From Octopus vulgaris (Eukaryota), in NCBI GenBank assembly GCA_951406725.2, contig OX597825.1, forward strand, positions 60,884,001-60,948,000: DNA of 64,000 nt. The letters are read 5' to 3'. Made by a program: the position numbers and the translations under genes. The notes below the pieces were generated by a model. That model ran no database searches, was not told where the DNA came from, and worked only from the letters and a program-made list of their open reading frames with translations. Positions 1 to 64,000 of this stretch are shown here, piece after piece (the first letter of the stretch is position 1; every line of letters begins with the position of its first letter).

Positions 1-897
1 TATATATATTATATATATATATATGTATGCATGTACACACACACACGCATATATATAAATATGTATATATAGAGAGAAAGAGAGAAAGAGAAAGAGAGGG
101 AGGGAGAAACACTATATATATATATATGTAAAACATATATATATATGTGTATGTATAGTGTACAGTCGAGTACAGGGCAGAAAAATGAAATTAAATAAAT
201 TACGAGGGAATGTGAATGTATGTAATAAATTTCATTAGCTTACAGTCATTTTTTAACCTTTTGCTCTAATTAGAAGCTAGAGCATGAACATAAGTGGGCT
301 ATGTGGCCTACACAGACGTCTAGTGACTAGTGTGAAGATGATGACTTCACCATCTAGAGAACAACACACATTCAAATCATACTCTTTTCCCTTACGCTTG
401 TATGTAAGTGTAATCGAAATGGAAATTCTCGAGGCGGTACCTAGATGTGTTATAAGTTGATTCTTACCTAGTTTTCTTCAATTATAAATACATACACATA
501 CACAAACACACATATACACGTCCATAAGCATGTACACACACAGAGACACACACACATATATGCGTGTGGTGTGTGTGAGACAGTGAGGTAGACGTACATT
601 TAATTAGTAGATATATGAAAAAATCTTAACCTCTGTTTTAAGTATCTGTATGCGTATAAGATACTGTACGCGTAGGCAGATTGCGACTTTGCTGCACGGT
701 CTTTGAGAAATCTTAACCAATTCATCTTCAAATCACATTGTGACAGCATCGTTGTTATGGTTTCTACCACTCTACATCTATCTCCATTCTCATGTGTATT
801 TATACTCTTCATATAGTAGTTATTCATATACCTTTCTGAATCATATAAAAGAATAAAAGCATACATATATATGTATATGTCTCTCATTCTCACCCTG

Positions 898-1008
<111 letters not shown>

Positions 1009-1520
1009 TACAGGTGAAGTTATTCAGCTAAATAGTCATGTATAGCCATAAGTCAAATAGAATTAGACACCAGAACTCTGAACTGAAATGAAAAAATGAT
1101 TAAAGCAAAACGTGTATTTAGTACAGATATATTTCTATAGTGTCTTGCAGTACTTCTCTTCCTACCATTAGTTTACACATCAAAGTGGAATGTAGTAATA
1201 CAACGAAAGAAAACAATTTTATACAAGAATTTCTAAATTAAATTGAGGTTTAATTCAATAATAAGAAATGTTAGAGATTAAAATTTGAAGGACATTAATT
1301 TCGACGAATTCGTTGCAATATTTTATAGATGCATTAGACGAGATTTTAAGATCATTACCTCTAAGTTGTATATAACTACACACATATACACATATGCCTA
1401 TATGTGTGTATTTGCGTGTGTATGTGTGAGTGTGTGTGAGTGTGTGTGCATATGTATGTAAATATATATGTACATATACGTATATGTATATAAATATATA
1501 TATATATATACATAGGCGTG

Positions 1521-1558
<38 letters not shown>

Positions 1559-1813
1559 ATAATCAAGGATAAAGTCATTAAAAATTAATAATTGTATCAG
1601 TGGCCAGCATATAATAAAAGCCATAGAGGTAAAAATCAATATATGAATATATAATTATGTAGATATAATCATAATTAAGGGCACTTAAGGAACAGCACCT
1701 ATATGCTAGAAATAGACGTCGAATGACACTAAACCACTTTGAATTAGCTCTTTGTTAGCACAAGATTGAATGTGAGGAAAATGGATAAACATGTCGTAAA
1801 ATTATCATAGTTA

Positions 1814-1879
<66 letters not shown>

Positions 1880-1962
1880 TGTGAAAAGGAACACACGTGT
1901 TGAAATTTATGAAAAAGCAAGTAAAGATAGAAAATGCTAAAATAATTTTATAAAGAACATTT

Positions 1963-2000
1963 CAGTACCGGTTTCGGTCATTTTGAGACCTTTTCAACTG
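1963..2000 (-). ncRNA. Minimal hammerhead variant, U3-A8 core
   Basis: Minus strand reads CAG-TTGAAAA-GGTC-TCAAAAT-GACC-GAAA-C-CG-G-TA-CTG, with palindromic ACCGGT at stem III. Confidence 0.65.
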
Positions 2001-3841
2001 TAACGATTAAATAATTAAATTTAGAAAAATTAAAAGAAAAGTTTTTTAAAGGAATATTCGTATAGTGTTCAAAGTGGCATTTTCCTTATTTCTGCCTTTC
2101 TCTGTCTCTCTTGTTTGCACTTATGTGTTCGAGGTCGTTGAAAGGCAGAAACAGAGAAGAAGATCATCTTGGGTGGACGCGCGTCGTCTATTCGGACTAC
2201 ATGTCCGACCCACCGGAGCTGACTTGTTAAGATACGATACTTCTTTGTGCAACCGTGATGTACTACAAACCATATTACATGTTTTTATAAGTCAATACCC
2301 TGCACTACTGTATTAGCAGGGCACTTAAATCACATGTTAATGTCACCTTTACAGATTTTCTATTGAAATTATAGCTAGCACTTATTTTGTTATGAGGTAT
2401 TGTATCAGAGACTCCAAATGTAAACAAACAATGAAATTGAAGATGGGAAATGGGTAATGGGCGTATACGACATATTTTGTGAGTTTTTGCTCCTTTATCA
2501 TTACCACTCAAACCCAGTAATGGTCCACGAACTCATTGCTTAAATAGCCACTACATATAAGGGTGTAACGTTATTGGATATGGAAAACCAGTAGAGATGA
2601 CCTTATACGTGATTTAAGAGCACTACTAACACAGTAGTACACGGTATTGGCTTATAAAAACGTTCAATATACTTTGAAGTATATTATGGTTGCATAACGA
2701 AGTGTCGTGTCCCTGAAAGTCATTTATAGTTACGTACCGCTTCCAGGAATATATTTAATATGTAAATTAGCATATCCAATAATGTGCTGACTGTAATCCC
2801 ATGACAGCCGTGTGTGTGTATGTACGTATGTATGTGTGTCTGCATGTATGCAAGCACATTCTCATTTAAAAAATAATTTGAATTTTTTTCCTCTGAGAGA
2901 AAACTAGGCTCTCTGACACCCAGCTCTACCAGTAGAATTTAGTTCCTTGTTTAAGCTTTAGAAAACTTTACAATACTCCATTTATACTGTTCAAATACAG
3001 CATTATACCGTTACTTCCTTGATTTGAAAATCCTAACTTTTCCAAATTATATATGCATCTACCTTTTATTTATCCATTCAAATTTTTCTTATTAGGAATG
3101 AGCTGGTTTGGAACACAGAAAGAATGAATCCACTTACGTATGTATATGTGTCTACGAATGTATGTATAAACTTTGTTTTCCTTACTGATTGACATTTCGA
3201 TAGATTTTGTGTTCTTCTTTTACTTTTCTTTGGACTGGGCATCTAATCAGTAACAAGGTAGCAATGCTGAAAATAAAACATACATATATATTTTAAATAG
3301 TATGTATTTATGTAGAAATATGTGTCTTCGGAAGTATGTGTCGGCCACATCAACATTCAAAGTGTCTACATAATAAGCATATACCAACATGACAAATGAT
3401 AGGTTACATTCATTAAAATATCGCCGTAGAGGACTTACACAACCAAAAGTACAGAAGTACTTCGTTATATAAATTGAAGTGGCCCACTGACCAGGGATAT
3501 AAATAACTTGCTGATTACCCGAGGCAAATATCTCATGAATTGTTCATAAATATATTCTTTTACACTGTCTTTTGATGTGAATGTAATATCTCTGCTTAAC
3601 TAAAACGGACAACGCACTATTCATCTTTACTTTCTCTCTTTCAAACATAACTGCGCTGTATTTGATTTTCATTATCAGATCAATCTGTCAATATTTTTCT
3701 CGCTTTTATACTTAGATGTCTCTGTATATTTTTGTAAGTTAGGATGTGTGCATGCATACATGTATGTATGTATATATCACCCAGTCTTCTTCTCTCTTAC
3801 ACCCATATACACACACACACACACATATATATATATATGCT

Positions 3842-3884
<43 letters not shown>

Positions 3885-3946
3885 GTATATATGAAGAGAG
3901 AGAGAAATAGATACCGATATATACTTACATGTATATATATACATAC

Positions 3947-3980
<34 letters not shown>

Positions 3981-4023
3981 ATATTTATATATATATGCGC
4001 ACACACAAACATCTATATCTATC

Positions 4024-4063
<40 letters not shown>

Positions 4064-4108
4064 CGTGTGTATGTAGGTATACGTCCAATATGATACATTT
4101 TATGTGTT

Positions 4109-4158
<50 letters not shown>

Positions 4159-5229
4159 TATATAGATATGTATGCAAAAAGATACAGAGAGAAAGGGAAG
4201 AGATTGACGGGTAAGGGAGAGAGTGAGAGGGAAGGGGGAGAGGGAATGAGAGGCAGAGAGTGAAAGAGAGAGAGATCTCTACAAAATATTGATTATACAG
4301 AAATTCCTCCCAGGTTTCATGTCTTAATTAGTGCTTCATTAGACATTCATCAGCCGAAGCTTGTTTACTGAACTGGGAATCCATATTTGAAAAACTCTAT
4401 CCACTATTAGTATTACGTGGGTGACATAGTTAGAAAAACTGTCAGCCTTTGAAAGCAAAATTGATATATCCCAGAGAAATAAGAAAATATTCAAGTAGCA
4501 ATTTATGAAGAAAAATTGAATATAAATGAAATAAATCGAAAGACAAATGTAACAAAATGAAAAAAATAAATGCAATATATAGTAAAGGGTGATAGTGGGC
4601 TACGACGAAGCAGTAAAGACATACAAATTATAATCATTAAAGATGAAATACAGTTCACAAAAGTGAAGCAGAAATATGTACGTGTATAGCTATTTATATC
4701 TGATGTATAACATATTACCATATAAATAAATCCTGATGAGCTATTTTAGGATGGTAGTCGTGGTATGTTAGCTTAGACAAAAAATATTTTCAGAATGATT
4801 AGATTTTATAAGAACTTCAGGCTTGAATTTGAAGATTATTCAGTGTTAAGTTTCGTTTTTAAAATAAAGGCCTTTTTCAGCTGTACAAGGATCACATCTT
4901 TTAATTTAGTATTTTGAGTTCTCTAGTTATATCTAATCTAAAATTTCCAAGTATACAAAATATTTCCGATAAATGTTATAGCACATATTATATACATATA
5001 ATCAGTATAAGAAGCTACTCAATAAGACATTCTTAGTTTATATGAAATCCCATGCAAATCTTACAAAATTTTAGATATTGTGACGGAAAATATACCTCTC
5101 AAATTAAGAGTAGCTAAATACACGGTTCACATTACAATTAAGAATCATAATTAAAAGTTACTTTATCAACGCATGGGAAATATAATAAAACCTAAGTATA
5201 TATGAGATCAGATTAGATGGTAATGAAAA

Positions 5230-5830
5230 TTGTAGTTAAATTTAGCAAAAACATATAAAGACAATCAAAAATGGTACAATAACAAAACATGCATTTAATG
5301 ATATAATTTACCAATAACCTTAGTGATGGAGATAGATTTACCCAATTTGACATTACCGATCTTACTCTTGCTAAGAAACACAATGAAGAATATAATGAGA
5401 ATATAATATTTTCAAGATATTTGAAAATGCATGTCATAAAGATTTTAGGTAAAGACTCATTTTCATCCCACCATAGAGATCTTGTCAAGACACGGACGTA
5501 CAACAACGCCGAATTATATAACATTATAAGATTATGTAACATAGATATACGACAAATGCCAATAGACTTTCTCCAGCATTATCAGTGGATTAACTATAAC
5601 TAAATACGCCAGCAATAACATCTTCGACGTATTAAATGAAGAAGTACTTATCCAAGCATTCAGAATATTCGACCTAAAAATAACTATGGACATAAATTTA
5701 ACAATAGTTACCTTCTTAAATGTTATGCTAATTTAAACACTAATTTGCATAGATTCATAATTAAACCTGATAAAAATCTTTTCTATATAAACGTAGGTTC
5801 CTGCCACTATCCGAACTTTGAAAAAGTCTT
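5230..5830 (+). pseudogene. Penelope-like reverse transcriptase remnant
   Basis: Manual translation across frameshifts gives FTQFDITDL, RTYNNAELYNIIRL, DLKITMDINLTIVTFLNV and KPDKNLFYINVGSCHYP. These are colinear with PLE RT motifs FDI.DFYPS, MG.YD.AE, KITIE.N..V.FLDV and KP....YIN..SNHPP. Confidence 0.7.
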
Positions 5831-5969
5831 ATTAGTATCTTCAACATGGGGATTTTCTATTTGTCACTAAACGAGTTCCTACTAAAGCGGCTTCATACAT
5901 TTTTGAAGTCGCTGGATTCGCAGAGAAAGAACACTATAAGTCCAATATCATGAACCCTATCAAAGAATG

Positions 5970-6230
5970 TGGAGGTGCGTGGCTTAGTGGTTAGGGTGTT
6001 GAACTTATAATCATAAGGTTGTGGTTTCGATTCCTGGACCTGGCGATGCGTTGTGTTCTTGAGCAAAACACTTCATTTCACATTCTCCTGTCCACTCAGC
6101 AGGCAAAAATGTGTAATCCTGCGACGGACCGGCGTCCCGTCCATATGGGGAATTTCTACGCCACTGAAACCGGGAAACCGGCCTTTATGAGCCTGGCATG
6201 GCTCAAGAAGGAATATTTATTTATTTTTAT
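5970..6230 (+). mobile_element. tRNA-derived SINE, family C
   Basis: A box TGGCTTAGTGG and B box GTTTCGATTCC. Homologous to 15676-15930, with a (TTTA) tail. Confidence 0.8.
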
Positions 6231-6830
6231 CTAAGAATGGAGACCGTAACATTCTTTGATTTTGACACGTATTTTACTAGATACAGAAGAGCACATCAGT
6301 ACAATATCTGAAATTTTCACCGAGATATAGACATTTTAACAGATATTTCTTGCCTAATTGCATATACCATACTAAACAGTCCCACTAAAATTCTTTTACA
6401 GCTAATTACTGATTAAAATGTTTATATGCCGTGTATCTATTAAGATGTATTGAGTGTATTGCTTACTGACGGTATTTCGCATTTAGTACCCGAGAAATCA
6501 GTGTCTTCATGAAATACCCTCCTTTCATTCCTCCCCCACTCATTTTCTTATCCCACATACTTTAATCCGATCATATTTTGTTTAGTCTTTCATATATTTT
6601 CTAGTTTATTTTCTTTCTTCCGATAACATCTAAATAGAAATAAATGACTCATGCATCCTAAGATTTTCACCCGAAGCAATAATTAATTGTGGAGTTTAAG
6701 TTATTCTTCAAATTTGAATTCTCACGTGGAAGAAAACATACTGAGTCTGAAGAATGGCCAATTAACCAACAATAATACATGAAACTCGGGGTACATAACG
6801 TAGAATAAATATGTTTATATAAATATGTAT

Positions 6831-6876
<46 letters not shown>

Positions 6877-6914
6877 GTGAGTCTGTATGTGCATTTATGT
6901 ATAAATACACACAC

Positions 6915-6956
<42 letters not shown>

Positions 6957-7134
6957 AATATTAGGGAATAAATCCAAATTTACAGGGAAAAATCAGATTT
7001 AGGATTGAATCCAATTTTATAGTAAAATATTATATTATATTAAATTAGAGACAAAACCGCTATTATGCAAATCAAACAAAGAAAGACTTAAGCCAATACA
7101 TAAAATAATTTATATAATTAAATTTAATTAAAAT

Positions 7135-7192
7135 AACCACTACGATCGTTTCGTGTCAGCACTTCTATGAGATATTCATTCTTCAGGTGGTT
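7135..7192 (-). ncRNA. Minimal type I hammerhead ribozyme motif with weakened stem II
   Basis: Minus strand reads AACCAC-CTGAAGA-ATG...CAC-GAAA-C-GATC-G-TA-GTGGTT. Stem I is a perfect 6 bp; there is an A10.1-C11.1 mismatch. Confidence 0.65.
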
Positions 7193-7551
7193 TCAAAACT
7201 CAAAGTTGAAACCACAACCACTGTAACTTCAGCTGTTTTGTAGAAAGGTCAACTGTCTTTGATCTGATCACCTGGTCACTGTTTAAACAACAGCAGATAT
7301 TTAAATCAGATCAACATCCCCTTTACCCCATTTCTATAATTAGAAAACCTTTATTGTCTCCTCTCACTTGTTTTTCATTCTTAGAACCTTAAAGTAGTCT
7401 GGAACAATTGAATCTTAGTCAGTCAGTTGATGAGCTCCACTACATCAAATGTTCTTAAAATTTAAATCCACATCTTTGTCTATGTATCTACCTTCTCTAT
7501 AATGTTGCCACTTGATATGAAAATTTTTGTATTAATGGAAAACCTCTATAA

Positions 7552-7637
7552 TTGGCTGATGAGTGCTCAGCATTTTAAAACTGTTGTAATACTTACAACA
7601 TGTAATAAAATGATGTAGTACGAAACGATCGTACCAA
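7552..7637 (+). ncRNA. Minimal type I hammerhead ribozyme, canonical core
   Basis: TTGG-CTGATGA-GTGCT...AGTAC-GAAA-C-GATC-G-TA-CCAA. Stem II is extended by CATTTTA/TAAAATG and TGTTGTAA/TTACAACA. Predicted cleavage after A7633. Confidence 0.8.
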
Positions 7638-7665
7638 ATTACCGGGTTCATTCTCGTTGCTTATT

Positions 7666-7715
<50 letters not shown>

Positions 7716-8615
7716 ATTTATCTAGCTGTATATACATATAAGCATAAAGAACGGTTTATTTTAGAGAGCGAGAAAGAAAGAGAAAGAGAAAGTGAGAGAG
7801 AGAAAGAGGGAGAGAGTGGATAACATATAGAAGTAAGACCATTTTGTGTTCTATCTCGGAAAAGACAAGAGTTCGTTGGCCAATTTATTATCTGAAACAA
7901 TATTTAATTATTTCCCATAAATGAAATTACTACCATTTCCTCAATATATTAAATTAATTCTTAAATCCTCCAAACGAAAGCATGTTTGGGAATCTGGGAT
8001 TGTGGTTCCTGAAGCTAGACAAGAAGTGGTCAAATTTGGAAAATATCGTTAACAGAACAATTCGCAGAAGATTTCTAACAACATTCGCAGAAGATTTCTA
8101 ACAACATTCGCAAGGAGAAACACTTTTAATGTGAGTCGCGTAAGCGTACATAACACAAAAGTAAAAAAAAACACTCACACACGTACACACATGCACACAT
8201 ACACATATTCAATTGTACGCAGACAAAACAAGAATACATATACAATTTTATGAAGGCATATATTCGGCTCAAAATCATTGGGTTATGGACTAAATTCTGG
8301 GAACAAGCGGCTCGTGCTTGTATAGTCAAGTGACTACATTTCCTTTTGGCCATTTTGCTCATCTGTAAATATTACCATGTTCGTAGCCCTCTCTCACTCC
8401 AGTGTTACGATAAAGAATACTGAAGACAGAGACGTATGATAATAGAATATTCATTCTTATCGTAAACACCAAAATGTTGGTACTACGAACGACAAACACG
8501 GAGATAGTTCGAAGCTTACTCTTCTTAGACTAGGTAAGATAGTAATAGTTTTTAAGATGTTTGCTGGTCGTTGCATTTTGATATCGCCGTCCGTTCATTG
8601 TTTTTGCTTAGTCAC

Positions 8616-8696
<81 letters not shown>

Positions 8697-8938
8697 GCTA
8701 GCTATCTATCTATCTGTCTATCTGGACAGACAGACGCAAGTCAAATGGGCTCCAAGTAAGTTGGTCATTTTGTACGTTCAAAAGTGTTTATTGTCAAATA
8801 TTTTGTGTTTAAAAGTTGTGCAACAACATCCACTGCAAACCTTGATTAATATCTACACAAAATTTCGCCCTTTGTTGGCAAAATTTTAAAAATTCTCGGC
8901 AGCCTCGTGTTGTATTTTAGCCATTTTTATTTTTAAAA

Positions 8939-11118
8939 ATGGCTACTGGTCACCACGAGGCTGAGGCGCAACTGAAGCGTGACGCCAAAACAAAAATGCA
9001 TGATTCCCTGTCACCATGCGCTGAACTTGACTGTGTGAATGCTACTTACACTACCACCACCACAACCACCACCATCAGCATCGACAACAGCAACAACTAC
9101 AAAACAAAGGTCGCAAGGCCAAGCACCGTCACCGCCACCAATGATCCCACCATCAACACCGACACCACCACCATGTCAGCTTCTGCTACTACAACTGCTA
9201 CCTCAGCTAACGACACCACCACCAACAACAATAACAATACCAAGATTACCAGACCAATCACCATCACCGCCACCAAAGACCGTGCCGTCAATACCAATGC
9301 CGCCACTACAATATCTGCTACTACGACTGCCTCCCTTGCTACTAATACCACCGCCGCCACCAAGAACGACAATAACAACAACAACAACAATTCTCTTCAG
9401 CCATTGTTCCCTCCATCACCAACAAGTCAAGGAGAGAAAGAAATAACCGCGACCATCAAACGAGTTGCCGAAATTTGCGCTAATGCAGGGGCAAATTATA
9501 CAGACAACTTTCCACCCTTGATAGTTGCATAATCAGCAACCACAAACCTAATATACCTACAACCCACACCTCTGCCATCAACACCAACACCACCAGCAGT
9601 AACAACAATAACAAAACAACAACAAACTTCGCCGAGGCGATAATAGAAAAAAAGAATAATAGTATCGTTTACTGCACAGCAGATAAAAGACACCAGAGCC
9701 CTAATCACCAAAGATAACGGCAATTACCACAACACGTACTGAATGAGGAAAAAAAGAAAACGATTATTTATAAAATAACAAACAACACAACTAAAAGTCC
9801 AAAAAAAGCAAACACAAACAAAATAGAAAAATGCCTACGCCCCATCTGGGGATACAAAGAGTATGTGACTTGGTCGAACAAGTTTGCCCACGTACAGGTG
9901 GTTTTGCAGAATGAAGAGTTGGCAAAGCAATTCCCAACGCTAACTCTTCATTCAGATGAGCTAACAATGACACCCAGTTACCTTGGCCAGAGGGTAACAA
10001 AGGTCATTATCAATAATGTCCCGCAAATAACAAACACACTATGGATAACATCCGCCATATGCGTCGAAATGGAGGACATAAACATCCTGCAAATCGCTGT
10101 TTCGAAACACAAGGACTGGGTGGAAAAGAGACTGGAGATTCTCCTCCACATAAGCCAAGACGACATTAACAAAATACCCACCCACATACATCTTGCGGAA
10201 GACCACAAGTTGTATGTAGTAGTCGAGGGCAGAAGGCCACGCTGCTATACATGCGGCAGTAAAACACCTCAAAAAGGAGTGCAAATTTGCCGCGAAACAA
10301 CGACAACAACGACACAACAACAGCCGCAGGAAAAACCACAAAAGCCAGCATTATTGCCCACACCACAGTATGGACGGCTAATGAAGAAGCTATATGCAGA
10401 AATGCATGAAAAGCAACAAAGAACGGACCAACCCAACCAAACAACACCACCACCTGCGCCAAGAACAGAATCAACACCACCAACAACAACTAAACCAATT
10501 CCAATACCGAGAACAACAACGAAGAAGACAAGCACCAAGGATGTAGAAGAGACAATCACCACACCAAACCCCCCAGCAACACCCTCCGCACACCACAACA
10601 ATATCTACAACCACACAAACAGACCCAGATACTTTGCCCTTACCCTCTTCTGATTCGTCAGATTTTTCATCTAACGATGAAAGTTCGACAGAATGGCAAA
10701 TAGCCACCGGGGGTAAAAGAAAAAGATTAAAAAACAAACAAACAGGAAAACGCAACCAAAGCGGGGAGATATCTAAACCCACAAAGCTCCATACACAACC
10801 AAACAAGCACCAACACCACAAAAAACACACACAATACTATCAGCGATAGACACCAAAGACTCCAAACTAGTGGAGTACATCACAGCCCACACAAACATCT
10901 GTGAAGATGACTTCAAAACTAACAACCATCCACGCACTACACCACCCAAACACATCAAAATACTACACATCACACTAACACAACACCACACACTCAAAGC
11001 CCTCTTTCCAAATGAGGTTGGGGGGTTCCAAAAATATCTCTCGAAAACACTCTATAAAAACCTTCTCCAAGACACATCAAAGGACGAGGAAGCCAAAACT
11101 TTCGACACAAGGAAGTAA
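8939..11118 (+). pseudogene. LINE ORF1 (gag-like), broken by stops and frameshifts
   Basis: Chain of ORFs 8939-9532, 9865-10653, 10634-10849 and 10870-11118. Contains Thr/Asn-rich low complexity and VVVEGRRPRCYTCGSK. Restoring a 2-bp deletion gives a CX2CX4HX4C knuckle, CYTCGSKTHLKKEC (inference). Confidence 0.7.
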
Positions 11119-11168
11119 CTCTCTGTACCTTCCCTTTTGTGTTTTAAAGCACACACCCCAATAGAATC

Positions 11169-14092
11169 ATGGTCAAGATTGGTTGTGTGAATGCGCGTGG
11201 CTTGGGGTCTCCTTGGAAACAAGGATACCTCCTAAATGACATAAAGTCACACGATTTGGGAATCATAGCCATAAGTGAGACCAGACTCCACGAGCCACAG
11301 GCCCTAAAGTCCATGTTTGGCGGACAGTTTAACATTTATTTTTCTCCCTGTCTGCCGAGGATGGGCGGTAGTGGCACCGCGGTACTTTTTCACAGGAGCC
11401 TGGATCTCAAAGTCAAGACGATATTCGTAGACCCAGAGGGTAGACTGGTCGTTCTGGATGTCGACGGCAGCAATGGGTGCGCTTTTCGACTCGTATCAGT
11501 CTACGCACCGCCTTTAACAGGTCGGCTGGATTTCTTTCGACGTCTAGAAGTATTCCTGGGAACGTCTCGTCCTTTACTTTTAGTGGGGGATTGGAATGCT
11601 ACCTTGGACACGTATCTAGACTATGTGTGGAGAGACAAAAACAGAAGGGGATGCAAATGCCTCAGAGACCTGCTCAGACGATTCCAACTGTCTGACAGGT
11701 ACCGATTCGACCACCCAAATGCACCAACGTGGACATGGAGCAACCGCAGTGGGTCGTCGAGATCGTATCTAGATAGGATACTGTGTAGGACAGTAGACAG
11801 GGATAACTTAGGATGTCCACAATTCCACACAGTCAGCTACACGGATCACAAATTCGTGACGTGTACGCTAGACTTAGATAAGGCACATAGACAGGGTCCT
11901 GGTTACTGGAAACCGAACGCATCTTTCCCGTCCAGACAGGTTTTCAGAGACAGAATCAACACGTTAGTAAAAAGGGCTTTAACGGGAGCCATTGTCAACA
12001 ACAATTGGTGGTTCGCCCTCAAGAGAGCAGTAAAAGCGGAAGCAATTAGATATAGCAAGGCACTAGCCGTAGATAGAAATAGAGTAGAGGGTGAATTAGT
12101 TAAGAAGTTAGAAGAGGCATCACATCCGACGTTTTAGCGGCGAGGTTGGCCCTTGACCAACACTTCAACGCCAAACACGAAGGGTGTGCTGTCAGGGTTA
12201 GGATGCGTGCTCTAAGGATGGATGGCATTGGAGCCGCGAGGGAGGCCCGGGTGGCGGAAGCGCAGCAGGGCAACAAAGCCACTATTCGGTCTCTGGTAGA
12301 TGAACAAGGGCGCGAATTGCTCGAGCCCAGCAAGATGTGCGAGGCATTTCAGCGGCACTTTGCCCGACTGTACGAGACGAGTGGCGAGCGTGAACGCAGG
12401 GTGGACTTCAGTGCCTACGTGCACAGCCTACCACGACTCTCGGCAAGAGAGGCAGAGTGCTGCGAGGGTGCCATCACGGCGGCAGATGTGCGGGACGCAA
12501 TGGCAGAATGCTCGAGAGACAAATCGCCGGGTTTGGATGGTCTGCCCTACGAGTTTTACAATTGTATGCCAGACTTGTTTGGAGACGTCTTGGCAGCGGT
12601 ATACTGCAACTGGCAGCAAAACGGGAGCATACCCGGTTTTGTGAGTCGAGGAGCCGTAACGCTGCTGAAGAAAGATCCAAACAAGGGGGACATTATAGAT
12701 AACTTTAGACCAATCACCCTGCTCAATGCAGACCTGAAAATTTTGATCAAGGTGTTAGCCAAGAGGTTGGCGCTTGTCATCGAGAAACTGGTCGACAACG
12801 CACAAACGTGCGCTGTGCCGGGCCGGAGCATCCATGACAACCTCCATCTGATGCGCTACATCATAGACAGAGTAGTTAAGGAACTTGGCATGGGTGGGGC
12901 CCTGATCAATTTGGATCAATCGAACGCCTTCGATAGGGTAGATCATCGATACTTGGAGGCAGTCCTGAGAACGGCTGGTTTCGGTCCCGTCTTCCGCGGC
13001 TGGATAGCTGCCTTGTACAGAGGCATCCGTTCAGTAGTTCGCATAAATTGACATCTCTCGAGACCTTTCGACATTGCACGTTCGGTCCGTCAGGGATGCC
13101 TCTCGTCGCTTCTATACGTATTGACTCTCGAGCCACTACTGCGGAAGCTGGCGACTCTGAGGGGCATCCCGCGAGAATTGGGATGCGGGACGAGCGTGTC
13201 TGCATACGCGGACGACGTAACCGTCATAGTGTCAAGCCACGAGCACATCGAGCTGGTCGGCGAGACACTGAAAGACTACGAAGCGGTGACAGGAGCAAAA
13301 ATCAACCGGGAAAAGTCAGTGGGCTTGCGGCTCGGCACCTGGAGAAGCAAGCCCATGCCGTCCTCCGTCGTGGGACGCTGGACCGACGGCCCGGTTGAGT
13401 TGCTCGGGGTCTGGTTCGGCCCGGACCTCCAAATGGAGAAGAACTGGAACGAGATAACGAGTAGGGTGGTCACTCTCGCCCGGCAATGGGCCGAGAGGAA
13501 ACTGTCCCTAAAAGGTCGGGCGGAGGTGGCGAACACGTACATCGCGTCCATCATCTACTACCGCCTGACCGTCGTACCTTGTCCCGACCCCACCATCACC
13601 AAACTAGAACGCATTCTCTTCCGCTTCTTGTGGAAAGGATGCGTCTCGATGGTCAGGCGATCCATTTGCTGTCAACACCCGTTGGCACGCTGAGACTGCG
13701 ACATCTCCGGCTCTATGTAGACGACGGTAAACAGTTGTGGTCGCCGTTTGTGAGGCACGCATTCCCGCAGCTCGTCTTCATGACCGAACTGCAGTCGTGG
13801 ATCAAAAAGAGGCCGAGGAAGGGCGAATGGCACCGCGAGTGTCGCGTTGCTCTCAAGCAACTCTGCCGTCCCGGGTCGACATTGAGTGACTTCAACACAA
13901 CCAAAGCATTCTATAGGGGATTAGTGGAGTGGGATACGACGACGATCTTGGGGCAAACTTGGGCGTCGACGAGGAATACCTGACCCGCCTGTTTGAAACG
14001 ACTTTCGGGCCGGGACCTATGGACAAATTCCAGAGATCCCTGGCCTGGCGGTGCTACCGAGAAGCGCTACCCGTTCGGGATAAGCTCTATAG
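11169..14092 (+). pseudogene. LINE ORF2: apurinic-like endonuclease plus reverse transcriptase (disrupted)
   Basis: APE motifs VNARGL, IAISET, VGDWNA, SYLDRI, YTDH. RT motifs KSPGLDGLPYEFY, FRPITLLNADLKIL, LDQSNAFDRVDH, SVRQGC, AYADD. In-frame TGA at 13049-13051 and frameshifts near 12.13, 13.10, 13.69 and 13.93 kb. Confidence 0.93.
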
Positions 14093-14241
14093 GTTGAGCA
14101 CTGGCATTGATGTACCTGACTTACTCCCTCCCCCGACAAGTTGGCCTTGCCCTAAAATTTGAAACCAATATTTCTTATTTTCGTACCTTGCTGAATAGGG
14201 CAGATGTAGAAAAATTTAGGCCTAATGTCTGGCATTTTAAT

Positions 14242-14291
<50 letters not shown>

Positions 14292-14540
14292 TGCATATGT
14301 GCGTGTATGTAGCAGGCCTCTGCCTTCATTCTGCTGGATTTCCACCTTCGATCCACATCTTACTCATAGAACCATAAAAGGCAACTCTCTGAAGGAACAG
14401 AACATCCATGTAAATGTTTACCCGCCAGCAAACGTAAACCCGGAAGAAATGCAGCTAATCCTTTCATTCGGGGTGCAAAGGATTCTCCTACCTCGCCGCT
14501 TTTTTTCTTCATTATAATATAGATGCACATAAAGTAATGA

Positions 14541-14758
14541 GGGGGGTAAGCTGGCAGAATCGTTAGCATGCTGGTCAAAAGGCTTAGCGGCATTTGGTCT
14601 GTCTTTATGTTTTTAGTTCAAATGTCGCCGAGGTCGACTTAGCTTCCCATCCATTTCCGGGATGGTAAAATAAGTATCAGTTCAGCACAGCGGGATTCAA
14701 TGTAATCGACTTACACCCTCTTCTGAAATTGCTGGCCTTGTGCCAAAATTTGAAACCA
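14541..14758 (+). mobile_element. tRNA-derived SINE, family A (Meta-domain-like), alternative tail
   Basis: GCTGGCAGAATCGTTAGC head, GTTCAAAT B box, tail GCTGGCCTTGTGCCAAAATTTGAAACCA. Confidence 0.75.
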
Positions 14759-15675
14759 GCGTAAAAACCTATTTTTTTTACATTTGTAAGATGTACTCAG
14801 TTAAATGAAAGGAACGTATAGAAACACCTATTTATTTTGTATGGTCATTCTTGTTGACGAACGCAGCCTCTTCCTTAATTGCTTATTATTAACGACATAA
14901 CAATGAACACAAAAATCTCATGTCTGACATTTGTTCCAACAGAAATAGCTACAGACATCCTTTTCACTGTTGCAGCACGAGTAGCGATGTCTGTAAGTAA
15001 TGAGGAATTAGTAACTGAAACGGTGCATTAATATAGAAAAATTTACGTTTCAAATGTAAATGGTGCTTTGGTACTGCAAATATGTATAAGTAGTGAAGAT
15101 CTGAATAAATACTGTAAACAGTACTTTACTACTGGAAATAGTACACTGATATTGTAAATATGCATTAGGAAGTAGCGCACTGGTGTTTATATGGTGTAGT
15201 AATACTGTAGATGTAATATTGAGACTGTAAATGAGTGCTGGCATTGTGAAAGATGCATTACAAAAGTAAACTATGCATTCCTATTGTAAATGTGCATTAG
15301 TCCAGTAAACTGTGCATTAGCAATATAAACAGTCTGTTGGTACTGTTAACGGTGCATTAGAACAGAAAGTATATAAGAATGATCTAAGTATTCAGTTCCA
15401 TGATTTCGAAATAATTTATTCGTTTACATTCCCTGTGGTTACTGTTTAACAGTTCAGCCTTGATTCCGTAAACCTTTAATCATAAGTGCTCCATCTTTGA
15501 TGATCCTCCGTCTTTACAGACTCTAACGTCATTGTCTAGGGACTCATTGATTTCTTAAAACAAGAGACGTGAAGAAGAAGCAGACGCTATTTGTATTGAG
15601 AGAAAACACTTTCTAGAGGATTTTTCGTTGGCTAGTAACGTTTATTACTGTTATAACGAGGGTATATAGGTCTTG

Positions 15676-15930
15676 TGGAGGCGCGTGGCTCAGTGGTTAG
15701 GGTGTCAGCTTCATGATCGTAAGATTGTGATTTCGATTCCTGGACCGGGTGACGCGTTGTGTTCATGAGCAAAATACTTCATTTTACGCTGCTCCAGTCC
15801 ACTCAGCTGGCAAAAATGAGTAACGCTGCGATGGGCTGGCGTCCCGTCCAGCTGGGGAACACATACGCCATAGAAACCGGGAAACCGGGGCCCATGAGCC
15901 TGGCTAGGCTTTCAAAAGGGCGCATTTATA
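15676..15930 (+). mobile_element. tRNA-derived SINE, family C
   Basis: TGGCTCAGTGG...TTCGATTCC head. Body shared with the 5970 copy. Confidence 0.8.
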
Positions 15931-16452
15931 TATATAGGTTTGGTGTAAAATGGCATTACACATAAATAGTTGGTTGTGGTTATCTAAAAATAACCTATCA
16001 CATAAATATGTCAACACAGAACGCATTCCGTACTACTCAAACGTAAGTATATAATACTCAATATTCACTGTTCAACTACCGACTGTTAAAACAACACACG
16101 TCTAACTAACACGGTTAACCAACACTGTTACAACACGGCTAAACTAACACCGTCCACTAACCGCTTCACCCACCACTCACAGTTCACTCACTTCTTATTT
16201 ATCGTAATCGGTTAGTCCACCTTCAGTCCCGTGGGGTTGTTCAGGATCCTCCCATAACAATTACCGAGCGTTCACAATGGATTCTCTATTAATTAATCCC
16301 AAAGTAATATAGCCTTAGTCATAGCTGTGCACTTAACAAATTTGCTTGACAATCGTGGGGTTTCATTTTGAGATCCACTTCGGGGCACCTTGGGCAAGTA
16401 TCTTCTATTATAGCTTAGGGCCGACAAAAGCCTTGTGTGGATTTGGCGAATG

Positions 16453-16699
<247 letters not shown>

Positions 16700-16734
16700 G
16701 CCTGTCGTTTGTGTGTATATACTAATATCTTTTG

Positions 16735-17085
16735 TCTTTCATCTTTTAGTTGTTTCCGTCATTAGACTGCGGCCATGCTGGTGCACCACTTTGCAGAATT
16801 TTTAATTTATGGAATCATCCCCAGTAATTGCTTTTGAAGTAGGATACTTATGTTATCGGTCTCTTCTGCTAAACTGCTATGTTACGAGGATGTAAATATA
16901 CCAACACCAGTTTCAAGTGGTTGTGAGGCACAAAAATAGACATAAAGACACACACACACACGCTCATATACGATAGGCTTCCTTCAGTTTCCACCTTCTA
17001 AATCCACACACAAAACTTGGTTGGCTCGAATCTATAGCAGTAGACACTTACCTAAGGCGCAATGCAGTGGGACTTAACTCAAAAC
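16735..17085 (-). mobile_element. SINE family B, degenerate
   Basis: GACTGCGGCCATGCTGG...CTTCAGTTTCC...GCAGTGGGAC. Confidence 0.7.
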
Positions 17086-17115
17086 CAACATGTGCGTGCG
17101 CGTGTGTGTGTATGA

Positions 17116-17173
<58 letters not shown>

Positions 17174-18087
17174 TTCTGTCACTTTGTTTTGACATCGCGT
17201 GATAGTTGTAAATGACAGTCACTGCTATACAACCAGTGTCATTCGATTCCAGTGTTCGCCGAAAACCTGTCTGTTTATGAGAAAATATTACCTTGCTTTG
17301 AAGCAAGTGCAGGTTGGCGACAGAAAGGGTATCTGACCGTAAAATCAATCAATCCCAACGAATTTCGTCAGGCAAGGGAAATCGAACACTAAGCGATGAG
17401 TATAGCGATGATGATGGTGATGGTAGTGGTGGTAGTGGTGGTGATTACGACGACGACCACGATGACACCAATGATGATGGTGATGATAATGTATTACTGG
17501 TAACTGGTGTATATAATATACTCAAAGAGCGAACGGCAAAGATGGCTGCCGTACGACGGAAAATGAATATAAAGGGAGGTAAATGAGTACTACACAGTAT
17601 TAAGTACAGTAACCTATTGTATATGCCAAAATCACTTCTCTTTACTGTGTATAATATAAATACTGGATCTCAGATTTTATCTGACTGTCTGTGATATTGT
17701 AGATATTGTGTCAAGAATACAATATGGCATTTGAACGTTCTCCGTGCTTATAGTTACTTCGCTACCCACCCGTCATTCTTCCATGCTTTTGTCGATCAAA
17801 AACCGTTGTTTATGTGAAAGCTGTCAGTAGCAGTTAGTATATTCCTGGTTTTAATGCCATCTCTTTATCATTCCAATCAAATAAACCAAAATATTGGCAC
17901 CAATTACAATCTTGTAGCAACACTGTGAATAAACAAACCAAGTGCACGAACGAACTTTCAAATGTCATGTATATTTTCTATCTTTGATAATCTATGCTGC
18001 ATCATGTGTCCGTGCGCGTACAGACGTGTGTATATGTGTGTGTTTATATAGATATATATAAACATATATATAAATCTACACACACAT

Positions 18088-18124
<37 letters not shown>

Positions 18125-18245
18125 CATATATACATACACGCATTTAAATGTATGTAAATATATATACATACATATATATACATATATACATATACGCTTT
18201 TATACGTATATAAATAAATATGTATATACATACACATACATACAT

Positions 18246-18277
<32 letters not shown>

Positions 18278-19149
18278 GTATATACGTATATATATATAGC
18301 CTTGTATGTGTATTTGTAAAACGTGTTTATGTTTATGAATATATATACTTGTGCATGTGTGTGTATGTGTATATATATATGTTTATGTGTATGTGTTTAT
18401 ATATGTGTGTGTATGTGTATATATATATTTATGTGTATATATATATGCATGCATATATATGTATATATACACACACGCACACGCACACACATATATACAT
18501 ATATATGATTGTATTAATGAATGTATACATGTACGTTTGTGTGTATATCCATTTGTGTGTGTTCATTGTTATATATATATGTACCATATCTATGTGCGCG
18601 CGGTTGTGTTTGAGCGTGTGTGCGTATATGTGTTTTATTCACTGTACATGTTATACCGTGTGTATGCTTTTGATTATTATTCTTTTTTTGTGTATCCTCA
18701 TATGTTTGTATCTCCTTGTTAGTGTTTCATATTGTGTTGTTTAAACTGATCGTCTGCCTTCTGGCAATATTTGAAAGAAACTTTTAAAAATACAGACAGT
18801 TTCTTTCTTTTTCTCAAAGTCCACTCTGAAAGTTCTGAAAGTTTTATGTTATCTTTATATATTTATTTCATTTTCTTATACTGCAAAGTCTTACATAGAC
18901 ATCGTTGGTAAGGCTGAATCATTAAGCTTTTCAACAACTAACGAAGAATACCGACAGAAATCTTCAAACATTTACACAAGTGACACTGCAATGAAGTCGC
19001 ACCAATAAACTTTACATATTTACTTTATCATGTTATTCCTTACACCTCGTACAGTTTTCTGCAATGGAGGCTTTGAGAAATTTTATATGGGTGTTGGCAA
19101 AAAGAAAAAAGGCTTTAATTTTCAAAAATATTTCCAGTTTTCATTCTGT

Positions 19150-19530
19150 CTAAATGTGCATATACATACATGTTCGAAATTCCACTTTAAACTAGGTGAA
19201 ATATTAAAGATTAAATCAAATTTCACCTGTGCCTCGGAAAATCTAATTGATGCCATTACATACTTAGAGTGGGGTAATAATTATATTAGCCAAACAAGAA
19301 TATCACTCCTTCGGAAAACCACTCTTCACAAAGAACAAATCCGCCACCCACAATACAGACAGATACAGGTTAGTGAACACATAGAAAGGTGTGCTAAGAA
19401 TCTTAATCCTAATTTCCTAATTTTCCCCTTCTATCAATGTTCACAGAACGCCTCAGTACAATAAAGAATGAATAAAGAGGCAACTTTCATTAATTAATAT
19501 GTTCCACAACTCAGTATGAACACATAACAA
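19150..19530 (+). pseudogene. Penelope-like GIY-YIG endonuclease remnant
   Basis: ORF 19030-19464 contains FTCASENLIDAITYLEWGNNYISQT...TTLHKEQIRHPQYRQIQVSEHIERC, matching PLE C..NLIY.I.C..C...YIGQT...R...H. Confidence 0.75.
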
Positions 19531-19656
19531 TACAGAACACTCCTAACCTTTTAATTAATACCACTAACGCCCATACATCCCATCCACTATTCACATTACA
19601 GATCTATATCTACCCTAATTGCACCAAATACAGAACTACTTACCTTCTTTACACAT

Positions 19657-20061
19657 AGGCGCAGGAGTGGCTGTGTGGTAAGTAGCTTGCTAACAAACCA
19701 TATGGTTCCGGGTTCAGTCCCACTGCGTGGCATCTTGGGCAAGTGTCTTCTGCTATAGCCCCGGGCCGACCAATGCCTTGTGAGTGGATTTGGTAGACGG
19801 AAACTGAAAGAAGCCTGTCGTATATATGTATATATATGTGTTTGTGTGTTTGTGTGTTTGTCCCCCTAGCATTGCTTGACAACCGATGCTGGTGTGTTTA
19901 CGTCCCCGTCACTTAGCGGTTCGGCAAAAGAGACCGATAGAATAAGTACTGGGCTTACAAAGAATAAGTCCCGGGGTCGATTTGCTCGACTAGAGGTGGT
20001 GCTCCAGCATGGCCGCAGTCAAATGACTGAAACAATTAAAAGAGTAAAAGAGTAAAGAGTA
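19657..20061 (+). mobile_element. tRNA-derived SINE, family B (CORE-like, internal microsatellite)
   Basis: TGGCTGTGTGG and GGTTCAGTCCC boxes, CTTGGGCAAGTG core, internal (TA)(TG) tract, (AAAAGAGT)n tail. Confidence 0.88.
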
Positions 20062-20431
20062 TACTCTTTTTACTAAGCAATGATTAGTAAATTTACGAAA
20101 CCGGTATGCTTTTAAATCTATTTAACAATTTACAATAATAACCTTTATTACTTTTATTCCTACCTGAGTTCATCTAAATGTATATATCTATCCTTACCAA
20201 ACTGAAACCAACAAAAAGCTGGGGTGCTTTCACTGTCCAAACTTGCACACGACATGTTTGAAAGCATTCATAACTCTAGATGCTCCTGAGTTCGGAGTCG
20301 ATACGACGTGTATACACATATATACATATATGTGTGAGAGTATGCGTGCGTATGTGTGCGTATGGGCGCGTATATATGCATGTATGTGTGTATGTATATA
20401 TATGTATGTAGGTAGGTAGGGTGGTATATAT

Positions 20432-20841
20432 ATACTCTTTTACTCTTTAACTTGTTTCAGTCATTTGACTGTGGCCATGCTGGAGCACCACCTTTTAGTC
20501 GAGCAAATCGACCCCAGGACTTATTCTTTGTAAGCCTAGTACTTATTATATCGGTGTCTTTTGCCGAACCGCTAAGTTACGGGGACGTAAACACAACAGC
20601 ATCGGTTGTCAAGCGATGTTGGCGGGACAAACACAGACACACAAACACGCACACACATATATATACATATATATACGACGGGCTTCTTTCAGTTTCCGTC
20701 TACCAAATCCATTCACAAGGCTTTGGTTGGGCCGAGGCTATAGTAGAAGACACTTACCCAAGGTGCCACGCAGTGGGACTGAACCCGGAACCATGTGGTT
20801 GGTAAGCAAGCTACTTACCACACGGCCACTTCTACGCCTAT
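20432..20841 (-). mobile_element. SINE family B
   Basis: Reverse-complement homolog of 19657-20061. Confidence 0.88.
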
Positions 20842-21580
20842 ATACTCTTTAACTTCCTTCTTATATTCTCTTCTATGATAAACTAAGTATTCTTATTACG
20901 AACTAGTGTATGTAAGAGCCTGCATCTAAACTGGTAACTGGTATATATAATATACTCAAAGAACGAACGGTTAAGATGGCTACCTTACGATGATGAACAC
21001 TTAGAAATGAACACTTAGAATATAAAGGGAGGTAAATGAGTACTATATACACTTTAACTTCCTTCTTATAACTCTTCTATGATAAACTAAGTATTCTTAT
21101 TTACGAACTAGTGTATGTAAGAGCCTGCATCTCTCCTTCTGTTGTACTTTTGCCAACACTGATGAAAAGGGCCGCATGTATTAATCATATAACTATGTAT
21201 CTAAGCTCACTTAATTGATGTTTGCTGATCTTCTGAAGCACGTATACTTTATATAAAGCATAAATACCGATTACATCTTCTGTATTCATTTTTACACCCA
21301 TTCATACATACATACTTACATACATATATTAAACGCGCACACATATATATACGCACACACAAACGTACACACACGACACGCACGCGCACACATACACACG
21401 CACACACATACACACACATACGAACGCATAAACACGCAAGCACAAAAGAGTAAATAAAACAAGATGGGTTCCTAAGTAGAACAGGATTCAAAATCGCGAA
21501 TGCAATCTTTAATAGCATTTATATTAATAATTGTAGCCAATAATATCTGATACACAAACATGGATGATGCGTGATAGTCC

Positions 21581-21583
<3 letters not shown>

Positions 21584-21643
<60 letters not shown>

Positions 21644-21693
21644 ATCTATCTATCTATCTATCTATATATATATATATATATCTTTCTATCTAC

Positions 21694-21734
<41 letters not shown>

Positions 21735-21754
21735 AATTCTATCTTTTTATCTAC

Positions 21755-21795
<41 letters not shown>

Positions 21796-21870
21796 GATCT
21801 ATCTATTTATCTATCTTTCTATCGATGTATCTATCTATCTATCTATCTATCTATCTACCTATCTATCTAT
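21584..21870. repeat. (CTAT)n microsatellite
   Basis: Read directly. Others at 8597-8722, 38349-38440 and 54440-54535. Confidence 0.95.
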
Positions 21871-21913
21871 CGGCCTGTCAGTCTGTCCATCTGTCCGTCT
21901 GTCTGTCTTTCTT

Positions 21914-21976
<63 letters not shown>

Positions 21977-22494
21977 ATCTATATATGTATGTGTGTATGT
22001 GTATGAATGTGTATATATATATATATATCATATACATAGACACACACATACATGCATTAATATATATATACAAGTGTGTGGTTATCTAAATATATAGATG
22101 TGTGTGTGTGTGCGCTGTGTAGTACGTTAGATATGCTGTTTAGTTCTTCACATTAAACTTCTAGATCATTCTGATATTTTAGGTTTAAGATTAAGATGTT
22201 TAATATACACGTTATTAAACGTTATATCCAAGTAAACGCATATAATGTTTAATATCGTCTTATATTTAAATAACTTCTCCTTAACGGTGTTCATATTCCT
22301 TAAATAAATTCTCTTCTCAAATTTCGATTCATGGTGTGATATTGCTCTACGTTATAACTCAGCGGCAACAGATTATCAAATTTATTGATATCCTACATGT
22401 TCGGATCGCACAGTGACTTCCTTTGGGGTATCTATGTTCCACCAAGCCAATGGTTTTTTTCACTGCATATTTTTCTAGCAATTTGTCCTTACCT

Positions 22495-22858
22495 CCTTTA
22501 CTCTTTTACTTGTTTCAGTCAATTGACTGCGGCCATGCTGGAGCACCGCCTTTTAGTCGAGCAAATCGACCCTGGGACTTATTCTTTGTAAGCCCCGAAC
22601 CGCTAAGTGACGTGGACATAAACACACAAGCATCGGTTGTCAAGCAATGCTAGTGGGAAAAACACAGACACACAAACATACACACACACATATACATACA
22701 TATATACGACGAGCTTCTTTCAGTTTCCGTCTACTAAATCCACTCACAAGGCTTTGGTCGGCCCAAAGCTATAGTAAAAAACACTTGCCCAGGGTTCCAC
22801 GCAGTGGGACTGAATCCGGAACAATGTGGTTGGTAAGTAAGCTACGTACCACACAGCC
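22495..22858 (-). mobile_element. SINE family B
   Basis: Homology with an internal deletion. Confidence 0.85.
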
Positions 22859-23100
22859 TCTAACGTTAATAGGATAGACTATGTATCTTTTTTATATTTA
22901 AAACAAAGAAACATGAAAAAGAAGGAAAAAAAGAAGAGTTGATCTACGGTGGAAAATCACAAAATATTTAATACTTTTAACACAATGAGAGTATTTGGAG
23001 TTGTGTGGAGAAATGTTTTAAAACGTTTCAAAAGGTCTTTACTTTTTTGGTATTTCCGAAGAAATCTCCAGCATAGTCCCTCATACTTCTGTTTGATACC

Positions 23101-23330
23101 TATTTCTTTATTACTCACAAGGGGCTAAACACAGAGTGGACAAACAAGGACAGACAAATGGATTAAGTCGATTACATCGACCCCAGTGCGTAACTGGTAC
23201 TTAATTTATCGACCCCAAAAGGATGAAAGGCAAAGTCGACCTCGGCGGAATTTGAACTCACAACGTAACGCAGACGAAATACCGCTAAGCATTTCGCCCG
23301 GCGTGCTAACGTTTCTGCCAGCTCGCCGCT
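23101..23330 (-). mobile_element. SINE family A, full length with TSD
   Basis: CTTCTGTTTGATACC duplicated at 23086-23100 and 23333-23347. Central CCTTTCATCCTTT.GGGGTCGATAAA. Confidence 0.88.
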
Positions 23331-23697
23331 CTCTTCTGTTTGATACCATCTTCATCCGCACCAATATCAGCAACATTATTATTATTATCTTTTGATAGTA
23401 CACTTACTTTCGCTTTCCATGCTACCATGGCTTGGCGAAGTTTTCACGATGAGAGTGAGTTCATTCTTTGGAAACGCTCCTTCGACTGAGAGATACTCGC
23501 ACGTATCATTTGACCTGACTCCTGCTACTGGACGCCTTTACTATCGACAAACACTTCACAGAGCGTACTGAATGTATTGTTCGTGCCTTCAACATTAGAG
23601 AAGTTTGAAAATAGAGGGTCCTTAGATCAAGCACACATAAACAAACATTTACCTAAAACTGCTTCATCTTAACAAAAAGATGGTTCACAATAGCTCT

Positions 23698-24360
23698 AAG
23701 CACAAGCGTGGCTTTGCAGTAATAAGTTTGCTTCCAAACCACATAGTTTCGGTCTGGTCTTGGTTCCCATGCACGGCATCTTGGCTAGTTGTCTTCTACT
23801 ATAGCCTGAGTTAACCAAAGCCTTGTAAGTGGATTTGATTAATAGAAACTTAAAGAAGCCCGTCGTATATACATATATCACTTTGATCACTTTGACCGAC
23901 CAGTCCGTCAGGCGTCCATTTGACACCGCTGGTCACAGAACGCTGTCCACTCCTCTCTTAATCGCGCCTTTCTCATCAACGTGATCCCAATCGTCATCCT
24001 GAAATAGTAATTCCACCGTCGTGGAGGTCTTCTGGGTGGTCTTTTCCTCTCACGCGGCTACCACTCGTCAACTGCGTGCGTCCACCGATTATCGGTGAGC
24101 CGGGCGACGTGTCCAGCTCATCTATACTTGCTGCGTGTATACTCTGCGATACATATATAAATATATTTATATGTGTATGTGTTCCTTTGTGTCTGTGCTT
24201 GAGTTGGTGTGTTTATGTCCCCTTAGCCTAGCAGTTCGGTAAAACAGACCGATACGCTAAGAACCAGGGTTAAAAAGTTAGCACTTGGATCGATTCTTTC
24301 GACTAAAATGCTTCCAGACTGAGTCCCAGCATTGTCACAGTCTAATGACTGAAAGATGTA
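23698..24360 (+). mobile_element. SINE family B, split by an RTE insertion
   Basis: Head at 23698-23870, remainder at about 24160-24360. Confidence 0.7.
23879..24148 (-). mobile_element. RTE-clade LINE 3' end, 5'-truncated, nested in a SINE
   Basis: Minus strand reads AGHVARLTDNRWTHAVDEW*PRERKRPPRRPPRRW. Tandem tail (TCAAAGTGA)2. ATACATATAT duplicated at 23869-23878 and 24149-24158. Confidence 0.8.
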
Positions 24361-24477
24361 CAAGGAATGTTAAACGACAAATGTCTGCGAATTTTGGCCT
24401 GACGATGTTGTTCAAGGAAAGATTTCGCATATGTACATGCACGTGAACTGGTACCAGTGTGTGTGTTTGTGTTTGTA

Positions 24478-24534
<57 letters not shown>

Positions 24535-25199
24535 GTGAATACGTGTGTATGTATTAGTATAGTATATATATATGCATATTTTTAAGTGGGGATGGTGAAG
24601 CACTTTGAACAAATACATTGCTGAACTAAACCGCCTTCATTGCGCGAGTATTGCAGTGTATCTGCAGATGATACATCATGTTGGTTGTGTTTTTCAGCTC
24701 GTCTAGATTAGGAGAATTGATAACTAATCCTGCAGGAATGATATATGTCAATAATTGTCGTTCGATGTAGAAGCTGATTTATATTTCATCTGTATAAAGT
24801 TGCTAGACTTGTACTTAAGCATCTGTTTTATGTACTCATGTATCTCGTAAAAATACGATATATTTAGGGTTATAAATAGTATCATATACAGCGAAACTTC
24901 GAAATAATTGTCAATAAAATCATAATAAATATTAGATGATACACGTGTATTAAATCGCTTATGATTTAGTATAAATGCGCCAAACCGAGAACATTACTTG
25001 GCATGTCACAAATGTATAATACTTCGCAACAAAATTATTTAGTATATCACAAATGTATAATATTTCGCAACAATATTTCCACATTAGCGCTCCCAACGCG
25101 TATCCAAACCAATTTTTAAAGCAGGAGATATACCGCCAGAAAAGAAAAAAATAACCTCATTCTATACTAGACATTAGAAAACAAACGCAAAAGTAAATA

Positions 25200-25285
25200 C
25201 AATATAATATATTTATCCTCTAAAAATTATCTGAAGAAGAAATTAAACTCTTGGAAAATGGATTGAAATTAACATCCACTCACGA
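25200..25285 (+). pseudogene. Penelope-like ORF N-terminal fragment
   Basis: NIIYLSSK/LSEEEIKLLENGLKLTST resembles the PLE motif VINLS...L...E..LL.KGL.F.PT. Confidence 0.45.
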
Positions 25286-25949
25286 ACCAGCTTTTGTAAA
25301 ATCATAAACATCTAACAATTAAAGTAGAAAATTTATCAGTAAAGCCATTTCTAATCATGTTTTCAAATACTGTACTAAGGATTTTCAATTTCTTATTCTA
25401 ATGCGTGTGAGAGTGTGTGTGTGTGTGTGTGTGTAATATAAGTAATATATAAACATATTCATATATATATACATATATGTACGTACCTATATCTATATGT
25501 ATATATACATGCATATATGGGTACAGGACATCAAAACAAAAAAACGTTGAACACAATGAGAAACGAAAACATAAAAACAAAAGCATGGAAACGAACTTTT
25601 TTTGAAACAACGAAAAAACAGAGTACAAGACATACAACACAAGCAATATTCCCCTTCTTCAGTTGTCCCTATTTTGTCTACTCCGCGTTATGAAGGTAAG
25701 GACAAGACACGACTCCATTGAAACAATCCTTCCCGCAAAGTAAATTAAATTAAATTAAATCCACTAAAGTGGATTCCTGTACGCGAGAGATAGGCGATTT
25801 GACGTCTATCTCTAGCGAATAGGAATCCACTTTAGTGGTCATTCCGTTTATTAATTGTAATATAATTTTTAAATCTTCGGATTTTTTGAATATGCTAGAC
25901 CACTGGTTTTGACTGATGTTAATTGATCGATATCAATTTCTACCCTCAT

Positions 25950-25983
<34 letters not shown>

Positions 25984-26704
25984 TAGATAGATAGATACAT
26001 ACATACATACCGTGAAGCTTTACTATAGCGTTGTATATTATCGAGTGCTATTTCCAGTAAATATTGGCTCATTGTTGTACCACTATCTTATATATATATA
26101 TATACACGTTTATTTATATTTATATTTAAATGTTGATATAAGTATTCATAGCAAGTGGGTAAAAAGAAAGAGAATGAAAGAAAGAAAGAAGGAAAGAAAG
26201 AAAGAACGAAATCGAATGAGAGACTCGACTAGCTTTTCACAAGTTTCTCTAACAAATTTGTCATCGTCCTTTTAAGCAGAAAGGTCTACACCTATCACAT
26301 TACGTTTTCACATCTAATCGATAATGGTTTCCGAAAGCTGAGATATCCAAAGTTATCATTGCTGTCAGTTTTACAATTACTATTCATAGCTCGCAAACAC
26401 AAAGCGATCTCGTCGTGTACCAGTCATCATAGTTTAAGTTTCGGCTACAAGATGTGGTCTCTTTATCCGACATTTTATGCCGACAGTGAAATATAGTACT
26501 CGCCTCTGTTCTTTCATACATAATGGTATCTATCTATCTATCTATCTGTCTATCTGTATGTCTCTCTTAATAAAGAGGTAGCCAGGTTGGTAAGTACACA
26601 CATACACACTTACGCACGTACATGCAGGCACGCGTACATGTTGCCATCTATGCCAGAACACTCGTCTGAACGCCAAAGCGTTAACAGAGCGAGAACAGTG
26701 AAGA

Positions 26705-26751
<47 letters not shown>

Positions 26752-27125
26752 TGTATATGTATGTATATATGTGTATATATGTATACACACATTTATATAT
26801 ATATATATAATTGTATTTACACATATGTGTTCATATTTATATACACACTCACACATACATATATAGATACATAGATAAATAGATAGAGAGAGAGAGAAAG
26901 GGAGAGAAACGAAGCGAGAGAGAGAGAGAGAGAGAGAGAGATGTACAAAGCAGGAGAATGAGAGTGAACGCGAGACAGAAATGAATGAATGCAACGTAAA
27001 TTTTAATGATATATGTACCAAACAATTTTGTAATACCTTATTCCCACACGCATGCGCATGCAGTTCACACTCACAGTCACGCATTTCCTTGTAAAAGTAA
27101 ATAAATATGTGCTCTTCTAAATATT

Positions 27126-27310
27126 CATTTCTACTCTAGGCACAAGGCTCGAAATTGTCGGGGAGGGTGCCAGTCGATTAAATCGACCTCAGAACGTAAC
27201 TGGTACATAATTTATCGACCCCGAAAGGATGAAAGGCAAAGTCGATCTCGGCGGAATTTGAACTTAGAACATAAAGACAGACGAAATACCGCAAAGCACT
27301 TCATCCGGTA
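27126..27310 (-). mobile_element. SINE family A, 5'-truncated with TSD
   Basis: CTCTTCTAAATATT flanks both sides. Confidence 0.8.
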
Positions 27311-29208
27311 CTCTTCTAAATATTATCGTAGAAATGAAAATATACAATGAAAATTAATATGACATGAGGGTGATTGAACATAATCTTCTGATTGACCAGC
27401 ATCAATGTTGCGTTGCCGCAATGAAGCTTCCGCAATAATCTAAAATATATTACTTACAACCACATCTATGAGATTAATCAAATACCCCAATAGGATGACA
27501 ATGATTTTTAACTTAACATAACATGTATATGGTTTTTAACACAGCGAGACGTTTATTCGCTTAGACATACCTCTCTTGCATGCTACAAAATGTTCAATAA
27601 GAATTCTATTAAGATAAGTTACTGTTGTTTAAGAAACTTTAAAATAGCTAGGAACACTTCGTAATATAAATGTACTTACACAACTTTCTTAAAATTTCTC
27701 TGAAAATCATAGCTACCTGAAAATGCGCTCGTGTTTAGAGAAAATGTTTAGAAACTGATTATGCGGGCAAATCATACATCGGTCTAACCGAACACTCATT
27801 TAAATTTCGTTACATGTTGATTCAAACGCAGTGATAAACATACTTTTACTGCATTGTCAAAGTTTGTTTGGTGTCTGGAAGATCGAGAAATTAAAAGTTC
27901 TAGTCATTTAGTATACAGGCAAAGGAAAAAATATAATGACAGAGCAATAAATTTAATATGTATGCAACTGAAATGTGTACTCTACTACCTAATATCTTAA
28001 ACAGCAGTGAAGTGGTTTGCTCTTCCTTTTCACAAACAAAATATAAGTTGCAAACCTTCAAGTACATCTTTATTCATATTTTAGTTACAGTCCTCTTTCA
28101 TTATTTCTATATTCTCAGACCCCTATCGCCAGCGCTCTTTTGCTAACCACTCCAGTCCACTTGAAGTACTTTGCTTACATACGAGTGGAAAATTTTGTGA
28201 AATAACTTTGCTGCATCCTCCCAAATTTTGCTTTGTTAGTTTTAGTTTCGTATAGAAAATAGTTTTGAAGTAACACATGATATTATTCTGTGTTATTTAT
28301 TTATTATTATTTTGCTGAAATATTAGAGTACTTTTTCTATTTAGGTATGTTAGCTCTTTCACAAGAAAGTGTTTACTACCCCGGGAATAATTGATGCTTT
28401 TGTTTCCTAATGAATGTCATATATTCAAAAGATGTGAAAGTATTTAAAATTATCGGAGGAATCAGAGAATACGAATCTGGTAGCAAAAACAAGAATTCAA
28501 ATCGTGAGCGTAGAATCACAAAAGTAGTACCTAGTAATAGAAAGTATGCTATTATTTACTTAATTTCTGAAACTTCCAGGGCAATTACGGAATAAGTATC
28601 TCCAGAGTTTCCTTAATTAATCCAAAACCTATATTAAGGCTTCTCTCTGAGAAACCCCAAATATTAAAGGAAAATAAACATGGAGATAGAAAGCAATTTC
28701 CTGAGTGTTTTAGAGATAGTAAAATTCATTTTCTCAGATATTATAAATTCCGGAAGAAACAAGATCTCCTTCCTTCGTTACTAGTTATCACAGATATTAG
28801 AGAACAATAAATCAATCAATCCCGGATTCCCTACAACTGACAAGATAATGTGCACGCAGTGATGTAATGGTGCGGACATATTTTCATTACGCAATTAATT
28901 AGAAAACTCATTCTCTTCAATAAATATATTACTGCGTCTTGTTATGGAAGAACAAATTTTATAGGTTTCAGCTTTGGATTGTAACATAGAAATATAGTCA
29001 TTCACATCGCCCCAAGTACATACTTCTGCCTGGGAAATATTCTATTAATCAGTATTGTACTGGTTGGAAACACAACATCCACGCCAGTTTAAAATATGGC
29101 ATCATGGATTACAAGAAATTGTATCATTCCTTCAGACAGATCAAAAGTTTGTTTTTTTTTGAAGTTATAGAGTTTGCAATCATTCTGTTTTTGGATTTTA
29201 TAAGAAAA

Positions 29209-29721
29209 CTAGCAGTATCGCGCGGCGTTGCTCGGGTTTGTAAGGGAAATAACTATATAAGCGTTTTTAGAGAGTTACTTCCCTTATAGATGCCAATTCG
29301 GGCTTTCTTAGCCATTTCTGTTTTGGTGTCTTCAAGCCATGAAGTCGTTGTTCTAAAAGAACGCTGGTCTCCTTGACAACGCTTTACGACGTTGATTTCC
29401 TTACACTCCCTTCCCCACAGCTTCACGAGGGAGGGAAGAAGGGGGAGAAGCAAACAGGTGCAGGTGTGACCATGGACGCCAACTCCGCCGCCATCGACAC
29501 ACGAAAAATTATGCATTAAAATGGAATAAAAAATGATGTTAAATTATTTTTAAAATCGTAGACTCATCGTAGACGCTCGGTAATACTCAGACGGGCTCGA
29601 TATAAATCACGACTATAAGATACCCGAATTTGGTTAAACTGCACCGCAAAATGTGGGAGTAGTTAGGAATCTAAATCGAAGGGGACAGACACTCACACAA
29701 CTACAGTTTTGTATATATCGA
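29209..29721 (-). mobile_element. Non-autonomous Helitron
   Basis: 5' TC, subterminal GC-rich hairpin, 3' CTAG, inserted between A and T. Homologous to the copies at 32989 and 62717. Confidence 0.8.
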
Positions 29722-30157
29722 TACAATAATTTTTTCTTGTCAGGAACAAAAAAAAGGTTTAATAGGACTGCAATAGAAGTGCTCTATTGGAAGAGACAAA
29801 AATATCAAATTAAAATCATTGAACAAGCAAATACAAAGTCAACCGCATGTCATTTCATAATTCGAACATTTAATTATGGAATAAACATATAACCCGCAAG
29901 ATGGAACAAAATTCATATGTACAGCACGTAATACACCCCTGAAATGGGCATAGGGATAAGTAAACATTTCCTTCTTATATATAAGGCTTATTTTACCTGA
30001 TTAAGATTTCTAAACGATGAACATTATTTTACTTTATTTACACGATATATATATATATATATACAGTATATTTTTTATATGCTCCTATATGTATATATAT
30101 TTATATATGTTTTATATATTTTTATATGCCAGTTTTATATATATAGATATATACATA

Positions 30158-30533
30158 TACTCTTTTACTCTCTTACTTGTTTCAGTCATTTGAGTGTGGT
30201 CATGCTGGAGCGCCGTCTTTAGTCGAGCAAATAGACCCCAGGACTTATTCTTTGTAAACCTAGTACTTATTCTATCAGTCTCTTTTGCGAACCGCTAAGT
30301 TACGGGGACGTAAACACACCAGCATCGGTTGTCAAGCAATGTTGGGGGGACAAACACAGACACACAAACATATACACACACACATACATTTATATATATA
30401 CATATATACGACGGGCTTCTTTCAATTTCCGTCTACCAAATCCACTCACAAGGCTTTGGTGCCACAGTGGGACTGAACCCGGAACCATGTGGCTGGTAAG
30501 CAAGCTACTACAACACAGCCACTACTACGCCTA
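30158..30533 (-). mobile_element. SINE family B
   Basis: Homology to the other family B copies. Confidence 0.85.
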
Positions 30534-32399
30534 TACAAAACTACATATAAATGTAGTTTTGTGGGCAGGCATGTTTTTATAAAATATCGAAGAAAAATTG
30601 TCAGTAAATTGCATTTACTAGTTATTCCATGCTTAAAAACTAGTTTTATAGATACATCTTTCAAAATTCCTAGTTTGTTTTTTTCACACATTCACTTGTG
30701 TAGTTTGACTTATGTAAAACGTTAGAGAAAGACACCTAGCTGCTTTTTTGTTGTTGTTTTTTTTTTTGCAATAACTACATACAAAACAAAATTCATTCAT
30801 GGACATTTAGAATACTACCGAGCATCTCCAATTTTTCTATTTTGCTTAAAACGCCTCTCAGTGGTCATGTAACCCTAGGCTGAGAACTACCGGCTTCGAT
30901 GATACATTTTTGAAAGGTTTATAGAGTCGTTGGACGTCTACAAAAACTAAATATGCACCTACATACATACATACATACATACATACATACAAACACTTAT
31001 ATTTATACATATATAAAGAGGTGTGTGTGTCTATGTATGTATGTAATTACATATGTACACATGCATATATATATATCTATGTATGCGTGTATATATATAT
31101 ATATTTATATATATAAGAACATTAGCCGTCTACTATAATAATCGAATAAATTAACTCATATATATATATGTATGTAAGTTGTATGTAAGTATGTATGTAT
31201 GTATCTATGTATGTATGTATATATATATAAGCACATTAGCCGTCTACCATAGTAATCTAATAAATTAACTCATATATTTATGGAAATCCAATGAGACGTG
31301 AGAGTGTTCTGTTCAAAGAATGCTACTTATTTGAAGTCTTCGTGTAGTTACAGAAAGTAGAGCGGTTCAGAGGTGAAAAGAATTGTGAAGAATATACTCT
31401 GTTTTTGTTATTGTTCTTCGTTCTTCGTTTTTGCCCGAAGGTATGGCACTATGTGTAAATTATTACTGAGAAATATGGTTCCAATATGGAACAGTAGTTC
31501 TCAGCAGGGCTGAACCGGGAACAGGTTAGACGACTACTGTGCTAAGAGTCTCATATATTAACATATTGATGGACTGCCATATCTTCAGGCGATAAAAGAA
31601 TAAGAGCCAAATATTAGAATATTCTGTAGAATTTTACTCACCTCTGAACTTAACTACTTTTTATAACCACACAGTGACTACAAACAAACAATATTATTTG
31701 AACTGAATATCCCTATTGGTTATCTGATTTCCATAAGAATGCAAATAGATTTCTAATATAAATTTAAAAGTTTAAAATACTAAATTATACTGGTGTTATC
31801 TAATATTTTGAAACGCGTTTAAAATTGAAGTGAATAACCATAAACTAAACAAACTGTACAGTAATTCATTATTTGTTTGCTGTATTCAAATTTATCTATC
31901 GAATTTCTGAAACAATTAATCTTTGAAAGCAAAACAAAAAGCAAAAAACAAAAAGTTATATATATATACATATATATATTTTATGCTGCATGCATATACT
32001 TTTATGTATCTAAGGAAACACACACACACACACAAACACATAATAACGATTATGTATATATAAATATATATTTGTATGTGTGTACGGATGTATGTATGTA
32101 CGTTTCTATTATGTATGCATATGCGTATGTATGTATGTATGTATGTATGTATGTATGTATGTATGTATGTATGTGTGTATGTATGTATGGTTGTATGTAT
32201 GTATGTATGTGTGTATGTATGTATGGTTGTATGTATTATGTATGTATGCATGTATGTATGTATGTATGTATGTATGTATGTATGTGTGTATGTATGTATG
32301 GTTGTATGTATTATGTATGTATGTATGTATGTATGAATCGACAGGTTTGGAATGGGAGAAGGCATTTATTATTGGTACATAATAATAATAATAAATACC

Positions 32400-32632
32400 T
32401 AGCGGCGAGCTGGCAGAAACGTTAGCACGCCGGGCGAAATGCTTAGCGGTATTTTGTCTGCGTTACGTTGTGAGTTCAAATTCCGCCGAGGTCGACTTTG
32501 CCTTTCATCCTTTCGGGGTCGATAAGTTAAGTATCAGTTACGCACTGGGGTCGATGTAATCGACTTAATACCTATGTCTGTCCTTGATTGTCCCCTCTGT
32601 GTTTAGCCCCTTGTGGGTAATAAAGAAACAGG
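32400..32632 (+). mobile_element. SINE family A
   Basis: Full head, core and tail homologous to the other family A copies. Confidence 0.88.
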
Positions 32633-32988
32633 TATTTATAATTGGTACATTTTTCTTCGATGAATACCCTCTGGATATGAAACCTTAAGTAAGCTAAGAG
32701 TATAATCATCAGTTATATTATTCCTCTCCCAGAGCAGCGGGTTTCCTAGTTTGAAGCTTCATTGCAACAGTTATCACATACATTACTAAATATATGTGTG
32801 TATGTGTGTATGTGTGTGCTTGCCTGTGCATGCGTGCGTGTGTGTGTACCTGTGCGTATGTGTATATGTGTTTGATATTCCCAGCTGGTTTAATGACCAC
32901 GTGAATCTCCATCATAGTTAAATATACGTTCATACGTTATATGTGAGTACATCCCTGTAAGTGCATTATGTGTGTGTCATGTGGTATA

Positions 32989-33380
32989 TCTTTATATATA
33001 AAAGTGAGGTTGTGTGCTGTCTGTCTCCTACGATTTAGATTCCTAACTATTCCCACGTTTTGCGGTGCAGTTTAACCAAAACCGGGTATCTTATAGTCGT
33101 GATTCATATCGAGCCCTTCTGGGTATTAGCGCGCGTCTACGATGAGTCTACGATTTAAAAAAAAATTACTATCAATTTTTCCCATTTTTAATGCATTTTT
33201 TGCATATATAAGGGAAGTAACTCTCTAAAAATTTATTATTAAATCTCAGAACATAAAAAGCTACAGTAACCCCCCTTTGTGGTTAGCCATATTGAGATGG
33301 CTATTATACTTTACATCTCTAAAAATGCTTATATAGTTATTTCCGTTACAAACCCGAGCAACGCCGGCCGATACTGCTAG
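32989..33380 (+). mobile_element. Non-autonomous Helitron
   Basis: A|TCTTTATATATAAAAG...CCCGAGCAACGCCGGCCGATACTGCTAG|T. Confidence 0.85.
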
Positions 33381-33469
33381 TGATGATATATAACTCAATA
33401 CATCAAACCTAATTTCCCTTTGAAGTAGTTTATTTAAACGTCTATGCTCTAGTAATTGTTGCTAATTTA

Positions 33470-34260
33470 GGACCAGTAGTTTCGAAGAGAAGGAATTAAT
33501 TGATGCTGTCGACCTCAGTACTTAACTGGTACTTTGTTTTATCGACTAATAAAAGATGAAGAATATACTGACACCGGTGGGATTTGAACTAGGCTGTAAA
33601 GGCCCGAAACATATACGACATAATCTGTTTTTCCGATAAACTAAGAAAAAATTGCCTTCTTTAATTTTAATTTACACTTAAGGCCAGCAATAATCAATAG
33701 GAAAATAATCGACAGCACTGACCCCGTACCAAGACTGGTATTTAATTTATCAACCACGAAAGGATGAATGCAAAATCCCACCGAGGTAGAATTTGAACTC
33801 GGAACGTAAAGAGCTGGAGCATATATCGGTTTCAAATGTTGGCAGTAATTTCAGGGCAGGGGTAAGTCGATTAAATCGACCCCAGTGCTCGACTGCTACT
33901 TATTTTATCGACCGTGAAAGGATCATAAGCAAAATCGACAGCGGGGGAATTCGAACTCAGAACCTGAATGCCGCTAAGCACTTTTCCTGCTGTACTAATG
34001 GTTTTACCGGCTCGCCAGAATATACATCGCAAAACATTTTTTCCCGATGATCAAGTGATTCTGCCTATTGGTAATTTTGCTTATAATTTAGACACAAGGA
34101 TAATCGATACTTAAATTAGTACTTAATACTATCACTTCCAAAGAATAAAAGGCAAAGTTGACACCGACACGATTTGAACTCAGAATGTTAAAAAAGGCCG
34201 GAAAAAATACTGCAAAGCAATTTTTTTCTCGCGTTCTATAGGTTCCGCAAGCTAGCTCCA
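33470..34260 (-). mobile_element. Cluster of about four degenerate SINE family A copies
   Basis: Repeated TTTATCGAC...GATGAA...ATTTGAACTC blocks. Confidence 0.65.
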
Positions 34261-34663
34261 TTCTCAATTCAGAATATATTTCTTTCCCAGATGAATCTAT
34301 CAAATGTCACATTAATCAAGACAACTTGTTTTATTCAAGACAATGAATAACAAAATTTATTTTCAAAATAAACCTAAACACATTCTTAGAAGAACTACGA
34401 GGCCTGAACATCTTTACCATTATTGATGTAAATCAACTTCAATCCAAACCAATTTAAGCTTTCGCTTCGTATTGAAGATTTTTCTTTTAACATTTATATT
34501 CGTTTCACTTTATCTTTTTTTTAATGCTTGTCTTTTCTTTAAATTTTCCAAGAATGTATTGTTTCTTCAAAAGAACTAATTTAACAGACTTTCAAAGGCT
34601 TTGTATTGCTTTTATTCCTTTCTTCATAACATATGTTTGTGCGCATAGACATGTATGTGTCTT

Positions 34664-34747
<84 letters not shown>

Positions 34748-34968
34748 CGATTATGTATTTGTGATTTTTGTGCAATGTGGGCATTGTGTGCGTATGAAGC
34801 TGGAAGCAGCTGTATATTTCTATTTTCATTTACATATCTTCATGTATATACACACGTACATAAAAAGAGATACATATGCGTGTTTATGTATTTATGCTTG
34901 TCTATATTGTATATGTATGTAAATACGATAAATAGATGTATGTATGCATGTATATATGTGTGTGTATG

Positions 34969-35014
<46 letters not shown>

Positions 35015-35721
35015 TTATAAAACACTTGCAACAAAATATCTTCAAAAGAGATAAACAAGGCCTCTTAGCCAAGTTGGAAACTATATATATTTAAACGCTA
35101 TTATCTGCATTATCCTGCTGCCCTGGAGCCGAGTCCAGGAAGACGATGTCTATCGGAGTATACTCTGACACAAAATCAAATTGTGGTGATCCGCTTCAAA
35201 GTGTTGTTATTCTAGATTATTCGGAAGTCCTCTGCAGCTAAGAGAAGGTTAAAAATAATTCTGTGTTACACTTACCATTGAATTTATCTTCATCGCAATG
35301 ATAATAGTATTATTAAGGATGGCACACCATCAAGGTCACAATAGATTTTATAACTCAAATATCTTTTCATGTAACGTGATTCAGGTGTCTTGGATTTCAA
35401 GGGTGGTCATTGTTGCTGCGGCCAAATGCGTGACGATAAAATTCTGCTACTTTCCGAGCTTCTTCGTGAGTGAAAGAACTCCGGCATGTTTAACATTGGT
35501 AATATCAGTTACGATTTCTTTCTGTTCATATGGCTGCCACCGGTTATTAAGGGATACAGTCATCATAGGATTAACAGAGTTATAGATAAATATTTTAATT
35601 TACAGAACATTTCCAAGCAAAGTATTGATCTCATTTGTTAACTGGAGGACCAAAATAGTCAACGCATGATTCAAGTTATTGATTAGGAGTATTCAAAATA
35701 AAACGCAGATGAGCATAATTT

Positions 35722-36080
35722 ATCTTTTACTTGTTCTACTCATTGAACTACCGCAATAATGGCCTGTTGCCTTGGAGGATTTAGTCAAACAAATCGACCA
35801 CGATAGTTATTTTTTGTAAGCGTGGTACTTAATCCATCGATAATATGCGGAACTTCTGAGTTTCAGGGACCTATACAAACCGTCATCCGTTGTCAATCGG
35901 TGAAAGAGGACGAACACAAGCACAAAGAAACACTCTCACATGCACACATTGCGTTGGCGGGTTCCTTTCAGTTTCCATCTACCAAGCTCACTGACAAGGT
36001 TTTGGTCAGTTTGGTGCTACAGCAGAAGACAGTTGCTCAAGGTGCCAACACTGCGGTTGAGAAGCAAACTTCTTACCAGA
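35722..36080 (-). mobile_element. SINE family B, degenerate
   Basis: CAAATCGACC and TTTCAGTTTCCATCTACCAA blocks. Confidence 0.6.
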
Positions 36081-36243
36081 CATCAACACCAAATTATTCG
36101 AATATATGTATTAACAATTTAAATGTATATATATATATAGGCAAGGAAAAATTATAAAAAGGCAGAATGCTAAATTGAAAGAAAATTTTAATGAAAATGG
36201 GTGTATGGAAAATTTTAAAAAATTAAAAAAAGATATATATATT

Positions 36244-36285
36244 AATTCAAACCGGTTTTCGTCGGAATGCGACTTTTCAAGAATT
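36244..36285 (-). ncRNA. Minimal hammerhead variant, U3-A8 core
   Basis: Minus strand reads AATTC-TTGAAAA-GTCG-CATTC-CGAC-GAAA-A-CCGG-T-TT-GAATT. All three stems pair. Confidence 0.7.
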
Positions 36286-36632
36286 GTAAGGTGAAAATAA
36301 TTTTTTTTTTATAATTGAGGAGGGGGAAAAAAGAAAATTACATTATTTTTTGCAAAAAAAATAATAAACATATACAAAAATTAAAAAATAGGTACACCGA
36401 TACATTGTAACGTCTTTGTGTATCTCGAGTTCAATGAGAGTTCTTGAAAAAAAATACCTTGGAGGATTGAGATCCATATGATTAAATCCATGTGGTGTTA
36501 TCTTCCATACACCCACTTTCATTAAAATTTACCTTCAATTTAGCATTCTGGCTTTTTATCATTTTTCCTTGCCTATCATTTCTCCACGTACGGTCAACAC
36601 AACCCCACCATTTATTGATTTATATATATATA

Positions 36633-36704
<72 letters not shown>

Positions 36705-38348
36705 GAGAGAGAGAAAGCAATAAGAAAATGGAGGTGATCAATGGGTGGTTCATCAACTTTTAGATATTATATTGTGTCAACTTATTTATGTATTTACTAA
36801 AATGACAATTACAAGAACATACATACATGCATAACATATTATGCTTTACATATAAAATATATTGATATATAAAGATACCAGTAATTATTAATATATAACA
36901 TACAGGAATATATATATGATTTGAAATGACTTACTATCATCTCCTAATGTTGACATCAATAGTATCCAACTTGCAGAGACAACACTATAACATATCAATG
37001 CCGTTTTATGGCATTTTATAAATGTTATCTTTTCTTTGATGTCAGTATGAACTCGTGAATGGCTTACGAAATTATTGAATTAGAATTATAAAATTTACAT
37101 TTTACTACATAGCATTTCAAGAGTTAAAAGGAAGATTCTATCAAGATGATGGCTTTTTAATCAAAAATATACTACTAATTAACAAGTTGATAGTTTTCGA
37201 AAATTGTTTATTAAATTCAAATCCTGATATTTACTGTTTTTAGTAGAAATCCTAAAATGATCAAGTTTTATATATCAACTAAAACGTTGTCACATGCAAA
37301 TGTTGTCTTTATTGAAAACCAGTTTCACTATTACAGTAAAAATGTTATGAAATCGAAGCGCTTGCTAGTCATGTTAAGCACTACTTTGAAATATATTGGT
37401 AGCTGTTTGTTCATCATGTCATATTACTAATATTATTTCAAAAGTTTTATCAATTAATAAAATAATACCTTAAGAAATAATAGTTTTTAAGAGAATATTT
37501 ATTACACAACAAATAACCATGAGAGCGCCTACAGATGTGAGATCTGCAAGTGCGTTTTAAGTCAAATTAATACACTTTTATAGCCAAAAGCTTTCTTTTA
37601 CTATTGATGGATATATATTTTTCCCAAATACTGAGTACAGGAAAATCTTCAGCGGAAATTTTAAGTCCCCTGAGAATTACATTAAACTTTAACAAGCATC
37701 AACGGCAAAAAAAAAAGACTAACCTTGGGAATTTTTAAGAAGACAACGCGTAATTGCATTAATGTTATAAGCCTTTTAAATAGAATTTTTTAGCTTGTCC
37801 ATTATGTTCTTCGTAATGGTGACCCAGATAATGATCTCCATCCGTTAAAATTTATACAAGACTAACGATGAATACTTTCAAACTAAGACCTAACCAACGT
37901 AAAGAAAACCCCCAGCAGGTAAAGATTTTCCTGGCTTTCTAAGTCACTACCTTTGCCATTTTGCTTTCTTTTTTGGTAGCATTAGCGTAGGTAGTGTAGC
38001 TATACTGTTTTAAAATTCAGTATTTGCATTCACTTAAATCTTTAATGCATATATTATAACAATAAGGTAAATTTTCAGATATCTGAAAATTATCTGAATA
38101 TCTGCAGCACTTAAAAACATTGAAGCGCTGACTAGTCTGTTTCTCAGAAAACGATTGAGATCAATGAACTGCTTTTAAATATTTCTATAAAAATAGAGGT
38201 GTTTATTTAGAAATTGTATATAGCCTGACGAATATATGACGAATATACAAAAAAAAAACTTTGAGTAACGAGTATAAAGTTTCGTTTGAAATAATGTTAT
38301 CTTGTATTTCCTACACATACACTCGCACAACCATACTGACACTCTCAC

Positions 38349-38426
<78 letters not shown>

Positions 38427-39135
38427 TTATCTATCTACCTATTTGTACGGATGTTTGCATGTATACGTAGCTACATGCATGTATATGTGTGCGTATTTAT
38501 TTATTTATTGAACTTCATTATCACTACCTATGCGTGTATACCTGTGTGTGTACCTGTGCTTATTATTTCCAACATTTGGTGAGATTACAGAAGAGATTAT
38601 TTTCTCTATGTGAGGCTTCATAGTCTTGAGTTATATACTGAACATCAAGTAAATGGACATCCTCAATGAGGTTCTGATCCGCACATGTATCCAAAACAAA
38701 TTTTATTCTGGATAACTGCAGACATTACCTAATTCAAATTATTACTTTGCCGAGGCTGTATACAGAAAATCTCTGCATTTCTAAGAGGTAACTAGATTAG
38801 TGTTTTATAAATTTAAATGTGAGTGTGTGCCTGTGTATATCCATATGTTTATGTGTAGGTCTGCGTGCGCTTAGCAACTTCTATGATGAAGCTAACCAGT
38901 GTTCTGCAAAGTTAACTGGGTTAGCATCGCGGATTTGACTATCAGTTCTGTTCAGAGGAGAATGGTTTTGTTTTCAGCTTGCTACGGATTCATATTTTCC
39001 TTCAAATTGCATTGGTTGTTGTTTTAGAATCACAACATCACAACTTATGTTGATTTTAATGCTAAGTTTAGAACTTTTGTTTGCGAGTTTAGTTTTGCTG
39101 TAATTAGGGTTAGGGTTAACTCAATGATAATGATA

Positions 39136-39361
39136 ATCCTTTCTACCATAGGCACAAGGCCTGCAATTTTTTTGAGGGAGCGGGGGAAGCACTAGATGAT
39201 TACATCGACCCCAGTGTTTCACTGGTATTTAATATATCGATCCCGAAAGGATGAAAGGTAAAGCTGACCTCGGCGGAATTTGTTCTTAGAACATGAAAAC
39301 GGATGAAAAGCCGCTAAGTATTTAGCCGGGTGTGCTAACAATTTTGCAAGCTTGCCGCCTT
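39136..39361 (-). mobile_element. SINE family A
   Basis: Homology to the other family A copies. Confidence 0.8.
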
Positions 39362-39385
39362 CTTAACAACAACAACAACAACAAC

Positions 39386-39438
<53 letters not shown>

Positions 39439-39652
39439 GTGATTAAATATATATATAAAAAAATCTCTCTGTACATTTTGTGTTAGAATTTAGAACTAGG
39501 TGGTTCAATAGATGTAATATTATATTTATATTTGCTGTATTGAATACTGCAACTGCGTTCTGTGTAAATAAAGCAAAATGTATCTAGAGTCCTACTTGTT
39601 ATCTGTGTAAAAGTTATCAACAAAAATCAACGAGATATATATATAAGTATAC

Positions 39653-39685
<33 letters not shown>

Positions 39686-40027
39686 TGTATTATGTATGCA
39701 TGTATGTGTGTGTGTACGCACTTATTCCACTCCTTTGTGTATATTTCCATATGTAAGTACACATACACGCATGCACACACACACATTTACATACGTGTAC
39801 GTGTGTATGTGTGTATAATTGGAATACATGCGCCCGATACATATATAGATATTTATGTATAAATAGAGAGAGAGGGAGAGAGTCAGAGAAAGAGAGAGAG
39901 AGAGAGTGAGAAGACAGCCCAAAACTGTCCGATTGAATGCTAGATAAATAGATACATAGATACGTAAATATGCACAGATTTCCATGCTTATGCGGGGGGT
40001 GATTATGTGGGTATGTGTAAATGTTAA

Positions 40028-40254
<227 letters not shown>

Positions 40255-40892
40255 GATGTATTCTTACGCAGTGGAAATATAGATAGGCATTCAGATAGAC
40301 ATGTACGTAAGATCTCTATTGTGATTGCTATTATTTCGTGTATCTAAAATGTATCAATAATATTCATTCTGACAACTACGTTCTTAGAATCCCTTTGAAA
40401 GTGTATTACATATAATTCACATTAATTCAATGCTGATACAGTTTGATCGTATCTTCAATATTCATGTGAGAAATTTGTTGTCTTTTCTCTATATTTACTT
40501 TAACCAAATGTACCTAAATATGGCTGTAGATAGCAACAAGCATAATGTAAAACATGCCTGAATCCAGTTGGCGTATGTATTTGTAGTATTTCAGTTAGGT
40601 TTGACATATTTAACTCTGGTAGTGTTTAAAAGCAGGCAGACTTATATGCTGAAGAAAAGGCAATATTTATCAATGACTAATATTGTTTTAACCATTTTCT
40701 TTATTCTACTTTCTGAGTTCAAACTATCCTATGTTATTTCTACTGAGGCTGAGGCTGATAAAGTAAAATTCTTATCAAATACAGGTGTCGATATCTCCAG
40801 CCTAATCTAAGAAATAAAAAAGCGAATAAGAAACTACGTAGTATTGTGCTGTTATAATAGGGACTATTATTTTTATCATTTCGCAAGTATAA

Positions 40893-41106
40893 GACGGCGA
40901 ACTGACAGAATCGTTAGTGCGTTGAATACAATGCTTTGCGGTATTTTTTCCGAGTCTACGTTTTGAGCTCAAATTCCACCCAGGTCAACTTTGCCTTTCG
41001 CCCTTCCGGAGCAGTTGAAAAAAAAGTGCCAGCCAAGTACCAGAGTCGATATAATTGACCTACATCCACACCTTAAAATAGCTGGTTTCGTACCGAAATT
41101 AGAAAA
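40893..41106 (+). mobile_element. SINE family A, degenerate
   Basis: GGCGAACTGACAGAATCGTTAG head plus core. Confidence 0.7.
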
Positions 41107-41383
41107 AATTATTTCGTCCTGTAAGATATGTTATGGTTCGATAATGTCATGTCTTGCTACAAATAGCAGCCAAATCTTTCTCAAATTACTCTTTATCACC
41201 TGAAAGATATATAAGTAAACTATGTTTGGAATAAAGAAACAGTATGGCCATCATTTGGAACATATTTTAACGTTCTTTTTCTTCGTTCACAGTAGCCTTA
41301 AGGGTTCAACAACAGCGATGACGCCAAAAACATCAATTATTGTAATTACACGAATTTTATATTAGATAAGATTCGATGAGATG

Positions 41384-42094
41384 CTTCGTTGCTCGAAGTA
41401 ATTAAATTGTAAGGAGCGTTATCAGAAACGACTAAACCTTGCAGTGCTATAGTTGTTCCATCTTCAGTGGTGCGAATTAATATTGCTCGACGTGCTTGAA
41501 GCCACATCTCCAATAAGCCCAAGACTACTGTCTTAAAACACACGTTTTGCATAATATTCCACCGGGATTTCTATTCTAGAACAGTTAAGGTGATTTAGGG
41601 TTAGGGTTAGAAAACTTCAACTTACAAATTTCCCGATAAGCATGAAGTCATATTATCTATATCCTTCAACGAACTACAGTACGTTTGATTGACCTGCTAT
41701 CATTGAAAGACGTTCAAAACACTTCTGAAATTCTATGCAATATTTTCTACCAGAATTTCATTTTGTTCACTTACTTTTTCATATGAATTGACCCTCGAGT
41801 GCATGCGTATAGATCATGGTGTACGTATGCGCGTAGACACGTGTGGGTTCATACATAGATACATAGATATGCCACTTCGTTGCTCGAAGTAATTAAATTG
41901 TAAGGGGCGTTATCAGAAACGACTAAACCTTGCAGTGCTATAGTTGTTCCATCTTCAGTGGTGCGAATTAATATTGCTCGACGTGCTTGAAGCCACATCT
42001 GCAATAACCCCAAAACTACTGTCTTAAAACACACGTTTTGCATAATATTTCACCGGGATTTCTATTCTAGAAAAGTTAAGGTGATTTAGGGTTA
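41384..42094. repeat. About 220-bp direct duplication
   Basis: 41384-41603 versus 41875-42094, near identical. Confidence 0.95.
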
Positions 42095-42182
42095 CAATAG
42101 GTTAGTCTCACGAGAAATTGCACTGCATCTGACAATTCCTTCTTTATTCCTGTTGGCAAAGCAGCATCTGCCTTAGAAACCC

Positions 42183-42404
42183 TATTTATTTAGTACCCAC
42201 AAGGAGGTAAACATAGAGAGGACATACAAACGGTTTAAGTCGATTATGTCGACTCCAGTGTGTAACTGGTACTTATTTAATCGACGCCAAAAGGATGAAA
42301 GGCAAAGTCGACCTTGGCGGAATTTGAACTCAGAACGTAGCGGCAGACGAAATACCGCTAAGCATTTCGCCCGGTATGCTAACGATTCTGCCAGCTCGCC
42401 ACCT
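42183..42404 (-). mobile_element. SINE family A with TSD
   Basis: TGCCTTAGAAACC flanks both sides. Confidence 0.85.
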
Positions 42405-43032
42405 AATATTGCCTTAGAAACCCATACAGGAAGAAGTGACCAACTGACATTAAAAACTCTGTCTGTTCGTGTTGCGTTTGCGCTGCTGTTTTCTTCGAGT
42501 GTAACAGTGTTCATAAGCAAACCTCAAATTCCTTAATTATTCTACGTTTGCTGGATTTGGGCCAATTTGGCGTCAAATAAAAAACATGCTTTAAACCAGT
42601 CCACATTGTCTTAAGAAGAGATAATGTTGATGGTGTAGTGCAGGGTATGTTATTTTCAGAAGAAATGTGACTATGTTTATTTTAAATACTTTGTTTGACT
42701 GAAAGCATTAGATGCACAATCTCTGCAGGATCTCAATGAGCTATGTCATCCATCCAGTTAAGGTTTTTCCTGAATTCTTGCAACCTAACGAATGAAAGAA
42801 GGTATTCTTGCAACTTAACCTTATGAAAAAAGGTAAGTTTTTAAAGGAATGGTGTTGTGAGCAGAGAGTTATATGTGTACTGTTTGGTGAACTGAAAGAA
42901 TGTAATGGAAATAATGTGACAAAAGGAGGAGAAAAAATTGAGCCGATTGTTCTTGAATGGAAAGGAATTGAGACGAGTACCGAGGAATAGAAGCTACATT
43001 AGCTGCGGTAGAAAAAGTAGAGAGGAGATATA

Positions 43033-43264
43033 TATTTCTTTACTACCCACAAGCGGCTAAACACAGAGGGGATAAACAAGGACAGACAAACGGATTAAGT
43101 CGATTACATCGACCCCAGTGCGTAACTGGTACTTAATTTATCGACCCCGAAAGGATGAAAGGCAAAGTCGACCTCGGCAGAATTTGAACTCAGAACGTAA
43201 CGGCAGACGAAATACGGCTACGCATTTCGCCCGGCGTGCTAACGTTTCTGCCAGCTCGCCGCCT
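43033..43264 (-). mobile_element. SINE family A with TSD
   Basis: TAGAGAGGAGATATA flanks both sides. Confidence 0.88.
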
Positions 43265-43498
43265 TAGAGAGGAGATATAACAACTGAGACAATACTGTGC
43301 CAAACTATCTCTAGGTCAATATTTGTGACAAGGAGAGGGGCAACTTGAATGGGTGTGCAATTTTTGATCGCTCATAAAACTTACCCAGAGTTGAATCTTG
43401 CAAAAGAATTTGATTTGCAAGTACGCATCAATGAATTTACAAGTCATATAGAATCGCCGGGTTGTAAATATTATTATACGCATAAACACACACACGCA

Positions 43499-43549
<51 letters not shown>

Positions 43550-44022
43550 AGCCCGATGGGCACAGTTATATACATAGATGCATAAATACACCTTCATATG
43601 CATGTAGGTAATACTTATTAACGGTCTTATGTCAGTTTCGGCGATGGTTATTCATTGTTTGATAACCTGAACTACTTGTTCATTAAAGTAGATTGTGTCT
43701 GAACATTCCACTGACAGGTGTACTTTTGATATAAATCTCGGATGCAATCAGATACACGCAGTGTGTGTTAAGGCTGAGCCTTCGAATTTCGGATACGATC
43801 TGACAAGCTCTCATAAGCTCTCCATCTCCCCAGTTTTGCTCACCATGCTTAGTCTGACCCAAAACTATGGTAAAAAGAACACCTGACTAAAATTATGGCT
43901 ACCCCAGCAGGAGCTAACCCCAAATCCTATGACGGCGAAGTTAACTTCTTTGCCATTCGGCCATGCTGTATTCACCGAGATATCTATAGAGATACATAGG
44001 CAAAGACAGATAGATGCACAAA

Positions 44023-44252
44023 AGGCGGCGAGCTGGCAGAAACGTTAGCACGGCGGTCCAAGTGCTTAGCTGTATTTCGTCTGTCGTTACGTTTTGAGTT
44101 CAAATTCCGCCGAGGTCGACTTTGTCTTTAATGCTTTCGGGGTTGATAAATTAAGTACCAGTTATGCACTGGGGTCGATGTAATCGACTTAATCCTTTTT
44201 GTCTGTCCTCGTTTGTCCCCTCTATGTTTAGCCCCTTGTGGGCAATAAAAAA
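44023..44252 (+). mobile_element. SINE family A
   Basis: Full-length homology to the other copies. Confidence 0.85.
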
Positions 44253-45799
44253 TAACAAAGTATTCAAGGCAATAAATAGGATCTACTCAGTAATTTTAAG
44301 CTACGCAAACCACTACCGAATATTCCGGTCTTTGGTTTGTATTTCTTAACGACACTGTTATATTTGCGTCCATTCAGAATTTTAAATCGGTCTGTGCAAC
44401 ATTGAATGAGATGTTGATTTTTTTTTAACTAAACACAAACGTTCAAATGTGTAACATGATGAGTATGAGACATTGTGGGGTTCATTCTTTTCCGAACAGA
44501 ATTAAATTCAATACAAATATCCACTGTTATCAAGAAAATAAATCAGTTTGTTTTCCCACCTGTCCGTCTGGAAGATTAGAGTTAGCTTGATAGCAGCAGT
44601 TACCAATAAATCTCAACATATTAAAAACTCCATACTTCGAAAATCACAACTTTCTAATTCTTTATTGCTAACTGAAGAATATTTGAATCGAATATTTCCC
44701 CACCAGCTCGCATACACACACATGCACATATACACACTCCTCAGACAGTCGAGATACCCTTAATAATGTCAAGTTCGGAATAGCCAAAAGCAACTGAAAT
44801 TCTATCTAAAGCAAAAATTACTTGAATATAAGCCAGTATTAATGTTTCTTTTCTTTCATATGTTTTATATGACAACCACTAGTTTCAATTTAAACCATTG
44901 ACAGCAAGACTTTCAGTTCAGAATATTATTTTTATGAAGCATCATTAAAGTTATTGCCAGCAGCTGCGAAAGGGTTAACAGTTTCCTGATATTTTACCAT
45001 GAAATATTCTGTAATAGCCAATGGCTATAATATAGAATTTGGAAAATTGCAATGCAGCCGAGGTTAAACTGGATGAATTTAAAATATAAGACATGTGCTA
45101 TGAATACGAAGAATGGAGTAAAAAAGTTATAGGAATATGAACTTCGTTAGAAGAAAAGGCCACCTTGGATATAAAGAAAATACTTCAGTATAGCAAGTTC
45201 ATAAACGAGTTTTATTTCTCGGAATCTGTACAAAGACACCGTTTGGCTTATCAGAAATAGAAGCCAAATCCCCTCAAGTCAGCATCGGTGATCTTAGACA
45301 AGGCAGAATATGTTGGATAATGTGTCTTTAGATGAAATATTCTGAAAACGAAAACTGAGATTGTCATAGCTGGACCGCCTTTCATTATATCTCAGTTCAA
45401 TCAGAGTAAATATTGGAGGTGGAATAGCAGACGTAACGATGATGGTAACAACTACTCAATGACCGATTCTTTGAGTATCAAAGTCTACCTCCACGTTTGT
45501 ATTCCCGAAGTCTGATGTGGTTTTATGAAAAAATTATTCTAAATGTATACCAGTAATATTACAAGACTGAATCATTCCAAATACTCTCTACTGTTCCCTT
45601 ATGGAACAAATGAGCTTCTACGTGGTCACATGGTCTGTTAGAAATATCAGCTAAATCACATTTTAATAATACACTCCGACTAAAAATAAAGACTCCATAG
45701 GCATGGTTGGAATGTTTTTGAACATAAATCTGACGCTCCTTCGCGGCCGACTAGGGGATAAAAATTATTGATAATTCGGAATTAGCATAATAAGGTAAA

Positions 45800-46352
45800 T
45801 ATTCTTTACTAGAAGCAAGGCCTGAAAAATTTTTTTTTTGGGGGTGGGGTTGATTAAATCGACCCCAGTACGCAAATGGTACTTAATTTATCAACCCCTA
45901 AAGGATGAACGACAAAGTCGACCTCGGCGGAATGTGAACTCAGAATGTAAAGTCTGACGAAATAGCGCTAAACATTTCGCCCGGCGTGCTAACGTTTCTG
46001 CTAGCTCACCGCCTTTAAAAAGGGAAAATATTCTTTTCTACTCTAGGCACAAGACACGAAAGCAAGTACCAGTTACGCACTGGGGTCGATATAATCGACT
46101 TAATCCGTTTGTCTGTCCTTGTTTGTCCACTCTATGTTTAGCCCCTTGTGGGCAATAAAAATATAAGAATAGTTAGCACGCCAGGCAAATTGCTTTGTGG
46201 CATTTCTTCTGTCTCTAACTTCTGAGTTCAAATTCTGCCGAATTTTACTTTAAATTCATCCTTTAGGCGTCAATAAAAATAGCATTAGGGTTGATTTAAT
46301 CAACTTACCCTCTCTCCTTAAATTGTTGGCCTCGTACCAAAATTTGAAACCA
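45800..46352. mobile_element. Cluster of SINE family A copies and fragments in both orientations
   Basis: 45800-46015 (-), tail fragment 46064-46165 (+), and 46168-46352 (+). Confidence 0.75.
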
Positions 46353-46619
46353 ATAATTTTATTTTAGGTGTAGTTATTTCAAATGTTACGTTTTCTTTTG
46401 TCGTAGGTGGTGTTTTTGCTATTGAACTTGTTATTAAATTTGTTGTTATAAATAGCAACAACATAAATAGTTATTATTGGTCTTTATTACTATTGATGCT
46501 GCTGCTGGTGGAAGTGATAGCATTATTGCTACTATTTCCTTTGCTATTATTGTAGATGTTATAGCTATTGTTGCTATTGTTGCTATTGTTGTTATTTTTA
46601 ATATTACTGTTGTTATTAA

Positions 46620-46842
46620 GGGCGGCAAGCTGGCAGAAACTTTACAACGCCGGGTGAAGTAAGTGCTTAGTGATATTTCGTCAGCTTTTACATTCTGAGT
46701 TCAAATTCTGCCGAGGTCGACCTTGCTTTTCAGCTTTTCAGGAACAATAAAATAAACACTAGTTGAGTATTGGGTCAATGTAACAGAATTGCCCTCACTC
46801 TCGCCCCGAAATTGCTGGCCTTGTGCCAAAATTTGAAACCAA
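46620..46842 (+). mobile_element. SINE family A
   Basis: GGCGGCAAGCTGGCAGAAAC head, core and tail. Confidence 0.8.
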
Positions 46843-47124
46843 TATTTGCATTAACGATCGTTTTGTTGATGTAAATGTTGCCACTACTACCTTTGTTGGT
46901 ATTGCTAGGTCAGTCATGAAGCGTAAGTAAACGGTAGAGACGGGGGTAAAAGTTCCTTTCTTAAACATGAATCACCGAACAACTAATGCTTTGCATATCC
47001 ATATATGTATTATTCTGAATTTTATATATTTTCAATGAATGTATTGTAGTGAAACACACATGTCATCGTTTATATGATATTAAAAAGTTAACACTAAGAC
47101 ACAAATGATATTTTAGTACGTACT

Positions 47125-47344
47125 TATTTCTTTACTACCCACAAGGGATTAAACATAGAAGGGACAAACAAGGACAGACAAACAGATTAAGTCGATTTTA
47201 TCGATCCCAGTGCGTAACGGGTACGTATTTAATCGACCATGAAAAGACGATCTCGGTGGAATTTGAACTCAGAACATAGCGACAGACGAAATACTACTGA
47301 GCATTTCGCCCGGCGTGCTAACGATTCTGCCAGCTCGCCGCCTT
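47125..47344 (-). mobile_element. SINE family A with TSD
   Basis: ATATTTTAGTAC flanks both sides. Confidence 0.85.
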
Positions 47345-48225
47345 ATATTTTAGTACATACTGTTACGTTATAATTATGCCTAATTATTATTATTTGAATA
47401 AAGTAAGTAATTATATAGAAAGATATTTGCATGCATATATGTCGGAATTACAACACAAGATAGATTTATTTTTGTTAAACGTTGATACACAAAGCATGCT
47501 ATGAAAAAGTGAGAATACATTTAATGAGACTGATTGGCAGGGTTCGGTAGCACCTGAAATGTTTCTCTTTACAAGTTTAATATTTCAGCTTTTTATAACT
47601 TTGAACAATACTTCGAGGACGCTTGCAAATTTCGTTAAGCGGAAATTCTCATAAATTTTCTTTCAAGTCTTCCGCCACGCCAGTTACATGCCAGCCAATA
47701 CTGATTAGTCGAAAAACATTCACGCAAGCAGTTATGTCCTTCATGGCTATATAGTTCAGTTTATGCAACTGGTCATGTCTTTTATGGAAATATTGATACC
47801 GTTACATTTGTAGTTGTCACTGCTATTATTGTAATGACGTAATATTTTCGTTGTTGTGATTCTTGCTTTTGTTGTTTAGTCCCAGACCAAAATCTGATGC
47901 TCGAAATTATTGATCAAACTAAAACAATGAAATCTAAAAAAAAAAAAACCAAAAGCAAGAAAAAACAAACAAACAAATATGTTTCTGACTGAAACATCAG
48001 ATTTCTTTTCTTTTCCTACGTTCTTTATATCTCTTCCGCTGCTTGGACTTTATTCACAGACGATCTAGGCATGACCACTCTGCCTTCTTTCGTATGTTTG
48101 CTTTCAATCAGAAGGAAGACAGTGCCTATGACATTTTACAGGAATAAGAAGACTAATGGAAAGAAAAAGTTTCCTTTGTAGGTTAGGTCAAGACTCTCAT
48201 ATTAATTACAGGCGGTTAACTCCAT

Positions 48226-48613
48226 TCTTTTACTCTTTTACTCTTTTACTTGTTTCAGTCATTTGACTGCGGCCATGCTGGAGCACCGCCTTTAGTCGAG
48301 CAACTCGACCCCAGGACTTATTATATCGGTCTCTTTTGCCGAACCGCTAAGTGACGGGGATGTAAACACACCAGCATCTGTTGTCAAGCAATGCTAGGGG
48401 GACAAACACAGACACACAAACACATACACATATATATATACATATATACGACAGGCTTCTTTCAGTTTCCGTCTACCAAATCCACTCACAAGGCATAGGT
48501 CAGCCCGGGGCTATAGCAGAAGACACTTGCCCAAGATGCCACGCAGTGGGACTGAACCCGGAACCATGTGGTTGGTTACCAAGCTACTTACCACACAGCC
48601 ACTCCTGCGCCTA
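48226..48613 (-). mobile_element. SINE family B
   Basis: Homology to family B, with (TACTCTTT)n tail. Confidence 0.88.
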
Positions 48614-49072
48614 TTGTTAATAACACCCAAACCCGTTCGGAGTTGATTCCACATATGTAATAGATATTATTAAACTAATGTCTATAATAGACTAAGAACC
48701 TTTGGTTTGGCTCTCTTTTGCTTTTCTCAACGGATATTTTTGTGTTAAATTTATATAACTTGCAGCAATAAATGTTTTAACAATAACTTAACTGCATGTT
48801 TACATGACAAGTCTTATAACTTTGAAAGTAGATTCATTTCTCTTCACCCTCCTCTCTTTCACTCTTCTCTTTTCTTATAACTTCTGTTTCACTGACTTAT
48901 CCTTTAACTTCCACTCAGTTTTACTCCTCTCCATACTCTTTCCTCCCCGCTTCATTATCTCTCAATTTCACACCTAACCTTTTCACTCGTTCATTCATTT
49001 ACTTTCCATACCCTCCTCTTCAGCCACTCACACTTACATCCCCACTGTTCTTCTGTTCCTCCTCAGAACGAT

Positions 49073-49073
49073 T

Positions 49074-49109
<36 letters not shown>

Positions 49110-49178
49110 TTCTTCTTCTTCTTCTTCTTCTTCTTCTTCTTCTTCTTCTTCTTCTTCTTCTTCTTCTTCTTCTTCTTC
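49073..49178. repeat. (TCA)n(TCT)n microsatellite
   Basis: Read directly from the sequence. Confidence 0.95.
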
Positions 49179-49501
49179 ACCAACATACTTTAGCCGCGTT
49201 GGCATAGGTTGTCACTGATCAATGTTTTTTTTTTCTTTAGATATCTTATTTCATATACACATTAAAAGTTTGATAAGGAATGAACCTGACATGTCAATTC
49301 ATCTTCCGGAATATGACAATGATAAACATTTATCTTCTCGTGTAATGAATTTATAAGCAAACAACCTTCTCGTGAGAAAGTGATAAATCTCTGGTTAGAG
49401 AATTCAGTAAACGAACAAGCAAATCGTTTAAAACAAAACTTAAATAAAGGTAAGAGGTTAAAATATATTAAACAAAAAACTACTGCATTTGATATTAACT
49501 A

Positions 49502-50595
49502 CACAGGCCAATAAATTTATTTTGTGTTTTGTCAAAACTTCTGAACCTGAACAAGGGATTTTTGACACAGAACCCGAAAATGTTATCCATTTATTACCGT
49601 CACGTCAAGATTTTAAGAATTTCATTATCTTTTCTTCAATAAAACAGCTTATGATGAATAAGGCATAACATACATAGAAATTAGTTTTTCTTCAAATCCA
49701 CAATATTTTCTTAAACTCCACTGAAAACCTAATATAAATCTTAAAATTTCTACCGACAAATTACATCATAGTTTATACCTAATTTCCCATGAATTTGCGT
49801 TTGGATTATGTTCTTGAGTACTTAACTTCCTGAATACCACGAGCCAAGTTCCATCAATAGTTTCCTATCATATGCAAGTCCCATCTGCCTCGACACTTTT
49901 GTTTCATTGATTTTATGTCTTGGCGGAAAAGTTCTCCCTGCTTGCCACTTGTGTTATCATGTCTTTCAAGGAGTTTATCAAGTTAACTGTAGAGACAGTG
50001 CTGCTTTATGCTTATATTTGCTTCCAACTTTTAAACATTCTAAAGCATGTTGTCGAATATTTCTATTTCAATGTGATTCATTAAATTTACAAACTTTCCA
50101 TCGTTTAACAATTTTCTGATTAAAGGGCCATCAAATACTTTAGTTTATAGCTTTTTATTGCTCAGAAAAGAATGTGCTACAGATATAGTGAAAGCATGGT
50201 CCATTTAATCCAGAGCCTTAACAAACCACTTCATAATGTCAAGTATATATGAAGTTGAGGTAGGGTAATTTTTATCGGCTGAACTAAAGGCTCTTGAACC
50301 TCATTAAAAAAGCCTGTAAGTAATTTTCACTGTTGCTATTTTTTGGCCTGCTTCTGCTGTCCCACATACATAAAAATCATGGATAAGCATGGATATTTGG
50401 TATATCTTCTTCGTTGCCCCAGGAGATAATTGACTATTAAAGTCTGCGTATATTACACTGATGACTGTGGACTTTAGGCATCTCAAAATCTAGACGTGAT
50501 GGTAAAAAAATGCATTCCATTTTGGATTCAGTATATCAAAAAAAGTTTCAAAACAGTTAAAAACGTCCTTATAACAAAATATCTGTTGGGTTGTG
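49502..50595 (-). mobile_element. Chapaev3-like (CMC superfamily) DNA transposon, internally deleted
   Basis: CAC...GTG termini with imperfect TIR (CACAGGCCAATA / TGTTGGGTTGTG) and CTA duplicated on both sides. Minus-strand remnants EPLVQPIKITLPQLHI, MKWFVKALD, VFDGPLIRKL and RGRWDLHMIGNY. Confidence 0.75.
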
Positions 50596-50879
50596 CTATC
50601 AACAAAAATCCAGAAATGTGACGGGAACCACTGTAGATCCAATATTTAAAACTTAATAATAATACAGCCTTTGGAAATTGCAGTATATCGAAAATTCAGT
50701 TCGAAAATGTACTAAGTCTTTTTATCAATATGTAATAGTGAACTAGAAAATATTCTAAGACCACTGTTTTCTTCAACAGAATGAAAGAAAAATTAAGTGA
50801 GATTAAGATATCACTGAATAGAATAATTTTTCAATTCCCTATAGAATACACTTAAGTGAGTCAAGCATTTTATATATCT

Positions 50880-52100
50880 TAATAATGAACGTCAAAAAGC
50901 AACTTGTAACAGATATACACAACAGATTTGAAACAATAGATTCTTTTTCTTTTTGGTTTGTATCACCTAAAACACACTTGAAAAATATATACTATTTAGT
51001 TAAATCATGAATATATTGGCAATTCTGCTTCGTAATATACCACATAGGTGCGACTTAGATAAACCCATCAGATCATAATGTACATATGTGTTTCATATAT
51101 AGTACAATGAGTAGAGTCTATTGATCTCCGGATACTATAACAAGCAAAATAAACATGATTTGCTAGAACTGACAATGTTATCAAGACTCTACCCTCACAG
51201 TTAGAAGCAACAAGTCTTATTTTACAAAATGTATCAATATTAAAGGCATCAAGACGAACAGATATTTGCAAAGTAATACTATAGTAAAATGTAAAAAGAG
51301 AAGAAATCATTAAACAGAAATTTTTACAAATGACTGATTATTTTTGAAGACAACTGAACCAATTCTGGAAAATATGTGAAATATGCAAATCTGAAAGAGG
51401 TTTCAGCTTGTCCGAACGATCGGAAATTCCTTTTAAACAAGGAGTATATTCAGAGCATAGTAGAAATTTAACTGTGAGATAGTAAAGTTAATTCAAGTAA
51501 TAATATGTTCAGTATGCTCCTTACTCTTTTACTCTTTTACTTGTTTCAGCCATGTGACTGTGGCCATGCTGGAGCACCGCCTTTAGTCGAGCAACTCGAC
51601 CCCGGGACTTATTCTTTGTAAGCCCAGTACTTATTCTATCGGTCTCTTTTTGCCGAACCGCTAAGTAACGGGGAACATAAACACACCAGCATCGGTTGTC
51701 AAGCAATGCTAGGGGGACAAACACAGACACACAAACACACACGCACACATATATATATATATATACATATATACGACGGGCTTCTTTCAGTTTCCGTCTA
51801 CCAAATCTACTCACAAGGCTTTGGTCGGCCCGAGGCTATAGTAGAAGACACTTGCCCAAGATGCCACGCAGTGGGACTGAACCCGGAACCATGTGGTTGG
51901 TTAGCAAGCTACTTACCACACAGCCACTCTTGTGGAGAAACATATAAAAGAACAGCGAAGATCATTATAATACAGACAACGACACTACATAGAGAACAAA
52001 TTCGATTTCCTGTTTACAGTCAAATTTCTCATAGCAGTCATATATGTATATGTGTTGTAAATAGTCAACAAAGCATGAATATTTCTTGTAAATTTCCTAA
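50880..52100 (+). pseudogene. Degenerate Penelope-like RT thumb plus GIY-YIG, interrupted by a SINE
   Basis: VTDIHNR...HLKHT near 50.9 kb. LIQVIICS, then the SINE at 51521-51930, then CGETY...TTLHREQIRFPVYSQIS, similar to the 19.3-kb copy. Confidence 0.55.
51521..51930 (-). mobile_element. SINE family B inserted in a PLE remnant
   Basis: Homology to family B; it interrupts the GIY-YIG remnant. Confidence 0.88.
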
Positions 52101-52208
52101 AAAGATATCCACTGTGACTAAATATATATATCATTATTCAATTAGTGGACTTTTAATTGCGATATTTTCAATGTATGGAAATGGTTAAATGCTGCACAAC
52201 ACACACAC

Positions 52209-52282
<74 letters not shown>

Positions 52283-53110
52283 GTATAACAACGTAAAGTA
52301 ATCAATTCATATAAAACTTATTTGTTACACGAGCATGAACATTTTTACATAAATGAAGCCTGTTGGAAACATGTGGCGGATATTCTAATAGACACATGAG
52401 TATACAGCGCTAAAGAAAAAGGTCTAATCATAGAGGTTTTAGTACGTTTTCTTCTTTACTTTTCGTATAACTACATAAGAGCAAACGGACGTGTGTCTAA
52501 TGATGATTGAGAGCGTCTTAACTCTACAGGAAACATGATTTAACGACCGGCTATTATTCTGATTATTCTGAGACAAACAGTAATTTTAAATATTCCAACA
52601 CACACTCACACACATATAGACACACATGCAAACACACACAAACAATGACACACGCACTCACTGGCACACTGGTACACACACACACGTGTATAAAGAGAAA
52701 AAGGTAGGCAGACAAACATATAGGCGTAAGGTGAAAGAAAGAGATGTATATTAGAACATTTAAGACTGATTATATATAGACACATATGTGTAATCATACA
52801 GGCATACACACGCTTATGTAGCCATATGCATATAAGTATGTAAACGTTTGTATGCTCATATATATGTACGTATACAGTGAAAATGGGTGGCGTTAGAATG
52901 ACAGAGAATTTGTGAGAGATATATATACACATGCACGCTTATAGATAATTCGTTACTAAGATAATGTTGAAATACTACTTTTATTCTGGCACGCATTTTT
53001 GTGTACATACATAAATACACATACACATATACATACGTAGTTGCATTCATACATTTGTATTATGCATGTATGTGTGCGTGTGAGTTGATATGTATGTATA
53101 TGTATATATG

Positions 53111-53147
<37 letters not shown>

Positions 53148-53284
53148 ATGTGTGTATATGTATGTATTTATGTATATACCTAAATATGTGAATGCATGTA
53201 TTTATGTATCTACTTAGCTATCTATTTCTCTCTTTCTCTCAATGTATATATATATATATATATATAGATATATATATATACATA

Positions 53285-53316
<32 letters not shown>

Positions 53317-53684
53317 CGTGTATATGTATATACGTATATATATTCATACATATATATGTATATATATATACGTGTGTGTATATATATATACGTACATATA
53401 TATGCGTATATAAAAACACTCACACATATATTCTTGAAGGTGATAGACATTATTTTTCAACACTATCAAATATGAAATAAATTTGCCTGGGGCTAAACAC
53501 TTATCTGAACAGCATGATCATTTACATTCCTTTCGGTCTTAAAGATTCTACATTTTCTTTCCTACCTCCGTATGTCTTGCAAGAAAGATGACAACATCAA
53601 TATCTTCTTGCCTATGTATTATACTTCATACGCATACACACATAAGTGTGTGTATATATATATATATATATGTAGCTATCTATT

Positions 53685-53722
<38 letters not shown>

Positions 53723-54142
53723 AATAGATAGCTAGATAGATATATACAAATAGATAGATATGTGGGTGTATGTATATGTATGTGTGTATGCGCCTGTGAA
53801 TATATATATATATATAACATATTACGTATTTACAGATATATGTGAAACGAAAAATTAAATCAAGAACATACGAAAAATAAAATAGAAAATATGTGTTCTT
53901 GTTTGTTGGTTTTGTTTTATATTAATTGGAACTTTGTTTGTTTGTTTCCAGGATATAATGGTAAAGGAATATTTATTCCCTGTGGCGTAAACAAACAATA
54001 GAAATGAGGAAAATATTCCCAAATCTTGGTTCTATCGTGTTAGAAATCACCTTTATATTTCGATCTTCATTTTGTTTTTTATTTTAATTATCTTTACATG
54101 GTTTGACACACGAAGAGAAATCTAATCATTTTAAGAATCAAA

Positions 54143-54300
<158 letters not shown>

Positions 54301-54437
54301 TTTATTTATTGGCCAGAAGGACATACATGCAATTCAAAACGTGGCGTGGAAAAGGTGTTACAGTATAAATGAAGACACCAGCATATTTATATCTATATGC
54401 ATATCAATCAATCAATCTATCTATCTATCTAATTATC

Positions 54438-54538
<101 letters not shown>

Positions 54539-57500
54539 CATAGCTAGATAGACGCACAGACATATACATGTATATATATAAACATATATCTATACATATA
54601 TATACGGCAGTCTGTTCGGCTATCTGTTTGTTTGTGTCAAGTTTGTGTCTGCACTCATTAACGAATCTTAGGCTCATTGCAGTTTAATAAAAATCTACAA
54701 TTGGACGGCTATGGCCCCCAGAAGGAGTCCAGTTATAACCCATCTATTTTCCTTTAACCACCAAGAGGAAATAATCAATTCATTTTTCTTTATTTTTCTC
54801 TTTTGCCCACTGGTCGTTTCTCCCTCAATTTATTAGAGAAGTAATATCATTAAAGTGACCTGTTACCAGTGGTTACGTTGTATAAATACGTGTGTGTTCT
54901 ACATTACATAGATTTTCTTAAAAGACGTTGTCGGACAAGGTCAGTGATACCATCAATCTAACTCCTGCCCTAAGTCAATATATAAATTTAATGACATTTT
55001 ATAGACCTACCTAAGATCTTTCATTTGATATAAATTTGAGTAAAATCTCACCATGGGTTATGGAGGTATCAATGCCACAACTTATTTTCAAATTTTACCA
55101 TTAACGTACTGTTTCCATGGCAACTGTGCAGAACATTTACAAAATATTACATTCTATTTGGTATAAATCAAGTTGAATACTTTTATTACACAGCATTTTA
55201 ACTGTTCGGGTTAGTTTCGCACTTTACCCAGAACAACTATTAAAGAAGTAAATAATATTTTCCTCAAAAGTAAATCCACTTATTTCGGTTAGTGACGTAT
55301 TCAACAATATACCATGAATATCGATGCCTTTCATATCACTTCAGCCAATTGACAGGCGCTGCATGAAGAACTTTTCAGAGTTACTTATTTTATATTGTTA
55401 TTATACCATTTCAGATTTGCCTGTTATTACGTAACATGCTTTGCGATTTTGGTATACATTCCTTATTGGTATTTTCTTCTTTGTCCTATACACTCCATCC
55501 TGTTTTCACTTTTCTTTTATTATTATTTTTTTGTACATAAAGGCCCTGAAGTATCACTTAATAATGTACTATATGTATAGCAACTTGGCTTTTTCCTCTA
55601 CATCACCACTCATCGATCTCCTCTCCGCTCCGCTCCCTTAATAAAGTTATAGCTCCAGGATAGCCTTATGAGTATCTGAGAATATCAAGATCTGAAATTC
55701 CATATTCCATGGTCAGAATTTGTTGCGAGTAATCTTCGAGCTCACCACGTCGTTAATATTGCACAGTTGTCACACGCTAAGGGTTCAACACGTGTTAAGA
55801 TATTCAGCCTGATACCTAAAAGACCCATAAAGTGTGGGACCATGTTTCTATGTTCTGCCATATTCGATTGAACACAATCTCCCCACATCAAGATTACTTC
55901 AAATTTTCTTTTGAAATTCTATAGCAATCCAACTCCCGAGATATTTTACCTTCATACTCACACTTTTTTTAATATATTAACTGGACGAAAAGACACTATT
56001 TTCAGACTCATGCATCATCCATTCCTTCCTTTCCCTGAGATGGCTCAAGCCAAGTCATTTCTTTTGACACATAACATTTTCAAAAGACAGAAAGTTATTT
56101 TTGCTGTGTTATCCTAACTCTTCTTGCTAGGTTTCCCCCTTTCCTTTCAAATTAATGTTTCCGACATTATCGTTTCGTGCGTGCTCCATTGTACAACTGT
56201 GTTTAAGCTTGAAGCACTTTCGATTTTTTCCATTATCTGTTTCTTTTATTCTTTTTCATTCTTTTTCTGTTTGAAAATAATATGTAGGCGTCTTTATTTT
56301 ACTGAAGTTATTTCTACCACAGTTGTGGCGAGCGCTTCCACCTGCTACTTCAGAGGCCATTTGGAACCGAAGAGAACAGTAGAAATGATTATTTGCCAAC
56401 GGTATAAAGGCAGGTACGTATATGTAAACCAACCTTTTTCCGACTCCAGGTGCATGACATATCATCAAGTAATCCCAGAGCCTTCAGTTAGTAAAACTGG
56501 ATACAAAAAGTATGATAAAGGCATGCAAGTGCTTATGAATCATGAACTAGACAATGTACAGCATGCATAACATAAATAAAAGATAGGAATGCAAATAAAC
56601 ATAAGACGCTCTAGATAAAATCGTAAGACTAATCAATAGCAATATTTCTAGTATTATATTCTCCAATTGGACGCAAAACGAATTAGTATGACCAGAAAGA
56701 AAAAAGGGACAGCATCTATAATATACCCCCAAAATCTGATACAAAAACATATTCCTTGGAAGCACGAAGGTAGGAGTCATATATATAACTAGAAATCTAC
56801 TTTAGAATATACACTGTACGACTACAAAATTATCTACAAGAGATAGATAGAAAATTAATGTAAAAAGACGAGAAAATATGCTCATGATCGCAGGTTTACG
56901 GTTTTAGTTCCTGAACTGGATAGTGCGTTGTGTTCTTGTGCAAATAGATTTCATCTCACGTTGTTTTGCGATCAATTCAGCATATGGTGCGTGGTAATCA
57001 GTGCACTTGTTCAGGCAAAGTTGATTTGATAAAAGGAGTGCAAAACACATACACTTGACGACTGTCAATAAATCATTTGTGCAAGTCAGTCAGCAAAATG
57101 TGTATATGTATATGTATATGCATATACATGCACGTATACTCACCTACATATATACGAGTGAGTGGGTAAACGAAAGACAGTGGTGCATATCATTAAATAA
57201 CATCTTGCCTTAGCTCCATGTAACTTAAAGTCTTCTGGGCTCGCAGAACGAACCTCAAACATCCAGAGAGAGTAAGAGGATAGGAAACAAATTCAAGATG
57301 GTTTCTAAAGGTTATTCTTTTATTGGTCAATTGAGATTACATGGTGTTATTAGTCTCGAAGTGGCATCAATCATTGTCTTTCTTCTTGGACCCATATGAA
57401 CAGGCAAGATGCTGACATGTAACTGTCACGCCATGCTTGGAAGCTGTTGTTTATAGCGACCTTGTTTCGTTGCATTAAATGCTGCACATGACAGAGCAGG

Positions 57501-57828
57501 TTGCTGTAGCGGGCTGGGGGAGAACAAACACTATAGCGACAACAGCCTTCTGTGCGAATAACCAGACCTCGAGGTGCTAGATTGAAATTTGGTACTACTA
57601 GGCTGGTTGTCAGGTTGGATGGGACTCAATAAACCATATTGCACCAACGGTTACCTACCAGCATCCTGTCCAATCTCGTGGGCCTAAGAAAAAAGACAAT
57701 GATTGATGACACTTCCAGATCAATAAAACCTTTTCATTTGAGTCGACCAATACAGGCCTAACAACAAGAAGCCATCTTAAATTTGTTTCATATCCAATTT
57801 CTCTCACTTTTTCTCTCTGTCTCTCTCT

Positions 57829-57867
<39 letters not shown>

Positions 57868-57949
57868 AATATCTCTAGATGCCTAACGAGTTAGGTTCCT
57901 TCTCAAGCTGAGTCAAACTGCAATTAGCAATATATACACGGTCAGATTG

Positions 57950-58248
57950 AGCAGGCAGAATCGTTAGCATGCCGGACATAATGTTTGGCGGCATTTCGTC
58001 CGTCTTTACGCTCTGAGTTCAAATCCCGCCTGGATCGACTTTGCTTCTAATCATTTTGAGGTCAATAAATTAAGTACCAGTTGCGTACTGGTGTCGATCT
58101 AATCGGCTGGTCCCCTCCCCAGAAAGTTCGAGCCTTATGCCTACAGTAGAAAAAAATAAAATAAGTACCAGTTTAGTGCTGGAGTCGATGTAAAAAATCC
58201 TATTCTCTCCTTCAAAATTGCTGGCCTTGTTCCAGAATGTGAAACCAA
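57950..58248 (+). mobile_element. SINE family A plus a second tail
   Basis: Head, core and tail at 57950-58150, then a second AAGTACCAG...GAAACCA tail. Confidence 0.75.
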
Positions 58249-58262
58249 TAATAAAAAAAAAA

Positions 58263-58308
<46 letters not shown>

Positions 58309-58310
<2 letters not shown>

Positions 58311-58543
58311 AAATTAAGAGAAATGACCACTAAAGTGGACACCCTATATGCTAAACATAGACGTCAAATCGCCATTACCACGAAGAATGTGTTCTGAAGA
58401 AAAAAATCTCAGCAAAACGCCAAAATGTAAAGAATGAGCAAGACATTTTGTTCTTGAGAACACATTCTTCGTGGTAATGGCGATTTGACGTCTGTGTTTA
58501 GCATATAGGGGGTCCACTTTAGTGGTCACTCCTCTTAATTTTG
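58309..58543. repeat. Inverted repeat (about 87-bp arms)
   Basis: 58309-58395 versus 58457-58543. Same family as 25761-25950. Confidence 0.9.
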
Positions 58544-59119
58544 TATATAACACAATTATTAATCTTCGGATTTTTAAATATGCTAAGCCACTCGTTTTAA
58601 TTGATTTAACATAAATTTCCACCCTTATTATTTAATTATATATATATTTTTTTACTGTTTATATATTTTTTTTACTGTTTTTTTACTGTTTATATATTTT
58701 GTTTACTGTTTTTTTACTGTTTATATTTTTGTACTGTCGTTACTGTCCTGTTTTTTTACCATTTTTTTACAATTTTTTACCCCTCTGCGAAAAGATCTCA
58801 GAATTTTAATTGATTTGCTTTTCGCAGGAAGGAAAGTTTCTTGTCGAAGATACGTCTCGCTTTTATCCTTCGAAACGTAGAGTAGATGAAACCTTAGCGA
58901 CTGAAGAAGGGTTTTTTTCGTTGTGTTAATTGTCCTGTACTCCATTTTTTGTTGGTTTAAAAAAAATGTCCTGTTCCTTTGGTTTGTGTCTATGTTTTCG
59001 TTTCTCTTTGTGTTCGACGTCCCTTTGGTGTCCTGTACTCATATATGCGTGTATATGTACATGTAGAGGTAGGTACGTACATATATGTTTATATATATGC
59101 ATATGTTTTATTTCATTTA

Positions 59120-59216
<97 letters not shown>

Positions 59217-59447
59217 ACAGACAGACAAACAGAGACAGACAGACAGAGTGAGAGAGAGCGAGACAAGGAGGTACATAGATAGATACTAACCAACATATTT
59301 TCTTACATACAGGTACATCAATCTCGTTTCTTCTGCATATTTCTATTCACATATTTACTCTTCTCCAACCTTGCATTCTCGGAAACATTAAAAATTTTTG
59401 ACGTTCTTCTCCACTGACCTTCCTCGAAACTTGCTTCTCATTTATAT

Positions 59448-59510
<63 letters not shown>

Positions 59511-60206
59511 ACTCTCAACTTTTCATTCTCTCTTTCTTTTCTTCTGCCACATTCTTAGTCTTAGATTCTTTATTTTCGCATTTTCATTTCAATTCAGTGC
59601 TTTAAAAAACACCATCATTTTTATCATTAACAAGGGCCTCCGGTGACATCCTATTCATATAAAGCCGTACTACTACAAAGAGTGGCTAATGCTCAGATGT
59701 TTTCTTTGCATATTTTTTGCTGTATACATTCATACATACATACACACACAAACACACCCATATATATGTATGTGTATATGTATATAAATGCATATGTGTG
59801 TGTGTATATATATACATGCTTATGTGTTAATATGTGTGTGTGTATATATATAGCTGAATAGATAGATAGACATATATATATATGTATATATTATATAGAT
59901 GTATATATATTCATATATATATCTATATATTATATAGATGTATATATATATATATATATATATATTCATATATAATATAGATGTGTATGTATATATATAT
60001 GTATACTTTAACATGTGTGTGTACATATACATGCATATATGTTAATATGTGTGTGTGTGTCTATATATATAGCTGAATAGATAGATATAGACATATATAT
60101 ATGTATATATTATATAGATGTATATATATCTATATATTATATAGATGTGTGTATATATATATATATATATATATTCATATATAATATAGATGTGTATGTA
60201 TACTTT

Positions 60207-60272
<66 letters not shown>

Positions 60273-60734
60273 TATGCTGCTTCGTGTTCCACTTCTCTTC
60301 TTCTTTCGTCTTCTTTCCCTTGTTCTCTTTCGGCTCCTCTTTTTTGCAATTTTTCTTCCTTTACTGCTCCTTCATTTTGTTGTCTCGTACGGTCCTTTTA
60401 ACAGTTCATTAAAGCATTTCATATTGTAACAACAGTGACTCTATTAACAATATTGGCTTAAATATGTCAACGAGAGTGTTTCACTATGTGCACAGAAGCT
60501 CATACATGCACAGACTGCTAGGCATATTCGAGGATTCCTATATGCTCTTAACGCATGTATAACTTACACATACGGATACACACATACATACATGCATATA
60601 TATGTATATATATATATATATATATATGCATATATATATATATATATGCATATATATATAGACATTCATACGTATCTACATATACATACTCTTGCATATA
60701 AATATTTTTATATGCGTATGTATAAATCAATATA

Positions 60735-60770
<36 letters not shown>

Positions 60771-60881
60771 TGCACACGTACACATACATACATACATGCA
60801 TGCATGTATAAAGGTGTAGAAAGAAAGAGACGAAGATGGCAAAGATTCCTATAGATATATGCGTATGCATAAATCAATATA

Positions 60882-60942
<61 letters not shown>

Positions 60943-61441
60943 TATTATAAAAGGCAGATTTTATCTGCCTCCCTTTGGGAGTTATACAAATCTACAATAT
61001 AGGATTTCTTCAATTACAATTTACCTAGCAATTTTAAGAGTACAATGCATCGCGTCATGCCAGGTCCAGTTTTTAAAATTTAAACTCCAATTAAGCAAAA
61101 TTTACAGAAAACTCACATTCTGGTGTGTGTGTCAAATGCTTTTCTTAGTCTGGTTTACACCACACGCAAACGCACACACACAGTGGGCAGCGAATAAAAT
61201 GAAAGTAATTTACTTACTGTAGTGAGTGATTCTTTCACTCTGCCTCCCACTTCCTCTTTCAACACAGACACGCAAATATATAAATAAAATTGTAAGCTAA
61301 CGTGCGTGTGTGTGAGTGTGTGTGTGTGTGTGTGTGTGCGCGTGTGTGTGTGTGTGAGGGTGCGTGTGTGTGTGTGTGTGTGTGTGCGTGTGCGTGAGTG
61401 TGTGACAGGAAAGTTTTTTACGACGAATATAAGTAGCAGAA

Positions 61442-61922
61442 AGATAAGACAGTAAGGTGTGATTTGAGGGAGATTTGGCTGCTATTTCTACCATGTCTAG
61501 CTGCCATGTAGGGGTCTCCCTCATAGGCTCATACATACATATATACATAGATAAGACAGTAAGGTGTGATTTGGGGGAAATTTGGCTGCTATTTCTACCA
61601 GGTCTAGCTGCCATGTAGGGGTCTCCCTCATAGGCTCATACATACATATATACATAGATAAGACAGTAAGGTGTGATTTGGGGGAAATTTGGCTGCTATT
61701 TCTACCAGGTCTAGCTGCCATGTAGGGGTCTCCCTCATAGGCTCATACATACATATATACATAGATAAGACAGTAAGGTGTGATTTGGGGGAAATTTGGC
61801 TGCTATTTCTACCAGGTCTAGCTACCATGTAGAGGTCCCCCTCATTGGCTCATATATATATACATACATAAGACAGTAAGGTGTGATTTGAGGGAGATTT
61901 GGCTGCTGTTTCTACCAGGTCT
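61442..61922. repeat. 107-bp tandem repeat, about 4.5 copies
   Basis: Units start at 61442, 61549, 61656, 61763 and about 61868 (AGATAAGACAGTAAGGTGTGATTTG...). Confidence 0.95.
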
Positions 61923-61989
61923 GTTAGGCCTTCTCATGTAAACTCAAGCTTTTTCATGCCTTCAACATATGACCAAAGCAGAGAATGTA

Positions 61990-62242
61990 TTCTTTTATTC
62001 TTCTGCTTTTTCCAGCCATTGGTCTGTGGCCATGCTGGGGCAATGCCTTGAAGAATTGTAGTTTAATGAATCAACTCCAGTTTTATTTTTGTAAGCATTG
62101 TACTTATTCTATCTGTTTCCTTTGTCAAACCACTAGGTGACAGGGATGTAAACAAACCAACATTCGTTGTCAAGCAGTGGTGGAGGACAATCACAAGCAC
62201 AGACACGCACACACACACACATACATGCATACACATATACAC

Positions 62243-62273
<31 letters not shown>

Positions 62274-62290
62274 TATGTGTGTATATATAT
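61990..62290 (-). mobile_element. SINE family B, 3' half
   Basis: TGTGGCCATGCTGG...TACTTATTCTATC...GTTGTCAAGC. Confidence 0.65.
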
Positions 62291-62291
62291 A

Positions 62292-62550
62292 TTGCAGCGT
62301 GGAAGGTGTTTGTAAGCCATTTAAGAAACACACAAAAACCGTTACATTCACTTCAACATTTAAATTTAATTTGCCAAAATATTTTCGTCGCTTTCAGACC
62401 GCGACCTGTTCACTGACAAAAATATCGTGCTAACAGGTCGCGGTCTCAAAGCGACGAAAATATTTTCACAAATTAAATTTAAATGTTGAAGTGAATCTAA
62501 CGGTTTTTGTGTGTTTCTTAAATGGCTTATAAACACCTTCAACGCTGCAA
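62292..62550. repeat. Long inverted repeat (119-bp arms)
   Basis: 62292-62410 versus 62432-62550, few mismatches. Confidence 0.95.
62370..62420 (-). ncRNA. Minimal hammerhead variant, G3-C8 core with an extra G after A9
   Basis: Minus strand reads TTTGTCA-GTGAACA-G-GTCGC-GGTCTGAAA-GCGAC-GAAA-A-TA-T-TT-TGGCAAA. Confidence 0.6.
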
Positions 62551-62716
62551 CTGTTTTCGTTCCAGCACACGATCTCAGATCAAGTCACTTGCTATGCAAG
62601 TACATCTCTGTAACTATATATATATTTATATATATATATATATATGTATATTGGTAAAAACAGTAAGATAACAAAAAAGAAAGAAAGAGACCTCAATATT
62701 ATGTAAATAGAGGAAA

Positions 62717-63112
62717 TCTTTATATATAAAAGTGAGGTTGTGTGTCTGTCTCCTACGATTTAGATTCCTAACTACTCCCACATTTTGCGGTGCAGTTTAA
62801 CCAAAACCGGGTATCTTATAGTCGTGATTCATATCGAGACCGTCTGGGTATTAGCGCGCGTCTACGATGAGTCTACGATTTAAAAAAAAATTTACCATCA
62901 ATTTTTCCCATTTTTAATCCATTTTTGACATATATAAGGGAAGTAACTCTCTAAAATTTATTATTAAATCTCAGAACGTAAAAAGCTACAGTAACACCCC
63001 TCCCCCTTTGTGGTTAGCCATATTGAGATGGCTATTATACTTTACATCTCTAAAAATGCTTATATAATTTATTTCCCTTACAAACCCGAGCAACGCCGGG
63101 CGATACTGCTAG
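62717..63112 (+). mobile_element. Non-autonomous Helitron
   Basis: A|TCTTTATATATAAAAG...CCCGAGCAACGCCGGGCGATACTGCTAG|T, highly similar to 32989-33380. Confidence 0.85.
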
Positions 63113-63597
63113 TATATATATATACAGATGCACACGTACACTTATATACATACATGCATGTATAAAGGTGTAGAAAGAAAGAGACAAAGATGGCAAAGAT
63201 TCCTATAGATACATGCGTACATCATAAATACATGCTTCCATTGTCTGAAACAAACATATATGCCTATGTGAAGACATGTTAACTAAATTGAATTTTTCTT
63301 TTCAATTCTGCTCAATCGTTGTACGATTACTCTGCCTAAATGATAACTTAACTCGCTCTCTTTGACTATAGCAGACTTCGCATTTTGTATCTTTAACATC
63401 GATAATCTTTTTCTGAGATTCATTCTAACAGGATATGGAGATTCAGCTCGTGCCTAAGGAATCAATTTTATATTGGTTGGCCTAACATTATTCGAATTTT
63501 CGAGTACTAGGTAGAAATTCTGCGAAGCTTATATACATCCATGATAGATCGTTAGCTCTTACAGGCATTTTTTTCTCTCCTTGTTTTTCTCTGTGTA

Positions 63598-63635
63598 TCT
63601 TTCTGTCGAAGAGCGTAGGCTCGAAACGTACAAGA
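63598..63635 (+). ncRNA. Hammerhead-like motif with atypical core (CTGTCGA+A)
   Basis: TCTTT-CTGTCGA-A-GAGC-GTAG-GCTC-GAAA-CG-TA-CAAGA. Stem III is a loopless ACGT palindrome, A6 is replaced by U, and stem I has one mismatch. Confidence 0.4.
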
Positions 63636-63787
63636 CTTTTTCTATTCCTGAGTGCTATACTAATACATTTGTTTGTTTGTACTCCACCTGCCTTCGTCTT
63701 TTGTTTATTTTCGTAAACTTTCCCTTTATATATATATAAGTTTGAGCCTAATAGCGCCATTTTTCTTTCTGGCTTTACAGTATAACC

Positions 63788-64000
63788 ATGGCCACACCAC
63801 CTGCAATGTGCACCAAAGAAGAACAAAGCGCAATGATCCGAGAGATGGTAATGGCGAACCGGTTCACCATTACCATCTTTTGATCTTACTGAATCTTCTC
63901 ATCAGTGGTGGAGGTTGACGAGCGTCCTGTTCCCTCTTCGTGCGTCACGCTTGTCCGGCCACTTTTAAATTTATCGATCCACTCATACACACTTCTATAC
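63788..64000. mobile_element. Mariner transposase N-terminal fragments in fold-back arrangement
   Basis: Plus strand MATPPAMCTKEEQSAMIR-EMVMANR. Minus strand RSVYEWIDKFKSGRTSVTHEEGTGRSSTSTTDEKI...MVMVNR. Palindrome at 63843-63878. Confidence 0.75.

Follow-up and report, generated by a model that had tools for sequence, protein, structure and literature searches.

A 715-bp unit at 6953..7667 of the window, the 64-kb stretch of Octopus vulgaris DNA analysed here, lies between two (TA)n tracts and carries a hammerhead ribozyme motif on each strand, which raises the question of whether the two ribozymes belong to one element copied from either polarity or were brought together from different sources. 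An earlier sequence-only reading had offered both possibilities, an ambisense ribozyme retroelement family and a fusion of ends from two families of Penelope-like elements (PLEs). Our analysis indicates that both hammerhead motifs are real, that their architecture is already known and that the unit most likely combines the ends of two PLE-type families into an inactive composite confined to this locus. It consists of an arm on the minus strand (arm A), a middle segment and an arm on the plus strand (arm B), with the following features.

6918..6952 (run to 6953), no strand: left (TA)n tract, putative target half
6953..7197, minus strand: 3' end of family A, high-copy, PLE-type, 5'-truncated at ~7197
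6960..7033, minus strand: tandem pair of 37-nt repeats (70% alike), bounded by the alternative 3' ends of family A
7135..7192, minus strand: type I hammerhead motif of family A, stem II broken at this locus
7187..7215, no strand: perfect 10-bp inverted repeat spanning the junction of family A and the middle
7198..7315, no strand: low-copy middle segment of 118 nt, without protein or Rfam match
7316..7667, plus strand: 3' end of family B, high-copy, PLE-type, 5'-truncated or replaced at ~7316-7318
7552..7637, plus strand: type I hammerhead motif of family B, canonical core and long stem II
7668..7711, no strand: right (TA)n tract, putative target half

Much of this layout had been recorded from the letters alone and holds. 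The tracts flank the unit on both sides (6918-6953 and 7668-7711), the unit has no ORF (the longest ATG ORFs inside it are of 38 and 39 aa) and the two hammerhead cores, one per strand, lie where they had been placed, facing outward with predicted cuts after 7633 and 7141, 493 nt apart as against the ~490 nt given earlier. As the window contains 39 (TA)n tracts of at least 8 units, the TA flanks alone say little at this locus. The shared stretch of the two arms is a single 14-nt motif (local alignment score of 28, against a mean of 21.9 and a maximum of 32 in shuffles); a simple recent inversion of one element was therefore rejected, in line with the earlier view that the two motifs have the stem III palindrome in common and differ in stems I and II. 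A hammerhead pattern in which stem II was not required has two matches in the window; 100 third-order Markov copies averaged 0.14, and two or more matches arose in 2 of them. A search of Rfam gave no hammerhead match at gathering or E-value level for either motif, and weak Rfam matches to snoRNAs and miRNAs were rejected as chance.

Parts of the unit are contained in 20 of 24 public runs, the best of which holds 0.51 of its words, and all contigs of four of the 24 (X1, X3, X5 and X6, from three organisms) were compared with it at 80% likeness. In total, 9,225 contig records were aligned, with 32 pieces listed. The window's own locus, species or allele is probably absent from these four runs, contigs lose rare forms and some records were filtered before listing. 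X6 is only guessed to be RNA, and its pieces are no evidence of transcription or of circles.

The plus-strand motif has all core bases and stems I-III of a type I hammerhead. Stem I is formed by 7552-7555 and 7634-7637, the core by CUGAUGA (7556-7562) and GAAA (7622-7625), the pair G10.1-C11.1 (7563/7621) closes the long stem II and stem III contains the ACGAUCGU palindrome, with a GUA cut predicted after 7633. The 101-nt region of the motif folds with z -3.2, and in a 128-nt context the pairs of stem I reach 0.39-0.74 and those of stem II ~0.8. By our own reading, the family B variants in the stem II arm (7565, 7599, 7600, 7602 and 7620) keep or improve pairing, and the variant at 7563 (~20% in X1) breaks the closing pair of stem II. 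Two of the five variants could be plain CpG decay.

In the minus-strand motif, stem I (7192-7187/7140-7135, 6 bp), the core (CUGAAGA at 7186-7180 and GAAA at 7152-7149) and stem III are present, with a GUA cut predicted after 7141, and a paired stem II next to the core is absent: no pair stands beside the core, A10.1 lies opposite C11.1 and two further pairs follow (z of the fold, +0.5). Completeness of the hammerhead thus stands for the plus motif and fails for the minus motif, the stem II of which is broken at this locus. In most family A contigs the four bases at 7173-7176 are absent or a gapped form occurs close by. Without these a 4-bp stem II forms, the A-C mismatch being retained, and the constrained fold reaches -6.3 as against -0.2 kcal/mol; as removal of the four extra bases restores stem II, the copy at the locus is damaged. 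An ATG of family A lies at the start of stem II (7177-7179, minus strand) and is followed here by a stop within a few codons; the ORF of the anole element Poseidon starts at the corresponding position of stem II (PMC11167929).

The family contigs also define where each arm ends. TA-rich sequence follows family A at 6957 in 23 contigs of X1 and 21 of X5, and at 7031 in 19 contigs of each of these runs; these alternative 3' ends, ~74 nt apart, span both 37-nt repeats. The repeats look like a doubled form of the PLE tail, which is described as optional and of 30-40 bp (PMC8557442, PMC11167929). In family B, a short extension alone stands behind 7666 before TA-rich sequence follows (21 contigs in X1). 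At the other end of arm B, seven X3 contigs run on before 7318 into other sequence, in which a 9-bp hairpin is possible by eye.

The depth of the contigs divides the unit into the same three parts (arm A, middle and arm B) in all four runs. Summed contig depth, which is not a copy number, amounts in arm A to ~0.7-2 million at the outer end and to 645-4892 at 7169-7192 in X1, X3 and X5; these depths are ~15,000-85,000 times and 44-103 times that of the middle, respectively, the ratio over the hammerhead being 480-730, and family A extends by ~4-9 letters into the bin 7193-7216. In arm B the summed depth of the same runs rises from ~1,000-18,000 at 7313-7336 to 100,000-650,000 at 7577-7624, or, relative to the middle, from 120-390-fold at 7313-7336 to 10,000-13,000-fold over the hammerhead. 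The inner ends of the two arms have depths of the same order. Gradients falling inward are the pattern expected of 5'-truncated retrocopies with opposite polarity, and in both arms the polarity read from the gradient is that of the hammerhead strand. The middle 118 nt form a third, low-copy component that was absent from the earlier two-part reading.

An ambisense, non-autonomous family with two ribozymes, copied from either polarity, would have its arms linked in one unit in many copies. Among the joints listed for the four runs there is none of arm A to arm B. Opposite-strand joints occur within family B (three, each on one contig, in X3 and X5), along with one skip and one back-jump (121 nt, in one X5 contig), and none is listed within family A. 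At 7217-7264 the depth in all four runs is exactly that of one contig, and no contig extending over 7197/7198 contributes to it. From contig depth and joints, family A, the middle and the bulk of family B are distributed separately in these runs, which fits a fusion between the ends of two PLE families; the claim of an ambisense retroelement family finds no support in them, the arms being unlinked in four of four related data sets that are not the window's own genome. In these related data sets the outcome largely agrees with what the earlier reading had named as its refutation, halves that occur together at this locus alone. The hammerhead on each strand and the similar order of depth at the inner arm ends speak for such a family, which could be a young, species-restricted fusion or one whose usual middle is different. 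If restricted to one species it may escape runs that come from related data sets and contigs that lose rare forms. With the folding evidence given below, we consider this reading highly improbable.

The middle segment bears on a different alternative, that of two separate events, in which an older copy of family B stood beside unique host DNA and a fragment of family A inserted at a later time, 118 nt upstream of it, or two independent insertions came to lie side by side through a deletion. In each run the middle is found on one contig (depths 47.5, 63.5, 9.58 and 8.31) with 3 differences; it is nearly identical across the three organisms, and two of the listed differences are common to all four runs. 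Such a low-copy and conserved segment is favourable to two events, and the middle may be no more than sequence flanking a family B copy that was already in place. Alternatively, it may derive from a conserved host RNA; it folds as two hairpins (z -3.0 on the minus and -1.95 on the plus strand). In X6, the run only guessed to be RNA, it sits on a contig of 442 nt. On the side of arm B, the middle contigs end at or near 7315, as they would beside a repeat: a second low-depth record begins near 7282 in X1 and X5, and the middle contig of X3 has 26 unaligned letters beyond 7315, which would correspond roughly to the overrun of a 31-mer contig into an adjacent repeat. Both families are very abundant and TA tracts are as dense as noted above, which again suits independent insertions. 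On the side of arm A, the middle contig starts to align at 7198 (7200 in X6) and thus leaves the window sequence there in four of four runs, with 146-326 letters further left unaligned to arm A. Two events would require that the at least 146-326 letters found ahead of the middle in these runs were lost, and that both 5' ends were joined to non-TA DNA 118 nt apart; moreover, the 64-kb window contains no other copy of family A or B. We regard this account as possible, though rather doubtful.

The junction of arm A and the middle is spanned by the perfect 10-bp inverted repeat, eight of whose ten pairs are predicted at 0.97-1.0 in the minus transcript; inverted repeats of this kind start at 28 positions in the window, mostly in simple repeats. 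The repeat also bears on whether the unit is an assembly chimera produced from collapsed repeats between two microsatellites. In favour of a chimera, none of the contigs listed covers the unit from end to end, and short-read assemblies are described as having trouble with complex PLE insertions (PMC8557442). Against it, the middle is unique and complex sequence, the inverted repeat at the A junction is not expected from a mis-join, the copy differs privately from its families throughout and the window has no N. A chimera is accordingly a highly unlikely explanation.

Both 3' ends adjoin (TA)n, the stretch between the arms is free of TA tracts and an inverted repeat stands at the A junction; one insertion is therefore the simplest account, and we give about an even chance to the reading that a single Penelope-like insertion into one (TA)n tract brought the end of family A, the 118-nt middle and the end of family B together. 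In such an insertion, a GIY-YIG endonuclease would nick the (TA)n on its two strands. Reverse transcription would start from one nick on a family B RNA that carried the 118-nt segment or from which synthesis jumped to it, and from the second nick on an RNA of family A. The cDNAs would both end early and be joined head to head, and the 10-nt inverted repeat may be the trace of a fold-back or of microhomology joining. As the flanks are microsatellites, no empty site or target-site duplication is readable. The product would be a dead passenger, in which each hammerhead was brought by the terminal repeat of its own family and the two have no joint function.

We also looked at whether the two hammerheads could nevertheless act together. 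Each strand has one predicted cut and no tandem copy of the unit is present at the locus that could supply a second cut or a dimer in cis, which makes a joint function doubtful; equally, neither strand would get the two cuts needed for the unit-length circle of an ambisense family. Symmetrical dimers through the palindrome are predicted for both motifs (-53.0 vs -46.2 and -29.2 vs -17.8 kcal/mol). The 10-bp junction hairpin lowers the predicted pairing of the minus-motif stem I from 0.69-0.90 to 0. In the transcript of the whole unit, the two copies of the shared 14-nt motif are predicted to pair with each other across its ends (0.69-1.0), leaving both hammerheads with a stem I value of 0, which tells against an ambisense family; this argument is weakened as arm B folded alone likewise gives 0 for stem I and folding programs discriminate poorly here. 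For such a family speaks the circle from cut to cut, which folds better than its shuffles (z -7.0 plus, -2.9 minus, 20 shuffles each) with 59-64% of bases paired. When the pieces are folded one by one, the hammerhead arm of B has z -2.7 and the middle -1.95 and -3.0, as against 0.1-0.7 for arm A and for arm B upstream of its hammerhead; the signal is that of local hairpins and the shared 14-nt motif. By these models the two hammerheads probably do not work as a pair.

Sequence searches were made with the inner part of the unit and with the family patterns. None of six frames of the inner part matched Pfam, a word search with two inner frames gave no protein match and applying the majority differences of the families opened no frame. 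A full HMMER match to a tandem-repeat ORF of Hexamita was rejected, its score being summed over 11 stretches. The pattern of family B had no match in metagenome contigs or in prokaryote genomes. Three metagenome matches to the pattern of family A were taken as chance, as only 25-26 nt were common and the flanks unrelated, and one viral match to the gapped core pattern was rejected for want of stem I. Elsewhere in the window, a heavily decayed ORF-like stretch at ~4900-5900 (plus strand), without a Pfam match, resembles in its wording the start of a PLE endonuclease of the GIY-YIG type; it lies ~1 kb from the unit and may be what is left of an old PLE. A broken LINE with AP-endonuclease and RT domains lies at ~8900-14100 (plus strand), with Argonauta hians (54%) and Acanthosepion pharaonis (44%) as the best named relatives, in keeping with a cephalopod host, and a 107-nt unit is repeated 4.5 times at 61442-61922 with 96% match.

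The unit resembles several known systems. Viroid-like circular RNAs likewise have one ribozyme motif per strand within ~500 nt; here, however, the motifs lie in chromosomal DNA, in separately amplified halves and with no sign of multimers or circles. Animal non-LTR retrozymes are also non-coding, carry type I hammerheads and are proposed to be PLE-derived (PMC7229834; bioRxiv 10.64898/2026.07.22.740005). They differ in being head-to-tail tandem arrays with ribozymes on one strand, whereas single motifs on opposite strands are found here and no head-to-tail hammerhead array occurs at the locus. If the ambisense reading were true, genomic retrozymes would be linked to viroid-like RNAs and the unit would be a chromosomal counterpart of ambisense RNA.

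The closer parallels are with PLEs themselves, for which outward hammerheads on opposite strands are already published. Cervera and De la Pena 2014 (PMC4209133) describe PLE remnants of Schistosoma mansoni in which two minimal hammerheads occupy opposite strands at a distance of 100-700 bp, and report low, dimer-dependent activity. Two opposite-strand type I hammerheads, a palindromic stem III and proposed dimer cleavage are common to both; unlike the Schistosoma motifs, family B has a stem II arm of 59 nt and no extra base between 9 and 10.1. The EN+ Penelope elements of Adineta vaga have inverted pLTRs, an optional 31-bp tail and junction palindromes, and capture unrelated non-coding host DNA between solo pLTRs (Arkhipova et al. 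2013, PMC3846280), which resembles the middle and the junction repeat of the unit. Their pLTRs within an insertion come, in contrast, from one family, some target-site duplications are readable, and the sections of PMC3846280 on the two PLE types compared there report no evidence of cross-mobilisation. Frangieh et al. 2024 (PMC11167929) show that a purified PLE protein cleaves the target on both strands and extends each of them, and that hammerhead cleavage is dispensable in vitro.

Families A and B are likely PLEs, as judged from motif and architecture; an RT or endonuclease frame was not found. In agreement with PLEs, both carry their hammerhead in sense orientation close to the 3' end, occur as dispersed, mostly 5'-truncated copies ending in (TA)n (X1, X3 and X5) and, in family B, have inverted 5'-truncated partners (the three opposite-strand joints). 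To judge from the hammerhead form, the (TA)n ends and perhaps the 37-nt repeat as a putative tail, the nearest group is probably the Hydra clade, which includes the octopus member Hydra-1_Obim (Craig et al. 2021, PMC8557442). PLE insertions normally carry an inverted 5'-truncated partner and (TA)n is the target of this clade (PMC8557442). The unit shares with the clade this target, a type I hammerhead, a short stem I and a palindromic stem III of 3-4 bp. In most tabulated rows of the clade the hammerhead lies ~30-150 nt from the 3' end, the distance here being 30 nt in B and 104 or 182 nt in A. Stem II of family A is closed by a mismatch, a frequent trait of the clade that is tabulated for many PLE hammerheads (PMC8557442). 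Neither inspection by eye nor a motif search in the supplement of PMC8557442 matched either arm to Hydra-1_Obim; the locus points to two abundant hammerhead-bearing cephalopod repeat families without a match to that element in this comparison. The main text of the Octopus vulgaris repeat annotation, in the sections available, does not mention ribozymes, and its repeat library may already include A and B (PMC13282606).

The two-family make-up is the sole unusual point of the unit. In the Hydra clade, Penelope-13_HM has hammerheads on both strands through an inverted truncated copy (PMC8557442), in the same layout as here; the unit differs from the clade in that its arms belong to two families with a third piece between them. 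Inverted partners in the PLE descriptions that we found are of the same family as the main copy, and the literature searched gave no description of an inverted pair built from two families. The origin of inverted PLE structures is named as an open question in PMC8557442. If the reading of a single insertion is true, the mirror arm of Penelope insertions can derive from a second RNA, besides fold-back.
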